DNA from: a plasmid
DNA length: 64,000 bases
Sequence record: CP088595.1
Reading direction: 5' to 3' (one strand)
The translations under genes were made by a program, and so were the position numbers. This document shows positions 1 to 64,000 of this stretch, piece after piece; position 1 is the first letter of the stretch, and each line of letters starts with the position of its first letter. The notes under the pieces are model-generated. The model made no database searches, had not been told where the DNA came from, and was given only the letters and a program-made list of their open reading frames with translations.

Positions 1-429
1 GAAACCTTCACCCTTGACTAGGCCGGCTGCCATGCAGCGCCGCAGCACCTCATTGAATAACCAGCGGAATAGATCGCTGTCACGAAAACGCCCATGGCGA
101 TTCTTCGAGAAGGTCGAGTGATTGGGGACTTCGTCTTCCAGACCCAACCGGCAGAACCAGCGATAGGCCAGGTTCAGGTGCACCTCTTCGCACAATCGCC
201 GCTCGGAACGAATGCCATAGCAGTAGCCGACGACCAGCATGCGCACCATCAACTCCGGGTCAATCGAGGGACGCCCGATGGGGCTATAGAAATCTGCCAG
301 GTAGGCACGTAGATCACTGAGATCCAAGCACTGGTCGATGCTGCGCAGGAGATGTTGGGCCGGGACGTGATCTTCCAGATTGAACGAGTAGAACAGGCGC
401 TGCTGTCCTCCCGGTAACTGTCCCATCAT
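1..429 (-). CDS. DDE transposase, N-terminal part (partial; runs off window)
   Basis: Open minus-strand frame from ATG 429/426 to the window edge. The motifs are transposase-like as above. Confidence 0.6.
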   Translation of the reverse strand, partial: MMGQLPGGQQRLFYSFNLEDHVPAQHLLRSIDQCLDLSDLRAYLADFYSPIGRPSIDPELMVRMLVVGYCYGIRSERRLCEEVHLNLAYRWFCRLGLEDEVPNHSTFSKNRHGRFRDSDLFRWLFNEVLRRCMAAGLVKGEGF

Positions 430-545
430 GCTGTTCGCCCCCACGCTCGCTGACAAAGCAATTTTGCCAACGGCATGGGGAGGCCGCTACTTTTTCAACA
501 GAATCGGCCGCACACAGCCATTCGGCTCAACAGAACCCTGCCTTT
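1..545 (-). mobile_element. Left end of an IS element (IS5/IS1182-superfamily, ISCfr1-like); continues beyond the window start
   Basis: Minus-strand translation from ATG at 429 gives MMGQLPGGQQRLFYSFNLEDHVPAQHLL...SIDPELMVRMLVVGYCYGIRSERRLCEEVHLNLAYRWFCRLGLEDEVPNHSTFSKNRHGRFR, a typical DDE transposase N-terminus (DUF772-like) of IS5/IS1182 families. The terminus is assumed to lie around 480-545. Confidence 0.55.
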
Positions 546-1701
546 ACCCCACCAAACTCCGGAAACTCGCCCGGTAGTCCGTCGGCTTGAGATGCACATG
601 TTGGCTGAGGTCGCCGGGTAGCGTGAACAGGCGCGGACCGTCCCGAAACTGGAACACGCGATACAGATGGAATTGATCGCCCGCCTCCTTGGAGAATTCG
701 AGTTCGTTGTGGCTGACCAAGAAAGACGAGCCTACCCCGCCATTGGTGGTTTTCACCTCGATGAAGCGCTCATGGGCGTCCTCTTCGAACGACAGGATGT
801 CGAACCCCGCACCGTCTCCCTGGGTGTCGGACACCCAATCCAGCCGCTGAAAAAGCTCTGGGTGGCCGAGCTCGGTCAGGCGTTGCTGTTCGTAGCCAAT
901 CACCCACTGCTCCCCTGCCCGGCCCAGCTTGCGGTTGGCTTCATCGCGAGCGGCATAATCGAACTTTCGCGGTAGGCGTTGCCGTAGAGATGCCGGGGTA
1001 CGCACAAGCACTTCACGGGCGGGTGGTTCTACCAAAGCCGCTCGGTAGGTTTTGTCACCCGGAAGTTTTACCTCCTCCAGGGCATCGACAAGAGCGCCGA
1101 CCGTCTGCTGATGTTCCAGAACGTAGGCGTGTACGGATTTACGCAGCAGCAGTTGGCTGTTGCCGCGTGGCTTGTAGCCGTTGATATAGGGCAGGCCCAG
1201 GGCATCGAGTACGGCGCTAATGTTCTGGTGCTTGAGCTCGACTGAAGACTTGCTGCGACCGTTCAGCAGTTGGCGCAGTGCCTGGTTGTGCTCGGACTTG
1301 TGGTACGGCTCCCCAGCCGCCTCGGCACGCAGCATGTCGAAATAGTCTTCGACCGTGGCCAGGACCTCTTCTTCGGACCAGTCTTCGCCGATGCGAATGA
1401 TGCGAAACCCGAGCCGCGTCAGCGCCGGAACGACGGTCGTCTCGCCACCGGAGAAGCTGTCAGCAGTGAGCGGGCCCTGCTCGGGAAATTGCTTGCCGAA
1501 GGCCACACCGGCGATGGCCTTGGAATCGCAATCGGTGCCGGTCTTCGGATCACGTACCAGGAAGTCGCGGGACTTGCCGTAGCCGTGGCGCGCCAGGAAT
1601 TTCGTGCGGCCCAGTTGCACGAACTCATCGATGGCAGCCTGCACGGCGGCGGGGCTTCGAAGCTGGGAGAGTTGAGACACAGGGTCCTTCCTTACTGTCA
1701 T
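544..1701 (-). CDS. Hypothetical protein with a C-terminal PD-(D/E)xK (DUF3883-like) nuclease fold; the N-terminal part may be a DNA-modification reader
   Basis: The ORF track gives 544..1857. The first ~50 aa look non-coding, so I take the start at MTVRKDPVSQ (ATG 1701). The C-terminus GFDILSFEEDAHERFIEVKTT fits a D...E.K nuclease motif. The GC content is high. Confidence 0.45.
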   Translation of the reverse strand: MTVRKDPVSQLSQLRSPAAVQAAIDEFVQLGRTKFLARHGYGKSRDFLVRDPKTGTDCDSKAIAGVAFGKQFPEQGPLTADSFSGGETTVVPALTRLGFRIIRIGEDWSEEEVLATVEDYFDMLRAEAAGEPYHKSEHNQALRQLLNGRSKSSVELKHQNISAVLDALGLPYINGYKPRGNSQLLLRKSVHAYVLEHQQTVGALVDALEEVKLPGDKTYRAALVEPPAREVLVRTPASLRQRLPRKFDYAARDEANRKLGRAGEQWVIGYEQQRLTELGHPELFQRLDWVSDTQGDGAGFDILSFEEDAHERFIEVKTTNGGVGSSFLVSHNELEFSKEAGDQFHLYRVFQFRDGPRLFTLPGDLSQHVHLKPTDYRASFRSLVG

Positions 1702-1730
1702 GGTGTGCCGGGAACCGCCGAGCCACGAGA

Positions 1731-1976
1731 TTATGAGTAGCCCCTGAACAGAAACGTCACGATAAAAGCCGTGAACGCCACCAGGCCCATTAAATCCCTT
1801 GCGTATTTGCAGCCCGTGCTGTCCAAACCTGTACCAGGTCCGATCAACACGCTCCAACCATTGAGGTACGAAAACACCGCCTGACCGAACAAAAAATGCG
1901 TGATAGCCGCCGCAGCCATGACGCCGGAATCGTCAGACAGGCTGTAGCTGTTGACCATTGCCCTGTACGCCTGCAT
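1731..1976 (-). CDS. Small hydrophobic hypothetical protein (81 aa)
   Basis: Listed ORF on the same strand upstream of the nuclease-like ORF, with hydrophobic stretches. There is no other support. Confidence 0.2.
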   Translation of the reverse strand: MQAYRAMVNSYSLSDDSGVMAAAAITHFLFGQAVFSYLNGWSVLIGPGTGLDSTGCKYARDLMGLVAFTAFIVTFLFRGYS

Positions 1977-2262
1977 CTGAAATGGCTATTGCCCTGATGG
2001 GAGCCGGCTTTTCAGCCACCGACACCAGCGATGCCGTCAATATTCTTTACCCGATAACCATGACCGTACAAGCTAACAAGGCCTGGCAAGCCAGCGGACT
2101 TAAAAAGTCTTTTTTTCTACCATCCCACAAAAAAGTTCGTGGTGGAGAAAAGATAAGCTATGCAAGGCTTTAGGAGACGTGGTTTTTCAGGATGACGAAG
2201 AACGATTCGGCGCTAGGTGCAACATAGGTGCATCGCACGAGCGCTAGGAACGGCGAAAAAAG

Positions 2263-2561
2263 GCGGACGTGGCGAAATCGGTAGACGCAGCAGACTTTAA
2301 AATTGGAGTGCCCGCGGGGAAATCCGCGGAGTAGAACCGCTCAAAGTCGGGGAACGCTAACGGGCAATACCCTAAGCCAATCCCGAGCCAAGCCCCTTCG
2401 GGGGAAGGTGTAGAGACTGGACGGGCGGCGCCTAAAGCCTTCGGGCAATGGCGAAGGGACAGTCCAGACCACGAACGTCATCAGACGGCGGCGAAAGTCG
2501 AGGTGGTACGAAAATCTGCTTCTCTGTGAGAGTACGGGTTCGAGTCCCGTCGTCCGCACCA
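2263..2561 (+). tRNA. tRNA-Leu(UAA) gene interrupted by a group I intron in the anticodon loop
   Basis: 5' exon GCGGACGTGGCGAAATCGGTAGACGCAGCAGACTT (2263-2297). 3' exon AAAATCTGC-TTCTCTGTGAGAGT-ACGGGTTCGAGTCCCGT-CGTCCGC-A-CCA (2511-2561). Acceptor stem is a perfect 7 bp (GCGGACG/CGTCCGC). D-arm GCGA-AATCGGTAGA-CGC matches Leu isoacceptors. Anticodon stem GCAGA/TCTGC. The spliced loop CTTAAAA gives anticodon UAA. There is a long variable arm (type II) and a T-arm GGTTCGAGTCC. Confidence 0.65.
2298..2510 (+). ncRNA. Group I self-splicing intron (213 nt) between U34 and A35 of tRNA-Leu(UAA)
   Basis: Inserted after a U and ending in G (omega-G) directly before the 3' exon. The core segment GAAGGTGTAGAGACTGGACGG closely resembles the conserved P7/P3 region of the Azoarcus and cyanobacterial tRNA group I (IC3) introns (AAGGUGUAGAGACUAGACGG). 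The length matches that intron class. Confidence 0.55.
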
Positions 2562-2654
2562 CAAAGCCAAACATCCCTGCGATGATCGACCTCTGGGCGT
2601 TTGGTCGTGAGCCCGCCACCCTCGCGCTACGCTTTGCGCAGGCGTCGAAGGCGA

Positions 2655-3197
2655 TCAGGTGCGCCCATCGATTCCGTCGAGCACCATCGCTGCGAGTTCA
2701 TCGCTGGTGTGTGCACCACTATCGAGAACACGGGTTGTGCATGGAAGCCGTTCCCTTGCGGCCAAGCATCGGGCGACATTCGCTAATCGCCACTCTCGAA
2801 TCTCCGCATTTCGATTCGGGTCAGGATGCATGGTCTGGTTCGCGATCCGGTGACGCAATAGGTCCTCGTTGAGCGTCAGAAAGATGTGCAGCAGCTGATC
2901 GTCGATCCGCCTTACCCCGTCGAGTATCTCAGTCAGATAGTCCGGGTGCACGAGCGTCATTGGGATGATGATGTCCTGCGAGTAATTCCTTCGAATCTCC
3001 CTGACCGCCGCGATCGTAAGTCCCCTCCACAAGGGGAGATCCTGATAGTCTCCGCTCGCTGGCATGGGGACCGTTTCTTTCACCACGAACCCGATTTCCT
3101 CGGGGTCAAAGATCAGCGATTTGGAACGCCGATCGCGCAGCCGCTTAGCGAGCGTCGTCTTTCCGGCGCCGAAAGGTCCGTTGATCCAGATTATCAT
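2655..3197 (-). CDS. tmrB: TmrB-like ATP-binding protein (tunicamycin-resistance protein family), usual partner of aac(3)-II
   Basis: MIIWINGPFGAGKTTLAKRL P-loop N-terminus, 180 aa. It lies immediately downstream of aac(3)-II, as in known aacC2-tmrB modules. Confidence 0.8.
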   Translation of the reverse strand: MIIWINGPFGAGKTTLAKRLRDRRSKSLIFDPEEIGFVVKETVPMPASGDYQDLPLWRGLTIAAVREIRRNYSQDIIIPMTLVHPDYLTEILDGVRRIDDQLLHIFLTLNEDLLRHRIANQTMHPDPNRNAEIREWRLANVARCLAARERLPCTTRVLDSGAHTSDELAAMVLDGIDGRT

Positions 3198-3209
3198 TGT
3201 CGACGGCCT

Positions 3210-4070
3210 CTAACCTGAAGGCTCGCAAGAGCGCTCGACGGCCTCGTGCGGAGGCACGATCGGAGTGGTTCCGAAATGCTTCTCAAGATAGGTGACGCCG
3301 AACGTCACGATGTCCTGCGCGTCGAACAGGTAGCACTGAGCAAAGCCCACGACACCTTCTCGATGGCGACCGAGCTTCACGTAAGCATTTGCTATAGTTT
3401 CAACCGCATCCGGCTTTCCTTCGATAGCAAAGCAATCGAGAATGCCGTTTGAATCGTAATCCGATGCCGTTTTCCAGGCGACTTCACCGTCTCTTCCAAG
3501 CATCGGCATCTCATACGTCACCCACCGTTTGTTGGGGATATCGGCAACCGCCTCGGCGTAGTGCAATGCGGTAACGGAGTTTAGCGGCGCACCCAACAGC
3601 AGGGCCTTCCCGCCAAGGCGAACGAACCGCTCGACGGGCGATCCTTCCCCCAAGGCGTGACCGAGTTCGTGAGGCTCCGTCAGCGTTTCAGCCAGCGGAC
3701 CAACCGCGACCATCGATGCATCGGGGTGCGCGCTGCGCCGCGCGCCGGGGGCTTGAACCAGAAATTGATTCAGCAGGCCGAACCCACGGTAAGTCCCGGC
3801 TGTTGCGGGATCGAACGGCAGCCAGGTACGGCGGGCTTCGTCATCCAGCCGAGCGCCATTCAGAGTCTCCTCGTAGGGTGATCGGTCCCACGACGCGTAT
3901 CCCATCACAGTGCCAGTCGGCCCAACCGCGGAGCGTAACGCGGCAACGACCGTCTCCGCTCCTCCTTCGACCGGACCAATCGCTTTAAGTGAGGCATGCA
4001 CCATCAAGAGGTCACCGGTTTGGACTCCGAGTTTTTGAAGCGCCTCCGTTATTGCCTTCCGCGTATGCAT
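3210..4070 (-). CDS. aac(3)-II: Aminoglycoside 3-N-acetyltransferase AAC(3)-II (gentamicin/tobramycin resistance), 286 aa
   Basis: The protein from the internal Met is MHTRKAITEALQKLGVQTGDLLMVHASLKAIGPVEGGAETVV..., matching the AAC(3)-IIa/d/e family. The listed ORF has a spurious 22-aa N-terminal extension. ATG confirmed at 4070. Confidence 0.9.
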   Translation of the reverse strand: MHTRKAITEALQKLGVQTGDLLMVHASLKAIGPVEGGAETVVAALRSAVGPTGTVMGYASWDRSPYEETLNGARLDDEARRTWLPFDPATAGTYRGFGLLNQFLVQAPGARRSAHPDASMVAVGPLAETLTEPHELGHALGEGSPVERFVRLGGKALLLGAPLNSVTALHYAEAVADIPNKRWVTYEMPMLGRDGEVAWKTASDYDSNGILDCFAIEGKPDAVETIANAYVKLGRHREGVVGFAQCYLFDAQDIVTFGVTYLEKHFGTTPIVPPHEAVERSCEPSG

Positions 4071-4104
4071 CGCGATATCTCCTCTAAACTGCAAAACACT
4101 ATAC

Positions 4105-4142
4105 GGGGTCTGACGCTCAGTGGAACGAAAACTCACGTTAAG
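4105..4142. repeat. Tn3 38-bp terminal inverted repeat (bla-proximal end)
   Basis: Exact Tn3 IR sequence read in the window. Confidence 0.9.
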
Positions 4143-4251
4143 GGATTTTGGTCATGAGATTATCAAAAAGGATCTTCACCTAGATCCTTTTAAATTAAAA
4201 ATGAAGTTTTAAATCAATCTAAAGTATATATGAGTAAACTTGGTCTGACAG

Positions 4252-5124
<873 letters not shown>

Positions 5125-5153
5125 TCAATATTATTGAAGCATTTACCAGGGTT

Positions 5154-5182
5154 ATTGTCTCATGAGCGGATACATATTTGAA
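5154..5182 (-). promoter_or_regulatory. blaTEM P3 promoter (-35 TTCAAA, -10 GACAAT)
   Basis: Reverse complement of 5154-5182 reads TTCAAATATGTATCCGCTCATGAGACAAT, the canonical P3 arrangement upstream of bla. Confidence 0.5.
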
Positions 5183-5294
5183 TGTATTTAGAAAAATAAA
5201 CAAATAGGGGTTCCGCGCACATTTCCCCGAAAAGTGCCACCTGACGTCTAAGAAACCATTATTATCATGACATTAACCTATAAAAATAGGCGTA

Positions 5295-6015
<721 letters not shown>

Positions 6016-9000
6016 ATGCCCGTTGACTTTCTGACCACTGAGCAGACTGAAAGCTATGGCAGATTCACCGGTGAACCGGATGAGCTTCAGCTGGCACGAT
6101 ATTTTCACCTTGATGAAGCAGACAAGGAATTTATCGGAAAAAGCAGAGGTGATCACAACCGTCTGGGCATTGCCCTGCAAATTGGATGTGTCCGTTTTCT
6201 GGGCACCTTCCTCACCGATATGAATCATATTCCTTCCGGCGTCCGGCATTTTACCGCCAGACAGCTCGGGATTCGTGATATCACCGTTCTTGCAGAATAC
6301 GGTCAGAGGGAAAATACCCGCCGTGAGCATGCAGCGCTGATACGTCAGCACTATCAGTATCGTGAATTTGCCTGGCCCTGGACATTTCGCCTTACCCGTC
6401 TTTTATATACCCGGAGCTGGATAAGCAACGAACGTCCTGGCCTGCTTTTCGATCTGGCGACAGGGTGGCTTATGCAACATCGTATTATTCTCCCCGGAGC
6501 CACTACGCTGACCCGGTTGATTTCAGAGGTAAGGGAAAAGGCGACGTTGCGCCTGTGGAACAAACTGGCACTGATACCGTCAGCCGAACAGCGTTCACAG
6601 CTGGAGATGCTGCTGGGGCCAACTGATTGCAGCCGCCTGTCTTTACTGGAATCACTGAAAAAGGGCCCTGTGACCATCAGTGGTCCGGCGTTTAATGAAG
6701 CAATTGAACGCTGGAAAACTCTGAACGATTTTGGCCTGCATGCTGAAAACCTGAGTACACTCCCGGCTGTGCGCCTGAAAAATCTCGCACGTTATGCTGG
6801 TATGACTTCGGTGTTCAATATTGCCAGGATGTCACCGCAGAAAAGGATGGCGGTTCTGGTTGCCTTTGTCCTTGCATGGGAAACGCTGGCGCTGGATGAT
6901 GCATTGGACGTTCTGGACGCCATGCTGGCCGTTATCATCCGTGACGCCAGAAAGATTGGGCAGAAAAAACGGCTCCGCTCGCTGAAGGATCTGGATAAAT
7001 CTGCATTGGCGCTCGCCAGCGCATGTTCGTACCTGCTGAAAGAAGAAACACCGGACGAATCGATTCGTGCTGAGGTGTTCAGCTACATCCCAAGGCAAAA
7101 GCTGGCTGAAATCATCACGCTTGTCCGTGAAATTGCCCGGCCCTCAGACGATAATTTTCATGAAGAAATGGTGGAGCAGTACGGGCGCGTTCGTCGTTTC
7201 CTGCCCCATCTGCTGAATACCGTTAAATTTTCATCCGCACCTGCCGGGGTTACCACTCTGAATGCCTGTGACTACCTCAGCCGGGAGTTCAGCTCACGGC
7301 GGCAGTTTTTTGACGACGCACCAACGGAAATTATCAGTCGGTCATGGAAACGGCTGGTGATTAACAAGGAAAAACATATCACCCGCAGGGGATACACGCT
7401 CTGCTTTCTCAGTAAACTGCAGGATAGTCTGAGGCGGAGGGATGTCTACGTTACCGGCAGTAACCGGTGGGGAGATCCTCGTGCAAGATTACTACAGGGT
7501 GCTGACTGGCAGGCAAACCGGATTAAGGTTTATCGTTCTTTGGGGCACCCGACAGACCCGCAGGAAGCAATAAAATCTCTGGGTCATCAGCTTGATAGTC
7601 GTTACAGACAGGTTGCTGCACGTCTTTGCGAAAATGAGGCTGTCGAACTCGATGTTTCTGGCCCGAAGCCCCGGTTGACAATTTCTCCCCTCGCCAGTCT
7701 TGATGAGCCGGACAGTCTGAAACGACTGAGCAAAATGATCAGTGATCTACTCCCTCCGGTGGATTTAACGGAGTTGCTGCTCGAAATTAACGCCCATACC
7801 GGATTTGCTGATGAGTTTTTCCATGCTAGTGAAGCCAGTGCCAGAGTTGATGATCTGCCCGTCAGCATCAGCGCCGTGCTGATGGCTGAAGCCTGCAATA
7901 TCGGTCTGGAACCACTGATCAGATCAAATGTTCCTGCACTGACCCGACACCGGCTGAACTGGACAAAAGCGAACTATCTGCGGGCTGAAACTATCACCAG
8001 CGCTAATGCCAGACTGGTTGATTTTCAGGCAACGCTGCCACTGGCACAGATATGGGGTGGAGGAGAAGTGGCATCTGCAGATGGAATGCGCTTTGTTACG
8101 CCAGTCAGAACAATCAATGCCGGACCGAACCGCAAATACTTTGGTAATAACAGAGGGATCACCTGGTACAACTTTGTGTCCGATCAGTATTCCGGCTTTC
8201 ATGGCATCGTTATACCGGGGACGCTGAGGGACTCTATCTTTGTGCTGGAAGGTCTTCTGGAACAGGAGACCGGGCTGAATCCAACCGAAATTATGACCGA
8301 TACAGCAGGTGCCAGCGAACTTGTCTTTGGCCTTTTCTGGCTGCTGGGATACCAGTTTTCTCCACGCCTGGCTGATGCCGGTGCTTCGGTTTTCTGGCGA
8401 ATGGACCATGATGCCGACTATGGCGTGCTGAATGATATTGCCAGAGGGCAATCAGATCCCCGAAAAATAGTCCTTCAGTGGGACGAAATGATCCGGACCG
8501 CTGGCTCCCTGAAGCTGGGCAAAGTACAGGCTTCAGTGCTGGTCCGTTCATTGCTGAAAAGTGAACGTCCTTCCGGACTGACTCAGGCAATCATTGAAGT
8601 GGGGCGCATCAACAAAACGCTGTATCTGCTTAATTATATTGATGATGAAGATTACCGCCGGCGCATTCTGACCCAGCTTAATCGGGGAGAAAGTCGCCAT
8701 GCCGTTGCCAGAGCCATCTGTCACGGTCAAAAAGGTGAGATAAGAAAACGATATACCGACGGTCAGGAAGATCAACTGGGCGCACTGGGGCTGGTCACTA
8801 ACGCCGTCGTGTTATGGAACACTATTTATATGCAGGCAGCCCTGGATCATCTCCGGGCGCAGGGTGAAACACTGAATGATGAAGATATCGCACGCCTCTC
8901 CCCGCTTTGCCACGGACATATCAATATGCTCGGCCATTATTCCTTCACGCTGGCAGAACTGGTGACCAAAGGACATCTGAGACCATTAAAAGAGGCGTCA

Positions 9001-9021
9001 GAGGCAGAAAACGTTGCTTAA
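6016..9021 (+). CDS. tnpA: Tn3 transposase TnpA, 1001 aa
   Basis: From ATG 6016 the protein is MPVDFLTTEQTESYGRFTGEPDELQLARYFHLDEADKEFIGKSRGDHNRLGIALQIGCVRFLG... . The listed ORF start at 5857 adds a 53-aa upstream artefact. Confidence 0.95.
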   Translation: MPVDFLTTEQTESYGRFTGEPDELQLARYFHLDEADKEFIGKSRGDHNRLGIALQIGCVRFLGTFLTDMNHIPSGVRHFTARQLGIRDITVLAEYGQRENTRREHAALIRQHYQYREFAWPWTFRLTRLLYTRSWISNERPGLLFDLATGWLMQHRIILPGATTLTRLISEVREKATLRLWNKLALIPSAEQRSQLEMLLGPTDCSRLSLLESLKKGPVTISGPAFNEAIERWKTLNDFGLHAENLSTLPAVRLKNLARYAGMTSVFNIARMSPQKRMAVLVAFVLAWETLALDDALDVLDAMLAVIIRDARKIGQKKRLRSLKDLDKSALALASACSYLLKEETPDESIRAEVFSYIPRQKLAEIITLVREIARPSDDNFHEEMVEQYGRVRRFLPHLLNTVKFSSAPAGVTTLNACDYLSREFSSRRQFFDDAPTEIISRSWKRLVINKEKHITRRGYTLCFLSKLQDSLRRRDVYVTGSNRWGDPRARLLQGADWQANRIKVYRSLGHPTDPQEAIKSLGHQLDSRYRQVAARLCENEAVELDVSGPKPRLTISPLASLDEPDSLKRLSKMISDLLPPVDLTELLLEINAHTGFADEFFHASEASARVDDLPVSISAVLMAEACNIGLEPLIRSNVPALTRHRLNWTKANYLRAETITSANARLVDFQATLPLAQIWGGGEVASADGMRFVTPVRTINAGPNRKYFGNNRGITWYNFVSDQYSGFHGIVIPGTLRDSIFVLEGLLEQETGLNPTEIMTDTAGASELVFGLFWLLGYQFSPRLADAGASVFWRMDHDADYGVLNDIARGQSDPRKIVLQWDEMIRTAGSLKLGKVQASVLVRSLLKSERPSGLTQAIIEVGRINKTLYLLNYIDDEDYRRRILTQLNRGESRHAVARAICHGQKGEIRKRYTDGQEDQLGALGLVTNAVVLWNTIYMQAALDHLRAQGETLNDEDIARLSPLCHGHINMLGHYSFTLAELVTKGHLRPLKEASEAENVA

Positions 9022-9054
9022 CGTGAGTTTTCGTTCCACTGAGCGTCAGACCCC
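9017..9054. repeat. Tn3 38-bp terminal inverted repeat (tnpA-proximal end)
   Basis: Reverse complement of the IR at 4105-4142. It overlaps the last codons and stop of tnpA, as in Tn3. Confidence 0.9.
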
Positions 9055-9235
9055 GAAAACAAATGAATTAACTGCTTACGTATATGGATACATATACAGT
9101 ATTAATTTATTAAGGAGAAAATGGCATGTCAAGATTTAATGATAGTGATTATCATTAACATGAAGTGATGTTACACCGTTCAGAAAGCCTGCTGACGCTG
9201 TGGCAGCATCACAGTCTGAGTATTCTCTGGTGCAA

Positions 9236-9281
9236 TACAAAAACCGGACTTTCCCGTAACAACAGACAATGTTACGGGAAA
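9236..9281 (-). terminator. Rho-independent terminator of the 449-aa backbone gene
   Basis: Hairpin TTCCCGTAAC...GTTACGGGAA followed on the minus strand by a U-run (TCCGGTTTTTG). Confidence 0.45.
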
Positions 9282-9308
9282 AGTTACAGAACTGAGCCAC
9301 AAAATATC

Positions 9309-10655
9309 TCAGTACCTGAGATGCATAAAAACACCGTACATATGTTTCTCAAAAGGGGGATGATCGTTATCCAGCCATTTCGGTGGATCGGTATGCAGAA
9401 CACCAATCTGCTTCATGCCGGTATGCTGCCTGGATTTTCTCGCGCAGTAATCACTGTCTTCATATCCCATCGTTTCGATGACCACTCTGGCCGTCTTTCC
9501 GTCAGGAGCCCTTGCTGTGACAATGAAATCCGGCAGTACATATTTCTTTTCACCATTAACATAAACTTCTGTATCAAACAGGGGCCTTTCCAGACTTAAT
9601 TCCGGCGTACCTGGCTTTCTTTTAAGCCAGCTGGCCACATTCAGAAGAGCAGTGAGCGTGTTTCGTTCCAGTTTGCTGTCCACAGGAACCGGACATGTCA
9701 GTTGATAAAGAGCATGAGCATACCCTTCACTGCAGATGATTCTGCCATCGGCACTCCGGCAAAAAGCAAGAATAACCCAGTAAGGGGGACGTATTCCGCC
9801 CTGCGCTTCACCATTAATACTGATCCCCCGCACAGGTCTGAAGACCTGAATATTACCGTTCGCCCAGTGAATTTCCACAGCATCACGACAGATGTGCTGC
9901 GCCATAAAAATCTGAAAGAACATATGTTTTCTTCTGGCAGGCCAGTGTCGTTCTGAATTCTCCAGCGTTTCCATTAACCGCTCCTGAGACCTTTCAGACA
10001 TTCCTGGCCGGAAATGGATAATTTCAGATAAGGATCTTCCCCGAATATACTCCTGCTGTAGTGTAACCTGCCGTATGGCATCAAGACACTCACGATAATT
10101 AGTCCGGATACGGGGATTAGCCAGGGAATCCAGTTTATTCAGCCCTGCATCTTCAATAAGCGACAGGAGTAAACGGCCAAGGCGCGGACGTTTCTTGCGA
10201 ACGGAGGAGCGCTCACCATTATGGTAAGCAGAGCGGGTCTGCAGTCTGATAACAGAATTACTGTCATCAGGTGGTAAAAAGTTTCTGTAATTTATACGGG
10301 TGCTAACGGGATGCCGGCTTGCTCCGAAGGATGTTTCCTCTTCATTTCCTGATAACTGACGATACATGGGGCATTCAGGTGCATGCTCATGATTAAAACT
10401 GGACAGATAAAGAGTACCCGTATTGTTTTTAAGAGCAGCAAAATTCATGGCCGGCGAATCTCCCGGAATACAGTCACACTGTAACCATGCATCATACTCA
10501 CGCATTTCCCGGAGAAGATCATTGGCCAGGTTATGTTGTGCCATGGTTGCTGGCTTTTTCAGTCCACAGACCGTCTTTACTGCAGTCTCTTCCTCACTGC
10601 TAAGCTCCCGAATCACTTTGCCCCGGGGATTCTTCTTTACAAGTATCATTGGCAT
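9309..10655 (-). CDS. Conserved IncI1-backbone hypothetical protein (449 aa)
   Basis: Long ORF. A strong SD AAGGAG lies 8 nt upstream of the ATG at 10655 (MPMILVKKNPRGK...). The listed ORF start at 10766 is probably an upstream artefact. Confidence 0.55.
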   Translation of the reverse strand: MPMILVKKNPRGKVIRELSSEEETAVKTVCGLKKPATMAQHNLANDLLREMREYDAWLQCDCIPGDSPAMNFAALKNNTGTLYLSSFNHEHAPECPMYRQLSGNEEETSFGASRHPVSTRINYRNFLPPDDSNSVIRLQTRSAYHNGERSSVRKKRPRLGRLLLSLIEDAGLNKLDSLANPRIRTNYRECLDAIRQVTLQQEYIRGRSLSEIIHFRPGMSERSQERLMETLENSERHWPARRKHMFFQIFMAQHICRDAVEIHWANGNIQVFRPVRGISINGEAQGGIRPPYWVILAFCRSADGRIICSEGYAHALYQLTCPVPVDSKLERNTLTALLNVASWLKRKPGTPELSLERPLFDTEVYVNGEKKYVLPDFIVTARAPDGKTARVVIETMGYEDSDYCARKSRQHTGMKQIGVLHTDPPKWLDNDHPPFEKHMYGVFMHLRY

Positions 10656-11008
10656 AATGAAAGCACTCCTTATGTACATGCTTAAACAGTAAGTAAAATA
10701 TACAAAGAACACACCATGAAACAAAGGCAGAGATGAACTGTGCGCCCCGATATCTTCTTCTGACATCCTTTCAAATGAATTTTTTTTATTTATATCATGA
10801 CAACATTAACGTTAGAGAATATATCAACCATGTTTCGGTCAGGGTTCAGTCGAATATCAATTCGACTGTCACGCCATAACTGTTACCGCCTCGAGTATAA
10901 ATATTCAGAGAACGGACTTATAAACCATGAAAAATCACCTGACGGAAAATTTACTAATTTATGGATTGTGATATTATTAAAGAGTAAAACCAGCCAGCCG
11001 AGGTATTT

Positions 11009-11611
11009 ATGGAAAAAAATCAGGAAGAAAGGAAAATCCCCGTCATTGTAGTGAAAAAACGTCGTACCTTTTCGTTACCTTCCTTATCCGAAAAAACAGA
11101 TATTATCGAATCTGCATTTACTGAACAGGCAGCAGAATCAGCCCCCGTCGGAATAAATTCATCTGCCGTCGAAACACATATCCCCGAAGCACCAGCCAGG
11201 AAGAAGAAAAAGAAAAAACGCCGTTTCCCACGTCCCTCCCACTGGACCAGAGAGTATACTCACGAGTGCGTGGAAAAAATAAAGATCCTGTTTCCTCATC
11301 TTCGTGCTGAAGGTGGTGGATTTATTCCCCTGAAAATTGGCATAAACAATGATATTTCAGCATTTCTGGCAGAACACCCGGAGACAGAACTGACCATGGA
11401 CGAATGGCTCTGTGCAGTGTCCTGCATCACCTCACGCCGTGTATATCTGCAGCGGACAGCTGTCGCCGGCGTCCCACGTTATGGTCTGGATGGTCACCCC
11501 AAAGGGCAGGTCTCAGAATCTGAAGCACAGAGTGCCGGTCGCAGACTGGTGACATTAGAACAAAAGTTGCTCAGGATGCAGGCACAGCAGGAGAATATTT
11601 CTGGGCAATAA
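11009..11611 (+). CDS. ProQ/FinO-domain RNA-binding protein (FopA/FinO-like RNA chaperone)
   Basis: Core PLKIGINNDISAFLAEHPE...RRVYLQRTAVAGVPRYGLDGHPKGQVSESE matches the FinO/ProQ signature (PLKIGI... YL...GA.RYDLDG.P.G.V). The N-terminus is lysine-rich. A GAGG SD lies 6 nt upstream. Confidence 0.6.
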   Translation: MEKNQEERKIPVIVVKKRRTFSLPSLSEKTDIIESAFTEQAAESAPVGINSSAVETHIPEAPARKKKKKKRRFPRPSHWTREYTHECVEKIKILFPHLRAEGGGFIPLKIGINNDISAFLAEHPETELTMDEWLCAVSCITSRRVYLQRTAVAGVPRYGLDGHPKGQVSESEAQSAGRRLVTLEQKLLRMQAQQENISGQ

Positions 11612-11666
11612 ACACTCCTGATAACAGCTGGACATTACGTATCAGAAAAATGGGAAGAGAATTATT

Positions 11667-12176
11667 ATGAGTAAATCAGGTGCAGAAAAAATTCAATTCA
11701 TCCTGAATAATCATGAACAGGCATACAGACGCCTGAAGCCTGTATATACTTTTTTAGAACTGGCATCTTGGATTTCGGTTGTTCTGCTGATTATATACCT
11801 ATCAGGCAAGAATCACGTGCTTACAGCAGCTTTTCTCTGCTTTGCATGGACAGCATTCTGGGTTCTTTTCCTTTTACATTATTTCCCAAAAGTTTTCTCT
11901 ATTCTCGATCGTCAGAGTCTGCTCAACCTCATGGAGGCCACCAAAGACTCACCAGATGTAAAGCAGGAGCTGCTTAACCGCCTTTTTTCCGGAAAAAGAA
12001 TGACCGGGCGGGATGAAATGGATATCTGCCGTCTTCTGAGAAAAAATGAAGAAGAAAAAATCCGTCAGAGTGAACTGAATATCATCAGGAATTTTATTGA
12101 TGAACAGCAGTTAACGAATAGTGATATTCCGAAGAAAAGTACGGTCCCAAATGAAGATAAAAAAGGCATAAGATGA
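11667..12176 (+). CDS. Hypothetical membrane protein (169 aa)
   Basis: Two predicted TM helices plus a charged C-terminus, and a plausible SD. Function unknown. Confidence 0.45.
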   Translation: MSKSGAEKIQFILNNHEQAYRRLKPVYTFLELASWISVVLLIIYLSGKNHVLTAAFLCFAWTAFWVLFLLHYFPKVFSILDRQSLLNLMEATKDSPDVKQELLNRLFSGKRMTGRDEMDICRLLRKNEEEKIRQSELNIIRNFIDEQQLTNSDIPKKSTVPNEDKKGIR

Positions 12177-12699
12177 TATGAAATTAATAACCAGGCAAGC
12201 AGAGGATGGCGTGGTTTCATCCTAAGATTGATAGGGGTTAACCTGTAAGATAAAAGGACCGTGTTTACACGACGTCTCTGAAGGGCTTCGTTTGGGAAAC
12301 GGACAATATCTAACTGACGAGGAAATTAAATAAGGGTTTAAAAATTAACGCACCATATATTATACACAGTATATAACGATTCAGATATCGTCACCAGGAT
12401 ATGCCGCGTCAGCGGCATGGAAGGCGGCACTCTGTTGTTGCATATGACACAGGAGTAAAACCGCCGAAGCCCGGCGTAAGCCGGTACGGACTGATAGATT
12501 TCACCTTACCCATCCCCAGCCCTGCCAGACCATACCCGTTTTCAGCCATGAGAGAGCTTCTGTGCGCGGTCGGAGTGGTCCCGACGAGGGTTTACCCGAA
12601 GTCGGGGCGTATCTCCGCGTTAGCGGGCCGTCAGGGCCGCTTACGAGCGTGTACGGAGTACTTCCAGCCAGAAGACTGGCAGCGATGATAATGTAGTTA

Positions 12700-13245
12700 C
12701 AACATTCATAATTAAAAGCGATGTTGTTCCCGCCCTTTGGGCGGGGGCGGCCTCGCTTTTCAGTTATAAGGGGTGGGCACGGTGCTGCATTTATGCGGTG
12801 TTTTTATTCCTGATGTTTTTTTGCTGTGGTTTCAGAACGGTGAGGTTCCGGGGCCCGCGCGTCAGCGTGGGAGGTGCTTTTAGATTCTGAGCGGCGCGGC
12901 CCTGGCCGCTGCAAGCGAAGGCCTCTTTGTATTTATTCACAGTGGTTTCAGAGATAAAGACTTTCCCTGCGGCGAAGCAACGCAGGGGATTAAATAATGG
13001 GGTTAAGACTATATTGCAGGTTTGCTGTTTTAGGTTTGCGGCTTCTTAAAGTTCTTTGTTTGCGGATTTATGTGGATAACTGAAACAACGTGGCCATGTT
13101 CTGATGACTGATACGTGGTTTTATGGGCAGATATGCCCCTCTGAGGGGATTTAAGGTGATTACTGCAGATTTTGGGCTGAGCGGAACCAGCGCCGAAAGC
13201 CCCGGAGGGGCTGGCGATGATTCAGTGCTGAAGGAATGGTGCTGT
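12700..13245. promoter_or_regulatory. Putative CIS/oriV region downstream of repZ
   Basis: GC-rich hairpins lie immediately downstream of the repZ stop (GCCCCGGAGGGGC, GCCCCTCTGAGGGG). A perfect DnaA box TTATCCACA sits on the minus strand at 13071-13079. Placement follows the I-complex/IncFII rep-CIS-ori layout. Confidence 0.4.
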
Positions 13246-14277
13246 CTAGTGCGGCGGTGGCGCAGCCAGCGTCAGTTCAAGCTGACGCAACTCCCTGATG
13301 GCCAGTCGCTTCAGATAGTCATCGGAACAGAAATAGGCTTCATCCGGCGGCAGACGCTTCCGGAGATACTCAGCCATCTCATAAATCTGCTGGTCAACAG
13401 GTAATTTCTTCAGGCGGTTGGCACGCTTGCTGGCTGCGGCTTTTTCACGGCGCTTCTTCAGGGCATCCTGGCTGCGCTGCAGATACCAGCGTTTTCTGGC
13501 CGCATGAACGGAGATATCTTCATCCTCACGCAGAACACCTTCCCGAATGAGCTGCTGGCGGATTTCACTTTCACGCAGTCGTTTCTGCTGCTGTTCGTGA
13601 AGTTTTACCATGTCGACGCCCAGCATCTGCCAGCCTGCCGGTGTTATCCAGACGTAACGTGGCAGACGCTGACGATGTTCACGGTCCCACATTGTTTCCT
13701 CTGACACACCCAGCACACCAAAGCGCACCTGTTCGGCCAGCAGACGGGAAAGACGGGAGACCGTCACTTCCAGTTCCGGAATAACATGTCCCTCGCTGTC
13801 TTTCGGGCTGATTTCTTCAGCCAGCCGAGTGACGCTCATCCCCACGGTATGTGTGCCGGCATCACTGAAGCTGACCAGAACCGGCCAGATGGCATCGAGG
13901 AGACGTTGTTTTTCCGGCCGGAAAGCGTATTTGCGACCGACGAACGTCCGTTTCTGTACATAAAAAGGATGCCGCGACATGCGCATGCGCAGGCTCTGCT
14001 CGCCGGTTACAGGGTCCTTTTTCACCAGACGGTTATAGGCGTGCCCGAGCTGCCCTTTCAGCGCTTTATAGCGCTCAGGACGATACCAGGACGGATTTTC
14101 GCATTTGGGTTTAGTGGAGTGCTCACCACGACGGCGATTTGTGAGCTTCCTTTCCGGTTCAACCAGGAAAGTGGTCGCCCTTCCCGCTTCATAGTCTTCC
14201 CAGAAACGGATCTGCTCTTCGGGTGCTAACTGACTCCAGTGTACTGCGTTATATGGAGTATTCTTCAGACCTGCCAC
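13246..14277 (-). CDS. repZ: Replication initiator RepZ (I-complex/IncI1 RepA family), 343 aa from a GTG start
   Basis: The listed ORF is 13246..14322. An in-frame GTG at 14277 gives exactly 343 aa, the ColIb-P9 RepZ length. This GTG lies 8 nt upstream of the stop of the 29-aa leader ORF, which fits translational coupling. Confidence 0.75.
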   Translation of the reverse strand: MAGLKNTPYNAVHWSQLAPEEQIRFWEDYEAGRATTFLVEPERKLTNRRRGEHSTKPKCENPSWYRPERYKALKGQLGHAYNRLVKKDPVTGEQSLRMRMSRHPFYVQKRTFVGRKYAFRPEKQRLLDAIWPVLVSFSDAGTHTVGMSVTRLAEEISPKDSEGHVIPELEVTVSRLSRLLAEQVRFGVLGVSEETMWDREHRQRLPRYVWITPAGWQMLGVDMVKLHEQQQKRLRESEIRQQLIREGVLREDEDISVHAARKRWYLQRSQDALKKRREKAAASKRANRLKKLPVDQQIYEMAEYLRKRLPPDEAYFCSDDYLKRLAIRELRQLELTLAAPPPH

Positions 14278-14354
14278 AAGCTGTCGCTTATGGCGGAGCG
14301 ATTGTGCCGTGTATTTATACACTGCACAGGGTTGAATCTCTGGTACGGTTTCAT
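14265..14354 (-). CDS. repY: RepY leader peptide (29 aa) translationally coupled to repZ
   Basis: Minus-strand ORF ATG AAA CCG TAC CAG AGA TTC AAC CCT GTG CAG TGT ATA AAT ... TGA gives MKPYQRFNPVQCINTRHNRSAISDSLWQV. It starts just downstream of stem-loop I and its end overlaps the repZ start. Confidence 0.6.
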   Translation of the reverse strand: MKPYQRFNPVQCINTRHNRSAISDSLWQV

Positions 14355-14360
14355 TATACT
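14332..14360 (+). promoter_or_regulatory. Promoter of the Inc antisense RNA (TTGAAT-17-TATACT)
   Basis: Near-consensus sigma70 -35/-10 with 17-bp spacing on the plus strand, pointing into the repZ leader from the opposite side. Confidence 0.55.
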
Positions 14361-14366
14361 TTACCC

Positions 14367-14442
14367 GTATTCTGTGAGGCCCCCACTATCTTTCGTCGTT
14401 CCGCCAAGTTCGTAAGAAAGATAGTGGGGGTTTTCCTTTTAT
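14367..14442 (+). ncRNA. inc: Inc RNA (RNAI-like antisense RNA controlling repY/repZ translation), about 75 nt
   Basis: Plus strand carries stem-loop GCCCCCACTATCTTTC-loop-GAAAGATAGTGGGGG (14380-14430) followed by a TTTTCCTTTT run. The loop contains CGCCAA, complementary to the conserved 5'-TTGGCG-3' target loop in the repZ leader on the other strand. Confidence 0.6.
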
Positions 14443-14699
14443 GGCTTCCGGAACATCTTCAGTCTTCTGACTTACTGCCCGTACATGCCATCTCTCCTGA
14501 ATGCCTTATGGCGCATTCTGCCGTCCGGCTTTCGCCGCTTTGCTCCACAGAGTGCCACCCTCTGCACAGCTAATAACAGCCGAAATATACCCGCTTTACG
14601 TTAATTTGAAAAGCATTACAACGATCTCTTCTCTTCCAGTGCCTCCTCACTGATACCTCTAATAAGTTAATCTTGACCTGCGTCAAAAAAATAAAATCT

Positions 14700-14900
14700 A
14701 TTTTTAAAAGCAGATTTTTCTGCTTTAGATCTTTCTTTTGGATTAAAAGATCGACTTTTGTCCTACTCACGATCATTTATCTTACAACCGATCTACCTAA
14801 CAGAATAATATTCTGTTTTAACGCAATTAAACGATCTAAAAAACCTTTAAAAAATCATTTTGTAGATCATTCGATCGTAAATAGAATAATTCTTAGATAA
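14700..14900. promoter_or_regulatory. AT-rich region with a dense GATC cluster upstream of the tra regulatory genes
   Basis: Seven GATC sites in 200 bp (agatct, gatcga, gatcat, gatcta, gatcta, gatcat, gatcgt) in roughly 30 percent GC DNA. Confidence 0.3.
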
Positions 14901-14909
14901 TAAAACCAT

Positions 14910-14939
14910 TTGTTACACAGCCCGCCAATTGTGTAACAA
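14910..14939. promoter_or_regulatory. Perfect 10-bp inverted repeat TTGTTACACA-N10-TGTGTAACAA (candidate operator)
   Basis: Read directly from the sequence. It lies at the edge of the GATC cluster. Confidence 0.35.
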
Positions 14940-15066
14940 CAGCCTCTACAAGAGCATATTTGTTCATATGTTCGTCAGAACTGCGGATTGTCTGGACGAG
15001 GGTCAGACACCGTTTCGTGCATATGGACCAGCATGTTCGAACGCCACAAAGCAGAAGCATCATGCC

Positions 15067-15093
15067 TGGATCGCTTCGGCGCGGAGCGTTAAG
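15067..15093 (+). promoter_or_regulatory. Conserved tra-leader motif, copy 1 (GGATCGnTTnGGCGCGGAGCGTTAAG)
   Basis: One of three copies of a roughly 30-bp motif; the others are at 16130-16155 and 36665-36690. Confidence 0.5.
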
Positions 15094-15430
15094 TTTTGAC
15101 GCTTTTTTGTATGTTTTTTAAGCGGTTAGTTGACTCGGTACGTTATACTAAGTACCCTTTACTGGTCACAGGCAAAACTGTGATCGGGCGTAGGAACCCG
15201 CGTAGTCATCGTCGGCGCAGAAGTTAATTTCTTCATTTGGCGTCGTTTTTTGCCATACCATAAAGACAGGAACTTGTATTTCTTGTCGTCATCTATGGTA
15301 GCTCAGGCGGGGCAGGCATTAGCCTGGCCGGTTTCCGATGACGCCGGTATTCCTACCCCCGTCTGGGCTATCACCAATGAGCGTAGGAACTCGGTGATAG
15401 CGTTTTTAGTTGTCATCGGAGACCGTTGCT

Positions 15431-15718
15431 ATGTCACCTCAAATGATACAGAAACTCCCGGCCATCACTCTGTTGGAAGGCATGTTTCCCGAGCTATCAA
15501 CAAACCAGCTTAAAGTCTGCGTTTTTTACGCAATGGGTGTTCCTTACGACGCCATTGCTCAGAACTGTCGGCTTTCTCCCGAAACGGTACGAACCTACCT
15601 GAAGCGAAGCCTGAAGAACTTAAATCTGGAAGGATATGATGCACTTCGCTCTGCTGTGCTGATGCGAACGTTCGTTTTCATGATTAGCAATACAGCTAAA
15701 GAAAACGAAAAAATGTGA
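15431..15718 (+). CDS. LuxR/GerE-type HTH regulator (95 aa), at the traA position
   Basis: C-terminal LSPETVRTYLKRSLKNLNL is a GerE/sigma region-4-like HTH. ATG at 15431 with GGAG 10 nt upstream. The listed ORF begins at TTG 15410. Confidence 0.45.
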   Translation: MSPQMIQKLPAITLLEGMFPELSTNQLKVCVFYAMGVPYDAIAQNCRLSPETVRTYLKRSLKNLNLEGYDALRSAVLMRTFVFMISNTAKENEKM

Positions 15719-16129
15719 ACAGGTGTCCCCATTAAAGGGGACACTTTCATGGAAATTGCATTTTGCACTTTACAGGCGATCCCAAATTGATAAACATAAA
15801 CACCAAGCACAAGTTACTTTAATAAAGCAAATCACTTCAGACGGTGTCCCAGTTATTTGTATCTGGCTCATGCCCGATATATGGCGACCTTACTCTGAAC
15901 TGACGTGCTGATGTTTTATTTCGCGTATCACAATACTGTGCCACTGTATTGCTGATATTAGTGCTTAGCCGTTCTTTATCTGTGAGTTCGCCAAATCACC
16001 GATACAGAACGTACTAGAGTCTGCTGGTTATATGCCTGTCAGAACTGCAGTTTATCCAGATATGGGCTGGACACTGCTTCAGACATATGATTTAGCATAT
16101 TCGCCTGACATCGCAAAATCGTCCATCAT

Positions 16130-16155
16130 GGATCGGTTTTGCGCGGAGCGTTGAA
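16130..16155 (+). promoter_or_regulatory. Conserved tra-leader motif, copy 2, immediately upstream of the traB start
   Basis: CATCATGGATCGGTTTTGCGCGGAGCGTTGAAC. It ends 4 nt before the proposed GTG start of traB. Confidence 0.5.
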
Positions 16156-16159
16156 CTTC

Positions 16160-16693
16160 GTGAATATAGAACACCTGAATAACCGGAACTGGTATCTTGC
16201 GCAATATAATACAGCCGGCAAAAACAGAGAATCTTTATTCTCATGGCTGAATGAGCAAAACGTCGTACCATGGACTCCATTAATAACAAGAAAGATAAGA
16301 CGGGCAGACTCCAGGTGCTGTTACCGTGAAAGAATATTCGCTATTTTTCCAGGGTACTTTTTTATTCTGGCTAATTTTGACATTCACCCAGTATCAGCAT
16401 TACGTCGACATAGCGCCTTCATTGATTTCGTGAAGTTTGGCGGTGAAATAAAACCCGTCAATAAAGATATTGTTGATGGATTAATGAAGATTTACCCGGA
16501 CCCTGTGCTAAATCCGGGAGCCAGGGAAGAGCTGAATGCGGCTTCCAGCATATGGCTGACAAAAGCACAATATCAGTATCTCCTCAGAATGGAAAATACT
16601 CTCCAGCCTGAGTCGAGGATATCCCTGCTCCTGGAACTGGTATCAAATGCCGAACATCACGGCTTTATGGAGCGCCTTGTAAACATCCCATAG
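16160..16693 (+). CDS. traB: TraB, NusG/RfaH-family transcription antiterminator (NGN + KOW-like), 177 aa
   Basis: NWYLAQYNTAGKNRESLFSWLNEQNVVPWTPLITRK...RIFAIFPGYFFILANFD aligns with the RfaH/NusG NGN domain (WYLLYCK...PLFPNYLFV). The probable start is GTG 16160, because no in-frame ATG precedes the NGN domain. The listed ORF starts at TTG 16139. Confidence 0.65.
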   Translation: MNIEHLNNRNWYLAQYNTAGKNRESLFSWLNEQNVVPWTPLITRKIRRADSRCCYRERIFAIFPGYFFILANFDIHPVSALRRHSAFIDFVKFGGEIKPVNKDIVDGLMKIYPDPVLNPGAREELNAASSIWLTKAQYQYLLRMENTLQPESRISLLLELVSNAEHHGFMERLVNIP

Positions 16694-16704
16694 CCAGTAT
16701 TTCC

Positions 16705-16729
16705 CGGCCTTCGGGCCGGGCTTTTTTCA
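16705..16729 (+). terminator. Rho-independent terminator after traB
   Basis: CCCGGCCTTCGGGCCGGG followed by CTTTTTT. Confidence 0.6.
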
Positions 16730-16946
16730 ATTCCAGAGAATATTCCGGAGTGAAGCCTGCACGAAGCCATCCCCACCATGGACTCCCCCTGTCTTTTGAT
16801 GGAACCGTGTATTTCTTAATGGCGAAAGAAATAAAAGGCTTCACCCCAGAGTATTGATTCGTTTTATCAAAGGCCGGCCCGTGCCATCACGTGTGGCGGA
16901 GAGAACGGATACCGGTCTTCTTTTCATCTCACAGTAGGACATTCGC

Positions 16947-17630
16947 ATGACCACGACAGAACATCCCGTGCGCCAGTTGCTCTGGTGTGCACTGAATGCC
17001 CTGAAAACGGCACAGGAAAACCACAATATAACCAGTGAAACCGGATTACGGCATTACCTGCTTGAATGGCTTTCTGGTGCCAGCAGACATCCTGAGTTCC
17101 GTAGTCTCCCTGGCGAAATCATGGCGTTAAAAGCATTGACCGAAAAAGATCGCAATATTCCCATCATCGGAACGCTGAATACGCTCTTTCTCAGCTCTGC
17201 CACTGTCGGGGAATGTCCGTTGTTTCGTTTTCGGGCTGCACTGGGTAAATTACAGAAAGCAGGCTGGCGCACATATGTCTGCCCATGGCCTGAGAGGGTG
17301 TTCAATGAATCCATTGAACGGGCCTGTTCCGGGAAACGTCATCTGCTACAACTAAGTCGCACCGAAGAGTGTTTTCTACCGACAGGCGATATGAGGGCAC
17401 CAGTTACGTTGCAGCTGATCACTCCACTACACCGCAAAACTATGCAGCTTCTGGAAACGGCAGAGTTAATATTCTCCGACGAAGGATTTCAGGTGGTGAG
17501 AGGATACGAACATCAATTCGGGATCGAACGCAGAGAAACCCTCTTTCACACCCTATTTATCGGGCTGCCCAGCCTGCCAGAAGATGTCTGGGGTGCAACA
17601 CAGGAGCAGACGACTATCACATTACACTGA
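16947..17630 (+). CDS. traC: TraC-position protein (227 aa), putative transfer-gene regulator
   Basis: Assigned by position after the NusG-like traB, as in the R64 traABCD cluster. There is no motif evidence. Confidence 0.45.
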   Translation: MTTTEHPVRQLLWCALNALKTAQENHNITSETGLRHYLLEWLSGASRHPEFRSLPGEIMALKALTEKDRNIPIIGTLNTLFLSSATVGECPLFRFRAALGKLQKAGWRTYVCPWPERVFNESIERACSGKRHLLQLSRTEECFLPTGDMRAPVTLQLITPLHRKTMQLLETAELIFSDEGFQVVRGYEHQFGIERRETLFHTLFIGLPSLPEDVWGATQEQTTITLH

Positions 17631-17651
17631 GGATGTGTAATCCCCGGCATA

Positions 17652-17744
17652 CCCCGTTTCCAGTCTTCGCAGCCTGTACCGCCCTTCCTGCCGTTTCCGA
17701 CATTCTTTCTGTCACTACTCGCTTGTGCCATTTTTTCGCAAGCG
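17652..17744. repeat. Leader direct repeat, copy 1 (about 92 bp, about 95 percent identical to 18367-18458)
   Basis: CCCGTTTCC(A)GTCTTCGCAGCCTGTACCGCCCTTCCTGCCGTTTCCGACATTCTTTCTGTCACTACTCGCTTGTGCC(A/G)TTTTTTCGCAA. It sits upstream of the lipoprotein gene at 17803. Confidence 0.85.
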
Positions 17745-17802
17745 GCCCCCATCGACATGACGGTGCGAGTCTTTCTTTTTACCCTGAGAGGAAATTAACA
17801 GC

Positions 17803-18354
17803 ATGAAAAAACAACCACTACTCTGGATGACGATAGCCGCCGCACTGCTGTCCGGCTGCACAGGCCACAGGGAACATCACCCGCAGGTGACATTCACGGT
17901 CGATACCGTGCGAACAGACACAACGGCCAGCAACCCAATCTGCCTGGCGGAAAAATACGGAAGCCTTCTTAATGAGCGCCATCCGGACCTGTTTGCCGGT
18001 GCTCAGGGGAGTATTTCACGCAGTGCATTTTTTAATGACAGCCTGACGCTGACACCTGAAACGCTCCACGGGATGATACAGAATACGCCCTGTGTTGAAT
18101 CACTGGTAACGTCCGTAGGTCCGGATACCTTCACTGCAGATGTCTCTCCCGGTGTCAGAATGCAGGTATCACCGGATATTCACGGTGCGCCCGGAAATAT
18201 CACTCTGCGACTCTCGACCACAGACCAGAAACGAAAACAGACTGTTGAACAAAGCATTTCTCTCAGACCGGAACAGTCCCTTGTCGTGAATGGATTCACC
18301 GGAGACGGAGCTGGCGAAAAGCGCGTCGTTCTCATCACACCTCACGTGCGTTAA
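17803..18354 (+). CDS. Lipoprotein (183 aa; lipobox LLSGC), at the traD position
   Basis: Signal peptide MKKQPLLWMTIAAALLSGCTG. AGAGG SD. Follows leader repeat copy 1. Confidence 0.5.
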   Translation: MKKQPLLWMTIAAALLSGCTGHREHHPQVTFTVDTVRTDTTASNPICLAEKYGSLLNERHPDLFAGAQGSISRSAFFNDSLTLTPETLHGMIQNTPCVESLVTSVGPDTFTADVSPGVRMQVSPDIHGAPGNITLRLSTTDQKRKQTVEQSISLRPEQSLVVNGFTGDGAGEKRVVLITPHVR

Positions 18355-18366
18355 TTCCCAACACAA

Positions 18367-18458
18367 CCCGTTTCCCGTCTTCGCAGCCTGTACCGCCCTT
18401 CCTGCCGTTTCCGACATTCTTTCTGTCACTACTCGCTTGTGCCGTTTTTTCGCAACCG
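18367..18458. repeat. Leader direct repeat, copy 2, upstream of pilI
   Basis: Same sequence as 17652-17744. Confidence 0.85.
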
Positions 18459-18515
18459 GTACGTGCAGTTATGACGGTACAGCTGCTTCTTTTCCCGTTC
18501 CGGAAGGAGTCTTTG

Positions 18516-18770
18516 ATGCCACAGCAACATCCCGGACGACTGCAAATACTGGTCGTCGACGCACACTGCAAACGCAGGCTGTTTTCAACGAAAACACCGA
18601 CAGACCCCGATGAGCTTGCCCGACGTTTCTGCACGCCGGATAACTGTCTCGTGGTGGTACTACGCGACAACCGATTTCTGTTCCGACTGGAGCGTGCTCC
18701 CGGCAGCCACTGCCGCTGGCACAAGGGCAGCAGCTCCCGCCATCAGCATCTACAGGACTGGCTGTCGTAA
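18516..18770 (+). CDS. pilI: PilI (84 aa), first gene of the thin-pilus operon
   Basis: ATG 18516 with GGAAGGAG SD gives 84 aa (MPQQHPGRLQILVVDAH...). The length and position match R64 pilI. Confidence 0.55.
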   Translation: MPQQHPGRLQILVVDAHCKRRLFSTKTPTDPDELARRFCTPDNCLVVVLRDNRFLFRLERAPGSHCRWHKGSSSRHQHLQDWLS

Positions 18771-18814
18771 ACACAACAAAAACAAAAGACCTCGTCAAAA
18801 CAGGTGGGGGCCGT

Positions 18815-18886
18815 GTTCTTTTTAGTTAAATTAACCATCGCGATTGCGATTGTCTGTGTACACCTTTTAACGATTTTAATTTAGCC
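18815..18886. repeat. Degenerate upstream duplicate (about 72 bp) of the pilJ 5' coding region
   Basis: GTTCTTTTTAGTTAAATTAACCATCGCGATTGCGATTGTCTGTG... compared with pilJ 18948-19019 GTTCTTTCTAGTTAAATTAACCATCGCGATTGTGATTGTCTGTG... . Copy 1 contains stop codons. Confidence 0.8.
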
Positions 18887-18936
18887 GTTTGTTGCCATCT
18901 TTATTACCTCTCTCCCTTTTATCATGGAGATTAACG

Positions 18937-19233
18937 ATGTTTACCATGTTCTTTCTAGTTAAATTAACCATCGCGATTGTGATTGTCTGTGGAATCCTTT
19001 CTCCGATTTTAGTTTCACCACATAACAAACTGTCCACACTTTTTTGGAAGATACCAAACGCGTTCTGGATTTTCCTGATTTGCATATACTTTGCAATCGC
19101 CATGGCGGTGTTAATAGAAAGCAGTGAACAGACACGCATCCGCCGCCAACAATATTTCCAACAGTACGAAGTGCCAAATGAGACACATAAAAATGTGGTG
19201 ATAGAAAACAGTATTAAAAGTCAACTAATATGA
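18937..19233 (+). CDS. pilJ: PilJ, small inner-membrane protein (98 aa)
   Basis: ATG 18937 with GGAGA SD. Two TM helices. Positional assignment. Confidence 0.5.
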   Translation: MFTMFFLVKLTIAIVIVCGILSPILVSPHNKLSTLFWKIPNAFWIFLICIYFAIAMAVLIESSEQTRIRRQQYFQQYEVPNETHKNVVIENSIKSQLI

Positions 19234-19823
19234 AAAATAATAACGTACCATTATATCTATGGTTGCTTTGGTGTACGCTTTGTCTGTACATCACTACCCC
19301 ATGGCAATACTTACGTTATCCATACACTGACAACTTATCATTGCCTTATATGTTATATTTCTGTGTGGTGGTTGTGATTTGCATTTTCCCACTACTTTTC
19401 AGATGTGTACTTCTTATTGTAAGGTCTGCATCTAAATACGACTTCACATTCTTTGTGAAGAAGAAAAAGGGAAGCAAGAAATCAACTATACATCTTAGCC
19501 CCTATGCTGACACACGTTGCCCGAAGTCAATGAGGAAACACTGGGATGTATTGCTTTCTCTGATATCAAAAGCAATTAATAATGATGAAATCATTGTCAT
19601 GCATTCACATCTCTTTACTCCAGCAAGAATAAATAAACTTATAAAGAGACTGGAATCTTATGATTTGAGTTTTTCAGTTATTACATACCCACGGAAAACA
19701 AGTCTGTACGAAAAATTATCAATTCCTTTTATATATCTCTTATTTCAGTGGTCTTTCCCGCATTTGCATTCGGACGGAATGACAGTCGTCATTCGTCCTC
19801 TCCAGCCGCCTCACACCAATTAA
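19230..19823 (+). CDS. pilK: PilK (197 aa), membrane protein
   Basis: Assigned by position between pilJ and pilL. The N-terminus is hydrophobic. Confidence 0.5.
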   Translation: MKNNNVPLYLWLLWCTLCLYITTPWQYLRYPYTDNLSLPYMLYFCVVVVICIFPLLFRCVLLIVRSASKYDFTFFVKKKKGSKKSTIHLSPYADTRCPKSMRKHWDVLLSLISKAINNDEIIVMHSHLFTPARINKLIKRLESYDLSFSVITYPRKTSLYEKLSIPFIYLLFQWSFPHLHSDGMTVVIRPLQPPHTN

Positions 19824-19856
19824 CAAACACGTATATACGAACACGGAGTCTCCGTT

Positions 19857-20924
19857 ATGAAAAAAAACTGTCTGACACTTATACTGCCGTCATTATTGTC
19901 CGGCTGTGCCGGAATTTCCGGCAGCAATAACGTGGCACCATCAGATACGCCTGCTCTGGTTTTTGTTGACGGACAAATCAGTGAAAGTGCTGGCGTTCTG
20001 GCACTTACGCAACAACGTCTTTCTCCACCTAAAATAACTCCCCCCCCGAGAGTCAGCGTGCCAGAGACAGTAAAAACAGCACAGCCTGTTAGCGAATCCC
20101 GACCGTTACCTTCACCAACAATAAGTCAGAATTTCTCCCGGTTAATCATTACAGGCAAGCCTGGTAGCGCCCCTGTAACACTATCGCCGACGGCCCGTAA
20201 CCGGACCGTCAGTCAGTGGATAAAAACATTACTACCGGAAGGATGGAAATTCAGACAAGAGAATGCAGCCACGCCCAAGCTGAATACCAAACTGGTTTCA
20301 TGGTCTGCCAATGATCAGTGGACCCGTTCTCTGAACCGGTTGCTGGAAGAACAACACCTATGGGGCCATCTGGACTGGGATAATAAAACGTTGACCGTCA
20401 CAACATCAGCTGCTGCACCGGCACAGGACACGGCAACCACTATCTCGCCAGCAGCCATGGTAACCACATCCACTTCCCCTGAATCTCCAACAACAGCAAA
20501 TAGCCAGAACAAACCACGAAATCCATTCAGAGGAAACAGCGTATCTTCGTCAACCCCCGCCGCCACCCCAACTCCAACCGGCTCCACAGTCAAGTCTATC
20601 CCGCTCATGACCGGGACGCCTGTCAAACCGGTATCTCAGGGTAAAGAGTGGCGTGCGCCGGCAGGCACCACATTAAGAGAGAACATTATTAAGTGGGCAG
20701 AAGAAACAAAATGCGAAAGCATGGCATCAACGCACTGGATGGTCATATGGCCACTTTCTGTAACCGATTACCGTCTGGATGCGCCTTTAATGTTCCGGGG
20801 ATCATTTGAATCAGCCATGGAGCAGGTATTTGAGTTATATCGGACTGCGCAAAAACCTTTATACGCACAGGCTTCTCGCATGCAGTGCATCATTACAGTT
20901 TCTGATACAAGGGATGGTCGCTAA
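19857..20924 (+). CDS. pilL: PilL, Pro/Thr-rich lipoprotein (355 aa)
   Basis: Lipobox LLSGCAG and a Pro/Thr/Ser-rich linker. Size and position match R64 PilL. Confidence 0.75.
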   Translation: MKKNCLTLILPSLLSGCAGISGSNNVAPSDTPALVFVDGQISESAGVLALTQQRLSPPKITPPPRVSVPETVKTAQPVSESRPLPSPTISQNFSRLIITGKPGSAPVTLSPTARNRTVSQWIKTLLPEGWKFRQENAATPKLNTKLVSWSANDQWTRSLNRLLEEQHLWGHLDWDNKTLTVTTSAAAPAQDTATTISPAAMVTTSTSPESPTTANSQNKPRNPFRGNSVSSSTPAATPTPTGSTVKSIPLMTGTPVKPVSQGKEWRAPAGTTLRENIIKWAEETKCESMASTHWMVIWPLSVTDYRLDAPLMFRGSFESAMEQVFELYRTAQKPLYAQASRMQCIITVSDTRDGR

Positions 20925-21361
20925 TGGGATGGCTGGTCATGGCCGTCGGCCTGACCATTCTGATTATCACTGGTAGCTACCAGAATCAGAAGATGTCTGA
21001 AACCACAAACGCCCAGCAATATGCAAGTGCGTCTGTATGGGCAAGTCAGATACTAATGATTGCTAACAGAATCAATGATATCAGATACGTATCAGGCCAG
21101 CAGGACGGAGTAATTTCCTCAGATAAACTGGCTCTCCCTGTCACTCCGGACTCCCGAATTAAACATCAGTTACAACAGGGGCGTCTGTGGGTATGGATGC
21201 CTGAACAACCAGGACTTGTTGAAACTTTGCGTTCAAAAAGTCGTGGTTCTGCACTAATAGGGATCTTCCAAAACGGGCAACTCACCTGGCTATCAGGAAC
21301 TGCAACCGGTCTGACACCCCCGGCAGGCATTACTGCTGGTTCTGTCGTCTACGTTAACTAA
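20924..21361 (+). CDS. pilM: PilM (145 aa)
   Basis: ATGA-overlap coupling with pilL. N-terminal TM helix. Size matches R64 PilM. Confidence 0.65.
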   Translation: MGWLVMAVGLTILIITGSYQNQKMSETTNAQQYASASVWASQILMIANRINDIRYVSGQQDGVISSDKLALPVTPDSRIKHQLQQGRLWVWMPEQPGLVETLRSKSRGSALIGIFQNGQLTWLSGTATGLTPPAGITAGSVVYVN

Positions 21362-21374
21362 TCTGGATATATTC

Positions 21375-23057
21375 ATGAAAAAATCACACCAGCGTTCAAT
21401 GAAGCTGGCGGTGCTCCCCTGCATGATCGCCGTCGCTCTTTCCATCTCCGGATGTACTTTCAGCGAAATCAACAAAATGCAGAAAAAAGCACAGGAAGAC
21501 TCAGCACATGCACGGGAAAAGGTATCAGCCCTTTCGGCCCGTAAATCGCAGGCTCTCACCTGGCTCGATAATCAATGGATAAACCCTGTTCCGGTCGCTC
21601 AGGTATCAAGAGAGAAAAAACAAACAGCTCCGGCCTGCTACATCACGCAGGCAAGAAAAGGAGAGATCACTCTGCAGGAACTGGGGCAACGTATTACTGC
21701 CGTATGCGGCATCCCTGTAATCATCACGCCTGACGCAGCCAATTCAACTCTTGAAGGAGGCGCTACCCGCCAGATGACAGGAACACTACCAGCACCAGAT
21801 GAAAATGGACGTCTACCGTTAAGCAGCCTGGGCAGCACAACAATGACTACCTCCACTCAGCCATTAACGCTGAATAACCTCATGTGGCAGGGAGATATCA
21901 ATGGTCTTCTGGATCTGATGGCCAGCCGGAGTGGTCTGTACTGGCGCATGGATAATGGTCGGATTGTATTCTATCTGACTGAAACCAGAACGTATCCACT
22001 TCATATGCTGAACACCAAAACCAGCAGCAGTTCCAGTGTCAGCTCTGGCTCAACAAGCACAATGGGGGCAACAGGAGGCCAGGATAACTCAGCATCCGGT
22101 GATGCAACGTCCTCTCAGAGCACAACCGTTGGTCAGGAATACGATCTGTATGAAGACATCCGGAAAACTATTGAAGCAATGCTGACACCAGAAAAAGGCC
22201 GTTACTGGTTATCTGCATCGAGCTCAACGCTAACAGTCACTGATACTCCTGCTGTCCAGGAAGCCGTCGCACGATATGTGGACGAACAAAACAGTATTAT
22301 GAACCGCCAGGTAGCCCTGAACGTACAGGTTCTGAGCGTCAGCAATACCAGAAACGAGCAGTTCGGTCTGGACTGGAACCTTGTTTACAAATCGCTACAT
22401 TCCGCCGGAGCAACGTTGAACAATGCAAGCGGAGATTTTACAGGCGCTACATCTGCAGGCGTATCAATTCTGGATACGGCAACAGGGAATGCCGCCAAAT
22501 TCAGCGGTTCCAGCCTTCTGATTAAAGCACTGAGTGAACAAGGCGATGTCAGCGTTGTAACTTCACAAGAAAGCACTGTCACAAACCTGACGCCGGTACC
22601 TATCCAGATGGCAGATCAGACAGTTTACGTCGCCCAGTCAGCAACAACTACGACTACGGATGTAGGAGCAACAACAACATTAACACCGGGCATGATCACC
22701 ACTGGATTCAATATGACCCTACTGCCTTTAATTCAGAAAACAGGCAATCTCCAGTTGCAGATGAACTTTAATCTGTCTGATCCCCCAACTATCCGTAGCT
22801 TTACGTCAAAAGACGGAAACAGTTACATCGAAATGCCATATACCAAACTGCGTTCACTGAGCCAGAAGGTCAATCTGAAAGAAGGGCAATCACTTGTCGT
22901 TACTGGTTTCGATCAGAACAATACGACGACAAGTAAAGCCGGTACGTTTACGCCAGCAAATCCATTATTTGGTGGTTCACAAACCGGGAAAAATGAACGC
23001 AGCACGCTTGTGATCATCATTACCCCGACTTTCCCGTCAGGAGGCAATAATGGCTGA
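21375..23057 (+). CDS. pilN: PilN, secretin-family outer-membrane lipoprotein (560 aa)
   Basis: Lipobox ISGCTF. Ser/Thr-rich middle and a C-terminal secretin-like region. 560 aa as in R64 PilN. Confidence 0.8.
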   Translation: MKKSHQRSMKLAVLPCMIAVALSISGCTFSEINKMQKKAQEDSAHAREKVSALSARKSQALTWLDNQWINPVPVAQVSREKKQTAPACYITQARKGEITLQELGQRITAVCGIPVIITPDAANSTLEGGATRQMTGTLPAPDENGRLPLSSLGSTTMTTSTQPLTLNNLMWQGDINGLLDLMASRSGLYWRMDNGRIVFYLTETRTYPLHMLNTKTSSSSSVSSGSTSTMGATGGQDNSASGDATSSQSTTVGQEYDLYEDIRKTIEAMLTPEKGRYWLSASSSTLTVTDTPAVQEAVARYVDEQNSIMNRQVALNVQVLSVSNTRNEQFGLDWNLVYKSLHSAGATLNNASGDFTGATSAGVSILDTATGNAAKFSGSSLLIKALSEQGDVSVVTSQESTVTNLTPVPIQMADQTVYVAQSATTTTTDVGATTTLTPGMITTGFNMTLLPLIQKTGNLQLQMNFNLSDPPTIRSFTSKDGNSYIEMPYTKLRSLSQKVNLKEGQSLVVTGFDQNNTTTSKAGTFTPANPLFGGSQTGKNERSTLVIIITPTFPSGGNNG

Positions 23058-24345
23058 TGAAGATATCAACCCGGTAGTGCTTCTCGAAGATCCTAAAGTA
23101 AATCATCGCGTGTGGGCTGCCTGTCTTAAATGGACTCCTGTCGTAAAAAAACAGCGCGTCCCCTCACATCATAAACACAAGTCTCATGTAAAACCCAGAC
23201 GGCTTACCTCCCTGAAAGTGACTGTAGGCAGCAGAAATTCCCGTGGAAAGATCAGCCGCCTTACCGGCACAGGAATACTGACCAGGCCAGAACGCAATCA
23301 TTATTTTTCCCTGGCACTGGCTTTCTGCTCATGGGTCAGAAATGGATACGGTGTCTTCCGGTACAGCGATAAGGAGCTCTTATTCCTTGCTTCCATTAAT
23401 GGCCAGCCTGCCGTTATGGCTGACTTATCAGGAAATGATGCCGACGTTGCCCAAAAGGTCAGCCTTTTTCTGGCGATGAACGAAGAGCCCCCCGAAAAAT
23501 GGCAGGTTGTATCGTCTCTGGAACATCCTGATAACTGGGAAAGTATTATTACCCAGTTATCATCAGCAGACCTCCGCCGTTGCAAACTTACTGTCGGCAA
23601 TCGCAGCAAATTCACACTGCCTGCCGTACTGTTTTTAGTAGCAGCCGGCGCAGGCACTGTATTCTGGATGACTCAGCCAGAGCCGGATGTCGTACCGACG
23701 CCCGAGGAGATAGCTGCTCGGGCAAGATTGCAGTTTAAAAAGCCCGATCCACCGCCAGAACTCCCGCATCCATGGGCATCACAACCTGTAATCAGTGATT
23801 TTCTGAAAGCCTGCGCGGACCTTCGAAAACCGTCACCGGTCGCACTGGAAGGCTGGAAACTTACCGGCGGAACATGTACTCCTGAGACATTCACACTGAT
23901 TTACGAACGACAGCCTGGAGGAACCATTGAGGGTTTTCTGGCAAGAAGTAAAGAAATCTTTGGTGTTATTCCTGACTTTAACCTTAAAGATGGTGCACGC
24001 CAGGTTTCTGTAACCCGTCCACTGCCGTCCCTGCCCGACAGGGATGAGGCTGTCCCGGCCCCCTCAGAACAACTGATGCGGGTGTTCACGTGGTTTCAGA
24101 AAAAACAGTTAACACCGGCCATTAATGAAATAGCCATACCGGAGCCATTACCAGGCAACGATGGTGAACCAGCCCCTGTTCAGAAATGGAAAGAATATCA
24201 GTTCAGTTTATCAACTCCTGTAAATCCTGATGAGTTTTTCCCTTTACTTCAGGATACCGGCGTCCGTCTGAGCAATATCCATTTTGAATTAAACGGCGGT
24301 ACTTTCAGTTATTCCTCAGAAGGTCATATATATGCGTCCAAGTAA
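23050..24345 (+). CDS. pilO: PilO (431 aa)
   Basis: Position and size match R64 PilO. Internal TM segment. Confidence 0.65.
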   Translation: MADEDINPVVLLEDPKVNHRVWAACLKWTPVVKKQRVPSHHKHKSHVKPRRLTSLKVTVGSRNSRGKISRLTGTGILTRPERNHYFSLALAFCSWVRNGYGVFRYSDKELLFLASINGQPAVMADLSGNDADVAQKVSLFLAMNEEPPEKWQVVSSLEHPDNWESIITQLSSADLRRCKLTVGNRSKFTLPAVLFLVAAGAGTVFWMTQPEPDVVPTPEEIAARARLQFKKPDPPPELPHPWASQPVISDFLKACADLRKPSPVALEGWKLTGGTCTPETFTLIYERQPGGTIEGFLARSKEIFGVIPDFNLKDGARQVSVTRPLPSLPDRDEAVPAPSEQLMRVFTWFQKKQLTPAINEIAIPEPLPGNDGEPAPVQKWKEYQFSLSTPVNPDEFFPLLQDTGVRLSNIHFELNGGTFSYSSEGHIYASK

Positions 24346-24784
24346 ATTACTCATTATTCCTTCCATATTTTTCTTCTCTGGTTTTTCATTTGCCACAACA
24401 CAACCTCTTGTCACAATAGGAGAACTTGAAGCACAACAAAACCGGAATATTCTTTTACAGGCAAAAGTTCAGGGTGCACAGTTACAGAAACAACTTGAAG
24501 AATCAGATGTTACTTCATCATTTGAAACTGTTTCAGGTTTCTCTGGTGTGACCGCCCCCTTGCCATCAGTTTCAGAGCAAACGGCACCGAAAAACAGAAA
24601 AGAATTGCCCATCATTATGGAAATAAACGGCAAAGATAAACGTCTTCATGCCGTTCTTCGCATGGCTGATGGACGTCAGACAAGCGTCACCACTGGCAGC
24701 CAGCTTCCAGGTACATCCGTCACGGTGAAGTCGATCTCATTGTCTGGCGTCACGTTAAGTGATGGCACTACCCTTACTTTCTGA
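24332..24784 (+). CDS. pilP: PilP (150 aa), signal-peptide protein
   Basis: N-terminal signal sequence. Assigned by position. Confidence 0.6.
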   Translation: MRPSKLLIIPSIFFFSGFSFATTQPLVTIGELEAQQNRNILLQAKVQGAQLQKQLEESDVTSSFETVSGFSGVTAPLPSVSEQTAPKNRKELPIIMEINGKDKRLHAVLRMADGRQTSVTTGSQLPGTSVTVKSISLSGVTLSDGTTLTF

Positions 24785-24794
24785 GTAACGTGAT

Positions 24795-26348
24795 ATGGAT
24801 AAATATAATCTGAAGGATGCTCTCCTTTTTATATCCCGGGGAGACACCCATGAAATTCTTATAGAAACAAACCAGCGGACAAGGCCTGACGTACAAAGTA
24901 ATCTCCAGGAACTGCTAAAATTATATCCGGGTATCAACCCAAAAGTAGTCTCGTTGTCGGAGTTACAGGAAGCAGGTCAGGATGAAAAAAACAGAGGCCC
25001 GAAAGAACGAATTATTCATCTGAAAGATCTTGCTGATGTCAGTGAAAGTGAGAAGAAAGTTCTATCTTATTTTGAAACGGCCAGAAAACTTGGTGCTTCA
25101 GATATTCATTTTTTAATTTCTGAGTCTATTTTCAAAGTTCGCATGAGAATATTCGGTGAACTGCAGACTGTAGATGAAGATCAACCAGCACTGGGCTATT
25201 CACTTTGCGCAACAGCCATTCTGTCAATGGCTGATGTCACTGAAACCAGTTTCTTCCCTCAAAGGGAACAGGATGCGCGCCTGTCCCCACAATTAATGCG
25301 AAAAATAGGAATATTTGGTGCACGCTACAGTCACAGACCTACGGGAGACGGTCTGATTGCAGTTATGCGCCTGATACCCGATGACGGAGATAAAGTTCCC
25401 ACGTTTAAACAACTGGGCTTTATCCCGGAACAAATCCGGTTGCTGAACATAATGCTGCGCCGCCCGGAAGGAAAAATAGTCCTGTCAGGTCCAACCGGTT
25501 CCGGTAAATCGACAACGTTACGCAGCGCCTGCCGTGTATATCTTGACGATAATCAGGGGCGACACCTGCTAACAATCGAAGATCCGCTGGAAGGACAGAT
25601 ACTGGGAGCAACACAGACTCCGATTATCTGCGACAAATCCGACGAAGATGCCGTCAAACTGGCATGGAGTCGGGCTATTTCATCGGCAATGCGACTTGAC
25701 CCTGATGCCATCATGGAAGGGGAAATGCGCGATCTTATCTCGATGATGTCAACCACCTACGCGGCACAGACCGGGCACATAGTTCTGACGACATTACATA
25801 CAAACTCAGCTCTGGGTATACCGGAGCGAATGATTACGATGGGTATGAATGCCGATCTTATTTGCGATGCGCAATTACTGATTGGGATGATCAGCCAGCG
25901 CCTTGTACCAACTCTGTGTCCCTCCTGCCGTATTCCATGGGAAACGCGAGCACCTGAACTTAGAGACGACGAGCGTGATTACCTTGAGCGGCACTGCAAT
26001 AAAGATTCACTCTGCAGTACAGATAATATCTGGTTCCGAAATCCTCACGGATGCTCTGAATGTAATCACGACGTAATCATTAACGGCAGAAAGCGCGGTG
26101 AAATAGGTAAAGGCCTCACCGGCAGGACTGTAATTGCTGAGGTGATAGAACCTGATAACCGCTTATTTCAGATTCTGAAAACACGCGGCAAAGTTGCAGC
26201 ACGTAAATACTGGCTGGAAAACATGAAAGGCATCAGTCGTGTAGAGCATCTTCTTCGCCGTATCAATGAAGGTCTGGTAGACCCTCTTGAAGCCGACAGA
26301 ATCATCCCTCTGGACGAAGACGAGCGCCTCAGCATCGATGATGTCTAA
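24795..26348 (+). CDS. pilQ: PilQ, type II/IV secretion NTPase (GspE/PilB family), 517 aa
   Basis: Walker A GPTGSGKST, plus Asp/His boxes and a tetracysteine motif (CPSC...CSEC). 517 aa as in R64 PilQ. Confidence 0.85.
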   Translation: MDKYNLKDALLFISRGDTHEILIETNQRTRPDVQSNLQELLKLYPGINPKVVSLSELQEAGQDEKNRGPKERIIHLKDLADVSESEKKVLSYFETARKLGASDIHFLISESIFKVRMRIFGELQTVDEDQPALGYSLCATAILSMADVTETSFFPQREQDARLSPQLMRKIGIFGARYSHRPTGDGLIAVMRLIPDDGDKVPTFKQLGFIPEQIRLLNIMLRRPEGKIVLSGPTGSGKSTTLRSACRVYLDDNQGRHLLTIEDPLEGQILGATQTPIICDKSDEDAVKLAWSRAISSAMRLDPDAIMEGEMRDLISMMSTTYAAQTGHIVLTTLHTNSALGIPERMITMGMNADLICDAQLLIGMISQRLVPTLCPSCRIPWETRAPELRDDERDYLERHCNKDSLCSTDNIWFRNPHGCSECNHDVIINGRKRGEIGKGLTGRTVIAEVIEPDNRLFQILKTRGKVAARKYWLENMKGISRVEHLLRRINEGLVDPLEADRIIPLDEDERLSIDDV

Positions 26349-26360
26349 CAGGAGAACAAC

Positions 26361-27458
26361 ATGCGTGAAATGAATTTCAGTCAACGGCTGAGGCGTTTCA
26401 TTGTCAGAAAAACGTTCAGCGCCCCCTACAGGGTGCAGTTTTACGAAGCCCTGCGTTTTCTGCTGGAAAATAAACAGCCATTAAAGACCGCACTGGAACA
26501 GATGCGGGATGCCTGGACAGACTTTGGACGAAAATGGCATCCCTTTGCTGAACTGGCCACAGACTGCATTGAGTCTCTTCGTGAAAACAGTGGCGAAAAC
26601 TCTCTGGAATATACTCTTAGTTTATGGGTTCCTCAGGAAGAGGCCGCAGTAATCAGCGCCGGGATAAGAAGTGGTTCAATTGTGGATGCACTGCAATTCG
26701 CCACCACTCTTACAGATGCAAAAGAACAAATCCATCAGGCTATATGGCAAATGGCTATTTATCCGGTGGGATTGTTAATCATGATGACGGGGACATTATA
26801 TGTTCTGAATACACAGCTAATACCTGAACTGAGCAAAATAAGCTCCCCCGATTCATGGAGTGGTGCTCTTGGTTTTCTTTATGGATTATCTGTTTTTGTC
26901 GATAATTACGGCGCTATATGTGCCGTTCTTTTTGCAGTGATCACAGGTTTAATATCATGGTCTCTGCCAAACTGGAAAAGCCCTGACAGTGTTCGTACTT
27001 TTGCCGACAAGATAATGCCATGGAGTATTTATCAGGATATACAGGGAGCAACATTTCTCCTGAATATGGCTGCACTTCTGAAAGCCAAAATGACGACGCT
27101 CAACTCACTAAACATTCTTCAGGAGTTTGCATCACCATGGTTAAGCACACGTCTTGACAGCATTATTTACCGCGTCCGCCAGGGGGATCATCTTGGACTG
27201 GCTTTGCGTCAGTGCGGTTATCAGTTCCCATCCAGGGAAGCAGCCAACTTCCTGTCTTTATTACAGGGAGATGGCGCAACAGAGCTAATCAGCAATTATG
27301 GTCAACGATGGCTTAGTCAAACACTTCAACGTGTAAAGAAACGGGCAAACGTGATTCGTTTAATTATGCTGATATTTCTTGTCATGTCTCTCATGTTACT
27401 GGTTTTTGCCATTATGGATATTCAGTCTATTAGTGACAACAGCATGGGTAACTTTTAA
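26361..27458 (+). CDS. pilR: PilR, GspF/PilC-family inner-membrane platform protein (365 aa)
   Basis: Polytopic membrane protein following the ATPase, 365 aa. Confidence 0.75.
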   Translation: MREMNFSQRLRRFIVRKTFSAPYRVQFYEALRFLLENKQPLKTALEQMRDAWTDFGRKWHPFAELATDCIESLRENSGENSLEYTLSLWVPQEEAAVISAGIRSGSIVDALQFATTLTDAKEQIHQAIWQMAIYPVGLLIMMTGTLYVLNTQLIPELSKISSPDSWSGALGFLYGLSVFVDNYGAICAVLFAVITGLISWSLPNWKSPDSVRTFADKIMPWSIYQDIQGATFLLNMAALLKAKMTTLNSLNILQEFASPWLSTRLDSIIYRVRQGDHLGLALRQCGYQFPSREAANFLSLLQGDGATELISNYGQRWLSQTLQRVKKRANVIRLIMLIFLVMSLMLLVFAIMDIQSISDNSMGNF

Positions 27459-27475
27459 ACAAAACGAGGATATTT

Positions 27476-28090
27476 ATGTTAGTAGAAAATATTAATGCCA
27501 CTTTAACTGGAAATAATAAGAAGAATGAGCCTCATGATAAAGGATGGGGAATTTTGGAGCAGGGAACAATAGCGCTCGTTGTTCTTTTTGTTATAGTCGT
27601 TGTTCTGGGTAGTTTGTATGCGTTACGTACAAGAACCAATGTGGCAACTGAAACCGCAAATATACAAACAATTATCACAAGTGCCCAGAGCCTGCTAAAA
27701 GGTAGCGATGGATATACATTTACCAGCAGTGCCAAAATGACAGGTGCCCTCATTCAGATGGGGGCCGTTCCCTCTGGGATGACAGTACAGGGCGACAAAA
27801 CATCTGGTACAGCAACGCTCTATAACGCATGGGGCGGTGCTGTAACTGTTGCCCCGGCTTCAACATCAGGGTTCAACAACGGTTTTACCGTTACCTATGA
27901 TAAAGTCCCACAGGATGCCTGTATCCAGATTGCCACACGGATCAGTAAAACTGGTTTAACTAACGGCATTACCCTGAACAGTACTGCTCACAGTGATGGA
28001 AAAGTCACTACTGAAGAAGCCAGTACGCAATGCAAGGCAGATAATGGCAGCACTGGTACAAACAAACTTATCTTCACCATCAATGGTTAA
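27476..28090 (+). CDS. pilS: PilS, type IVb prepilin (major thin-pilus subunit), 204 aa
   Basis: Long leader with the cleavage motif KGWGILEQGTIALVVLFVIVVV (G|W...E5) followed by a hydrophobic helix. Confidence 0.8.
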   Translation: MLVENINATLTGNNKKNEPHDKGWGILEQGTIALVVLFVIVVVLGSLYALRTRTNVATETANIQTIITSAQSLLKGSDGYTFTSSAKMTGALIQMGAVPSGMTVQGDKTSGTATLYNAWGGAVTVAPASTSGFNNGFTVTYDKVPQDACIQIATRISKTGLTNGITLNSTAHSDGKVTTEEASTQCKADNGSTGTNKLIFTING

Positions 28091-28099
28091 GGAGTTTTA

Positions 28100-28660
28100 A
28101 TGTCAGGGGGTACAGTACCCCTCAGACTTATTTCATTAATCCTGCTTTTTTCTCTTATTCCACCCGCCCGAGCTTCATACGTAGCCCCCAAACAGATCTG
28201 GACCAACAAGTGGGACAATTGCTTTGCCGCTGCCGGCGCGCGCTATCAAATTGAACCATTATTATTGAAGGCTATTTCTGCCGGGGAATCTTCGTTGAGG
28301 CCGGGCGCAATTAATATAAATAAGGACAAAAAAACAGGTAAAGCCAGTAGCACGGATTATGGGTTGATGCAAATAAACTCAACCCATATTCCAAAGCTGA
28401 TAAATATGGGCGTAATAAAAAAGTCTGAGGATTTAATCACCAAACCATGCCTTAATATCCATATAGGAAGCTGGATACTGGCAAGACATTTTCAGATATG
28501 TGGCGTCAGCTGGAATTGCCTTGGGTCATACAATGCCGGATTCCGTAAGGACAGACATGAAACAAGAGAGCAATATGCCAATAAAATATGGAGAATTTAT
28601 CGTGACATGAAAGGGATATGTCTTCCCGGACAGGGAGGCAGGCAATGCAGACAATCGTAG
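28100..28660 (+). CDS. pilT: PilT, lytic transglycosylase (SLT domain), 186 aa
   Basis: Signal peptide. SLT motifs ISAGESSL ... DYGLMQINS ... Y. Confidence 0.7.
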   Translation: MSGGTVPLRLISLILLFSLIPPARASYVAPKQIWTNKWDNCFAAAGARYQIEPLLLKAISAGESSLRPGAININKDKKTGKASSTDYGLMQINSTHIPKLINMGVIKKSEDLITKPCLNIHIGSWILARHFQICGVSWNCLGSYNAGFRKDRHETREQYANKIWRIYRDMKGICLPGQGGRQCRQS

Positions 28661-29301
28661 GCATAAGTCTATCCCCTGTTTATATACTGCCATTGATGTT
28701 CACATTTTCCATTATTGGACGAACTCTGCTATTCAGAGTTCGTTATTTTTTATCTGATACGGGACATCTCTGGTATAAGACACACCCTGCTGTTCTGTCA
28801 GGAATATGGCTATACAGTATAGCTGTGGCGTTAATTATTTTATCATCATCACCACTGCTCTACCGTATTCATGCTGTCCTTATTCTTTCGTTCATACTGC
28901 AAATGGCGGTAACGGATGCACTGACAGGTTTATTACCAGGAACATTCACCCGGCGTTTTTTAATTGCAGGAATGCTATCACAAATCACGACTGATATATG
29001 GTGGTTCCGTACAACAGAATTTGCCACTGCTGCAATTGTCTTATTCTGCCTTCATAAATTAGTTAACCGCCATCGTCTTAATATTGGCACTGGAGACCTG
29101 TGGCTTATTGCAGGTATTACCGCATGGTCAGGGTTATATAACGCCATATGGTGTGTGTTGCTGGGCACAGGAGGATTTGTCTTATGGCATTCAACATGGT
29201 GCATAAAAGGGCATAAAGAAGGCCCTCTGGGTCCATGGCTATGTTTTGGTCATGTCCTTTTGCTGCTGGATAATCTTTATCAACCACTATGGGTAATCTG
29301 A
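28645..29301 (+). CDS. pilU: PilU, prepilin peptidase (218 aa)
   Basis: ATG 28645 preceded by GGAGG gives 218 aa. Polytopic membrane protein. Its stop overlaps the pilV ATG (ATGA). Confidence 0.65.
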
Positions 29302-30593
29302 TGAAAAAATATGACCGAGGCTGGGCATCGCTGGAAACTGGCGCGGCTTTACTGATTGTTATGCTCCTGATTGCCTGGGGAGCGGGCATATGGCAGGACT
29401 ATATTCAAACAAAAGGATGGCAAACTGAAGCACGTCTTGTCAGCAACTGGACCAGTGCGGCCCGCTCTTATATAGGGAAAAACTACACGACTCTCCAGGG
29501 CAGTAGTACCACAACAACTCCTGCCGTTATCACGACAACCATGCTGAAAAATACCGGCTTTTTGTCCAGCGGGTTTACTGAGACAAACAGCGAGGGGCAG
29601 CGGTTACAGGCATATGTGGTTCGAAACGCCCAAAACCCGGAATTACTACAGGCAATGGTTGTATCCAGTGGTGGCACACCTTATCCAGTGAAAGCACTTA
29701 TCCAGATGGCTAAGGATATTACCACTGGTCTTGGTGGATATATCCAGGACGGCAAAACAGCCACAGGTGCATTACGTTCCTGGTCAGTAGCTTTAAGTAA
29801 TTATGGTGCCAAAAGCGGTAACGGGCATATTGCCGTATTGTTATCGACAGATGAACTTAGTGGTGCAGCTGAGGACACTGATCGTCTTTACAGATTCCAG
29901 GTCAATGGTCGCCCTGACTTAAACAAAATGCACACGGCCATTGATATGGGATCAAATAACCTGAATAACGTTGGGGCAGTAAATGCCCAGACAGGTAATT
30001 TCAGCGGCAATGTGAATGGTGTAAATGGCACTTTCAGCGGTCAGGTAAAAGGCAATAGCGGAAACTTTGACGTAAATGTCACCGCTGGCGGTGATATCAG
30101 AAGTAATAATGGTTGGTTAATTACTCGTAACAGTAAAGGCTGGCTCAATGAAACTCACGGTGGCGGATTTTATATGTCCGATGGATCATGGGTTCGAAGT
30201 GTAAACAACAAGGGCATCTATACCGGCGGTCAGGTGAAAGGCGGTACTGTTCGGGCTGATGGTCGCCTTTATACTGGTGAATACTTACAACTGGAAAGAA
30301 CTGCCGTTGCTGGCGCATCATGTTCGCCTAACGGCCTTGTAGGCCGCGATAATACAGGGGCAATACTTTCGTGCCAATCCGGTACGTGGGGGACAATAGG
30401 TGGAAAACTCAAAGTTACTCAGCTTTCCACCACAGGTTATCTGGGGCAATTCGACTTCTGTGCCATTGCCAGAATGGGCAACGCAGAGGATGCCCACTAC
30501 TGCCAGGTAGTTGAGAGCCCAGCAGGTTCACGCAAATGGTACAAATACGAGCATAAGACAGGTTGTATTGCGTCGTGTGTAACGCTCAATTAA
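29301..30593 (+). CDS. pilV: PilV, thin-pilus tip adhesin with a shufflon-encoded variable C-terminus (currently an A-type C-terminus)
   Basis: Prepilin-like N-terminus [22 protein letters not shown]. The constant region ends at the first sfx repeat (…LSCQSGTWG), and the C-terminal 68 aa are encoded inside shufflon segment 1. Confidence 0.85.
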
Positions 30594-32388
30594 GTTTGAT
30601 ATCCAAATACTGAAAATACCCCGGCACCACATGATGTATTTTCTGTTGGATAGGATGTTATCTGATAGGAAGTACCTGCAGGTACAGCAAAGCTGATAAA
30701 GGCTGTTTTTCCATATGCAGGGTTATTGCTGGCATTCACGCTAATTAGCGTCCCACCAACATATCCCTGCAGTCGGGATGTATTTGCACATGCACCTCCG
30801 GCAGATCCTCCATTACCTCCAGATGCATAAATAAACAATGTACTGCCCCCTGAATTCCTCCCTGAGAATGAACCTCTATGTGAACCTAAGTTTGTGTAAG
30901 AACCATTGAGCGAACCAGAAGTCTTCCACGTACCGGATTGGCACGTAGGCCAGTGCCAATCCGGTACTTGGCGTAAAAGCAATTCTGGTAGTACGGTGAT
31001 AACTGGTCGTATAGCAAATGGTCAGCAAATACCGCTGCCAACAGGATTTTCTGCCAGTCAGTGCTCATGGAGTGTGAGCAATGCAGAAAACCCTCAAGGT
31101 TGGAAGCCGAATTACTTTGCAGGATCAGTTGCAACTTATGATGCAAATCGAATTGTTAAATGTGGTTTTTATGATGAATACAATTTCCATAAAGGGACAT
31201 TTAGAGCTGATTTAACCGGAAAATGTAGTTATGTCGTCGCGTGTCAGAACTGAGATTAAATTGCTGGCGCTGCTGGCCTACGTGCCAATCCGGTACCTGG
31301 AAATCATCATCAGCGTCGATATGGACGAATATAAAAACATTTACGTTATATCCCAAAAACACACAGGTCTTAGGGAGGTTTAAACTGTGTATTAACACCT
31401 ATCGTATTGACGGGCGTGAAATGGCAGAAACAGAAGTCGTTCCTATTGACATGCCTGACTCTAACGGCGAGATGACTTGGCAAGCCAAAAACTACACACA
31501 GTATTCGTCCTACTTTATGAAGATTACTTGCTTGAAATAGCTTATTGGCAAATGGCATATACAGTTATTGAACCATTCTGATCTTCGGTTGTATCGCACG
31601 CAGCCGACCATGAGTTATTGGCTGATGGGAATGACCTGGTAAGCCATATGTAACCAGTTCGTGAGGTGCATATTCCGCCGCCACCTGTAACACGTTTTCC
31701 AGTTGGACAGGTAGCTGTTGCTCCAGGAAAGCGCCAACCTGTGGCCTGTGCTGTAGCAATTTGAAGCTCACCAGATCCTACCTTTCTCCAGGTACCGGAT
31801 TGGCACTGGCCTACGTGCCAATCCGGTACGTGGGGGACAATAGGTGGAAAACTCAAAGTTACTCAGCTTTCCACCACAGGTTATCTGGGGCAATTCGACT
31901 TCTGTGCCATTGCCAGAATGGGCAACGCAGAGGATGCCCACTACTGCCAGGTAGTTGAGAGCCCAGCAGGTTCACGCAAATGGTACAAATACGAGCATAA
32001 GACAGGTTGTATTGCGTCGTGTGTAACGCTCAATTAAGTTTGATATCCAAATACTGAAAATACCCCGGCACCACATGATGTATTTTCTGTTGGATAGGAT
32101 GTTATCTGATAGGAAGTACCTGCAGGTACAGCAAAGCTGATAAAGGCTGTTTTTCCATATGCAGGGTTATTGCTGGCATTCACGCTAATTAGCGTCCCAC
32201 CAACATATCCCTGCAGTCGGGATGTATTTGCACATGCACCTCCGGCAGATCCTCCATTACCTCCAGATGCATAAATAAACAATGTACTGCCCCCTGAATT
32301 CCTCCCTGAGAATGAACCTCTATGTGAACCTAAGTTTGTGTAAGAACCATTGAGCGAACCAGAAGTCTTCCACGTACCGGATTGGCAC
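30371..32388. repeat. Shufflon: multiple-inversion region with seven 19-bp sfx repeats (GTGCCAATCCGGTAC[G/T/C]TGG) and alternative pilV C-terminal exons on both strands
   Basis: sfx repeats at 30371-30389 (+), 30926-30944 (-), 30953-30971 (+), 31282-31300 (+), 31788-31806 (-), 31815-31833 (+) and 32370-32388 (-). Each repeat encodes CQSGTW in frame with an ORF. Segment ORFs end at 30593 (+), 30590 (-), 31253 (+), 31540 (+), 31542 (-), 32037 (+) and 32034 (-). Confidence 0.9.
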
Positions 32389-32439
32389 GCTTGCAGAGAA
32401 TGATTGTTGGCATTATTTTTTGCCTCTTTTGAGGTTAGC

Positions 32440-33594
32440 ATGCCGTCTCCACGCATCCGTAAAATGTCCCTGTCACGCGCACTGGATAAGTACCTGAAAA
32501 CAGTTTCTGTTCACAAGAAAGGGCATCAACAGGAGTTTTACCGGAGCAATGTTATCAAGCGATATCCCATTGCTCTTCGGAATATGGACGAAATAACAAC
32601 CGTTGATATTGCTACATACAGAGACGTTCGTTTAGCAGAAATAAACCCCCGAACGGGTAAAGCCATTACAGGTAATACTGTACGTCTTGAACTCGCCCTT
32701 CTGTCATCTCTGTTCAATATTGCTCGTGTTGAATGGGGAACCTGTCGTACTAACCCGGTTGAACTGGTTCGCAAGCCGAAAGTATCCTCCGGACGAGATC
32801 GCCGGCTAACGTCTTCAGAAGAACGTCGCCTTTCTCGCTATTTCCGCGAAAAAAATCTGATGTTGTATGTCATTTTCCATCTTGCCCTTGAAACAGCCAT
32901 GCGGCAGGGCGAAATACTGGCCTTACGTTGGGAGCACATTGATTTGCGCCACGGTGTGGCTCATTTACCTGAAACCAAAAACGGTCACTCACGGGATGTT
33001 CCTCTGTCCAGACGTGCCCGTAACTTTCTTCAAATGATGCCCGTTAATCTCCACGGCAATGTTTTTGATTACACCGCATCCGGCTTTAAAAATGCCTGGA
33101 GAATAGCCACACAACGACTTCGCATCGAGGACCTGCATTTTCACGATCTACGGCATGAAGCAATAAGCCGCTTCTTCGAACTGGGTAGCCTGAATGTAAT
33201 GGAGATTGCTGCAATATCAGGACATCGTTCCATGAATATGCTGAAACGGTATACTCATCTTCGTGCATGGCAACTGGTCAGTAAGCTTGATGCCCGCCGG
33301 CGGCAGACACAAAAAGTGGCAGCATGGTTTGTGCCGTATCCTGCCCATATCACGACTATCGATGAAGAAAATGGGCAGAAAGCGCATCGTATTGAGATCG
33401 GTGATTTTGATAACCTTCACGTCACTGCCACAACAAAAGAGGAAGCAGTTCACCGCGCCAGTGAGGTTTTGTTGCGTACACTGGCCATTGCAGCACAGAA
33501 AGGCGAACGTGTCCCATCTCCCGGAGCGTTACCTGTTAACGACCCTGACTACATTATGATTTGCCCTCTGAACCCGGGCAGCACACCGCTGTAA
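32440..33594 (+). CDS. rci: Rci, shufflon-specific tyrosine recombinase (384 aa)
   Basis: ATG 32440 with GAGG SD gives 384 aa, the R64 Rci length. Integrase-family catalytic residues are present (…HDLRHEA…, LLRYTH-like [13 protein letters not shown]). It lies immediately 3' of the last sfx repeat. Confidence 0.9.
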
Positions 33595-33744
33595 ACATCA
33601 TTCAAAACACATACAGAAAGGCGAGTTACAACAACTCGCCAAACACATTCGATCTGCATGATCGAAATTATTCGTTTCACCAGAAAAAACACCGAAGATA
33701 CAATAACCACATGAGCTGAAAAGACTTTTTCAGTCGGAGGAACA

Positions 33745-34569
33745 ATGAGACTGAATACGACCGGTATTGCGGCCCGAATGATGCTCTCGCTGGACAAAAA
33801 AGCAATCGGCGAAAAACTCATCAACGGTCGTCAGATAAACCCGACACCACTGCAGGTCCGTTACCCACAAGGGGTAAGAGAAGTTCTGGGGATAATGAGC
33901 GAACAATTAGCCATATCCACCGCTGATTTAACCCGAATCCTGCTTGAGGATGCTCTTCATAATATGTTTATGCCTGCGGATAACACCACAGGAAACATAA
34001 TAAGCAGAATTGAATACATCATGCTGTCGCATGATATAAATGCGCCATTACTGGCAACATTGCTGTCGCCATGGAATATCCGCTCCACGGTTATACAGGA
34101 CCCGGCCAGACTTGCAGACTATCTTTCAGCTGACGCTCTCGAACATCTTGCTGAATGTTTTAATCTCAATCCGGACTGGCTGAATGGCCATGAAAACTAT
34201 CCGATAGCGTTGTCCGGTGAATGGCCAGATACTGCTGATAATTTCAGAATGCTTATTAATGATAGCAGCAACACTGAAGTTATTTTCTGGCATAGTTTCC
34301 CCTTCGCAGGAAACACGAAAAGAGAATATTGCGGGGTAATATTGAGACAGGAAAAAGAAATAAATGGCTCTGTAATATATCCGGCACTATCATTATCACC
34401 AACACTTCTGAACGATGAAAAAAGAAAATGGTTAACTGAATATACAACCAGGCAGAATACAACAATGTCTTTGCGACGCGTCACGTTGAGACCTGGCCTT
34501 GCCGAGAACCTTATTACAGGGCAAATACTACCTGTTAGCTTATTTAATACGTCTTTATTACCCTGGTAA
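33745..34569 (+). CDS. traE: TraE-position protein (274 aa)
   Basis: First ORF after rci. Assigned from IncI1 gene order. Confidence 0.5.
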   Translation: MRLNTTGIAARMMLSLDKKAIGEKLINGRQINPTPLQVRYPQGVREVLGIMSEQLAISTADLTRILLEDALHNMFMPADNTTGNIISRIEYIMLSHDINAPLLATLLSPWNIRSTVIQDPARLADYLSADALEHLAECFNLNPDWLNGHENYPIALSGEWPDTADNFRMLINDSSNTEVIFWHSFPFAGNTKREYCGVILRQEKEINGSVIYPALSLSPTLLNDEKRKWLTEYTTRQNTTMSLRRVTLRPGLAENLITGQILPVSLFNTSLLPW

Positions 34570-34654
34570 ATACCAGATAGTACCAAAGTAAAAAATTACG
34601 GCACATCCGTGTCATAGCGTTGTTTTGTCTAAATTCTGATAAACAGGAAATTAA

Positions 34655-35857
34655 ATGATGAAGAAAAATCATATTACCCGCACCATCATTGCATCTGCTG
34701 TATTATTTTCCTTTAACGCTGCAGCAGCGACGTCATATTTTGAAGCGCGTAACGATGCAATGGGTGGCACCGGGGTAGCATCTTCCCATTATGGTGTGGC
34801 ACCTCTGGCAAACCCGGCTTTACTGACAAAGCACAACAGCAATGATGATTTCAGCCTTCTTCTGCCGTCTGTTGGGGCACAAGTTGCTGATCCTGATGAT
34901 GTATCAAATAAAGCTGATGATGTTAAAGATGACTGGGATTTGTTTGACAGTGCTGTAGATAACCAGCATGGCGTACAACAGGCAGCGGCAAATCTTAAAC
35001 ATCGTCTGCAGGAATTCCGCAATATCAATGCAGATGCTCAGGTAGGTGTATCAGCTGTAGCAGCCATGGCAAATGACACTCTGCCGTTTGCCCTTATGGT
35101 CAAGTCTTACGGAACTGTCAGCGTAAACGGAAAAGTAAACGATGCAGACCTGGATTATCTGGACAAAGTTGCCAATGGAACAATTACCGACGTCGATAAG
35201 AATGCCCTGACCTCACGCGCATTCGGGCGTGCAGCTGTAATTACCGACGTCGGAATTTCATTTGCCAAAGAACTGGAAACGGCCGGACAAAAATGGTCTC
35301 TTGGCGTCACACCAAAATATCAGCGTGTGGACCTGTTTAACTACAACGTAACGGTTCGTGATTACGACAAAGACGATTTTGACGGTGACAAGTACCACAA
35401 CACGAAAAACGGATTCAACGCCGATATTGGTGCTTATACAGACCTGAATGACAACTGGACTGTCGGTCTTGTTGCCCAGAACATCATTCCACGCAGTATT
35501 GATACTAAAGTCGTCAATGGCTTTAAAGAAACCTTCAAAGTTCGTCCACAGGCAACCGCCGGTGTATCCTGGCATAATGACCTGTTTACCACTGCTCTTG
35601 ACGTTGATCTGACTCCTGCCAGTGGCTTCACTTCTGACAGCAAACGTCAGTTTGCAAGTGTTGGTGCTGAATTTAACGCATGGAAATGGGCGCAATTGCG
35701 TGCCGGTTATCGTCAGAACATGGCATCAAACTCCGGAAGCGCCTTCACCGCTGGCGTTGGTATCTCTCCATTTGACGTCGTACATATCGATGTTTCCGGC
35801 CTGGTAGGAACTGACCACGATTACGGTGCAATGGCACAACTTCAGTTCACTTTCTGA
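34655..35857 (+). CDS. traF: TraF-position protein (400 aa), secreted/outer-membrane beta-rich protein
   Basis: Signal peptide and a C-terminal aromatic residue (…QLQFTF). Size matches R64 TraF. Confidence 0.55.
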   Translation: MMKKNHITRTIIASAVLFSFNAAAATSYFEARNDAMGGTGVASSHYGVAPLANPALLTKHNSNDDFSLLLPSVGAQVADPDDVSNKADDVKDDWDLFDSAVDNQHGVQQAAANLKHRLQEFRNINADAQVGVSAVAAMANDTLPFALMVKSYGTVSVNGKVNDADLDYLDKVANGTITDVDKNALTSRAFGRAAVITDVGISFAKELETAGQKWSLGVTPKYQRVDLFNYNVTVRDYDKDDFDGDKYHNTKNGFNADIGAYTDLNDNWTVGLVAQNIIPRSIDTKVVNGFKETFKVRPQATAGVSWHNDLFTTALDVDLTPASGFTSDSKRQFASVGAEFNAWKWAQLRAGYRQNMASNSGSAFTAGVGISPFDVVHIDVSGLVGTDHDYGAMAQLQFTF

Positions 35858-35916
35858 TTACAGTCCCCGCCCCCGGCACTAAACCCGGGGGTATTTTTAT
35901 ATTCAGTTTAAATAAC

Positions 35917-36501
35917 ATGATGAAACCACGTTCTTCTTATTCAAAGACAGCATTCATTCTTTTATTTTCTGTTTTCCTGGTAGCTGCAGTGACAAAAGCA
36001 AAAAGCTCGCTTCCCGATATCACCCTGGAACAGGCAAAAGAAATTAATGCTGATAACACCGTTATTTTCCTTTTCCGCCATGGAGAACGTTGCGACCGTT
36101 CAGATATGCCCTGCTATTCGGATAAGAGCGGAATCACTATTACCGGTACAGAGAAAGCACAGCAGGAAGGTATTAAGTTCGCAACAATCTTCAGTGAATA
36201 TGATATTTACTCCAGCAATGCGGTAAGAACCATACAAACTGCAAAATTCTTCTCCGGTAAAGAACCCGTCGTTATGGACAGTTTATCAGACTGCAATAAT
36301 GATCTTTATAAGACGCTTGAATCAATCGCAAGAGAATCTCATAAAAGGAACATAGTAATAATGACACATAATCATTGTTTATCATTTCTGGCCAGAGATA
36401 GGCTCGGCAAGAAATTCAAACCGGCGTACCTTGATGCCCTGATCATGCATTACGATGGTACCCGGCTCATACTTGACGGAAAATACAACAAAGAGGCATA
36501 G
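35917..36501 (+). CDS. traG: TraG-position protein (194 aa), histidine-phosphatase (RHG motif) family
   Basis: Signal peptide. FLFRHGER catalytic motif of the phosphoglycerate-mutase/histidine-phosphatase fold. Confidence 0.55.
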   Translation: MMKPRSSYSKTAFILLFSVFLVAAVTKAKSSLPDITLEQAKEINADNTVIFLFRHGERCDRSDMPCYSDKSGITITGTEKAQQEGIKFATIFSEYDIYSSNAVRTIQTAKFFSGKEPVVMDSLSDCNNDLYKTLESIARESHKRNIVIMTHNHCLSFLARDRLGKKFKPAYLDALIMHYDGTRLILDGKYNKEA

Positions 36502-36664
36502 AGATATTTGAATTTACATAAATTCTGATATACTCAGTAAGATACAAGAGTGTACGGGCACATGTGCCTGTCTGAATTGCAGGTTATCCGGACGAGGGCC
36601 GGGAACTGTTTCAGGGACAAGCGCCGGTACGTTCGATTCATAAATCGTCGAGTCATCCATCATG

Positions 36665-36690
36665 GATCGATTCGGCGCGGAGCGTTAAAG
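36665..36690 (+). promoter_or_regulatory. Conserved tra-leader motif, copy 3 (between traG and traH)
   Basis: CATCCATCATGGATCGATTCGGCGCGGAGCGTTAAAG. A near-consensus promoter (TTGAAT ... TATACT at about 36508-36535) lies upstream of it. Confidence 0.5.
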
Positions 36691-36894
36691 ATTACGCTCA
36701 CATTCATATTATGTCTGACGACCAATCAACCAGCCAGTATCAGGAATAATCACCTTCAGTAAACTATGAGGCTATTTACCTGGCCGCACTGGCATTTATT
36801 TCCGGTAACGCAAGTATAGCCGGAAACAAACATCATCCTGTCTGTACCGGAGCACCGGTATATCCCATTCTGATTTAACTGCTCAGGAATTATT

Positions 36895-37353
36895 ATGAAC
36901 CGTATTATACCTGCGGGGTGTCTTGCCGCCCTTTTTCTGGCTGGCTGCAACTCCCCTTCTCAGCATACTCCTGTTCCGCGTAACTACGGTGCTGCCTCTG
37001 ATGTGGCGGTTACCCGGCACACTCAGTACACATTATGGGACAAAGGTGTGTTTTCCGGCCAACTTCCGGTTTCAACGGGGTCTCATCTTCTGACAGCTAA
37101 CAGCGATCGCCTTTCCTTTGACTGGGAAGGTGATGCGATTGAATTACTGAACGAACTGGCCAGAGTCAGGGGGATGCAGTTTAACTACAATGGTGTCCGC
37201 CTGCCGTTACCAGTCAACCTTCACGTCCGGGATATGACGTTTTCCAATACGTTGAGACTTATTGAAGCCCAGACAGCCTGGAGAGCAACAATCCATCAAT
37301 ATCCGGGCTTGTTACAGGTCAGCTTCATGCAGCCGGAGAACCGGAAAAAATGA
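36895..37353 (+). CDS. traH: TraH lipoprotein (152 aa)
   Basis: Lipobox FLAGCNS. Assigned by position. Confidence 0.55.
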   Translation: MNRIIPAGCLAALFLAGCNSPSQHTPVPRNYGAASDVAVTRHTQYTLWDKGVFSGQLPVSTGSHLLTANSDRLSFDWEGDAIELLNELARVRGMQFNYNGVRLPLPVNLHVRDMTFSNTLRLIEAQTAWRATIHQYPGLLQVSFMQPENRKK

Positions 37354-38168
37354 AAGCACTCACCTCTCTCATTTTGCCAGTAATACTGCTTACTGGTTGT
37401 TCTTCTTCCCCTACCATCTCGCCAGGTGGTGTCAATACGCCACCACCTGACATTAATGCATGGCTTAAACCACGAAGTGAAAAGCCGGATAGTCTGTCAG
37501 AAACACGCTGGAAAATGCTGACCGACGCAGGTAAAACGCTTGGATTTCGTGGTGGCAAGGCTCAGCGCTCATGGGAGCTGATTCAGGCACTCAACGCCCG
37601 GGAAAGCACACTTAATGCCTTATACGATTTCCGGCCACTGATTAGCCCGGAAGGCTGGCTACCACCGGTTATTGATGAAGCACAGGACGTAGCTCATATC
37701 ACGCCAGATCAAATCCGGATCTCTTCCCGGGTCTGGACCATCATTCGCCCTGAACGCTTTGTCAGCAATCCACCGGGCTGGCGTGACTGGCTTCTCCGGG
37801 GGCTTTCAACAACAGCCACTCCGGGTACAGAAGGCAGCGTCGTTCCAGAAGACAGCGTGCAACGAAAAGTGTGGGAAACCGCATTACGGCAGGGATGGCA
37901 GGAAGGAAGACAAAACGCCGACCTGACGCTTGAAGCCAACCAGAAAACCCTCACCCGTGATTACCGGGGCATGATGCTGTACTCACTTCTCTGGCGTCAG
38001 GGCATGATCACCCGTCCGGATGTTTCTGATCAAATGCAAACCGTTACAGGTGACGGGAAAAAACTGGTCACTGGAGATCGTGTTCGTCGCCTTAAAAATC
38101 ATGCGGAATTCAATCTTCAGAAATCTCACTGGCGTCCGCTTATAGGCACTGAAGGAGGCTCCCGATGA
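37350..38168 (+). CDS. traI: TraI lipoprotein (272 aa)
   Basis: Lipobox LLTGCSS. Overlap-coupled to traH. Confidence 0.55.
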   Translation: MKALTSLILPVILLTGCSSSPTISPGGVNTPPPDINAWLKPRSEKPDSLSETRWKMLTDAGKTLGFRGGKAQRSWELIQALNARESTLNALYDFRPLISPEGWLPPVIDEAQDVAHITPDQIRISSRVWTIIRPERFVSNPPGWRDWLLRGLSTTATPGTEGSVVPEDSVQRKVWETALRQGWQEGRQNADLTLEANQKTLTRDYRGMMLYSLLWRQGMITRPDVSDQMQTVTGDGKKLVTGDRVRRLKNHAEFNLQKSHWRPLIGTEGGSR

Positions 38169-39313
38169 ATATTCCTGATGAGTTTGGTCTTTTTCCGTTT
38201 CAGCGTTTCACTGCAGATGAACTACGGCATTTCTTTGTCTGGTGTGCCGCACATAAAGTCAGTGATGTGGATCTGACCGGCGGGTCACCTGTATCTGTCA
38301 GTCGCTTTGGCCGACGGGTGCGTTGTTCCAGTGCAACGTTACCAACCACACTCATGTCCTCCCTGATTGATGAACTGTTCGGTCGGGAAGTCATTCCCCG
38401 CGTTCTGGCAGGCAATCCGGTTGACAGGACGATACAGATTAACGGGGATGCATCCGGGCGCTATGGTCTTAAACGCGGAGAACGCATCCGGTTACGCTCT
38501 CACCTCATTCAGGGCACATCTGGTGCGGAGGAGAAAGCAATCTCAATAACCATGCGTGTCATCCCGACAGAAATACCGGACATTCTCTCCATAAACATTG
38601 AACCAGACCTGCTTGAAGCAATGGTCTGCAAAAGCGGTCTGGGATTTGTATGTGGTGAAACAGGGTCAGGAAAATCAACGCTGTGTGCAGCACTGTACTG
38701 TTACATTAAGAAGAATTATCCCAACGCCAAAATCGTGACATATGAAGACCCGGTGGAATATATCCTGGGAAATGAAAACGATCTGCTCCCACCGCATCAG
38801 GCAGAAATCGGGCGTGATGTGGTCAGTTTTGCTGCCGGACTGCGTTCTGCTGTACGACGTAATCCCGAAATTATCGGTGTTGGTGAGATCAGGGATAACG
38901 AAACCGCCGACGCAGCGGTACAGGCAGGCAACACCGGACATTACTGCCTGAGCACCATGCATACGAAATCTCCTGGTGAAACGCTGGCACGTCTTCTTGG
39001 GCTGTTTCCCCCTGTCATCAGGGATTCGATGGCCTGGGCTGTCCTGTCACTGTTGCAGTTCATTCTGGTTCAGGTTCTGGTCAGAACAAATGACGGTGGC
39101 CGTAAAGCCGTCCGGGAATATATCGTCATTAACGATGAGCTTCGCGACAATCTTTCCGGAATGCCACATGCAGAGTGGGGGCATCACATTGATGCCATAA
39201 TCCGGCAGGAAAAACGTCGTATCCGGGATCAGATTCTGGAAATGTATATCCGGAATGAAGTTGACCGAAGAGAAGCGATTCTTTTTATCCCGCCAGGGGA
39301 GTTACGGTCATGA
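38165..39313 (+). CDS. traJ: TraJ, secretion NTPase (PilT/VirB11-like), 382 aa
   Basis: Walker A GETGSGKST and downstream Asp/His boxes (…GEIRDNETA…, …STMHT…). Confidence 0.7.
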   Translation: MNIPDEFGLFPFQRFTADELRHFFVWCAAHKVSDVDLTGGSPVSVSRFGRRVRCSSATLPTTLMSSLIDELFGREVIPRVLAGNPVDRTIQINGDASGRYGLKRGERIRLRSHLIQGTSGAEEKAISITMRVIPTEIPDILSINIEPDLLEAMVCKSGLGFVCGETGSGKSTLCAALYCYIKKNYPNAKIVTYEDPVEYILGNENDLLPPHQAEIGRDVVSFAAGLRSAVRRNPEIIGVGEIRDNETADAAVQAGNTGHYCLSTMHTKSPGETLARLLGLFPPVIRDSMAWAVLSLLQFILVQVLVRTNDGGRKAVREYIVINDELRDNLSGMPHAEWGHHIDAIIRQEKRRIRDQILEMYIRNEVDRREAILFIPPGELRS

Positions 39314-39600
39314 AAAGAGAAGGTTTCTGGCGATATGCAACACCGCCAGTCAACATCCAGGGCGTACCTCTGCCGTTCACCATGATTTATCTGTTTATAT
39401 GCCCTTTTCCCTCCGAAACAACCTTCTGGATTTGCACCGGCATCATTTTATTTTTCGTCATTCTCGACCGTTCAGGCTGGACTGTCAGGACTATCTGTAC
39501 ACGTATTTTCAGCATTCTGAGAGGGGCCATCGCCTCCGGTCGCCCATGGTGGTATCGCCACCATACGGAATCACCACGAGACTGGACTGGCCTCGATTAA
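39310..39600 (+). CDS. traK: TraK (96 aa), small membrane protein
   Basis: ATGA overlap with the traJ stop. Hydrophobic core. Confidence 0.5.
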   Translation: MKREGFWRYATPPVNIQGVPLPFTMIYLFICPFPSETTFWICTGIILFFVILDRSGWTVRTICTRIFSILRGAIASGRPWWYRHHTESPRDWTGLD

Positions 39601-39614
39601 ATTCTGGAGTCTTT

Positions 39615-40166
39615 ATGTCAGGTAAAAAAACTATCGTTACTCTGCTCCGGGTATCACTACTGGCATGCCCGTTACTGTTCACGACACCATCGTTTGCAAT
39701 GATCGACACGCCATCCGTGAAGGTCGGCTTTTCTCCTGAAGGAAGTGCATCCGCTCTGGTGCTTGACACAATCAACAGTGCGGAAAGCTCCATCAGGATG
39801 ATGGCATATTCTTTCACCGACCCGGATGTAATGCATGCGCTGGCAAAAGCGAAAAAACGCGGAGTTGACGTCCGTATTGTTGTTGATGACAAGGGGAATA
39901 CGAACCGGGCAAGTCGGGAAGCGATGAAATATATCAACCTGCTGGACATTCCTCTGCGGACTGTAGATGTCTTCCCCATCCATCATGACAAAGTCATCAT
40001 TGTTGACGGAAACACGGTTGAAACCGGCTCCTATAACTTCTCTCGTGCTGCTGCACACAAGAATTCAGAGAATGTCGTTGTGCTTAAGAATATGCCGGAT
40101 GTAGCCGCACAATATCTTGAACACTGGCAGGATCGCTGGAATAAGGGTACAGACTGGAGACCCTGA
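39615..40166 (+). CDS. nuc: Nuc, periplasmic phospholipase-D-family endonuclease (183 aa)
   Basis: ATG 39615 with GGAG SD. Signal peptide. HKD motif HHDKVIIVDGNTVETGSYNFS. The listed ORF 39255..40166 has an upstream artefactual extension. Confidence 0.75.
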   Translation: MSGKKTIVTLLRVSLLACPLLFTTPSFAMIDTPSVKVGFSPEGSASALVLDTINSAESSIRMMAYSFTDPDVMHALAKAKKRGVDVRIVVDDKGNTNRASREAMKYINLLDIPLRTVDVFPIHHDKVIIVDGNTVETGSYNFSRAAAHKNSENVVVLKNMPDVAAQYLEHWQDRWNKGTDWRP

Positions 40167-40176
40167 CAAACATTTC

Positions 40177-40230
40177 TCCCCCGGTTTTCTATCCCCCCAG
40201 CCACCCCCGGTTTCCGGCGGTGGTTTTTTT
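40177..40230 (+). terminator. Rho-independent terminator after nuc
   Basis: CCACCCCCGGTTTCCGGCGGTGG hairpin followed by TTTTTTT. Confidence 0.55.
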
Positions 40231-40255
40231 CCGTCTTTTTTCAGGAGAAGCACTC

Positions 40256-43200
40256 ATGCCGTCTGTATCCCGATACCGCACCTGGCTTGCCGTGCCTGCA
40301 GATGAAATCGAAGATCTCAAAAAAGCACATCCCCCGATGAACGGGCACACGCCCGTTCTCTGGGACAAGGAGCACAAACTCTGGTTTGCCCGCCCGGGGG
40401 CGGACCTGTCCATGCTGGACCGCTGGCTGCCCCGGCCGCAGGAAGTCTCCATGAACGGCAGTGACCCGGTCACCGAGTTTGCCCAGGTACTGGAAAATGC
40501 CGGGCTGGTTCTGAAAGAACTGCCGGTCATGGACGGGAAAATCCACCGTGTCCCGACCGCCGGTGACAAAAAAGGACAAAAAAGTGGCGCATATCGCGGC
40601 TTCCTGGACGGCAGACCTGCCGGCTGGTACAGGGATTACCGCAGCGCAGACGATTCGCCGGTCACCTGGACTTTCTCCGGCGGAGAGCAGACAGATCCCC
40701 GCGCAAGACTTCACCTGAAAGCGCATTCGATGCAACGCAGGGAAGACGCGGAGCGGGAACTGAAAGCACAGTACAACCGACAGGCTGCCTATGCCCGCCG
40801 CTATGTCAGCAAATGGCCGCAGGCCACGGCACATGAATACCTGACCCGGAAAGGCATTCAGGCTGCGCCGGGGGTGCGAATAAACGACAAAAATGAGCTT
40901 GTTATTCCTTTCAGCAACCGTAACGGCGCAATACGCTCCTACCAGCGCATTCCGGTCACCGGCGGGAAGGATGCCCGCATCCTGAAAGATTCCGAGAAAA
41001 CCGGTAACTGGTTTGCGCTGGGCACGCCGCGCAACGGCCAGCCGGTACTGTTTGCCGAGGGCTACGCCACTGCCGCCTCCCTGCACGAAGCCACAGGCCT
41101 TCCGGTACTGATGACAGTGGATGCGGGCAACATGATTATTGTGGCCGAAGAGGCCCGGCAAAAATGGAAGCAAAGCCCCTTTATCTTCTGTGCCGACAAC
41201 GATCATGCACGCCAGGTTAACAAAGGTATCGTCAGTGCAACAAAAGCCGCAGAACTGACAGGAGGATCGGTCATCTTTCCTGCGTTCACCGATGCCGAAA
41301 AAGCGCAGGGGCTGACCGATTTCAATGACCTGGATGCCAGCCGGGGACGGGCCGCTTTTCTGCATGTCATCAACGCCCAGTTAGAACATATCGGGGTTTC
41401 CACCCCCAACAGTAACACCCCGGAAATCCGGGAGGCACTGGTGATCGGCAACCTCGTTTTTACACCGGTCCACACTGAGGAAAAAACCATGACTCCGACA
41501 GAATATCCTGAAACATCACCCGATACAGGGCACAGCCATGACCAGGGACCTTCTCTGCCGTCCGCCACGCAGCAGGAACAACCTGCTGCTTCCAGCGGTA
41601 ACATTGCTGATGAAACACAGTCATTTACCAGTCACGCCACTGAAAATAACGGCAAAGATGAGCGGCACGCTGATAACGTTCAGGCGCAAACGGAAAGCTC
41701 TGTAGTTCAGGACTCCCCTGCAGAATCACCGGCGTCCCCGGAAAGTACAACGGCGTCTGCCCCTGATGAACCCGCTCATCCGGCGGAACCTCCGGAAAAA
41801 GTTGTCTCGGTGGCCACAGATAAAGACTGGCGTGAATTTGAAGCCGAACTGTCACAACCGGAAAAAAACGAGTCACAACAGGAATCCGGCACTTCACCTG
41901 AAATACCGGCCCCTGCTGCCGCCCCCGCATCCCCTGAAGACAGTCCCTCATCTGAAACCATGAATGAATCAGCCGAGCCATCACCTTCCCCTGATGCAGT
42001 CAAAGAGGAAATGACCGTGATGACGGAGCCTGATGACAAACAAAGCATCGGAATATCCCCGGATACTCCCCGGGAAGAGGCGGTCAACCATGTAACTGAA
42101 GACATTCCCCTTCAGCCAGAGCCGTTCCTTCCTGAGTCAGATGGCCCCGAAGAATACGAAGACTACAGCGCATATCAGGAGCTGATGAACAATGAAAATC
42201 CTGAGCATCTGCAGGAAAACAGTGATATGCCGTCGCAACCGGACACAGGCCACGTTCAGGCAGATGAGTCAGAACTTCAGGCCACAACAGCCACTATAGA
42301 ACCGGCTGTCCGGGATGAACCCACTCCGCAGCAACCTGTTCAGAGCACATCACCTTCTGATAATACTTCATCGTTTCTCGACAAAGCGCGTGGCTTTTTT
42401 ACACGTAAAAAAACGGATTCACAGGCGCATGAGAACAGTGATCCCACGCCCTCAGCAGAAACCACGACGACTCCACCGATACCTGACAGTATTGTCTACG
42501 CCCCGGAACGTTCTGATGCACCGATATCGCTCAACATGGACGAAATTCTTAAAGAGCTTGACTGGGAAAAACGAGCAGACAGAACCGTCCTGTACAAACT
42601 GGATGGCAAACCTGCCTTCATTGACCGGGTAAACCGGCTGGAAATGGTCAACGGTGCCAGCAATGACGATCGCAGCGTTCTGGCCGCACTTGCTGTGGCC
42701 ACCAAATTTTATGGGGGCGTCATAGAGCTGACGGGCAGTGATGCCTTTAAGCAAAAAGCAATGCAGTTGATTATCGAGCACAACATCGATGTCCGGATGA
42801 AATTGCCAGATCAACGGGCTGAACTAGAAAAATTACGCAAGGAAATGGCTGTCAGTAAGGATGCTGTTGTCACCCATCAGCCAACACCGGAACTTAACCG
42901 GAATATCCCTGAACAACCGGCTGTCCCTGACCCCGTTCAGGAAAAAGAAGCCACACAATCCCCGGCGTCCCCTGCTGCCCCTGAAGCATCAACCGTCAGC
43001 ACCGCTCCTGCATCATCACCGGCTGAACCAGGCAAAACGGCAGATGCAGCACCAGGTGAAGAACCACCAGGAAAACTTCGCCCGGGAGAGAGCGTGACTG
43101 CCGTACTGCACAATTTTGGTCGTGCTGAATATGCACCCGGCAAAGGAGAAAGTTTCTTTGTTGAGCTTAAAAACCGCAGTGGCAGCAAACTCTACTGGGG

Positions 43201-44023
43201 GGAACAACTGGAAAGTCTGGTCAAAAACCATCAGAAAGGTGACGTGGTGACACTGACACTTCAGAACCGCGAACAATTCATCCTCCCGGGAGAGCAAAAA
43301 GCACGTTTCCGGAATAAGTGGTCCATGGAGTCAGTTACCAACGGGATCTCGGTATCACATGATAATCCGGATAAAGGTCAGCGTATTCAGGCGATTCCGG
43401 TCGAAACCTTTATGAAAGTGGCTGCGCAAATCAGCCAGGGGTGGCCCGAAGAGATGAAAGCGTTACGTATGCCAGAAAACGTCGGCTCACATCTGTTTAT
43501 CGGTGAAGACCGACATCCGGTCTCCGCGCCACAGAACGCAAATCAGGTAACAGAAATAACCAGCGCAGCCCCTGACAAGCTGACACCTGTTCTGGGATCA
43601 GTGGATAAGGATACGCGTGAACTCAACCTGCTACTTGTCCAGAGTGCCGATGAACATCTGCAGGGTGTGGTCCGGCTGAACGGCACATTGTATCCGGCAC
43701 TGGCCACCCCATCAGCCGACAACAGTCAGCTGGTTATCAATGCGCTGACCGACAAAGGTTTACGCTTTGCAGGTTATGGTGAAGCGGTAAACCACGATGC
43801 TGACAGCACGAATCGCCCCGCACCGGAGCTTATGCAGTTTCATCTGAAAACCCGGGAAGAACCGCTTTTTGCTGCTGTCTACACGCCGGAAAAACAACCT
43901 GATGCGTTGTACCGGAACCTGGGCTTCGAGCAGTCATGGCAGCAGTGGTCCAACAGCCAAAAGCCGGAGGACAGGCAGGAAAAAACTCTGCATCAGGATC
44001 TCTCCCACAGCCCCGGCCGATGA
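40256..44023 (+). CDS. sogL: SogL DNA primase (1255 aa); SogS would arise from an in-frame internal start
   Basis: ATG 40256 with AGGAG SD gives 1255 aa, the R64 SogL length. The N-terminal domain is primase-like (TOPRIM-type acidic motifs) and the middle is low-complexity and Pro/Glu/Ser-rich. The listed ORF starts at GTG 40220. Confidence 0.8.
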   Translation: MPSVSRYRTWLAVPADEIEDLKKAHPPMNGHTPVLWDKEHKLWFARPGADLSMLDRWLPRPQEVSMNGSDPVTEFAQVLENAGLVLKELPVMDGKIHRVPTAGDKKGQKSGAYRGFLDGRPAGWYRDYRSADDSPVTWTFSGGEQTDPRARLHLKAHSMQRREDAERELKAQYNRQAAYARRYVSKWPQATAHEYLTRKGIQAAPGVRINDKNELVIPFSNRNGAIRSYQRIPVTGGKDARILKDSEKTGNWFALGTPRNGQPVLFAEGYATAASLHEATGLPVLMTVDAGNMIIVAEEARQKWKQSPFIFCADNDHARQVNKGIVSATKAAELTGGSVIFPAFTDAEKAQGLTDFNDLDASRGRAAFLHVINAQLEHIGVSTPNSNTPEIREALVIGNLVFTPVHTEEKTMTPTEYPETSPDTGHSHDQGPSLPSATQQEQPAASSGNIADETQSFTSHATENNGKDERHADNVQAQTESSVVQDSPAESPASPESTTASAPDEPAHPAEPPEKVVSVATDKDWREFEAELSQPEKNESQQESGTSPEIPAPAAAPASPEDSPSSETMNESAEPSPSPDAVKEEMTVMTEPDDKQSIGISPDTPREEAVNHVTEDIPLQPEPFLPESDGPEEYEDYSAYQELMNNENPEHLQENSDMPSQPDTGHVQADESELQATTATIEPAVRDEPTPQQPVQSTSPSDNTSSFLDKARGFFTRKKTDSQAHENSDPTPSAETTTTPPIPDSIVYAPERSDAPISLNMDEILKELDWEKRADRTVLYKLDGKPAFIDRVNRLEMVNGASNDDRSVLAALAVATKFYGGVIELTGSDAFKQKAMQLIIEHNIDVRMKLPDQRAELEKLRKEMAVSKDAVVTHQPTPELNRNIPEQPAVPDPVQEKEATQSPASPAAPEASTVSTAPASSPAEPGKTADAAPGEEPPGKLRPGESVTAVLHNFGRAEYAPGKGESFFVELKNRSGSKLYWGEQLESLVKNHQKGDVVTLTLQNREQFILPGEQKARFRNKWSMESVTNGISVSHDNPDKGQRIQAIPVETFMKVAAQISQGWPEEMKALRMPENVGSHLFIGEDRHPVSAPQNANQVTEITSAAPDKLTPVLGSVDKDTRELNLLLVQSADEHLQGVVRLNGTLYPALATPSADNSQLVINALTDKGLRFAGYGEAVNHDADSTNRPAPELMQFHLKTREEPLFAAVYTPEKQPDALYRNLGFEQSWQQWSNSQKPEDRQEKTLHQDLSHSPGR

Positions 44024-44040
44024 GCCGGTAAGGAAGCCAT

Positions 44041-44388
44041 ATGAACATGCATAAGTCTCTGGTTGCCGTGCTCGGCCTTATCCTGATTTCATCCACGGCA
44101 AGTGCTGCAACCTGTCGTGCGGGTAGCGCGGCACAGGCCGGTAGTAATACAGGATATGAGCGAGCACGTGCAGCTGCGGATGCATGGTCACAACGTGAAA
44201 ACGATGTTTCCTCATCCCTGCAGTCCTGTCTGTCACGAATCAAAAAAATCAGCATAAACCTCCCCCAGTTCCCCAGCCTTGACGACATTCTGTCGCAGCT
44301 GGAAAACCAGGTCTGCGACGCGGTCGTGGACAAGGTGAATGAAAAGCTGCCGGGGAATATTGATCCCTGGAAGGACTACAACCTATGA
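44041..44388 (+). CDS. traL: TraL (115 aa), signal-peptide protein
   Basis: Positional, from the IncI1 traL-traY order. Has a signal peptide. Confidence 0.55.
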   Translation: MNMHKSLVAVLGLILISSTASAATCRAGSAAQAGSNTGYERARAAADAWSQRENDVSSSLQSCLSRIKKISINLPQFPSLDDILSQLENQVCDAVVDKVNEKLPGNIDPWKDYNL

Positions 44389-45077
44389 CCGAAAATACCG
44401 AGCCATCCTCGCCATCACATCCGGCACCTGACCCGGAAATACTGAAGAGCACAATCAGGGCTATGAAGCAGTCAGAACAGCGGGCAAATAATGTCCCTGC
44501 GCTGATAAAAGCGCTTTTATGTACGGGCACATGTCTTCTTATCAGTATTACTGGTAACGCCATTCAGTACTGGCACTCAACGAATGTGGAGCGCGAATAT
44601 TTCGCTACAGACAATGGTCGTCTGGTCAGGCTGGCACCAACAAGTCAGCCAGCATGGAGTCAGAATGATGCAATGGCCTTTGGCAGCCAGGCACTGGCGA
44701 CCGCATTCAACCTGGATTTTGTGCACTATCGTTCACAGATCTCCTCCCTGTCTCCGCGTTTTTCTGACGAAGGTTTTGTCGGATATGTGAATGCATTACA
44801 GGCATCTAACATTCTGGAGACGATCAAGAAAGAGAAGATGAATCTGACCGCCACGACAGGTGCTGGCGTTCTGGTACGACAGGGACAAATGTCCGACGGC
44901 GTATGGTTCTGGACATTCCAGTATCCTGTCCGTATGCGTCTGGTCGGCCAGACAACCAGCAAGCCAGAACAGTCTTTTGTTTTCGAAATCACCATCCAGC
45001 GTGTTGACCCCAGACTGAAACCATCCGGTATGGAAATCCGGCAGATGATCTCCCGTAACGCCGGACCGAACTCCTGA
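44385..45077 (+). CDS. traM: TraM (230 aa)
   Basis: Positional. Overlap-coupled to traL. One TM helix. Confidence 0.55.
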   Translation: MTENTEPSSPSHPAPDPEILKSTIRAMKQSEQRANNVPALIKALLCTGTCLLISITGNAIQYWHSTNVEREYFATDNGRLVRLAPTSQPAWSQNDAMAFGSQALATAFNLDFVHYRSQISSLSPRFSDEGFVGYVNALQASNILETIKKEKMNLTATTGAGVLVRQGQMSDGVWFWTFQYPVRMRLVGQTTSKPEQSFVFEITIQRVDPRLKPSGMEIRQMISRNAGPNS

Positions 45078-45087
45078 GATAAGTAAT

Positions 45088-46071
45088 ATGCAATCACGTT
45101 ATTTACTGAGCACACTGCTCCTGGTGTGCAGCGCCGCCACGTCTGCCGATAACGCAGGATGGCAGAACGCACGCACACCACAAACGACAAATTCTGCCAG
45201 CGATCACGTTCAGAATGCCTCCCAAAACACCGGAGGTGTTCCGGCAACACTGGTAAAAGGTGAGCTGCCTGCCCCCGGGCAGGCCAGCCCGCTGGTACAG
45301 GATGCGGCAAGACTTGATTCTGAGCTCTCCGCCGATGAAATTCGCTCACTACGCAGTCTCATGGCGGATAACGAGCGGGCCATCAATGCGCCCATCACCA
45401 GTGTTGTACCCCGTATCAGCTCTCTGACAGTTAATCTGTCCCCCGGTGCCAGCCTTCCTCTTGTTCGCACAGCCATGAACAACCTGAGCGTGGTGACATT
45501 TACCGATATCAACGGTTCACCATGGCCACAATCCGATCCTCCTTATAACGCGGCACCAAAACTCTTTGATGTGCAGTACAACGGGAACATGGTGACAATC
45601 ACACCATTGCGGCCATGGGCATCCGGAAACATTTCTGTCTACCTGAAAGGTCTGTCGGTACCGGTCATCCTGAACGTAACCAGTGGCGAAACAGATACGC
45701 CGTCATCCAGTCAGGAAATGGACAGTCGTCTGGATCTGCGAATACCACGGCAGGGACCAACCAGCCCGGTTGTCTCCATCCCGACGGATAAAATCGCCCT
45801 GCATGATGCAACATTACAGGCATTTCTTGATGGTATTCCTCCCCGGGACCCTTCAGTTAAGAGGCTGAAATTCACAGGTAATGTCCCGGATACAACGATC
45901 TGGCAACACGGCGATGACCTTCTGGTTCGTTCCCGGGCGATGTTGCGCGATGAATTTGAACAGACCTTGTCCTCCGCCGACGGAACTCATCTCTGGAAGC
46001 TTCCCGTCACCCCACTACTGACTTTCTCTGTGAATGGCCAGTCCGTTCACGTGACACCAGAACTGGAGTAA
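45088..46071 (+). CDS. traN: TraN (327 aa), secreted protein
   Basis: Positional. Has a signal peptide. Confidence 0.55.
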   Translation: MQSRYLLSTLLLVCSAATSADNAGWQNARTPQTTNSASDHVQNASQNTGGVPATLVKGELPAPGQASPLVQDAARLDSELSADEIRSLRSLMADNERAINAPITSVVPRISSLTVNLSPGASLPLVRTAMNNLSVVTFTDINGSPWPQSDPPYNAAPKLFDVQYNGNMVTITPLRPWASGNISVYLKGLSVPVILNVTSGETDTPSSSQEMDSRLDLRIPRQGPTSPVVSIPTDKIALHDATLQAFLDGIPPRDPSVKRLKFTGNVPDTTIWQHGDDLLVRSRAMLRDEFEQTLSSADGTHLWKLPVTPLLTFSVNGQSVHVTPELE

Positions 46072-46073
46072 TC

Positions 46074-47363
46074 ATGAGTGCTGAACAGGATGCCGGTAAA
46101 TCCGGAAAGAAACTGGCTGCCCTGCTTGGACTGGGCAGCATCATCTTATTTGGCGGCGGCTATATCGCGTTTTCCAAACTATCAGGGAGTAACAGCGATA
46201 TGCAGTCAGCCGTGAACATTAACAGTGCAGCAAGCGGCGGAACGCGCAGCGTTACCGAAACGCCTCATTATCGTGAACTGTTAAGAGCGGATAATGAACG
46301 AGGGGCCGCAGCTGCAGCCCGCAATAATCAGACGTTCATTGCCAGTCTTCCACAGGGGCTTGATATTCCGGACACTCCGGAAAAGCAACAACAGCCTGCA
46401 ACAAAACCGGAAAACTATGCTCATCGCCAGGCTTCCGGCACACCACAGGAGGATCGAGCAGCCAGTGAAAAGCGTATGGAGCGGCTGCAAAAGCTGATTG
46501 TAAGAATAAAAGATCAGCATCCTGCCGGTAGTACACCAACCATAGCAACGACTATGTGGAATAAATCTCCGGCAGAAACAACAGGGCAGAATGGTACGCA
46601 GCAATTCGCATTACAGAATGCCAGCCTGTCCACGCCGGTAGCAGAAAAAGGGATACAACTGATACCTGCTCTGACCCGTATACCGGCATATATTGATACT
46701 GCAGTGGATTCTGATAACCCGTCATCCAAGGTTATCGCAACCATTCCGGCTGGCCCCTGGGCAGGGGCAACGCTGTTCAGTCCGGGAGTCAAACTGGTGG
46801 GTAACGGCGTGGAGATCCATTTCGACCGGATGAGCTGGAACGGCATGGACCTTAAGGTCAATGCATATGCACAACGGGAAGACAACCTGATGTCATCCGT
46901 GGCCAGCAATGTGAATACACGCTGGTTTAAACATATCATTCTGCCGTCAGTGTTAGGAGGTGTGGGCAGTATTGGCACACTTTATAAAGATGCCAACACG
47001 CAGGTTATTCAGGGTAACTATGGCACGGTTACCGGACGCGTGGGAATGCCCAGTGGTGAAGCTGTTGCGGGCGTTATTGCCGGTGGTATGGCGGAAAGAG
47101 GAAGTCAGATATTAACCCGCCAGGCAGAAAGTGAGCCCTATAAACAGGTAGAAGTGTATCAGCATGAAGTCGTATCAATTCTGTTTGTTGACCCGGTAAT
47201 GACAAACGACGCCAGGTCCTCTTCCCTTTCCAGTGGCATTTCCCCTTCAGTTAATCGTACATCACAGGCGGAACAACGCTCGCAGGCACGAATGCAGACA
47301 GCCATGGAGCAAAGAAAAGCTGTGATGCAACGTCGGTATGATGAACAACCGGAGACACCATAA
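46074..47363 (+). CDS. traO: TraO (429 aa), VirB10-like membrane-spanning protein
   Basis: Positional. N-terminal TM helix plus a Pro/Gln-rich linker. 429 aa. Confidence 0.55.
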   Translation: MSAEQDAGKSGKKLAALLGLGSIILFGGGYIAFSKLSGSNSDMQSAVNINSAASGGTRSVTETPHYRELLRADNERGAAAAARNNQTFIASLPQGLDIPDTPEKQQQPATKPENYAHRQASGTPQEDRAASEKRMERLQKLIVRIKDQHPAGSTPTIATTMWNKSPAETTGQNGTQQFALQNASLSTPVAEKGIQLIPALTRIPAYIDTAVDSDNPSSKVIATIPAGPWAGATLFSPGVKLVGNGVEIHFDRMSWNGMDLKVNAYAQREDNLMSSVASNVNTRWFKHIILPSVLGGVGSIGTLYKDANTQVIQGNYGTVTGRVGMPSGEAVAGVIAGGMAERGSQILTRQAESEPYKQVEVYQHEVVSILFVDPVMTNDARSSSLSSGISPSVNRTSQAEQRSQARMQTAMEQRKAVMQRRYDEQPETP

Positions 47364-48067
47364 TGAAACCTGAAACAGAAATAGATGAAACCGGCAGCTT
47401 CGGTGAACCCGAAGAGAAACCCGCCCCCTTCTGGAAACGTTCCGTCTGGGGGATATCTGTAGCAACATGGGGGCTATGTGCAGTCGTGTTGCTCGCTGCC
47501 ATATGGTATCTGTTCCTGAGAGCGCCATCGGAAACAGGCATGCCTTCGTTTAATGATGCGGATGCTGGCGTACAGACCTGGCAAACCACCCAAGAATCAT
47601 CACCTTCCGTTCAGTCCACTGAGACTATGACTGTCCGGACAGGAGAAGATATGAGCCAGCTTGCCCGGGATGTAAAAACAGAGCTGGATAACCGGGATGA
47701 AAAAATTCAGGCAACACTGAATATGCTTCACGACAGCATTAACAAGCTGGGCGAAGCTATAAAAAAGGATGAAGAATACGCACAGGAAACGCGCCGTCAG
47801 CTGGATGATATCCGGAGCCGCCTGAACGGAATAATGACACAGAAAAGCGTCACTGAATCCTCTTCCACACCGCATCCAGCAAAGAAAAAAACGTCGTCTG
47901 TACTTAACGGAATGAAAATCATGTCGATGGAAACTGGCATGGCCTGGATTCGCTGGCAGGGTAGTACCTGGGCTGTCAGAGAAGGTCAGACGCTGGGCAA
48001 TGTGGTGATCCAGCGGATTGATCCGACGACCCGGACCATCATCACCAGTGCAGGGACGTTACGCTGA
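47363..48067 (+). CDS. traP: TraP (234 aa)
   Basis: Positional. One TM helix. Confidence 0.5.
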   Translation: MKPETEIDETGSFGEPEEKPAPFWKRSVWGISVATWGLCAVVLLAAIWYLFLRAPSETGMPSFNDADAGVQTWQTTQESSPSVQSTETMTVRTGEDMSQLARDVKTELDNRDEKIQATLNMLHDSINKLGEAIKKDEEYAQETRRQLDDIRSRLNGIMTQKSVTESSSTPHPAKKKTSSVLNGMKIMSMETGMAWIRWQGSTWAVREGQTLGNVVIQRIDPTTRTIITSAGTLR

Positions 48068-48594
48068 TGAACATGGATGCCCTGACCGCCATTGAGAACT
48101 TTGCCAGCAGTATTTTCAGTGCCGGAATGGATTTCCTGTTTACCTGGGGAGAATTCATCGGGGTGATCAGCATGATTACCCTGTTTGCCCGCGCCCGTTC
48201 AGCCGGTCCGGTAAAAATGTCTCCCGGAAAATTTATTGCGGGGATGTTAACCAGCTGCATGCTCGTATCACTCCCGGCAATGATTAACGCCGGAGGCGTA
48301 CAAATGGGATTCAGGGCTGACTCATTTGGTCCGATTGCATATGTACAACCTCAGACGTTTGGCGCTGCTGCTGGCGCAGCAAATGCAGTTCTGTCGCTGG
48401 CCAAGCTGGCCGGTGTGGGATTTGTCATGAACGGGATATCCATCTGGCGCAAGGCCGGACTCGATGGACATACCGCACTGAGTGCCAGTGAATCCGTCAG
48501 TAAAGGAAACGTCAAATTTATTGCCGGCGTCCTGCTGGTCTTTATCGATCGTGTCCTCAATGCCCTGCTGGCAAGCATTGGAATCGTCTTCTGA
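48067..48594 (+). CDS. traQ: TraQ (175 aa), polytopic membrane protein
   Basis: Positional. Confidence 0.5.
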   Translation: MNMDALTAIENFASSIFSAGMDFLFTWGEFIGVISMITLFARARSAGPVKMSPGKFIAGMLTSCMLVSLPAMINAGGVQMGFRADSFGPIAYVQPQTFGAAAGAANAVLSLAKLAGVGFVMNGISIWRKAGLDGHTALSASESVSKGNVKFIAGVLLVFIDRVLNALLASIGIVF

Positions 48595-48644
48595 TTTTTT
48601 TCACCTTCATATAAACCACTGATATATCCATTTAAGGAGAAACT

Positions 48645-49049
48645 ATGTCACGTATTCGTGTCGTGGCGGCTCGTCTGTACGCCGCATTTATCCATGCACA
48701 ACTGTTTGTAATGTCATGCCGGAGCAAACTGACTAAGTACCTGCTGCTCATTCCCATGATGTTGCTGCCCAAAGCCGTTCTTGCCGATGGAGATCTTGCC
48801 GATATGGTTCGCAATGTTGGTGAAGGTGCTAAAACAGCACAGTCATCATCAATCACTATTGCGCAGTTCATCGGCGTAATTCTGTTTCTCGGGGGCCTGA
48901 TTGGCCTGAAAAAAGTTGGGAAACAAGGGGGGATGGGACTGGCTGGTTGCATTGTATCTATCGTCATTGGGGCGGTACTTGTCGCCGGACCTGAAATGAT
49001 GAGTCGCAGCCAGAAACAGTTGGGGATTTCCTCAATTTCCATTGGCTAA
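48645..49049 (+). CDS. traR: TraR (134 aa), membrane protein
   Basis: Positional. Confidence 0.5.
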   Translation: MSRIRVVAARLYAAFIHAQLFVMSCRSKLTKYLLLIPMMLLPKAVLADGDLADMVRNVGEGAKTAQSSSITIAQFIGVILFLGGLIGLKKVGKQGGMGLAGCIVSIVIGAVLVAGPEMMSRSQKQLGISSISIG

Positions 49050-49112
49050 TCTTGTCCAGGGCACTGGCATTTATCCGGTGCCCTTCCTGTTCGGCAATAC
49101 AAGGAGGCACAT

Positions 49113-49301
49113 ATGTCTGCCTGGAGCCCGGAGCACATAACGTTACGACGAACAGAAAACGGCAATGTGATTGCCCACGACAGTCGGGACGATCAGGAAT
49201 TCATTTTTGCAGAATGCTGTTCCGATGAAATCGCAAACATCATTCTGGAAGCCGTGAAACGTTACACCAGTACGGAGCCTGCTCATGCAACACAGCATTA
49301 A
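49113..49301 (+). CDS. traS: TraS (62 aa)
   Basis: Positional. AGGAGG SD. Confidence 0.45.
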   Translation: MSAWSPEHITLRRTENGNVIAHDSRDDQEFIFAECCSDEIANIILEAVKRYTSTEPAHATQH

Positions 49302-50085
49302 AGACTTGTGGTTGTATCCCTTTCCAGAAATTGATGTGGTTCATACACAGGAGCCACTGTTACCGGAACCGGAATTAACAACGCCCGGTCGATGTATCTG
49401 CTGCCGGCAAAACGTCAGGCACCGTTTCAGACTGGATGACTCATGGCCACTCAGACAGCTTACCGACACAATCAGTGACACACGAGTTCGTCTTAATAAG
49501 GCCACAGAACATCTGGATAAGTTAAAAAAGCGTGGTGAACCAGTCGCAACCGGCGAAAAGGAAAAGTACAACACGGCAGTAAAAGCCGCTGAACGGGCGC
49601 TTGAGCAGGCCCGTCTGTCTGCCAGACGTCTTTCACTCCGCCATGTACAGAAAGCTGAAATCACCAGTACAGAGTCGTTGTCAGAGAAAGAGCAGGAACT
49701 GTTTCATGAAGACGGCCCGCCTTACAGCTTATGTGCTTTCTGCCACGCCTGGCATTCACTGAATGGTTATGCCGCAGCACAGGGCGTTATGGTGTGGCTA
49801 CCCGACCTTCATCCATCCACGGTCGTGGCCCTTAACCGTCGTTCATTACAGGAAGTTTTCAGTAATGATAAGTTCCGGGTCCGGCGGGGACGGGAAGCGC
49901 TCTCTGCACTGATGCAAAACAGACTGGCGGTTGAGGATAAATTCCGCAGTTTCCGCCCGGCCGATTTCGCTGACGTTTTTCGTCGCTATCCACCTTCCGG
50001 TCGTTCGCCCCTGCGTGAAAAAATGAACGGGATTGCCCTGATTCTGACACCAGATTCATTCATCAAAAAAGAATACGTTGATTGA
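49285..50085 (+). CDS. traT: TraT (266 aa)
   Basis: Positional. Confidence 0.5.
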   Translation: MQHSIKDLWLYPFPEIDVVHTQEPLLPEPELTTPGRCICCRQNVRHRFRLDDSWPLRQLTDTISDTRVRLNKATEHLDKLKKRGEPVATGEKEKYNTAVKAAERALEQARLSARRLSLRHVQKAEITSTESLSEKEQELFHEDGPPYSLCAFCHAWHSLNGYAAAQGVMVWLPDLHPSTVVALNRRSLQEVFSNDKFRVRRGREALSALMQNRLAVEDKFRSFRPADFADVFRRYPPSGRSPLREKMNGIALILTPDSFIKKEYVD

Positions 50086-50174
50086 TTTTTCTTCATGCCA
50101 CTCCTGAACAGGGTGGCATTAAAAAAATCAAACTGCACAAACCTCTCTCCTGTAAGTCCGGAGTTCCCTCACCT

Positions 50175-53100
50175 ATGAACATAAACCGTTTCATCTTCAC
50201 TATCGAAGACTGTCTGAACACGCTATCCCGTTTCTCTGTCGCAAGCAGTTTTGTTGAGTATTGCGATTTACGTACTGTAATTGGTCTGGACAGACAGGAT
50301 CGTGAACGTCGCCCATGGCTTAATTCGCCCTATATTGCAGCCACAAAGCGTGGAGAATATCTCTCTGTCTTTGAAGTCAGCGGTGCTTTCAGGGAAATGG
50401 ATGAAGCATCCGACCAGACTGGCCCTGGTTCACTGGAATCGCTGATCACCAGCATGAGTGACAGCCTGAATACGGCATATAAAAACAGCGGTCATAAAAT
50501 CAGCTGCGTTTTCGAGCGTGACCCTGAAATGGGGAAAGAAGAAATCGAAGACATGGTCGCCCCACAAAAACGCTCACTGGCTAATACAGGTATCCAGTTA
50601 CAGGATGTGGTCGATGAGAAAGTCACAACACTGTCCCCATGGCTGGTCCGGGAGCGTTGCTGGCTGGCGATCTGGAGTGGACCCGACCTTATCAGCAACA
50701 GCGATCGCACCGCCCATGATGAGCTTGTCAGAAGACTGGCTGAACGGGTACCGAAAGCACGCTTTGCCCAGTCCCCCTGGCAGTGGACCTTATCTGCACT
50801 GAAAATCCGCCACGAAGCTTTTCTTGATAATGTGGAACAGGCACTGAGACATTCATCTGATGGCCTGATTCTCCGGCTACTGGATATACACGAGGTCGGA
50901 CGTGAAATACGTCGTCAGACAGAACGGCACAGCACACCGCGTAACTGGCAACCCCACCTGCCTGAAGATGCCCAGCCAGCGGGATATCGCTGGACTGACG
51001 ATGAATCCGTACTACATGCTCCTTCATTGCATTTGCAGTTATTCAACACGCAGGTGACCACACAGGGCAACCTGGTTCAGGCGGGCGGACTCTGGCACGG
51101 AATGGTATCGATTACTTTACCTCCGCAAAATCTGCAGACGTTTAACGAACTGGTCCGTGCTGTCCCCCGCGCAGTCCCCTGGCGCATCAGAATGGATCTG
51201 ATGCCCGGCGGGATGAAAGCTCTTAATCTGAAGAAAACGCTTCTGACTTACAGCAGCTTCATTTCTGCCGTTCGTCCAATGTATGAATCCGTTATGACCC
51301 TGGCGGCAACGGATGAAAAAGAACCTGTCTGCATAATGACCATCATGGCCTCCACGTGGGGAAAAACACGTGAAATATGCACACGAAACCAGGCCATTCT
51401 GAAATCGGCCATTGAAGGCTGGGGCGTATGTGGCACCACGACAACATTTGGTGATCCCCGACGCGCCTGGGTGAATACCATTCTCGCGGCATCCGGAGGC
51501 TCCGGCCCGGTTCCCCTGTATCCCCCGTTGTCACATGCCATCTCGCTTTTCCCACTTAACAGGGCAGGCTCTGTCTGGCGAGGCAAAGGGAATCTGATGT
51601 TACATACAGAAGACGGTTCCGCATTTGAGGTTGGTCTGGCGTCATCCCAACAAAATAAACATACAGAACTGGCACCAGGCGATCCGGGACTGGGTAAATC
51701 AGTTCTGATTAATACGTTGTCGGAAATACAGATATCATCTGCTCAGAAAAACCTGCCCTTCATTGCCTATATCGATAAAGGATACAGTGCTCAGGGACTG
51801 GTTCAGCTTATTCGCGACAGTCTTCCTCCGGAAAGAAAAGACGAAGCTGTCGGTATTATTCTGAGCAATGATCCGGAATACACCCGTAACCTTTTTGACG
51901 TGATGTACGGCGCTAAAAAGCCTATTACGCCGGAAAAGAATTTCATGTCATCGGTGCTGTGTGCTCTCTGTGTCGATACCGGTACCGGTCAACCCTGTAA
52001 CCCCGGAGACACCCGACAAATTATCAACCAGCTTATCGAGCTGGCTTTTAAAGAGTACGGTGAAAATAATCCGCGACTTTATCGCGCCTCAACGGAAGAC
52101 CTGGTGGATTCAGCACTGCAGGACTCGGGACTGTATGAAAAACATGATGCAGCCTGGTGGGCCAGATCAACCTGGTTCGAAGTCCGGGATATGCTCCACA
52201 ATGCCGGGTATATCATGGCGGCTCAGCGGGCACATTATCAGGCAATGCCCCAGCTTCCCGAAGTATCCTCTATGCTGGGCCATACCAGTCTCAGGGATGT
52301 TTTCGGTACTGTTCAGCGTGATGGTTCAAACGAACTTCTGCTGGACTACATCCGCCGCGCCCTGGAGCAGGGACATAACGACTACCCCATGATATCCGGG
52401 TATACCCGGTTTATGATCAACCCGGAAACCCGGGTCATCGCTGTCGATCTGAATAATGTTGCCGGTGACAAAACGCCTGCAGGCAGGCTTAAAACCGGCA
52501 TCATGTACCTGCTTGCAGGTCAGATCGCCGGTGGTGACTTCACCCTGCCACAATACAGGGATGAAGTGTTAAAGCAGCTTCCACGGGAATACCATGAAAT
52601 CGCTCTTAAACGTATTAACCAACTTGATCAGGAGGTTAAGACAAAAGTTTATGATGAACTGCATAACGCCCGGGGCATTGACTTCATCTGGGAAAATCTG
52701 GATACCCAGGAGCGTGAGCAACGCAAGTTTGCTATCCGCACGGTTCTGAGTACTCAGTATCTGAGGGACTACCCGGAAAGTGTTCTTAAGTCAGCAAATA
52801 CTCTCTGGTTACTGCGCTACAAACCCGAAGATATCCCCGTACTGAGGGATAACTTCAACGTGCCTGAATTTATGCTGAAACGCTTCCTGAAAATGCCGGA
52901 AGGCCCGGCACCGGATGGTAGTGGTGTTCCTGTTCTGGGAGTATTCAGGGTAAAAAGTGGCACGCTTGCGAGAATACTCAAATTTACCGTCGGTCCACTG
53001 GAGCTATGGGCGCTGAACTCATCACCAAAAGACAGTGCCCTGCGTAAAACGCTGACAAATAAGTTAGGTTCAGTTCGGGCACGTAAGATTCTGGCCGAAA

Positions 53101-53219
53101 ACTTCCCCAGAGGTTCTGCAACGTCATTAATTGAGCACCGGGCGGGCCAACATAACAGTGACAATGTTATTGAAGATCTGGCCTCGGAGCTCATCCGAAA
53201 ACAGGGATACAATCTCTGA
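50175..53219 (+). CDS. traU: TraU, VirB4-like conjugation ATPase (1014 aa)
   Basis: ATG 50175 gives 1014 aa, the R64 TraU length. A nucleotide-binding motif GDPGLGKS lies in the C-terminal half. The listed ORF starts 31 codons upstream. Confidence 0.75.
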   Translation: MNINRFIFTIEDCLNTLSRFSVASSFVEYCDLRTVIGLDRQDRERRPWLNSPYIAATKRGEYLSVFEVSGAFREMDEASDQTGPGSLESLITSMSDSLNTAYKNSGHKISCVFERDPEMGKEEIEDMVAPQKRSLANTGIQLQDVVDEKVTTLSPWLVRERCWLAIWSGPDLISNSDRTAHDELVRRLAERVPKARFAQSPWQWTLSALKIRHEAFLDNVEQALRHSSDGLILRLLDIHEVGREIRRQTERHSTPRNWQPHLPEDAQPAGYRWTDDESVLHAPSLHLQLFNTQVTTQGNLVQAGGLWHGMVSITLPPQNLQTFNELVRAVPRAVPWRIRMDLMPGGMKALNLKKTLLTYSSFISAVRPMYESVMTLAATDEKEPVCIMTIMASTWGKTREICTRNQAILKSAIEGWGVCGTTTTFGDPRRAWVNTILAASGGSGPVPLYPPLSHAISLFPLNRAGSVWRGKGNLMLHTEDGSAFEVGLASSQQNKHTELAPGDPGLGKSVLINTLSEIQISSAQKNLPFIAYIDKGYSAQGLVQLIRDSLPPERKDEAVGIILSNDPEYTRNLFDVMYGAKKPITPEKNFMSSVLCALCVDTGTGQPCNPGDTRQIINQLIELAFKEYGENNPRLYRASTEDLVDSALQDSGLYEKHDAAWWARSTWFEVRDMLHNAGYIMAAQRAHYQAMPQLPEVSSMLGHTSLRDVFGTVQRDGSNELLLDYIRRALEQGHNDYPMISGYTRFMINPETRVIAVDLNNVAGDKTPAGRLKTGIMYLLAGQIAGGDFTLPQYRDEVLKQLPREYHEIALKRINQLDQEVKTKVYDELHNARGIDFIWENLDTQEREQRKFAIRTVLSTQYLRDYPESVLKSANTLWLLRYKPEDIPVLRDNFNVPEFMLKRFLKMPEGPAPDGSGVPVLGVFRVKSGTLARILKFTVGPLELWALNSSPKDSALRKTLTNKLGSVRARKILAENFPRGSATSLIEHRAGQHNSDNVIEDLASELIRKQGYNL

Positions 53220-53833
53220 TGTGTACAATTCATATCACCCCACGCTGCCGGAGACCTGCCAGAGGGCAGGTATTTCTTAAAAAGCTTGAGGTAAAAGGTG
53301 ACAGTTTCTCATTCACTCTGCCGTCACGTCTCTTCAGGTTACATCCGGCCCCCAATCCCAGAGTGATATACGCTTCGGATGCCAGAACACAGGGAAAGGT
53401 TACAGGCATGCGGCTGTTGTTGCCGTCCAGCACAGATGAGCTGATAACAACGGCAATATGGCAGGTTTCTGTCCCGGATGAAGCACCATTCGACGTTCAG
53501 CATGTCATCCAGTGGATACTCCCTTCACCGCTGGCTTCGCTGATGTCCGATGATACCTGGTTATGGCCATCCGTTCCCGGAACGCCGGCACTGAGTGCCG
53601 GTGACTGGCCTGTTATGGATACTGACCCTTCCACCTTACGGCGCGTCAGACGTCGTTCTTTCAGCATCATCGATAACCGGAACAGGAAAGGTTATATCAC
53701 CAGGCGATATCAGTGTTTCCCACTGGCCCCACTACCTGAAGACAGAAAATACGACAGCCTTCCTGACCTTGTGCTCCATCCCGAGCAGGAGACAATAAAA
53801 TGCAAAGAAAAACATTACTCGCAGCCCTTATAA
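53219..53833 (+). CDS. traV: TraV (204 aa)
   Basis: Positional. Confidence 0.5.
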   Translation: MCTIHITPRCRRPARGQVFLKKLEVKGDSFSFTLPSRLFRLHPAPNPRVIYASDARTQGKVTGMRLLLPSSTDELITTAIWQVSVPDEAPFDVQHVIQWILPSPLASLMSDDTWLWPSVPGTPALSAGDWPVMDTDPSTLRRVRRRSFSIIDNRNRKGYITRRYQCFPLAPLPEDRKYDSLPDLVLHPEQETIKCKEKHYSQPL

Positions 53834-55002
53834 CCACCCTGAGTGGAACGGCATGCCAGGCTCATGCTTATTCAGTCACCGTCGTCGCCAGCCGGCCTGT
53901 TGAAGAGCAGGTCATCCCCAGAATGGAAGCCATCAAAGATGTCCTTGGCAACATACTGAGTACCCAGACAGCCACGGGTACCGCTATCAATCAGAACTCT
54001 GAAAAGCTGGCAAGTGTCATTGCCCAGAACGGACAGGCGACACGTCAGCAGATGATTTTCAGTAATGAAACTCAGCGCCTCGAGGAGGCACGGAAAAGCT
54101 TCACCGTGCCAGACTCCATCTGCAGTGAATCCGCATCAGGGATTGCAACAGAAAGCAAAAGTGCCTCAGCATCCGCTGCCTCAAAACTCAGTAAAGGTGG
54201 CGGTGTGAGCAACCGTAGCATCCGCGACCGTCTGGCCAGCGCAGCAAACTCTCCCGTGCGGGAAGCTTATGATGGCGCGGCCATACACGCCAGTTACTGT
54301 ACAGAAGCAGAATATGCACGTTTTGGAGGAACCGCCGTTTGTCCTTCTGTGGGCGAAATACCAGGTGGAGACAGTCAGGTACGCTCGATTTACCACGGCG
54401 CAGGTACAGCGGACACACCTGCAGCACTGACATGGGATCAGAAGCAAATAGATGCAGCGACGGCTTACATGAAAAACACTTCCCGCCCCTCTGCCGGTCG
54501 TGCTCTGGGTAAAGGAGAAGTGAATACCCAGAGTGGGCGAACCTACGTCGGACTCCAGAACGAATACAACGGCATCATTGATTCTGCGTCGAATCCCCAA
54601 CTGACGCTGATTGCTGACAGCACGCCTGATGAAAGCACACGTAAAGCACTGGCTGAAACACTGCAGTCAGACTCAGCAGCCGCTTACTTCGACCAGGTGG
54701 CTTCACCAGAAGCAAAAGCACGGGGATATATGAGTACCCGTGAGTTTGAAGCTTTTGAGGCTGGCCGGCGCTACGCCAACACAGCATACCTGGTGGATTT
54801 ACAGGAAATGCAGGGAGATAACCTGCTCCGTGAACTGGTAAGAATCACTGCGCAAATGAACTGGCAGCTGAACGACCTGAAAGAACAGATCCGCCAGGGT
54901 AATGTCATCTCTGGACAGCAACTGGCTCTGACCGCCCGCCAGTATTATGAAAAACAACTCGGTAGCCTTGAGAAAACAATCAATCAGGCAAACGCACGTT
55001 GA
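53800..55002 (+). CDS. traW: TraW (400 aa), exported lipoprotein-like protein
   Basis: Positional. Has a signal peptide. Confidence 0.55.
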   Translation: MQRKTLLAALITTLSGTACQAHAYSVTVVASRPVEEQVIPRMEAIKDVLGNILSTQTATGTAINQNSEKLASVIAQNGQATRQQMIFSNETQRLEEARKSFTVPDSICSESASGIATESKSASASAASKLSKGGGVSNRSIRDRLASAANSPVREAYDGAAIHASYCTEAEYARFGGTAVCPSVGEIPGGDSQVRSIYHGAGTADTPAALTWDQKQIDAATAYMKNTSRPSAGRALGKGEVNTQSGRTYVGLQNEYNGIIDSASNPQLTLIADSTPDESTRKALAETLQSDSAAAYFDQVASPEAKARGYMSTREFEAFEAGRRYANTAYLVDLQEMQGDNLLRELVRITAQMNWQLNDLKEQIRQGNVISGQQLALTARQYYEKQLGSLEKTINQANAR

Positions 55003-55030
55003 AAGCTGACGTCAGAACAGGACTGAAAAA

Positions 55031-55615
55031 ATGAATAAGTTACCGGAAAATTCAGACCAGACGAAAAACGTCAAAAAATCACCATCCATCACCCGCATAG
55101 CCACCCGGGGGATTATTAACATTTTGGTTCCTCTGATGGAGACTCGCCTGATAACGAATTCTGTACAGCATATGCTGAAGCAACAAAAAAGCAGGCTGGA
55201 AAAATTCCGTCAGGTAAATAATAAAAAGGCGCAACTCTGCCTCTCGTGGGAAGAAGCTCTGCTGGCCAGCCATATGTCAGTAGACGATCTGGATCGCCGT
55301 TTCCGTCGGCGCAGAACAGCATGGCGGTTATGCTGCTGGAGTCTGCTGGCCATCGCTTTATTCCTCAGCGGTATGCTCTTTGCCGCCTCCTCATTACCTT
55401 TGATGACACTGGTACGCGCCATCAGCACTCTTATGTTGATACTGTCAGGCGTCGCTCTTTGTGCTTCCAGAGCTCTGATAGTTACATACCGCCTCTGGCA
55501 GTTGCATGAACGAAAAGTCAGCGAACCCGAGCAGGGGACTTTCCGTGATTTTCTGAACGACCGCAATGGCTGGCGCAATGCCACATTAATTGCCGTAACC
55601 AGTAAACAATACTGA
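55031..55615 (+). CDS. traX: TraX (194 aa), membrane protein
   Basis: Positional. Confidence 0.5.
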   Translation: MNKLPENSDQTKNVKKSPSITRIATRGIINILVPLMETRLITNSVQHMLKQQKSRLEKFRQVNNKKAQLCLSWEEALLASHMSVDDLDRRFRRRRTAWRLCCWSLLAIALFLSGMLFAASSLPLMTLVRAISTLMLILSGVALCASRALIVTYRLWQLHERKVSEPEQGTFRDFLNDRNGWRNATLIAVTSKQY

Positions 55616-55642
55616 TCACGTCCAGATGCCAGTACCACTGGC

Positions 55643-57880
55643 ATGTCGCCATCCCCCTTAATTAAATCCTGTGTGGCCTTTGCCCATACGCAATTCTATT
55701 CCGGAGTTACTGTGAAAATTTTACTTCGCGCACTCTGTGCAGGCCTTGCTATATCCTCACTGCCGGCAATGGCTTCAGTGACCTATCAGGATATTGTGTC
55801 TGCCGCAACCAATCCTGACGATCTGTCCCGTCAGGCGCTGGTCACGATATTCGGTGATGTAGTCACCAATCCACTGTCAACCAGCGCCCCCACTCTGATC
55901 GGAAGCATGTTCGGGGCGTTCAACAGTATCATCGCCGTACTTGCCGTTGTCTGGTTTATGTTCATTGGTATCCGTCATGTTGTGCGTTCGGGGCATCAGG
56001 GACAGGTATTCAGCACCGGACGCGATATCGTCGGCACACTGAGTGTCGTTGCAGGTTTTCTGATGATCGTTCCAACCGGAAATGGCTGGAGTATCGCTCA
56101 GCTCATTATGTTATGGGGCGCATCGATAATGGGGGTTGGGTCCGCCAATGTGATGGTGCAACTTGCCGCTGATAATATCGCAAATGGTTATTCAATGACT
56201 GTACAGCCAGTTCAGGCATCCACACGAACAGCAGCGCGTGGCATTTTTGAAATGGAACTGTGTAAGTATGCGGTTAACGCAGGACTAAATGATTTTAATC
56301 AGACGGTCAAATCCTCGACTTCACTGATGACAGAATCAGCTAAAACCGCCAGTGGTAATTACACTGTCACGGTATCCAATGGCAGCGGTATCTGTGGTTC
56401 AGCCAGCCTGTCAGTAGAAGGAAACGGAACAACAGATCAATCGACGATTGGAAAATTCTTTAATCCCTTCAGTAAAAACGAATACAGCGGTGTTATCTCA
56501 GCACAACGTGCAGCCATGGATAATATGATTAGCGACATGGACAACGCTGCCAGTGAGTTTGTGACAACATTTCTGGAAAAAAGAAATTCTGGCAACGGAA
56601 CACTGCCGGATATCGAGACACGAATTCAGAAAGCAGCCGACGAATACGAACGTGCTGTGCAAAAATCGCTACCCACTGATAACGGAGAGCAATCCAGAAA
56701 AGAGGCTCTTAAATCTTATCTCACAACCTACGGGTGGGTAACGCTTGGCGCATGGTATCAGACCTTTGCCACTGCTAACCAGCGTCTGGCAGAGCTGGCT
56801 GACAGAGCTCCAGCTGTAACTTCAATGTCATCACTGGGAGAAGTTGGTGATACTGACTTATTCAGTGCGGTCATGAGTGCCTATAGGACGCAACTGCAGA
56901 ATTCCTCCTATACGCCACCGCTGGGCACAGTAGTATCATCCAGTGAACAACGCATGGCAAATGCACAAGATCCGAAATCTGCCTTGTCTGAAATTATGGG
57001 CCCCCTTGTTAGTCTCACTAACAGGATTGCAACGGAAACAAGTGGCACAGGCACAACCAGTGCTCAAATTAATCCTCTGATAAAAATGAAAAATATCGGA
57101 GATATAACAATGGTAAGTGCAGAAGGAATCTGGACTATATATACAACGGCCAGAGTTGTCGTTGCCGGTGGCAAAGATTCAATTCTTGTAAAATTCTTTA
57201 ACTCACTAACAGGTGCCGCTTCGATGCTTACCGCGCTGTTTGAAGCACTTGCACCACCTGTTTATTTTCTTTTGTTCCTGATGTTCTGTGCTGGATTTTC
57301 CTTATCAATTTACCTGCCATTCATTCCGTTTATTTTCTGGATGACAGGCATCGGGAACTGGATAGTCAGCGTATTAATAGGATGTACCGCCGGGCCGCTG
57401 TGGGCTGCAACACATCTCGGGACATCAGAAGACAGAGGAAGTCGGGCAGCCTACGGTTATATATACTTAATTGATAGTATGATAAGGCCGCCCATCATGG
57501 TCTTTGGTTTTTTCTTTGCTTCTGTAGCCATCATCGCCGTAGGCACAATACTGAATGCATTATTTGGCGCTGCCCTGGTTAACGTACAGTTCAATTCGCT
57601 GACCGGTATTTTCAGTCTTGCTGGTTTCTTGCTGATATACGCCAGAATTTGTACAACCACTGTAGCTGCCATATTTGCCCTTCAGGCCTACCTACCTGAT
57701 CATGTTATTAACTTCCTAGGGGGACGTGATGGAGCCAACACGCTTGGCAGCATGGCAAATTCTGTTAAAGAAATATTTATTGGAGGAAGTCGCAATATCC
57801 GACATACTCCTGGAATGAAAACAGATCGTCTTAAAGATAATACAAAAGGAAGTGACGACAAGGACGGAATAAAAGGATAA
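55643..57880 (+). CDS. traY: TraY, large integral membrane protein (745 aa)
   Basis: 745 aa as in R64 TraY. Multiple TM helices. Confidence 0.7.
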   Translation: MSPSPLIKSCVAFAHTQFYSGVTVKILLRALCAGLAISSLPAMASVTYQDIVSAATNPDDLSRQALVTIFGDVVTNPLSTSAPTLIGSMFGAFNSIIAVLAVVWFMFIGIRHVVRSGHQGQVFSTGRDIVGTLSVVAGFLMIVPTGNGWSIAQLIMLWGASIMGVGSANVMVQLAADNIANGYSMTVQPVQASTRTAARGIFEMELCKYAVNAGLNDFNQTVKSSTSLMTESAKTASGNYTVTVSNGSGICGSASLSVEGNGTTDQSTIGKFFNPFSKNEYSGVISAQRAAMDNMISDMDNAASEFVTTFLEKRNSGNGTLPDIETRIQKAADEYERAVQKSLPTDNGEQSRKEALKSYLTTYGWVTLGAWYQTFATANQRLAELADRAPAVTSMSSLGEVGDTDLFSAVMSAYRTQLQNSSYTPPLGTVVSSSEQRMANAQDPKSALSEIMGPLVSLTNRIATETSGTGTTSAQINPLIKMKNIGDITMVSAEGIWTIYTTARVVVAGGKDSILVKFFNSLTGAASMLTALFEALAPPVYFLLFLMFCAGFSLSIYLPFIPFIFWMTGIGNWIVSVLIGCTAGPLWAATHLGTSEDRGSRAAYGYIYLIDSMIRPPIMVFGFFFASVAIIAVGTILNALFGAALVNVQFNSLTGIFSLAGFLLIYARICTTTVAAIFALQAYLPDHVINFLGGRDGANTLGSMANSVKEIFIGGSRNIRHTPGMKTDRLKDNTKGSDDKDGIKG

Positions 57881-57950
57881 TATCAATATAAATATTGCAC
57901 AACCTCCCCATCGGCATTAAAATAATAGATAGTACGAGGGGAGGCATTAT

Positions 57951-58613
57951 ATGAAAGCTAAAAGAGAAACAACAGACAGATTTCCAACCTGGTGGCTATT
58001 TTATTATGTATTAAGAAAAGCTTATTTCTTTCTTGGAATCCCTTTTTTTCTGTTCTGCGCATTAGGCTTTACCGAAATGCTATGTTCTGATCGTTATTTC
58101 GGAAATAAGGTCGAAGATTATGTTGTCACTTTTGGTAGTTGGTTCTTATTACTTGCGCCAGGCATATGGATGTACTCACGTGCAAAAACAAGGAGAGAAA
58201 AAATAAGAAAAGTTGTACAAACAATAAAAGAGTCAGGCTTCTACTCTCCAGAGAAGGGGTATGAAGGATTATCTTTAACTCAGGGAGCTTATTTCGGTAT
58301 TGACCTTAAAAATGGCACAATGTTGTATGTCCGTATTTATCCAGGCAACATTATGGATGTTATCGGTTTTGACATTCATAATTTCACTCGTACTGTAACA
58401 GACGACAAAACACTGGAAATTCATACGAAATACATCAACCTGCCAATGGTTCCTATTCCATCATGGTGTACTCATCCAGAAACCGCATCAAACACCATGC
58501 ACGCGATGGCAAGTCGAGGATATGATTACCCTGTCGACTTTCCTCGCCTGATTCAGGAAAAGCGTAAGGAGTGGGAGCAGATTGCAGGCATACCTGTAGC
58601 CGAAGTATTTTAA
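57951..58613 (+). CDS. excA: ExcA entry-exclusion protein (220 aa)
   Basis: 220 aa, immediately after traY. N-terminal membrane region. Confidence 0.65.
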
Positions 58614-58635
58614 GATAAGCTCCCTCCATAACAGC

Positions 58636-58664
58636 CGGTTCAAATGAGCCGGCTTTTGTTCATT
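58636..58664 (+). terminator. Rho-independent terminator after excA
   Basis: AGCCGGTTCAAATGAGCCGGCTTTTG. Confidence 0.6.
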
Positions 58665-58684
58665 ACAACAGATAACTTATGCCG

Positions 58685-58900
58685 TTACCGATAAATTCGA
58701 CCAAGTGCTTTAATCGCAGCAATTTTTATTTCCATATCATCACTTTGACTCAATCTATGTAATTCACGAGTAATGTTCTCCGCCTGACACCGGCCTTCAC
58801 CTAATGCATAGATCGCAGCAAGTGTAACGTCTTTTGATTTACTCTTCATCATTTCAAACAAGAAAGTATTAGCTATCGCAGGAGGCATGCTCATAATCAA
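58685..58900 (-). CDS. Small hypothetical protein (71 aa, HEAT-repeat-like fragment?)
   Basis: The listed ORF is the only support. Confidence 0.25.
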   Translation of the reverse strand: MIMSMPPAIANTFLFEMMKSKSKDVTLAAIYALGEGRCQAENITRELHRLSQSDDMEIKIAAIKALGRIYR

Positions 58901-59285
58901 TCCTCTTCATGAAATAAACAATGGCACTCACTTACAAACAGGAGTCCACTATCGCAAGCGACTCAACTTAGCAATATCTCTCAATTTGAATGAAAAAACC
59001 AGATGGCATGTGACAGGGAACCGTCCGCATGATGTCCGTGACCATTTAACCCCATAAGCTACCCTTGTCACAAACGGGCGCAGAACAGCCTGCCAGACAG
59101 ACAACAAAACAAAAGTCCAAGATAAAACATGAATACCGGTATCTCAATGCGAAGAAATAATCTCCGTAGCCCCCCCCATGAGAAAAATATCATATGGGAG
59201 AAAATCGCAATTATCACAGCCAGCGCATTCATTATTTTCGCTGTGCTCTGGCATTAATTATTTTCAACACAAAAAGGAAAAAACA

Positions 59286-59462
59286 ATGAATCTGGTAGAC
59301 GCCTTTGTCAAAAAAGTAATATCCGGGCCATATGAAGAATATGGAAAATGGTGGATAGATGTCGAATACATTTCATGGGGTGTTCCCGGGAAAACAAGAC
59401 TGATGTTTGAGTCAAAGGAGCAGGCACTGGAAGTTAAAGAAGGGTACAAATTTTTAACGTGA
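59286..59462 (+). CDS. Small hypothetical protein (58 aa)
   Basis: ATG 59286 preceded by AAAAAGGAAAAAACA. Followed by a hairpin terminator GGGCAGGAAGCGGTAACTCCCTGCCC (59481-59506). Confidence 0.3.
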   Translation: MNLVDAFVKKVISGPYEEYGKWWIDVEYISWGVPGKTRLMFESKEQALEVKEGYKFLT

Positions 59463-59526
59463 GATCTCTTTTTGTTAAAGGGCAGGAAGCGGTAACTCCC
59501 TGCCCTTAGTTACGTTTCCAGGCTTA

Positions 59527-59622
59527 TCAGTCGATAAGTTCCCGGATCAGTTCCAGAACAGCAATCAGCGCGTTTGCAACGGCAACTACTGCCCTGAGAA
59601 CGATGATTAACAGATTAATCAT
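59527..59622 (-). CDS. Candidate type I toxin-like small hydrophobic peptide (31 aa), DinQ/TisB-like
   Basis: MINLLIIVLRAVVAVANALIAVLELIRELID with GGAG 9 nt upstream. Resembles E. coli DinQ (…IVLGALIALLELIRFLLQLLN). Direct repeats lie upstream, as in the dinQ-agrAB arrangement. Confidence 0.35.
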   Translation of the reverse strand: MINLLIIVLRAVVAVANALIAVLELIRELID

Positions 59623-59694
59623 CCGCTTCTCCATCACTGGAGAAAGAACCCCGTTGTTCGCTCTTACACTGCCTGTCACAACGGTTTCTATAGT

Positions 59695-59727
59695 GTCAGT
59701 TATAGACAGTTCTTCTCCGACCAGAGC
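59695..59727. repeat. 33-bp direct repeat, copy 1 (in the 5' region of the DinQ-like ORF transcript)
   Basis: GTCAGTTATAGACAGTTCTTCTCCGACCAGAGC. Copy 2 at 59883-59915 differs at one position. Confidence 0.8.
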
Positions 59728-59882
59728 ACCAAAACCAGCACCACCTGATGTTTTGGCCAGGACTTGCAACCTGTTCTTCCCGCTGAACAATATGTCGGAC
59801 AGAACATGCCTCAGAGCTGACATGCCGAGTATACACTTATCCAGTACTTGCAGAAATATAATTCCAGACGTACTATCTACAA

Positions 59883-59915
59883 GTCAGTTATAGACAGTTC
59901 TTTTCCGACCAGAGC
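59883..59915. repeat. 33-bp direct repeat, copy 2
   Basis: GTCAGTTATAGACAGTTCTTTTCCGACCAGAGC. Confidence 0.8.
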
Positions 59916-59935
59916 CACCCACTCTGTAACGGAAC

Positions 59936-59969
59936 AGTAAAAAAACCGACCTCACCAGTCGGTTTTTTT
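59936..59969. terminator. Bidirectional hairpin terminator
   Basis: AAAAAAACCGACCTCACCAGTCGGTTTTTTT. Confidence 0.6.
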
Positions 59970-60122
59970 ACATCTGTTGTTTCTCAAAATCCGCCCGACA
60001 TGCCCGTCACACCGGGGAAACTCATGCTTTGAATCAGAACCAATCATCTCAACTTTGCCGTCTCCTGAAAAAACTGGCACATTCAGTTCGATAACTACCC
60101 ATAAATACAGAGAGAAAATCCG

Positions 60123-60374
60123 ATGTCAGAAAAGTGGAGTAAAGAATTCGACTCTTGCTTTCAGGTGGGGAGCATAGAAGAAATTGCCGATGCTCTCGAG
60201 AAACGCAGCGGAAGCGAGGAAAACGCGTTAGCCATGCTGGCAATGACAGCCTTCACACTCATGACCCGACGTGGTATCTGCGAAATGCAGAACGTGGCCC
60301 CCGATGGCAAAGGCATTCGGCTGGAGCTAATCGGCTTCAGGGAAAATGAAACAATACCAGATACGCTTCATTGA
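60123..60374 (+). CDS. Hypothetical protein (83 aa)
   Basis: ORF with a weak SD. No motif support. Confidence 0.3.
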   Translation: MSEKWSKEFDSCFQVGSIEEIADALEKRSGSEENALAMLAMTAFTLMTRRGICEMQNVAPDGKGIRLELIGFRENETIPDTLH

Positions 60375-60445
60375 AGAAGAAAGGGCGCAATGAGGTCAGC
60401 CTTCGCAACAAAGCGGCGGCAGAAAACCTGCCGCCGTGTTGCCCG

Positions 60446-60598
60446 TTAACGTTTAACTTCGTAGGCTAACGTTGCCACAAGCACTGTGTTTCCCTGCTGG
60501 AGCCGGAGTCCGCAAAGCGAATCCCTCACCATCCAGACAAAACACAGAATCGTCACACAGACGACGATTAACATCATTAAAAACGTTCGCTGTGGCAT
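60446..60598 (-). CDS. pndA: PndA, Hok-family membrane toxin (50 aa) of the pnd post-segregational killing locus
   Basis: Minus-strand translation MPQRTFLMMLIVVCVTILCFVWMVRDSLCGLRLQQGNTVLVATLAYEVKR. This is the Hok/PndA family sequence, with stop TAA at 60446-60448. Confidence 0.85.
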   Translation of the reverse strand: MPQRTFLMMLIVVCVTILCFVWMVRDSLCGLRLQQGNTVLVATLAYEVKR

Positions 60599-60737
60599 CA
60601 TAGCCCCTCCATTGCCTTCCGGCGGTTATCGGGCTACTATAATGTTGTTGAGGCATTACAGTAGAGCCCTTGGTTGATTGATAAAAAAATCTCCAGGGGC
60701 TTTCTGCTGTATACCGTCCACAAAACGCTTTCGGCAT
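60453..60737 (-). CDS. pndC: PndC (Mok-like overlapping reading frame needed for pndA translation)
   Basis: Listed minus-strand ORF overlapping pndA in another frame, as mok overlaps hok. The true start within this frame is uncertain. Confidence 0.45.
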   Translation of the reverse strand: MPKAFCGRYTAESPWRFFYQSTKGSTVMPQQHYSSPITAGRQWRGYDATANVFNDVNRRLCDDSVFCLDGEGFALRTPAPAGKHSACGNVSLRS

Positions 60738-60796
60738 ACAGCCTCAAGCGCCCGCAGCTATTCTAACGACTTTCGTATCTGTAACAATCCTTTTAT
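60632..60796. repeat. 165-bp pnd control-region module, copy A (native, attached to pndCA)
   Basis: About 95 percent identical to 62053-62216. Contains the Sok-like promoter and terminator and, on the minus strand, the pnd mRNA promoter TTGTTA-N16-TAGAAT. Confidence 0.85.
60648..60712 (+). ncRNA. pndB: PndB (Sok-like) antisense RNA, predicted
   Basis: Plus-strand TATAAT at 60638-60643. It is followed by roughly 65 nt complementary to the pndA mRNA leader, ending in the hairpin AGCCCTTGG...CCAGGGGCT plus TTTCTGCTG. Confidence 0.45.
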
Positions 60797-60912
60797 TATT
60801 TGAATGATTCAGCGTTGTTTTTGAAGTTAACAACCAACCCAATACATGGTTCTCTACTTCACAACAACGCATGTTATGCTGATTTTAGTTAATAAAAGAA
60901 TCCCCTTAGGAG

Positions 60913-62004
60913 ATGGAAATGTCGCAGTTAAAACAACCTATTTTCCTGAAAAAGATAAAAAAAGTCATCAACACAATCCCTGGGCTTGAAGAGCAAATCT
61001 TTGCATGCCGAAATAAAAAACGCAGCGACAATCCATTATTATTTATCGACAGAAAAGATGAAGAACGCATACTAATGAGTCGTCTCCAGAGCCAACAAAA
61101 AAATGAAGAACTGGCTTCTAAACTAGAATCTTTATTTCATGGAAACGAATTATCGTCACCACACAGTATTTTGTGTTTTATATACTGGCGCTATACAAAG
61201 AAAATTTATCGCCTAAGCGAGGACATCATCAGTGATGTGGCTAACACCTATGTTGATAACATTCCTGCACAGATCCTCAAGGAACTCCCTTCATGGAGTA
61301 TCTATGTTTCAGCCGAAAATCTGCATACTATACTTCCTACGTCCTATCCGATACATGGATTTTTCTTTTATCCATTTTTGGACAATAATGGAAATATTAT
61401 CCGGCTTTTCATTATTGATGATCTGAAACAAAGTCAAGGAACTACAGGGCTAAAAGAAAAGGATGTTGACGTCGTCAATAATATCATCAGAATAAAGGAC
61501 TCTCGTGAAGGACTTCTTGACTCCAGAAAGATGGAGTGTATCGATGGTGAAGTCGTCGTAACAGTTAACGAAAAGCTCAAAGATTTCAGAGACAGGGAGT
61601 TTAATCTTCTTAACGCACAGATATCAATGGTGCTTTATATCTGTTCACAGATCAATGATATAAAAGAAAAAAATCAATTTAAACGGTCAGAAAAGCACAA
61701 AAAGCATGTTCACACTCACCATGAACTACCAGCACAAAACATTCGGGAGTGGGACGTTGGTATTCGAATGGGGCAAGCCATACGGCAATATCGCCAAGCA
61801 GAACCCACAGGGAAAGAGCGGACAACAATAGGTAGCAAACGTCCTCATATACGCCGGGGACACTGGCATACATACTGGACAGGAAGTAAGAAACCAGAAC
61901 TAGCCCATGAGCGTAAACCTAGATTAATATGGTTACCTCCGGTACCAGTTAATTTAGAAGACGTAAACAAACTACCGGTGGTAATAACACCCATTGATAA
62001 ATGA
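60913..62004 (+). CDS. Hypothetical protein (363 aa) encoded by an AT-rich insertion; function unknown
   Basis: Clean ORF with GGAGATGG SD-like AGGAG. Roughly 35-38 percent GC against about 50 percent for the backbone. I recognise no family. The C-terminal region is basic and His/Trp-rich (RPHIRRGHWHTYWTGSKKPE...RLIWLPPVPVN). Confidence 0.55.
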   Translation: MEMSQLKQPIFLKKIKKVINTIPGLEEQIFACRNKKRSDNPLLFIDRKDEERILMSRLQSQQKNEELASKLESLFHGNELSSPHSILCFIYWRYTKKIYRLSEDIISDVANTYVDNIPAQILKELPSWSIYVSAENLHTILPTSYPIHGFFFYPFLDNNGNIIRLFIIDDLKQSQGTTGLKEKDVDVVNNIIRIKDSREGLLDSRKMECIDGEVVVTVNEKLKDFRDREFNLLNAQISMVLYICSQINDIKEKNQFKRSEKHKKHVHTHHELPAQNIREWDVGIRMGQAIRQYRQAEPTGKERTTIGSKRPHIRRGHWHTYWTGSKKPELAHERKPRLIWLPPVPVNLEDVNKLPVVITPIDK

Positions 62005-62052
62005 CCTGAAAAGTATCTTTTCCGGTAGGATGTACACATATCTAAATTATCA

Positions 62053-62216
62053 GGCTACTATAATGTTGTCTAGGCATTACAGTAGAGCCCTTGGTTGATT
62101 GATAAAAAATCTCCAGGGGGCTTTCTGCTGTATACCATCCACAAAACGCTTTCGGCATACAGCCTCAAGCGTCCGCGGCTATTCTAACGACTTTCGTATC
62201 TGCAACAATCCTTTTA
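62053..62216. repeat. 165-bp pnd control-region module, copy B (orphan, adjacent to trbA)
   Basis: Retains the TATAAT and Sok-like hairpin on the plus strand and the TTGTTG-N16-TAGAAT promoter on the minus strand. No hok-like ORF follows it. Confidence 0.85.
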
Positions 62217-62310
62217 TCACACGGCTAATTCCTCTGGTTAGCTCTTATCGCCTGCAAATAAATTTTTAACCTTTCCGTTTGATTTAAATTCCAGAAATGG
62301 AGACTTTGTC

Positions 62311-63519
62311 ATGTCTTACAATCGACAGCCTGTCGCAGAAGATCCTATGCAGATATGGGGCGCTGTTGGTGTCCTTCTTATCCTGCTGCTATTCGTCATA
62401 TGGTTATTCTTGCCGGAAGTGGTTTACGCCAGCTGCCTGATTCTTCATACCTTATGGGGACTGGTTGACTGGGGACCATTTCATAACTATGCAGCACCAC
62501 GATACAACCTGCTTGCCATGACCGGTAACAACGCCGCCAACATAAGCTATAGCCAGTGGGTTAACGTCATGGAGCAGACCATAGGTATTTTGTGGATGTA
62601 CCTCTTACCTGTGACACTCTGGTGTTTGTGGGAATGGTATCAACATCCGGGACAAAGCCGTTTCACCCGCAGACCAGTAGATATTACCCGACTGCCACAC
62701 ATCTTTGCTTCGTTGTCCCCTGCTATCGCCCCTGTACTGGAAGATGGTGATCCGGAAAAACTCTTTCATGGTGGTAAACGACCTGAACGGCGGGTTGCTC
62801 TCACCCCGGAAGCATTTGTCGAACAGCATACTCTCATCACCAATATGCAGCTCGATGTTGCAGCTGCAAGACGATGTTTCATGGCCCAGTTGGGTAAACC
62901 TTTAACGTCCTGGAAAGACATGGCACCACATGAAAAAGCGCTCTTTGCCATATTTGGCCTTCAGTATTTCCTGGATGATCGGAAGGCAGCATTAAAGCTC
63001 ATGGATACACTGAACCTCTCATGCAGAATTAAAAGCAAACGGGACAGCGGGAAATTCTGTACCCCTGTTTATTCACTGGCCAAATCAGCTTTCCAGAGAG
63101 TGATTAAAAGCAACGGAGCACAGCAATGGCTGAAACAACATCGCTACGTCCGCAGTGGGCTGGTCTGGCTGTATGCACATGACCTGCGGCTTACGCCACC
63201 CAACTGGATTTGGCTGAAAGGCGTGGACAGAACGCTGTTTTATGCATTACACCGCGCCAATACCACGAAAGGATTTATTGAAGGCGCTGGCGTGGTGGCC
63301 GTTGCACGTGCAGAGGCCGAAGCCATGCGTTTTGGCCTTCCCTGCCCTGAACCCTGTGTTGATGAAGCGGTGGAAGGCTTACGGCGGGATATGCTCAGTC
63401 TCGGTCTTATCTGGGATGAACCACAACCAGATCGCGACCGGAAACGCCGCATCCTGACCAACTGGTCCCTCACCGAAGACATCCTGCCCCGTACACCTGC
63501 TACAGACAACGAATTCTGA
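62311..63519 (+). CDS. trbA: TrbA (402 aa), membrane-associated transfer protein
   Basis: First large ORF after the pnd locus, as in R64 (exc-pnd-trbABC). N-terminal TM helices. Confidence 0.55.
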   Translation: MSYNRQPVAEDPMQIWGAVGVLLILLLFVIWLFLPEVVYASCLILHTLWGLVDWGPFHNYAAPRYNLLAMTGNNAANISYSQWVNVMEQTIGILWMYLLPVTLWCLWEWYQHPGQSRFTRRPVDITRLPHIFASLSPAIAPVLEDGDPEKLFHGGKRPERRVALTPEAFVEQHTLITNMQLDVAAARRCFMAQLGKPLTSWKDMAPHEKALFAIFGLQYFLDDRKAALKLMDTLNLSCRIKSKRDSGKFCTPVYSLAKSAFQRVIKSNGAQQWLKQHRYVRSGLVWLYAHDLRLTPPNWIWLKGVDRTLFYALHRANTTKGFIEGAGVVAVARAEAEAMRFGLPCPEPCVDEAVEGLRRDMLSLGLIWDEPQPDRDRKRRILTNWSLTEDILPRTPATDNEF

Positions 63520-63537
63520 TTATCCGGAGAACTGAAA

Positions 63538-64000
63538 ATGACAATCGAGTACTTTGCAACACGCATTGCAAAACATATTTCCGTGCAGGCAATCTGGCCG
63601 GATGGCAGGACAGAAATTATTGCCGTCCTTCCACAGGATGCCCTGTCAGGGCTGGTAACACGAAATAATCAACTGATTCATATAGCCTTTGACGCCATGG
63701 GCACCCGTAACAGAGAAACCGTCCTGATTGATAAACAGGAGCATAACGCTGACCAGATACTTACAGCTATTGATTCCTGCCTGCGCCTTGAATACCTGAT
63801 GGAACGCCGCTTCAGCAGAACACCTTTGTTCCGTGGCATAATCGCCAGCGTTGTGCTGTTCGTAATGGCAACGATTGGCTTCTCTCTGTTCCGCTATGTT
63901 GATCGTGTATTCTGGGATGATACAACGCCTGAAGCAGTACAGACAGCAGGTGAGCCACGACTGCTTCCCCCTCACCTGAATCACACTGTGCCATTAAATG
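63538..64000 (+). CDS. Partial ORF continuing past the window end (at the trbB position)
   Basis: ATG 63538 with GGAGAACTGAAA upstream. The open frame runs to the window edge, which is why the ORF track does not list it. Confidence 0.4.
   Translation, partial: MTIEYFATRIAKHISVQAIWPDGRTEIIAVLPQDALSGLVTRNNQLIHIAFDAMGTRNRETVLIDKQEHNADQILTAIDSCLRLEYLMERRFSRTPLFRGIIASVVLFVMATIGFSLFRYVDRVFWDDTTPEAVQTAGEPRLLPPHLNHTVPLN

Follow-up and report, generated by a model that had tools for sequence, protein, structure and literature searches.

The closest described relatives of the intron reported here are the members of the classical 'Leu.3Ug' class of tRNA introns, a known type that is widespread in Alphaproteobacteria, with dozens of close homologues in this group (seed Ncf2.Leu.3Ug; Williams 2020, bioRxiv 10.1101/2020.01.27.920355). 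They interrupt the same host tRNA at the same insertion point (CUU/...g/AAAA) and share the helices and the U-1/omega-G of the plasmid intron, whose identity to the proteobacterial seeds in the tRNA-intron alignment curated by Williams is 78–82% (78–81% for the seed of this class). The Anabaena/Nostoc-type tRNA-Leu(UAA) intron of cyanobacteria and plastids (seed Sel1.Leu.3Ug) is inserted at the same site and agrees in its overall IC3 fold, but its identity to the plasmid intron is 62–70%, the peripheral helices differ and the P7 core reads GGUGCAGAGACU, not GGUGUAGAGACU. The plasmid intron belongs to the proteobacterial rather than the cyanobacterial type. A gamma-proteobacterial tRNA-Leu intron was reportedly described by Vepritskiy et al. 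in 2002. The introns in tRNA-Ile(CAU) of Azoarcus sp. BH72 (Aol6.Ile2.5Ug) and in the Agrobacterium-type tRNA-Arg(CCU) (Rur1.Arg.5Ug) are also small, GC-rich and ORF-less, and a reading of the sequences shows GAAA tetraloops (P2, P9) and CCUAAG-like receptor motifs (P5, P8) common to all three; they sit, however, in other tRNAs at another anticodon-loop position, with 65–67% (Azoarcus) and 72–80% (Arg type) identity to the plasmid intron. One of 21 bases in the J6/7-P7 region differs from Azoarcus, the core GAAGGTGTAGAGACTGGACGG being one base off the Azoarcus seed in Williams' alignment. The core pattern AGGTGTAGAGACTRGACGG alone was too common to serve as a search probe, matching >120 viral contigs, all distant.

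The DNA surrounding the plasmid intron belongs to a known resistance module, 'aacC2-tmrB-orf192-orf228-orf1182-ISCfr1' (pEl1573, JX101693; pCTX-M3, NC_004464; PMC7096625), the description of which lists ORFs only and mentions no tRNA, intron or alpha/gamma mosaic origin. We analyzed a copy of this module in a 64,000-nt stretch of plasmid DNA (CP088595.1), referred to as the window. Here, a tRNA-Leu(UAA) gene is split by a group I intron (Table 1). Its 5′ exon, the same in the closest homologues among the matches listed, comprises the acceptor 5′ strand, D-arm and anticodon stem 5′ strand followed by C32, U33 and U34, while the 3′ exon resumes with A35 and A36 and continues through the anticodon stem 3′ strand, long variable arm, T-arm, acceptor 3′ strand and A73 to the CCA end (2561), precisely where homology to every tRNA relative among the matches listed stops. 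ARAGORN in default mode called no tRNA in the whole window. Its intron mode found the gene but reported a tRNA-Stop(tta) with a 221-nt intron, to which we preferred the U-1/omega-G junction restoring CUUAAAA. Joined in silico, the exons yielded an 86-mer that ARAGORN called as tRNA-Leu(taa); its acceptor stem has 7 bp, and a long variable arm, T-arm, A73 and encoded CCA are present. Once the insert is removed, the gene has the cloverleaf, UAA anticodon, A73 and 3′ CCA of type II tRNA-Leu(UAA), and in the window copy each of its 25 pairs can form.

Table 1 Features of the intron-bearing tRNA gene and the surrounding resistance module, with positions in the window
Feature	Position	Strand	Remarks
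DUF3883/NOV_C gene	553–1680	−	Pseudomonadaceae-type helicase-orf100-NOV_C operon
orf228, 5′-truncated small ORF	1731–1958	−	Same Pseudomonadaceae-type helicase-orf100-NOV_C operon
Junction piece, part of annotated 'orf192'	1958–2095	.	Without source match; alphaproteobacterial homology begins at 2096
Alphaproteobacterial upstream region, carried with tRNA	2096–2262	+	From alignments to tRNA relatives
Relic tail, intronless tRNA-Leu(UAA) 5′ fragment	2096–2105	+	GGACTTAAAA
Spacer upstream of tRNA	2106–2262	+	
tRNA-Leu(UAA) 5′ exon	2263–2297	+	35 nt; ends in ...GCAGACTT
Group I intron	2298–2510	+	213 nt; first base T, last base G
P1	2294–2309	+	U-1·G wobble, 2297·2306
P2	2312–2329	+	GAAA loop
P3	2337–2342 / 2423–2428	+	
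P4	2347–2352 / 2381–2386	+	
P5-P5a	2356–2377	+	
P6-P6a	2387–2409	+	
P7	2413–2419 / 2460–2465	+	
P8-P8a	2429–2453	+	
P9-P9a-P9b	2468–2507	+	GAAA loop
Terminal (omega) G	2510	+	Directly 5′ of AAAAUCUGC
tRNA-Leu(UAA) 3′ exon	2511–2561	+	51 nt; AAAATCTGC...CGTCCGCACCA
Spacer, tRNA 3′ end to tmrB stop codon	2562–2656	.	95 nt, natural
tmrB-like AAA/P-loop kinase-fold ATPase gene	2655–3197	−	180 aa; convergent with tRNA
aac(3)-IId aminoglycoside acetyltransferase gene	3210–4070	−	Chromosomal homology continues to 4104

In the window copy, all 63 proposed pairs in the 14 intron helices are standard, including every pair of P1 (A32-U47, C33-G46, U34-A45, U35·G44, U36·G43 and A37-U42). Across an alignment of 51 sequences, comprising the window copy and 50 homologues, 96.5% of intron cells were paired compared to 28–49% in slid controls, with compensatory double changes at 31 pairs (for example, CG/UA 35:16 in P3, AU/GC 39:12 in P7 and GC/AU 34:16 in P8). 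For the tRNA, 98.7% of cells were paired and double changes occurred at 14 pairs; the anticodon stem spanning the intron showed them in three of its five pairs. Slid-partner controls for intron and tRNA together gave 28–53% pairing, a comparison biased for the intron in favor of its proposed structure, which was drawn from the window sequence itself, and none of 500 shuffles reached the observed covariation. All 51 sequences keep the U·G column pair at the splice site; the omega G and the core are likewise invariant, and the two distal P1 pairs covary. The group I core from P3 to P9, including the P3/P7 pseudoknot, is thereby present with covariation support. A single-sequence minimum free energy fold also recovers the nested helices, but with a z-score of only −1.2 it carries no information. 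Homologues and covarying pairs dismiss the explanation of a chance match.

A 501-base search with the Rfam model Intron_gpI (RF00028) matched positions 2288–2480 over the full model (1–253) at 36.8 bits (E = 7e-8). This lies below the gathering score of 50, and a gathering-threshold scan of the whole window gave no Intron_gpI match. The same model recovered none of 13 chromosomal homologues tested at this threshold, and none of the 12 Intron_gpI seeds examined by Williams is bacterial (bioRxiv 10.1101/2020.01.27.920355); the low score is a limitation of the model, and the structure itself does not fail. Among columns conserved at ≥90%, the window copy matches 215 of 216, the sole exception also deviating in the closest relative among the matches listed, and its differences from relatives fall in loops or are compensated (for example, U216-A223 versus C-G). 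On this structural model, the intron looks intact and plausibly splicing-competent. An earlier note on this DNA, made without database searches, had proposed a type II tRNA-Leu(UAA) split after U34 by a plausibly still self-splicing group I intron with a core close to the Azoarcus/cyanobacterial IC3 type; its coordinates proved exact, and the intron class, the P1–P9 fold, the spliced cloverleaf and the structural integrity were all borne out, with ARAGORN recognizing the correct product only from the spliced exons.

A pattern scan of genomes returned at least 120 loci, with homologues at 119 of 120 and full-length ones at 70. About two-thirds of the matches listed belong to Alphaproteobacteria, with others in Acidobacteriota, Eremiobacterota and further groups, a wider range than the cyanobacteria, the plastids and the 'few' proteobacteria for which the earlier note regarded Leu(UAA) introns as a hallmark. 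The tRNA identities among these listed matches were 95.4% for Enterovirga aerilata, 95.0% for a Bradyrhizobiaceae metagenome-assembled genome (MAG), 93.4% for Novosphingobium and 90.7% for Mesorhizobium. Homology to tRNA relatives extends upstream to 2096, where the window retains the tail of a relic present in full (39 nt) in L203, L144, L145, L255, L253 and L267. The relic is the 5′ part of an intronless resident tRNA-Leu(UAA) and breaks off within the anticodon loop, at 4 nt beyond the intron insertion site. Directly behind it, the same cassette of spacer and intron-bearing tRNA follows in Enterovirga, the Bradyrhizobiaceae MAG, Mesorhizobium, Novosphingobium, Sphingomonas and one metagenome contig. 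These relic-linked cassettes are 85–95% identical across two orders, of which other members carry tRNA-Leu introns only 70–75% identical. We tentatively raise the possibility, doubtful as it is, that the plasmid fragment is part of a mobile 'replacement cassette' consisting of a spacer of ~155 nt and an intron-bearing tRNA-Leu(UAA). Such a cassette would imply that the intron and tRNA allele spread by displacement of resident genes, via aberrant homing-type repair or exon-guided recombination, and that the resistance module brought one, possibly still splicing, into clinical enterobacteria. If the resident tRNA had been displaced in this way, its 3′ half might lie downstream of the cassette, but a search there gave only chance matches in coding DNA.

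On the other side of the tRNA, the closest non-enteric relatives of tmrB are alphaproteobacterial, with 88% amino acid identity at a Sinorhizobium-syntenic metagenome locus and 81% in Sinorhizobium meliloti; a relative of the Brucella intermedia type reaches 97%. For aac(3)-IId, nucleotide identities were 86.3% to L122–L124, which are loci syntenic with S. meliloti, 84% to L272 and 81% to L269. The Rhizobiaceae-like metagenome loci L269–L271 (ENA ERZ23872204 and ERZ23872229; SRR10763718) align with the plasmid in one unbroken stretch at 81% identity that runs from aac(3) through tmrB, the spacer and the 3′ exon into the last 44 nt of the intron, so that 95 nt of the same intron-bearing tRNA gene remain; the flank of L269 matches Shinella at 88% identity and S. 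meliloti pSymA at 85%. Although the tRNA in this one natural contig showing tRNA/tmrB adjacency is only a 3′ remnant, its arrangement indicates that the adjacency is natural and predates capture. No tRNA-Leu was present beside tmrB in the Ensifer-like L122–L124 and L272 or in the Brucella-type L257–L262, the module of which shares 2575–2656 with the window at 94.6%, and tblastn searches of tmrB, AAC(3), DUF3883 and small ORFs against the 120 tRNA-Leu-intron loci revealed no linkage. Among aac(3)-II lineages, only aac(3)-IId carries the tRNA-intron. Literature searches found no paper joining a group I intron with tmrB, or tmrB with rhizobial taxa.

Upstream of the tRNA segment, the module has a different affiliation. 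Positions 506–1957 are 94.5% identical at the nucleotide level to L264–L266 and 86% to Stutzerimonas kunmingensis (L130), and homology to the helicase-orf-NOV_C operon ends at 1957. Judged from these alignments, ISCfr1, DUF3883 and orf228 (~1–1957) are of a Pseudomonas/Stutzerimonas-type source outside the alphaproteobacterial segment, which comprises only 2096–4104 (upstream spacer, tRNA, tmrB and aac(3)-IId). A distant-mode PLSDB search of 1681–2097 and of the tRNA found no useful diverged plasmid relatives. Two further matches were rejected: P0005 (tmrB 89%, Salmonella) is merely the enteric module interrupted by an element of the IS91 family, and P0297/L263 is an error-rich copy of it. The window segment itself is 100% identical in NC_004464.2 and >1,200 further plasmids; the tRNA-intron occurs with identical sequence on about 1,300 PLSDB plasmids (1,316 records in all) from many genera and in 646 of 5,426 complete Escherichia coli genomes (~12%). 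All PGAP and PLSDB annotations inspected list ORFs only, without the tRNA or intron. With respect to the earlier note, the idea of a captured tRNA-linked island therefore survives for 2096–4104 and fails for ~1–1957, with no source match for the piece in between. Its association with aac(3)-II narrows to the aac(3)-IId lineage, excluding aac(3)-IIe and Brucella-type alleles, and its remark that such introns are not expected on enterobacterial plasmids holds for the literature but not for the data. Its suggestion that the tRNA-tmrB/aac(3)-II linkage points to the donor lineage agrees with L269–L271.

Taken together, the gene is very probably an intact intron-bearing tRNA-Leu(UAA) that traveled as a passenger with 2096–4104 from a Rhizobiaceae-like alphaproteobacterium and was joined to a Pseudomonadaceae-type piece. 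In the donor, a Rhizobiaceae-like replicon of the Hyphomicrobiales, tmrB-aac(3) and the gene for the tRNA would have stood tail to tail; the block of ~165 nt of upstream DNA, tRNA, 95-nt spacer, tmrB and aac(3)-IId would have been lifted from there, joined on mobile DNA to the unrelated ISCfr1-DUF3883-orf228 and then spread by IS26/Tn2. The searches did not reach the exact donor: identity was at most 95% for the tRNA among the matches listed and at most 86% for chromosomal tmrB-aac(3), and closer relatives may exist. That the tRNA and tmrB-aac(3) pieces met only on mobile DNA, leaving the tRNA uninformative about the aac(3)-II donor, would suit a mosaic module with breakpoints at about 505, 1957 and 2096, and in the closest allele, of the Brucella type, homology breaks off at 2575, only 13 nt short of the tRNA. 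This scenario is nevertheless highly improbable, as the diverged (~80%) L269–L271 hold the same spacer and tRNA-intron remnant in the same place and orientation within Rhizobiaceae-like DNA, and the nearest relatives of both pieces, for the tRNA among the matches listed, are independently alphaproteobacterial (Hyphomicrobiales). The abrupt end of tRNA homology at the CCA, with tmrB-side DNA beginning within 13 nt, also brings to mind an attachment site, with tmrB-aac(3) at the tRNA-proximal edge of an island or ICE integrating at tRNA 3′ ends. In line with this idea, the Brucella-type allele lies among ICE- or plasmid-transfer genes and faces, 262 nt past the shared flank, a convergent 47-nt 3′ fragment of tRNA-Gly(GCC), confirmed by BLAST although an Rfam search there gave no match; moreover, the ars operon adjoining tRNA-Leu in L144 and another near tmrB in L259 share 80% identity. 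However, no second copy of the 26-nt tRNA 3′ end exists in the 64-kb window with up to three mismatches allowed, no integrase lies beside the tRNA in the window or L269–L271 or is annotated in the module, and in Ensifer-like genomes the pair occupies a conserved chromosomal neighborhood without a tRNA. The direct repeat and integrase of an attL were thus not found. The far island end may have been lost at capture; overall, the attachment-site idea is weakened and we consider it unlikely.

For the captured, intron-bearing tRNA gene, transcription, splicing, leucine aminoacylation and use in translation are predictions that may or may not hold in enterobacteria. The precursor would fold into P1–P9, as is typical of the intron family, with the 5′ exon end ACUU pairing with the internal guide GGAGU and leaving a U·G wobble at the splice site. 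Free guanosine would attack after U34, the omega G would move into the G site and the exons would be ligated, GCAGACUU to AAAAUCUGC, releasing an 86-nt tRNA with encoded CCA. A consensus scan detected no sigma-70-like promoter within 170 nt upstream of the tRNA and no terminator downstream, and the tRNA may, therefore, be silent in E. coli. It could well be, with a likelihood slightly short of even, that in the hosts carrying it today the gene is a dead relic, neither transcribed nor spliced and without effect, and perfect only because capture was recent: 1,312 of 1,316 plasmid copies are ≥99% identical, which leaves too little time for decay or visible selection. Resistance plasmids also exist without the tRNA-intron, including ~17% of those with aac(3)-IId (1,316 versus 1,576 records) and all 784 with aac(3)-IIe, making it dispensable for resistance; in enterobacteria, the tRNA is probably dispensable as well. 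Such a relic fits most of the capture explanation, from which it differs only in expression, and the consensus scan leaves room for read-through from neighboring genes or weak promoters. Efficient splicing in E. coli or in vitro is a property of the related IC3 tRNA introns from Anabaena and Azoarcus. It is next to impossible that the locus instead encodes a protein through the 92-aa minus-strand ORF at 2341–2619, which appears in the ORF list and yields tblastn 'homologues' at many loci. It runs antisense through the tRNA, its matches are a conserved RNA gene in translation, fragmented across different frames in many relatives (for example, L144, L200, L213 and L241), and conservation over it follows the paired RNA helices; we dismissed it as a gene.

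The captured block bears on the origins of mobile resistance genes. A 2021 framework of such origins names only APH(3′)-VI and AAC(6′)-Ih for aminoglycosides and leaves Alphaproteobacteria unmentioned (PMC7782503), placing the origin of aac(3)-II suggested here outside the established ones. The non-coding, lineage-specific tRNA-intron-spacer-tmrB-aac(3) block would be a specific donor marker, and chromosomal aac(3)-tmrB pairs narrow the donor search to Rhizobiaceae-like Hyphomicrobiales. The module also provides a natural setting for asking whether enterobacteria express and process a group I intron and a tRNA of alphaproteobacterial origin. A catalytic-RNA gene in ~12% of complete E. coli genomes has remained unmarked in every annotation and module description inspected; it is invisible to standard tools, namely default ARAGORN and the Rfam gathering cut-off. 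Neither the Williams survey nor the resistance literature searched names the plasmid copy. Compared to the members of Leu.3Ug in that survey, this copy adjoins aac(3)-IId on resistance plasmids of enterobacteria, Acinetobacter and Aeromonas, and it is this location that is new, while the kind of intron is known.

Joining in silico the exons that flank a 213-nt insert at 2263–2561 gave an 86-nt product that ARAGORN called as tRNA-Leu(taa), with a 7-bp acceptor stem, a 5-bp anticodon stem (GCAGA/TCTGC), a long variable arm, a T-arm, a discriminator A and an encoded CCA. The intron-split tRNA-Leu(UAA) claimed in the earlier note was, thus, borne out, with the insert length and ends as it had given them and a spliced product that forms a cloverleaf. 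A 92-aa ORF antisense to the tRNA was rejected as a gene, being an artefact from translation of conserved RNA.

Default ARAGORN returned no tRNAs for the entire window, and Rfam at gathering thresholds reported only plasmid-backbone RNAs. The latter comprised a repZ pseudoknot (IncI-type replication control), a C4 antisense RNA, AgrB and two sok antitoxin RNAs, the second of which scored lower and was divergent at its 3′ end. Intron-mode ARAGORN detected the tRNA-Leu gene but misplaced the junction. At permissive thresholds, the entire Rfam Intron_gpI model matched 2288–2480 with 36.8 bits (E = 7e-8), though under the curated cut-off of 50 bits. None of 13 chromosomal homologues, bona fide tRNA-Leu group I introns (loci L203, L144, L145, L255, L138, L171, L232, L161, L198, L151, L183, L160 and L267), reached the gathering score, and default ARAGORN missed the split tRNAs at all eight of these loci on which it was run. 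The Intron_gpI model that Williams used in his survey contained no bacterial sequences among its 12 seeds (bioRxiv 10.1101/2020.01.27.920355). Routine annotation fails to see the tRNA-Leu group I intron family as a whole.

Of 1,316 matching PLSDB plasmids, 1,312 showed ≥99% identity over a 421-base segment surrounding the gene, with hosts including Escherichia, Klebsiella, Salmonella, Acinetobacter, Enterobacter, Aeromonas, Pseudomonas, Vibrio and others. Among 5,426 complete E. coli genomes, 646 carried it, in 601 plasmid and 82 chromosomal places. The feature column beneath the match read ‘none’ in every listed PLSDB or E. coli record, and two PGAP annotations displayed in full had a hypothetical protein and the AAA ATPase (tmrB) as consecutive entries, with no tRNA between. 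The module has been described as ‘aacC2-tmrB-orf192-orf228-orf1182-ISCfr1’, replacing tnpR-res-tnpA of Tn2, with the tRNA unmentioned (PMC7096625), and our literature search found no paper combining ‘group I intron’ with tmrB. Routine annotation has, therefore, missed a ribozyme gene that many clinical isolates carry.

Helices P1–P9 were written from the window sequence, guided by Williams' curated bacterial tRNA-intron alignment. All formed in the window copy, as the earlier note had proposed to check, with standard pairs at 63/63 intron and 25/25 tRNA positions. P1 pairs exon ACUU with GGAGU and places a U.G wobble at the splice site; P3 and P7 make up the expected pseudoknot, GAAA tetraloops cap P2 and P9b, CCUAAG-like receptor motifs were read by eye in P5 and P8, and G2510 is the terminal G. 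In a test alignment of 51 full-length pre-tRNA-Leu(UAA) sequences, 73–95% identical to the window, 96.5% of intron-structure cells were paired (28–49% when 3′ partners were slid), with compensatory double changes in 31/63 pairs. Corresponding values for the cloverleaf, including the intron-spanning stem, were 98.7% (35–53%) and 14/25, and for each structure 0/500 shuffles reached the observed covariation. The window copy agreed at 215 of 216 columns conserved at ≥90% in the other 50 sequences, the sole deviation being shared with its closest relative, and its differences from close relatives lay in loops or were compensated. The copy, therefore, belongs intact to an RNA family under constraint, and its intron is predicted to splice.

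Whether the tRNA naturally neighbors tmrB was less obvious. The aac(3)-IIe plasmids, numbering 784 in PLSDB, are 96.5% identical over 2645–4104 and then continue into an IS remnant, while a Brucella (Ochrobactrum) intermedia/Pseudomonas-type mobile module is 94.6% identical over 2575–4104; the absence of tRNA-Leu from both close alleles placed the joint at 2562–2574 in doubt. Contigs L269–L271 (two ENA assemblies, one Logan) settled it, aligning continuously at 81% to 2467–4094 through aac(3), tmrB and the spacer, and on across the whole 3′ exon and the terminal 44 nt of the intron. The DNA upstream of the resulting 95-nt tRNA remnant is unrelated to the window; at its other flank, L269 matches Shinella plasmids with 88% identity and S. 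meliloti pSymA with 85%. Because the same tail-to-tail arrangement occurs in this ~20% diverged lineage in Rhizobiaceae-like DNA, the tRNA/tmrB adjacency predates capture, and the best interpretation of 2096–4104 is a single natural segment from an alphaproteobacterium.

Relatives of the tRNA plus intron comprised Enterovirga aerilata (95.4% identity), a Bradyrhizobiaceae MAG (95.0%), metagenome contig L267 (95.0%), a Novosphingobium MAG (93.4%) and Mesorhizobium sp. BR1-1-16 (90.7%), with homology extending upstream as far as 2096 and ending downstream exactly at CCA in all. The contigs nearest to tmrB and aac(3)-IId (L122–L124) are syntenic with Sinorhizobium meliloti; in them, BA14K/DJ-1 genes on one side and AttH-FtsX-ABC genes on the other enclose an aac(3)-like gene and tmrB. 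In S. meliloti, tmrB occurs without the acetyltransferase. Such chromosomal pairs, 84–86% nucleotide-identical to aac(3)-IId-tmrB, occupy a conserved Sinorhizobium/Ensifer-type neighborhood (Metal_resist, sigma-70, EF-hand, BA14K) and offer a starting point for tracing AAC(3)-II to its source. The exact donor was not found among the matches listed from the genome scan or in the other collections searched, the sole metagenome match being 90% identical.

The earlier note's interpretation was, thus, largely right but needs a mosaic correction. The tRNA does point to a donor lineage, apparently alphaproteobacterial (Rhizobiaceae-like). Its picture of a captured tRNA-linked segment held for 2096–4104 but not for the ISCfr1/DUF3883/orf228 part, with relatives in Stutzerimonas and in a helicase operon. 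That operon (L264–L266) encodes a 1,706-aa DEAD/UvrD helicase, a 100-aa ORF, to which orf228 corresponds with its 5′ end cut, and a NOV_C gene. Plasmid ‘orf1182’ is DUF3883/NOV_C with a ScoMcrA_N domain and, with ‘orf228’, forms the tail of this three-gene operon, typical of Pseudomonas/Stutzerimonas defence islands; the plasmids lack the helicase. Between the two parts, 1958–2095 had no relative in any collection searched except copies of the module itself. The tRNA gene is chiefly valuable because it marks aac(3)-IId/tmrB as alphaproteobacterial (Rhizobiaceae-like) in origin, an origin not included in a curated list of established sources of mobile resistance genes (PMC7782503).

Coordinates of features in the window and in compared loci (L-numbers)
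Feature	Coordinates	Details
tRNA-Leu(UAA) 5′ exon	2263–2297	35 nt, ends in GCAGACTT
Insert (group I intron)	2298–2510	213 nt, first base T, last base G
tRNA-Leu(UAA) 3′ exon	2511–2561	51 nt, AAAATCTGC...CGTCCGCACCA
ISCfr1-like IS + DUF3883/NOV_C	2–1679	nearest: Stutzerimonas kunmingensis contig, 86.4%
DUF3883 + truncated orf228	506–1957	nearest: metagenome contigs L264–L266, 94.5%
Junction piece, part of annotated ‘orf192’	1958–2095	138 nt; source: none found
Upstream spacer + tRNA + intron	2096–2561	nearest: alphaproteobacterial
tmrB + aac(3)-IId	2657–4104	nearest: metagenome contigs L122–L124, 86.3%; L272, 84%
Plasmid-backbone RNAs	14290–14438, 15291–15378, 59884–59971, 60596–60753, 62017–62174	Rfam
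tRNA-Leu(UAA) relic	L144 3523–3561	39 nt
tRNA-Gly(GCC) 3′ fragment	L257 10883–10929	minus strand; same in L258, L259, L260, L262
aac(3)-like/tmrB loci, Sinorhizobium/Ensifer-type	L122/L123 genes 7127–8564; L272 5132–6543; L126/L127 8001–8567	
ars operon	L144 4894–7291	80% nucleotide-identical to L259 7197–9594

In the five closest chromosomal relatives among the matches listed (L203, L144, L145, L255 and L253) and in L267, the intron-bearing gene is preceded at a distance of ~155 nt by a 39-nt 5′ piece of a tRNA-Leu(UAA) that has no intron, starting 193–220 nt upstream. This piece stops within the anticodon loop (CTTAAAA) and is followed by AAGTCTTTT, the two together forming a hairpin and T-run; the window retains the last 10 nt of the piece (2096–2105). 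The relic occurred in 5/119 loci among the matches listed, only in an 85–95% identical clade. Since this clade covers Hyphomicrobiales and Sphingomonadales, other members of which have introns only 70–75% identical, the sequences suggest that resident tRNA-Leu genes were replaced horizontally by an incoming intron-bearing allele.

The Brucella-type module has no complete tRNA but carries, 262 nt past the tmrB flank that it shares with the window, a 47-nt 3′ fragment of tRNA-Gly(GCC). This fragment is convergent with tmrB, like tRNA-Leu in the window, and matches E. coli tRNA-Gly at 85% identity. In a Bradyrhizobiaceae genome (L144), the tRNA-Leu cassette is followed closely downstream by an ars operon (ACR3, ArsC, LMW phosphatase-type ArsC, ArsR), whose counterpart in a Brucella-type mobile context (L259) lies downstream of tmrB.

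We found no sigma-70-like promoter (at least 8/12 matches) in the 170 nt upstream of the tRNA and no terminator-like site around the gene. In PLSDB, ~17% of the plasmids with aac(3)-IId, and every plasmid with aac(3)-IIe, lack it. We, therefore, consider it a passenger in present hosts, possibly expressed and possibly silent.

A genome pattern scan (one genome per species), requiring the core and G/AAAAT at the right distance, gave at least 120 matches. By record title, about two thirds of the matches listed were Alphaproteobacteria, the remainder being Acidobacteriota, Eremiobacterota and some Beta- and Gammaproteobacteria. The intron is, thus, of a known and common kind, of which the window copy is a new, unannotated instance. 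Its insertion point, CUU/...g/AAAA, is that of the classical class Leu.3Ug of Williams (bioRxiv 10.1101/2020.01.27.920355), and it is 78–82% identical to proteobacterial seeds (Leu.3Ug Ncf2, Thr.3Ug and Arg.5Ug), compared to 62–70% for a cyanobacterial Leu intron and 65–67% for that of Azoarcus.

Follow-up and report, generated by a model that had tools for sequence, protein, structure and literature searches.

Rci-catalyzed inversion between inverted 19-bp sfx repeats joins alternative 3' exons to the constant part of pilV, the gene of the thin-pilus tip adhesin. In R64, four distinct segments, A, B, C, and D, provide seven C-termini in this way. A passage in PMC12420782, citing Ishiwa and Komano (2000), states that the PilV variants recognise the lipopolysaccharide of the recipient in liquid matings. 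On natural, asymmetric sfx sites, Rci carries out inversions only, and neither excision nor insertion (PMC4176322; PMC11852207, citing Gyohda et al. 2006), so the shufflon's own chemistry cannot duplicate a segment. Misassembly of shufflons from heterogeneous isomers has been documented in long-read (PacBio-only) assemblies of IncI2 plasmids (Sekizuka et al. 2017; PMC5430464). Rci, the sfx repeats, and the pilV exons A, B, and D are textbook knowledge, the variant lacking segment C is widespread, and trouble in assembling the shufflon is also known already. The stretch of DNA analysed here, 64 kb of the plasmid record CP088595.1 (hereafter, the window), carries a shufflon in which segment A occurs twice. 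A verified segment duplication would potentially be a new element, one that lies beyond what sequence alone can establish.

Anatomy of the pilV-rci locus

In the pil operon for the thin pilus, pilV lies at the distal end, and genes for a prepilin peptidase and a lytic transglycosylase lie upstream of it. The features of the locus, in the coordinates of the window, are as follows.

28645-29301, plus strand: pilU-type prepilin peptidase gene, directly upstream of pilV (Pfam Peptidase_A24)
29289-30593, plus strand: pilV open reading frame in its present fusion (PilV-A), taken from the list of open reading frames (Pfam Shufflon_N, E = 6.5e-187)
30371-30944: segment A copy 1, between inverted sfx repeats at 30371-30389 (plus) and 30926-30944 (minus)
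30371-30593, plus strand: A exon of copy 1, 67 codons past the sfx and a stop codon, 74 amino acids from the sfx codon
30590-30944, minus strand: A' exon of copy 1, 118 amino acids, convergent with the A exon
30945-30952: inter-segment spacer GTAGGCCA, 8 bp, the same in R64 and the sister plasmids
30953-31300, plus strand: segment D, from its own sfx at 30953-30971 (plus) to the sfx shared with segment B at 31282-31300 (plus)
30953-31253, plus strand: D' exon, the sole exon of segment D, with the same peptide as R64 D'
31282-31806: segment B, with sfx repeats at 31282-31300 (plus) and 31788-31806 (minus)
31282-31540, plus strand: B exon, labelled 'PilVB C-terminal segment' in LC567081.1
31542-31806, minus strand: B' exon, within segment B
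31807-32388: extra block relative to CP056650.1, 582 bp, composed of a spacer and segment A copy 2
31807-31814: spacer TGGCCTAC, 8 bp, part of the 582-bp extra block
31815-32388: segment A copy 2, with sfx repeats at 31815-31833 (plus) and 32370-32388 (minus), identical to copy 1
32440-33594, plus strand: rci, shufflon-specific tyrosine recombinase gene (Pfam Phage_integrase, E = 6e-24)

The constant region of pilV extends to position 30370 and ends at the sfx that starts at 30371, from which segment A copy 1 supplies the C-terminal exon in frame, and the end of copy 2 is bordered by the rci-proximal unique sequence GCTTGCAG. A prepilin peptidase is annotated at the matching position of the identical CP056650.1 locus, PilV is named as a shufflon-system pilus tip adhesin in the annotations of sister records, and for the last gene, the labels given in identical sister loci are rci, integrase, or shufflon-specific DNA recombinase.

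Seven sfx cores (GTGCCAATCCGGT) were located between pilV and rci, four on the plus strand (starting at 30371, 30953, 31282, and 31815) and three on the minus strand (ending at 30944, 31806, and 32388). The seven share the 19-bp form GTGCCAATCCGGTAC[G/T/C]TGG, with the same sequences as in R64, and the one at 31282 is common to segments D and B. At every one of them (7/7), an open reading frame of 74-118 amino acids opens in the pilV frame with the motif CQSGTW. Segment A copies 1 and 2 agree at all 574 bp and also at the adjoining base on either side (30370-30945 and 31814-32389), and they form direct repeats flanking the D-B block. Chance repetition as the origin of the two copies was ruled out, because only two exact direct repeats of at least 40 nt, the A duplication being one of them, occur in the whole 64-kb window.

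These results uphold the structural part of the initial annotation, which had reported an R64-type shufflon with seven sfx repeats and two identical 574-bp copies at 30371-30944 and 31815-32388. Each copy was said to consist of an sfx, the A exon on the plus strand, the convergent 118-amino-acid A' exon on the minus strand, and an inverted sfx. One copy was described as fused to pilV and the other as abutting rci, and a D-like segment and a B/C-type segment were placed between them.

The segments were compared with those of R64 (NC_005014.1), the IncI1 archetype. Segment A differs from R64 A by 1 mismatch in 536 positions (99.8% identity), with identical A and A' peptides; the segment at 30953-31300 is identical to R64 D (310/310); and the segment at 31282-31806 is R64 B with 1 mismatch in 487 positions. 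All five C-termini encoded, A, A', D', B, and B', have the amino acid sequences of their R64 counterparts, and segment C of R64, with the C and C' termini, is absent from the window shufflon in the comparison with NC_005014.1. The 19-bp sfx (GTGCCAATCCGGTNNNTGG), the constant region of pilV, rci, and the number of seven sfx repeats are common to R64 and the window. Among the hallmarks of an R64-type shufflon that were checked, all were found in the window save the presence of four different segments, each once; unlike R64, the window has A twice and no C, and so encodes five C-termini instead of seven. Judged from these sequences, the window holds an ordinary shufflon of the R64 type, a multiple-inversion system of Rci and sfx on an IncI1 resistance plasmid.

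Sister plasmids and the two-isomer decomposition

The backbone of the plasmid is shared with many deposited relatives. Positions 4105-25000 of the window match pKHSB1 (NC_020991.1) and NZ_CP018975.1 at 100.0% identity and CP088469.1 at nearly 100.0%, with a slightly lower bit score, and positions 39001-64000 were found at 100.0% identity in one uninterrupted 25,000-base piece in at least 12 plasmids, including NZ_CP020511.1 and pEK204 (NC_013120.1). With 100.0% identity to its relatives across 45 kb, the plasmid is by this measure a member of an epidemic IncI1 lineage that comprises pEK204, pKHSB1, and plasmids like CP056650.1.

The shufflons of the sisters CP056650.1, NZ_CP020511.1, pKHSB1, and LC567081.1 each have five sfx repeats and consist of segments A, D, and B only, with no C. 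Their arrangements differ: pilV-A+D+B+-rci in CP056650.1, A+B+D- in LC567081.1, A-B+D- in pKHSB1, and D+B+A+ in NZ_CP020511.1, which corresponds to pilV-D-B-A-rci with the orientations seen in the window. That sisters with matching segments, and with matching flanks where these were checked, have been deposited in differing arrangements indicates, if indirectly, that the segments do invert and permute. Because the sister plasmids likewise lack C and carry A, D, and B only, the loss of C and the five-variant repertoire of PilV are, on this comparison, a property of the lineage and not an effect of the second A. Absence of C is common to the lineage, and the second A is unique to the window sequence.

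The window can be written as CP056650.1 plus exactly 582 bp, which consist of the spacer and A. To the left of this extra block, positions 27789-31806 agree with CP056650.1 at 4018 of 4018 bases, and to its right, positions 32389-35094 agree at 2706 of 2706. The stretch from D through B, the spacer, and A to the rci flank (30953-32470) is identical, base for base, to NZ_CP020511.1. The shufflon of the window is, in other words, the union of A-D-B, anchored at pilV, and D-B-A, anchored at rci, which overlap on the 870-bp D-B block. Since the left part is that of CP056650.1 and the right part that of NZ_CP020511.1, every junction in the window occurs in a normal isomer, and none is absent from both of the ordinary ones. 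According to a simple enumeration, the A-D-B and D-B-A isomers interconvert through inversions between inverted sfx repeats.

The proposal in the initial annotation that the second A had replaced a B/C-type segment does not survive this comparison: C is missing lineage-wide, and the 582-bp insertion is all that separates the window from CP056650.1. Because sisters with identical backbones already lack C, the second A is, as far as these alignments go, an addition of 582 bp and not a replacement of C.

Origin of the second segment A

We consider it probable, at roughly 0.6, that the second A stems from the union of two coexisting isomers in an assembly or consensus step and likely exists in no single plasmid molecule; an assembly artefact, which had been offered as an alternative in the initial annotation, is now the favoured reading. 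A mixed population would hold the pilV-A-D-B-rci and pilV-D-B-A-rci isomers, an assembler or a consensus step would align the reads from both on their common D-B block, and A would be retained on both flanks of that block to give pilV-A-D-B-A-rci. The decomposition described above is a property of the deposited sequences, and we infer that the merge took place in silico rather than in a cell.

Searches of deposited sequences bear on this question. A query with A only matched 1340 places in 1273 records, of which the best 60 were listed. Among the matches listed, a 100% identical A was found in approximately 40 deposited records, once in each, and the sole record with two places among the best 60 of 1273, NZ_CP019252.1, has one A in its shufflon (A, C, B). 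A full-length colinear match to the window was found neither in PLSDB nor among the RefSeq complete genomes of E. coli, where only multi-piece matches were obtained. In the species-representative genomes, the aac(3)-II/Tn2 junction was matched by just three contigs, all of them short and unrelated to the window. An open reading frame of 140 amino acids that is specific to A abutting rci was found in 20 contigs, and PilV-A lay 1444 bp away from it in none of the 10 places listed. The arrangement of the segments also bears on the origin: a union of isomers predicts the layout with A at both ends always, whereas a real duplication followed by continued shuffling gave this layout in 32 of 144 arrangements (~22%) in a toy enumeration, which is a weak argument because the enumeration weights all arrangements equally.

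Three observations count against an artefact. All sfx repeats and spacers in the window are canonical, with no garbled consensus, and the assembly is otherwise of high quality. The existence of segment-losing lineages (C-less, D-less, and A+B only) shows that real changes of content get fixed. In addition, an unequal homologous crossover of the same two isomers would result in an identical sequence.

The last of these brings in the principal alternative, a real duplication through unequal homologous (RecA-type) crossover between two isomers in one cell, which we regard as a possible but doubtful origin. In this scenario, pilV-A-D-B-rci and pilV-D-B-A-rci would cross over within the 870-bp D-B block, resolution of the dimer would release pilV-A-D-B-A-rci together with an A-less reciprocal product, and the former might become fixed at a bottleneck, for instance during conjugation or the purification of colonies. 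The window sequence is exactly the product so predicted, and its canonical junctions and identical copies would fit a recent event; such 574-bp direct repeats would, however, be lost again through recombination, and A would be kept at both ends only in the minority of arrangements counted above if shuffling continued. Inversion can produce both parental isomers, which are present in sister plasmids, and the class of the reciprocal product, the segment-loss variants, is common in deposited IncI1 plasmids, but the listed records with an identical A are uniformly single-copy, and our literature search found no published, verified duplication of a shufflon segment. The rest of the window matches the sisters error-free, although assembly errors at the shufflon locus in particular are documented (PMC5430464) and are seen in NZ_CP134392.1. 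Identical direct repeats around D-B, which has the same orientation in both parental isomers, are predicted by the crossover and by the artefact alike and do not discriminate between the two.

Conversion of C into A and a fusion mediated by Rci are, even when taken jointly, very unlikely to account for the second A. A true replacement, in which the C segment of a four-segment, R64-like ancestor was turned into a second A, for instance through gene conversion via the flanking sfx and spacer, would explain why the formal architecture is that of R64 (seven sfx repeats, two spacers, four segments) and why A stands at a possible C-type position. It is nevertheless highly improbable, as the closest relatives, identical in every stretch compared, have five sfx repeats and no C, parsimony favours a C-less state first and a gain of 582 bp thereafter, and the homology available for conversion is just ~27 bp per side. 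Least credible of all is a duplication made by Rci through intermolecular sfx x sfx recombination of two plasmid copies with resolution elsewhere: the breakpoints of the extra block do fall on sfx sites, but this is uninformative because segment borders are sfx and such breakpoints are expected under the other scenarios too, whereas inversion is the only reaction reported for wild-type Rci on asymmetric sfx, excision having been seen only at sites made artificially symmetric or inside eukaryotic cells (PMC4176322; PMC11852207), and integration would be equally disfavoured by reversibility.

PilV repertoire and comparison with other shufflons

A drop from seven to about five PilV variants had been attributed to the second A; five C-termini do remain, but the drop is due to the loss of C in the lineage and not to the duplication. 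An altered recipient specificity had been expected as well; if the structure were real, the repertoire would be the same as in the sisters, and in a toy model the share of arrangements in which A or A' is fused to pilV rises from 38% to 56% with the second A. The duplication would neither add nor remove a PilV variant, and at most shift isomer frequencies.

A real duplication would not change the choice of recipients in liquid matings but would modestly bias it towards those that PilV-A and PilV-A' recognise. It would also offer a small, concrete case, in a programmed-inversion cassette, of a segment copy number that can expand as well as contract. Misalignment of isomers would then be a mechanism for the widespread segment losses among IncI plasmids, and the inversion system would be tied to homologous recombination, through which adhesin exons could be gained as well as lost. 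If the second A is instead an artefact, as we think probable, the case is a caution only: the shufflon content of deposited "complete" IncI plasmids cannot simply be trusted, and in comparisons or typing the shufflon should be masked or else verified with spanning reads.

Other anomalies were found when the length from pilV to rci was screened in approximately 100 listed IncI1 records. Over-long shufflons in NZ_CP109876.1, CP057294.1, and NZ_CP032524.1 result from IS insertions, and, among the same records, duplicated segments are present in two other deposited complete IncI1 plasmids, cleanly in NZ_CP019996.1 and in garbled form in NZ_CP134392.1. With ten sfx repeats, the shufflon of NZ_CP019996.1 has the order pilV-A-C-D-B-D(inverted)-C-rci and is the exact union of A-C-D-B and A-B-D'-C on a common B. 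That of NZ_CP134392.1 (pMTY10828_IncI1-I), in which B is present twice together with a partial third B, the pilV-proximal sfx is a mosaic, and pilV is annotated as broken, is plainly a consensus artefact. Segment-loss variants (C-less, D-less, or with A+B only) are often met with in deposited IncI1 plasmids, and some of them may be assembly collapses themselves.

The misassembled IncI2 shufflons (PMC5430464) and NZ_CP134392.1 exemplify wrong segment content in long-read assemblies of mixed isomers, but in them sequence is missing, foreign, or garbled, and the window is free of such signs. The plasmid pSAN1-08-1092 (NZ_CP019996.1), an IncI plasmid of Salmonella Anatum, has the same kind of clean layout as a union of two isomers, although C and D are doubled there and not A, and it belongs to another lineage with a four-segment background. 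Closest of all is the three-segment, five-sfx shufflon of the window's own lineage, whose backbone and segments A, D, and B match those of the window exactly where compared and whose repertoire of A, A', B, B', and D' is the same, the window differing from it by one extra spacer and A, 582 bp in total, beside rci.

Resistance region and direct repeats outside the shufflon

Upstream of the IncI1 backbone, the first 9055 nucleotides of the window (1-9055) form a resistance region, in which the following features are found.

3210-4136, minus strand: AAC(3)-II aminoglycoside acetyltransferase gene
4252-5112, minus strand: blaTEM
5857-9021, plus strand: Tn3-family transposase gene
4104-4142 and 9017-9055: 39-nt terminal inverted repeats

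Because the identity between the window and pKHSB1, a sister plasmid of the same epidemic IncI1 lineage, starts only from position 4105 in the sequence comparison, the aac(3)-II side of this region is an accessory context that differs from that of pKHSB1.

The window also contains shorter exact direct repeats. The copies of a 67-nt repeat (17663-17729 and 18377-18443) lie on both sides of a 183-aa ORF (17803-18354), for which no NCBIfam match was found. In the transfer region, a 38-nt repeat (60651-60688 and 62072-62109) and a 34-nt repeat (60717-60750 and 62138-62171) are present, and the spacing between the copies is 1421 bp for both.

Shufflons with duplicated segments

The shufflon of pSAN1-08-1092 (NZ_CP019996.1; positions 1383-4149 of the fetched locus L008), which was deposited as a complete plasmid, has ten of the 19-bp sfx repeats and two copies each of segments C and D, in the order pilV-A-C-D-B-D(inverted)-C-rci. 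In this layout, two isomers, i.e., two arrangements of the segments, are cleanly united. The shufflon of pMTY10828_IncI1-I (NZ_CP134392.1; L009 1872-4595) is garbled: past the sfx adjoining pilV, the sequence is a mosaic that resembles D in some parts and B in others, segment B occurs twice together with a partial inverted copy of 216 bp, and the annotation of pilV consists of two pseudogene fragments. This shufflon resembles a consensus built from mixed isomers.

Shufflons with fewer or shortened segments

Many draft and metagenome contigs (L013-L015 and L017-L020) carry a single-segment shufflon, in which rci directly follows pilV-A; either the region has collapsed in short-read assembly or the one-segment shufflons are genuine. 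The IncI-gamma/K1 plasmid NZ_CP019252.1 (L007 15605-17212) possesses segments A, C, and B without D, bounded by six sfx, and the segment A query gave a second match in this 123-kb record at a place other than the shufflon. In pKHSB1 (NC_020991.1; L006 3461-3968), the B segment measures 508 bp from sfx to sfx, versus 525 bp in the window, with 450 of 487 internal bases aligning, which suggests that this sister plasmid, otherwise identical, has a small deletion here or was assembled differently at this place.

Follow-up and report, generated by a model that had tools for sequence, protein, structure and literature searches.

The finQ allele of the variable IncI pnd-trbA junction and its duplicated pnd control modules

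The pnd-finQ-trbA region

The window is a 64,000-nucleotide stretch of plasmid DNA (record CP088595.1) in which the pnd toxin locus and trbA are separated by one AT-rich cargo gene bracketed by two copies of a short control module. The features of this region are listed below by window coordinates, strand and source.

60446..60598, minus strand: pndA, Hok/Gef-family type I toxin of 50 aa (ORF; annotation in NZ_CP020511.1)
60453..60737, minus strand: pndC-like (mok-type) frame overlapping pndA (ORF list; coordinates of the maximal ORF)
60596..60753, minus strand: pnd mRNA 5' leader of hok/sok type (RF01794), with the antisense target hairpin, loop C-CUCA-ACAA (fold)
60626..60796, no strand assigned: repeat copy A, a complete pnd control module (PndB-like antisense gene, pnd mRNA 5' leader, pnd promoter)
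60645..60705, plus strand: predicted PndB (Sok-like) antisense RNA gene of copy A (sequence reading; ends predicted)
60760..60787, minus strand: pnd mRNA promoter of copy A, TTGTTA-16-TAGAAT (promoter scan, consensus match only)
60797..62046, no strand assigned: AT-rich unique segment 'RD1', missing in R64 and ColIb-P9 (blastn against R64)
60919..62004, plus strand: finQ, AcrVA2-like fertility-inhibition protein of 361 aa (363 from 60913)
61186-61188, plus strand: finQ W90 codon (family alignment)
61846-61869, plus strand: finQ motif H310-I-R312-R-G-H315-W-H (family alignment)
62047..62217, no strand assigned: repeat copy B, an orphan pnd control module without a toxin ORF, directly upstream of trbA
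62066..62126, plus strand: predicted PndB-like antisense RNA gene of copy B (comparison with copy A, fold)
62181..62208, minus strand: pnd-type promoter TTGTTG-16-TAGAAT in copy B, reading into the finQ 3' end (sequence)
62311..63519, plus strand: trbA, conserved backbone gene forming the right flank (ORF list, annotation)

Together, copy A and pndCA resemble pnd (pndCA/pndB) of R483/R64, a system of the hok/sok type I family, as a complete locus: the predicted parts comprise a Hok-family toxin ORF, an overlapping mok-like frame, a structured leader, an antisense gene and both promoters. The toxin is labeled 'Hok/Gef family protein' in NZ_CP020511.1, a 100%-identical record. Reading of the sequence provides the PndB gene with a candidate promoter (TTGCCT-17-TACTAT/TATAAT) and a predicted terminator hairpin (AGCCCTTGG...CCAGGGGCT, then TTTCT) whose fold reaches -21.6 kcal/mol. 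Copy A lies upstream of pndA and pndC, and the original prediction that it serves pndCA was borne out.

The direct repeat spans 171 nt per copy, at 60626-60796 (copy A) and 62047-62217 (copy B), which slightly corrects the coordinates of a predicted 165-bp module pair of about 95% identity; the copies are 92% identical ungapped and ~95% identical when one compensated 1-nt shift (A7G4 vs A6G5) is allowed. The abrupt end of homology at both edges of the module was confirmed, and so was the Sok-like/hok-type nature of both copies. On the minus strand, each is recognized by the hok/sok leader model RF01794 with a score exceeding the gathering cutoff of 59 bits: copy A at 60596-60753 (132.8 bits, E = 2e-31) and copy B at 62017-62174 (86.4 bits), the latter alignment missing only the final ~30 positions of the model, which correspond to the mok start region. 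Chance is excluded as the origin of both matches. The duplicated unit is the whole pnd control module, a modest addition of the present analysis.

Copy B abuts trbA and contains no toxin ORF, as had been predicted of an orphan. Its homology to copy A ends at 62047, and a 38-aa remnant of the pndC frame persists at 62042-62158. It differs from pnd of R483/R64 in having the control half only (antisense gene, 5' part of the leader, promoter) and, without a toxin, is therefore a control module and not a toxin-antitoxin system. Its PndB-like gene retains the -10 element, but TACACA stands where the native -35 would be; for loop recognition it has CTAG instead of the TGAG of copy A, and the predicted terminator hairpin is weaker (-17.3 vs -21.6 kcal/mol). 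Judged from sequence only, its minus-strand promoter is retained and faces the 3' end of the cargo gene in antisense orientation. R64, ColIb-P9 and the plasmids L003 and L004 have this promoter allele as their only one for pnd, and it drives pndCA in empty-site plasmids.

The 1,250 bp of unique DNA between the modules (60797-62046) carry one ORF (60913-62004, 363 aa). A single low-GC ORF had been anticipated and was found, although not at the anticipated GC of about 36%: the measured values are 0.385 for the segment and 0.39 for the finQ CDS, while trbA stands at 0.51 and the surroundings at about 0.50. Translation likely starts at the second ATG (60919), giving 361 aa; an AGGAG sequence (60908-60912) precedes this codon by 6 nt, and the N-termini of homologues read MSQLKQP.

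This cargo gene, which the original prediction could place in no family, is finQ, the classical fertility-inhibition gene of IncI plasmids. Over 2 kb, the region matches at 100% identity plasmids whose annotation reads finQ, Hok/Gef, trbA; the whole arrangement recurs in about 390 plasmid records annotated finQ, and the protein shows no difference (100% identity) from the 'protein finQ' cluster of RefSeq/nr. A tblastn search located FinQ in 549 plasmids (393 full length; 502 at >=99% identity). R621a has the same layout, position and flanking duplication, colinear with the window and with 8 mismatches in 1,250 bp (0.64% DNA divergence). FinQ of the IncI plasmids R820a, R62 and R621a, reportedly the subject of work by Ham and Skurray in 1989, is the same gene with no substantive difference.

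Length polymorphism at this locus has been in use in IncI1 pMLST since 2008. Variation in the length of the trbA-pndC interval was attributed to finQ (PMC2887853), and a 1,250-bp FinQ insertion ('RD1') accompanied by a duplicated 173-bp intergenic sequence was described in 2021 (PMC8004404). The arrangement is thus not novel, since canonical IncI backbones have both repeats and this gene, with a function annotated, at the same position. The identity of finQ, its position, the 173-bp duplication and the kinship with AcrVA2 are all already in the literature; since finQ has long been known and its insertion beside a duplicated pnd region is published, the observation is real but ordinary. Modest additions are the duplication of the complete module, two other cargos, at least five shuffling loop alleles and a truncated RefSeq finQ.

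Available database models of FinQ need to be handled with care. The RefSeq finQ CDS is N-terminally truncated, starting at ATC 61225 and giving 259 aa; it is devoid of ~100 N-terminal residues, including the functionally important Trp. The Swiss-Prot entry FINQ_ECOLX (342 aa) is 83-86% identical to the FinQ studied here, the differences being frameshift-like blocks, and the RRGHWHTYW motif is hit by one of these; the entry appears to contain sequencing errors within the putative catalytic motif. Moreover, gene fragments remaining behind blaCMY-2 insertions still carry the name FinQ.

FinQ and the AcrVA2-like family

Local scans of the protein against Pfam and NCBIfam returned no match, and PADLOC gave a weak match only (E = 0.009). 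The AcrVA2-like family was found via phmmer against the PDB, PHROGs and precomputed Pfam labels: AcrVA2 (7ci1_A) was matched with E = 3.9e-17 over residues 85-160 and 232-347, including KRPHIRRGHWHxYW, PHROG 6160 was matched with E = 1e-47, and all FinQ homologues bear the precomputed PF26125 'AcrVA2-like' label. In a 10-sequence family alignment, H310, R312 and W90 are invariant and H315 nearly so. On these sequence comparisons, FinQ is a member of the AcrVA2-like family (PF26125). An AF2 model built from the same alignment is too poor for a claim on the fold (mean pLDDT 50.5); a Foldseek search with it against the PDB returned 7ci1/7ci2 as the sole significant matches (E ~6e-5), with TM-scores of only 0.20-0.28.

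Comparison with AcrVA2 (7CI1/7CI2) reveals a shared core and a divergent periphery. FinQ has kept the Trp and the C-terminal H-x-R-x-x-H block on which AcrVA2 activity depends, W79 corresponding to W90 and H286, R288 and H291 to H310, R312 and H315, and both proteins act against a rival genetic element by reducing the mRNA of a target that it encodes. In contrast, the target is Cas12a for AcrVA2 and the F tra genes for FinQ, the N-terminal target-binding part has diverged (D89 is aligned with a Ser in FinQ), and FinQ is ~40 residues longer. Homology between FinQ and AcrVA2 was already stated in a study showing that AcrVA2 acts via the nascent N-terminal peptide of Cas12a, leading to translation-dependent mRNA loss (bioRxiv 10.1101/2022.11.29.518452), and a review describes FinQ as a factor that lowers or terminates transcription of F tra (PMC8744291). 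The AcrVA2 preprint counts roughly 1,800 proteins in the family.

FinQ would be the means by which an IncI plasmid shuts down conjugative transfer of a co-resident F-type plasmid. By homology, FinQ most likely binds the nascent N-terminal peptide of at least one F Tra protein, and this binding would lead to the loss of tra operon mRNA. Membership in the AcrVA2-like family makes it probable that FinQ destroys F tra mRNA in such a nascent-peptide-directed way, a mechanism that would account for the classical drop in tra transcript levels. Its ecological role, blocking the conjugation of a co-resident rival plasmid, is the same as that of PifC, Osa, FinC, FipA and FinW, which are unrelated proteins acting at other steps (e.g., the coupling protein or traM transcription). 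Some IncI1 plasmids have pifC in place of finQ (PMC5696584).

Family membership could also be taken to mean that FinQ is primarily an anti-defense protein, either an anti-CRISPR of the AcrVA2 kind or one that inhibits some other immune protein of the host, with inhibition of F as a side effect; a Kosakonia homologue located in an integrase-bounded island beside a TIR-domain gene points in this direction. Yet AcrVA2 homologues are typically found in bacteria without Cas12a and the N-terminal region of FinQ diverges (bioRxiv 10.1101/2022.11.29.518452), and in published genetic work FinQ is recognized by two effects, the inhibition of F transfer and a lower level of tra mRNA. A primary anti-defense role is very unlikely.

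Structural alleles of the junction and origin of the finQ segment

Relative to R64 (NC_005014), homology detected by blastn stops on the left at 60796 and restarts at 62047. R64, ColIb-P9 and about 757 other plasmids have an uninterrupted pnd-trbA junction. An insertion into a conserved backbone site had been proposed, and the polymorphism stands; its size does not, as the net extra DNA amounts to 1,421 bp (1,250 unique plus one 171-bp repeat) rather than 1.25 kb. The site also behaves as a variable slot, as suggested earlier, for two other unrelated AT-rich cargo genes occupy it in 104 and 53 plasmids, likewise beside module fragments; these encode an RHH-HTH protein and a 302-aa orphan. Plasmid H163 carries cargo 2 and H121 is effectively empty. 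An apparent ~840-bp insertion in H142-H144, considered as a fifth structural allele, was discarded, the search having joined empty sites and an upstream orphan module.

Taken together, we estimate at roughly 85% the probability that the window carries the finQ allele of a variable IncI pnd-trbA junction, encoding an AcrVA2-like FinQ, inserted with duplication of the pnd module and spread by recombination. The AT-rich 1,250-bp segment would have been acquired by an IncI backbone where the pnd (hok/sok-type) cassette has its outer edge, and the same event would have duplicated the 171-bp control module; copy A would still control pndCA, and copy B would be a toxin-less by-product left between finQ and trbA. 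The allele would then spread among IncI plasmids through ordinary homologous recombination, with crossovers often falling inside the modules and therefore producing shuffled alleles in the A and B copies. Such shuffling of the loop and other alleles between the two copies was observed in the window, in R621a and in plasmid L007, whereas the finQ-proximal ends stay linked to finQ. In favor of a foreign origin of the segment are its GC (0.385 against about 0.50), its divergence, which is below that of most flanks, and the restriction of homology to the CDS in Kosakonia, Serratia and a phage-like contig.

The modules do not seem to have come with finQ from its source. Among the finQ homologues of Kosakonia, Serratia and a metagenomic/phage-like contig, no sok-like RNA was found and DNA homology is confined to the CDS, which led us to reject that scenario and leaves the idea of the pnd module as a portable homology arm without support outside IncI. 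Nor could empty sites be retained as simple products of A x B crossovers, their alleles being too mosaic to decide.

Conversely, the finQ arrangement could be ancestral, the empty R64-type junction having arisen by deletion through recombination between the 171-bp repeats. Direct repeats of this length are good substrates for deletion, plasmid L006, which equals L005 minus one inter-module interval, shows that such deletions occur, and the single modules of empty plasmids are mosaics of A- and B-copy alleles. However, the finQ segment is richer in AT than the backbone and, in diverse backbones, nearly clonal, and its divergence (0.4-0.64%, in a comparison of three plasmids only) is below that of most flanks; IncK2/Z relatives have one module with unrelated neighbors, and the two other cargos in the slot fit repeated acquisition. 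We consider an ancestral finQ unlikely.

How cargo reached the slot is a related question. The three cargos join the backbone within ~3 bp (R64rc 2196-2199), as would be expected if a dedicated mobile element (a transposon, an integron-like cassette or a site-specific recombination system) targeted the module edge. This explanation is already largely refuted and must be regarded as extremely improbable: the finQ segment consists of a single ORF without transposase, integrase or other recombinase gene, no terminal inverted repeats were found in it, comparison of the three cargo segments revealed neither similarity nor shared end sequences, and a 171-bp duplication far exceeds the length of a target-site duplication. 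The three cargo proteins likewise share no similarity with each other. Furthermore, in IncK2/Z plasmids the homology to pnd stops at this very edge and unrelated backbone genes follow, so that the edge marks where the pnd cassette ends and is no target site. A site-specific insertion point, considered because the three left junctions fall within ~3 bp, was rejected on the same ground, and the recurrence of the breakpoint reflects the natural end of the cassette.

Orphan modules and significance of the locus

The reading of copy B as a by-product of finQ entry can be set against one in which it is a functional element and not a recombination scar, namely a second PndB-like antitoxin RNA with another loop specificity. 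Such an RNA could have an anti-addiction role, shielding the host from the pnd toxin of an IncI plasmid that is a rival or has been displaced, and the pnd promoter might yield an antisense RNA tuning finQ. Several observations are consistent with this proposal: copy B retains the -10, RNA body and terminator and has a pnd promoter allele identical to that of functional single-copy modules, it is colinear in 390/390 full-length records, and further orphan modules lie elsewhere within the excA-trbA interval. The variable tetranucleotide sits in the apical loop of the target hairpin, at least five alleles of which were found (CUCA, CUAG, UUCG, AUGA and GUGA in mRNA sense), all keeping U-N-R, with TGAG, CTAG, CGAA, TCAT and TCAC as the PndB alleles, and the A and B loop alleles differ in 3/3 plasmids examined. 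Downstream of the copy B promoter, the first terminator-like site is only at 60914-60900. Nevertheless, the PndB promoter is deprived of its native -35, some B copies (R621a, L002) show a TATAAT->TGTAAT change, and the terminator hairpin is weaker. Mismatched loop pairs still duplex strongly (-95 vs -108 kcal/mol), and because these cross-duplexes are very stable, a difference in specificity between loop alleles is unproven; given five alleles, an A/B mismatch in 3/3 plasmids would also arise by chance about half the time. A functional copy B is hence possible but improbable.

By a bolder and quite doubtful extension, the pnd-module repeats would mark a recombinational cassette slot for conflict genes, in which toxin-less PndB-like genes act in anti-addiction and their promoters provide antisense control of the cargo. 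If so, I-complex plasmids would possess, upstream of trbA, a slot with interchangeable AT-rich genes for FinQ, the RHH-HTH protein or the 302-aa orphan, and the leftover PndB-like genes, with their diversified loop alleles, would neutralize the pnd toxin of rival or displaced IncI plasmids.

The practical value of the finQ allele lies in annotation and typing: a truncated RefSeq model, an error-laden Swiss-Prot entry, and a mixed pMLST signal, the trbA-pndC locus combining four structural alleles with recombining module alleles. The orphan antisense-RNA modules raise a small, testable question on cross-immunity between the addiction systems of competing plasmids. Finally, the genetic tractability of its target, the F tra operon, makes FinQ an appealing second system in which to study mRNA destruction of the AcrVA2 type, directed by a peptide.

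The repeat, its insert and the finQ gene

Copies A and B of the pnd control module, lying beside pndCA and trbA respectively, are direct repeats of 171 nt each, with 92% ungapped identity (~95% with one compensated single-base shift), and their similarity breaks off sharply at both edges. They enclose 1,250 bp, hereafter the finQ segment, with a GC content of 0.385 versus 0.51 for trbA:

60626-60796: copy A
60797-62046: finQ segment, with a single long ORF (60913-62004)
62047-62217: copy B

An Rfam scan with RF01794, the hok/sok model describing the toxin mRNA leader, matched both copies on the minus strand above the gathering score of 59 bits, copy A at 60596-60753 (132.8 bits) and copy B at 62017-62174 (86.4 bits), where the alignment lacks just the final ~30 positions of the model, those around the mok/hok start. 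Against R64, left homology stops at 60796 and restarts at 62047; 171 bp of R64 are matched twice by the window, and the net extra DNA amounts to 1,421 bp. The original prediction of a repeat bracketing an AT-rich insert is therefore confirmed, requiring only slight changes to the coordinates, to the estimated GC and to the '1.25 kb' spacing. As it also anticipated, R64 and ColIb-P9 lack the insert and their pnd locus directly adjoins trbA, a junction found in ~757 records in total.

The ORF, initially regarded as unplaceable, is identified by sequence as finQ, since plasmids with the annotations finQ, Hok/Gef and trbA match the 2-kb region at 100% identity. The whole arrangement occurs in 390 PLSDB records and is shared by R621a, the reference plasmid for IncI-gamma. 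A tblastn search located the protein in 549 plasmids; 393 matches cover its full length and 502 show ≥99% identity. Roughly 110-120 of these copies are broken off near residue 115, the gene being interrupted by an IS-blaCMY-blc-sugE unit, as in comparison locus L002. Fragments left by this insertion (e.g., L002 2968-3750) keep the name 'protein FinQ'. PMC8004404 reports FinQ as a 1,250-bp insertion accompanied by a second copy of a 173-bp intergenic sequence. Moreover, finQ was reported to cause length variation of the trbA-pndC pMLST locus, one plasmid carrying IS66 between finQ and pndC (PMC2887853). The presumed novelty of the insertion thus does not hold, finQ and both repeats having already been published at the same site in other IncI plasmids: the gene is named, and its insertion with duplication and its family link are in the literature.

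FinQ most likely comprises 361 residues starting at 60919, given that AGGAG (60908-60912) abuts the first ATG (60913) and lies 6 nt before the second (60919), and that the Kosakonia and Serratia homologues start MSQLKQP. The same length is given in PMC8004404. The RefSeq/PGAP model (259 aa, 61225-62004, versus 60919-62004) begins at a non-canonical ATC at 61225 and lacks ~100 N-terminal residues, including the conserved W90, which corresponds to the functionally important W79 of AcrVA2. The Swiss-Prot entry FINQ_ECOLX (342 aa), based on the 1989 reference sequence, shows local frameshift-like blocks relative to all modern copies, probably old sequencing errors; it reads RRDT-GIHTDRS where modern copies have RRGHWHTYWTGS, the AcrVA2-type catalytic motif.

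Acquisition of finQ followed by spread through homologous recombination is the favoured history on sequence grounds, considering the AT-richness of the segment, the near-clonality of the gene and a divergence of 0.4-0.64%, below that of most flanks in a small sample. The same three features argue against the converse scenario, in which finQ would be ancestral and R64-type plasmids would derive from it by deletion, and which we consider improbable.

Architecture and alleles of the pnd control module

The repeated unit appears to span the entire control half of pnd rather than a mere 'intergenic sequence'. Its elements in copy A, in plus-strand order, and the promoter of copy B are:

First: -10 of the PndB (Sok-like) promoter
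Second: predicted PndB antisense RNA and terminator hairpin
Third: first ~130 nt of the pnd mRNA leader, opposite strand
Fourth, 60787-60760, minus strand: pnd promoter, TTGTTA-16-TAGAAT
Copy B, 62208-62181, minus strand: pnd promoter, TTGTTG-16-TAGAAT

On the left, the repeat begins within the PndB promoter, after the -35 box and before the -10 box; the -35 reads TTGCCT in copy A and TACACA in copy B. The pnd promoter of copy B is probably active, as the same allele is the sole pnd promoter of R64, ColIb-P9 and two further comparison loci (L003 and L004). As first proposed, it would be aimed into the 3' end of finQ; the first terminator-like site downstream lies at 60914-60900 on the minus strand. 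This hairpin, ATCTCCTAAGGGGAT followed by a T-run, is a consensus match only, located exactly at the start of finQ and overlapping its ribosome-binding site.

Two base changes in one tetranucleotide (TGAG versus CTAG) and a 1-nt hairpin shift distinguish the antisense RNA of copy A from that of copy B. Cognate pairs form predicted full duplexes of -108 kcal/mol and crossed pairs duplexes of -95 to -96 kcal/mol; crossed pairing is thus thermodynamically possible in the model. The tetranucleotide (60649-60652 and 62070-62073, with equivalents in L002-L011) forms part of the apical loop in the target hairpin of the pnd mRNA (C-CUCA-ACAA) and also coincides with the predicted PndB 5' end. At least five alleles (TGAG, CTAG, CGAA, TCAT and TCAC) exist among the plasmids examined, always keeping U-N-R in the mRNA sense, and this hypervariable loop may be a specificity determinant. 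Plasmids with an uninterrupted pnd-trbA junction carry CGAA or CTAG; those with two copies include:

Window: copy A TGAG, copy B CTAG
R621a: copy A CTAG, copy B TCAT
L007 (comparison locus): copy A CGAA, copy B TGAG

Because alleles are not tied to either copy, the 5% by which A and B differ stems from recombination among plasmid lineages, not from divergence after local duplication. The finQ-proximal polymorphisms of each copy remain linked to finQ, as expected if crossovers fall within modules. A role of orphan PndB-like genes with diversified loops in cross-immunity against the pnd systems of rival plasmids is unlikely.

The variable pnd-trbA slot and its surroundings

Two further AT-rich cargos occupy the slot, and no similarity was found among the three, at the protein or DNA level:

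Cargo 2, L005 3801-4754, L006 1742-2728 and L013 3169-4155: 317/328-aa protein, GC 0.38, 104 plasmids
Cargo 3, L008 2066-2974: 302-aa protein, GC 0.30, 53 plasmids, mostly Salmonella pESI megaplasmids

The cargo 2 protein has a FitA-like ribbon-helix-helix at its N terminus (PF22513, E = 2e-6) and matches HTH_3 weakly; its C-terminal half is uncharacterised. Upstream of the gene lie a full module and a partial module of the Sok-only type, and downstream lies a diverged Sok-like hairpin. In pI_050613 (L006) the cargo 2 allele is shorter by exactly one interval between modules, joined within the Sok segment: at 1468-1700 recombination of the full module with the partial one has taken away the pnd promoter together with ~50 nt from the 5' end of the pnd mRNA. 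It is a clear product of module-by-module recombination, and its pndA toxin gene is probably silent. Cargo 3 has no match in Pfam, PHROGs, PADLOC or PDB. A 45-nt piece of the module right end lies upstream of it and a module downstream; these plasmids have lost pndCA and the 83-aa gene, leaving module fragments only.

The site is therefore partly a hot spot, as suggested. The left junctions of the three cargos fall within ~3 bp of one another; nevertheless, the module edge was rejected as a target sequence, since pnd homology stops at the same edge in IncK2/Z plasmids, with unrelated genes beyond. This edge is instead the natural end of the pnd cassette. The proposed 'portable homology arm' holds only in a weak form within IncI plasmids, where modules are frequent crossover sites, and not outside them, where homology of finQ homologues is limited to the CDS and no sok-like module was found nearby. 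No transposon hallmarks were found for the finQ segment.

A second type I toxin-antitoxin locus lies at 59527-59971:

59527-59622, minus strand: dqlB (DinQ-like toxin)
59884-59971, plus strand: AgrB-type antisense RNA (RF02891, 53.7 bits)

Through a 33-nt repeat (59695-59727 and 59883-59915), the AgrB-like RNA would be able to base-pair with the leader of the dqlB mRNA. Directly beyond pndA lies a conserved hypothetical gene of 83 aa (60123-60374), which most of the IncI plasmids examined carry. In a subset of IncI plasmids, the stretch between dqlB and this gene contains as many as three AgrB-like copies along with another, more diverged orphan sok-like module (L004 2602-3308; L007 364-1070; ColIb-P9 near 48582). 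The excA-trbA interval as a whole is thus a mosaic in which control modules of type I antitoxins recur.

FinQ and the anti-CRISPR AcrVA2

FinQ has been described as a factor by which IncI plasmids inhibit fertility: F transfer is blocked and tra operon transcripts are lowered or terminated (PMC8744291; PMC5696584; bioRxiv 10.1101/2022.11.29.518452). Sequence comparison shows homology with the anti-CRISPR AcrVA2: a phmmer search of PDB matched 7ci1 (AcrVA2) over residues 85-160 and 232-347 (E = 3.9e-17), with KRPHIRRGHWHxYW aligned, and Pfam PF26125 ('AcrVA2-like') is assigned to all database homologues, in agreement with UniRef names of close relatives. In a 10-sequence FinQ alignment, W90, H310 and R312 do not vary and H315 hardly does; these residues correspond to W79, H286, R288 and H291 of AcrVA2, mutation of which impairs activity (bioRxiv 10.1101/2022.11.29.518452). 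The AlphaFold model of FinQ is poor (pLDDT 50.5), too poor for a claim on the fold; its only significant PDB matches were AcrVA2 chains, at TM-scores of 0.20-0.28.

A homologue 77% identical to FinQ lies in an integrase-bounded chromosomal island of Kosakonia sp. MUSA4 (L017 2956-3852), where it immediately follows a CAP12/PCTIR TIR-domain gene and has a CbtA toxin nearby; by gene content this appears to be a defence or conflict island.

AcrVA2 is reported to bind the N-terminal nascent peptide of Cas12a and thereby to trigger a translation-dependent loss of the Cas12a mRNA, and the preprint names FinQ as a homologue, probably with the same mechanism and another target (bioRxiv 10.1101/2022.11.29.518452). 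Taken with the homology, the best reading by analogy is that FinQ would recognise one or more nascent Tra peptides of F, and that this recognition would lead to the loss of tra mRNA.
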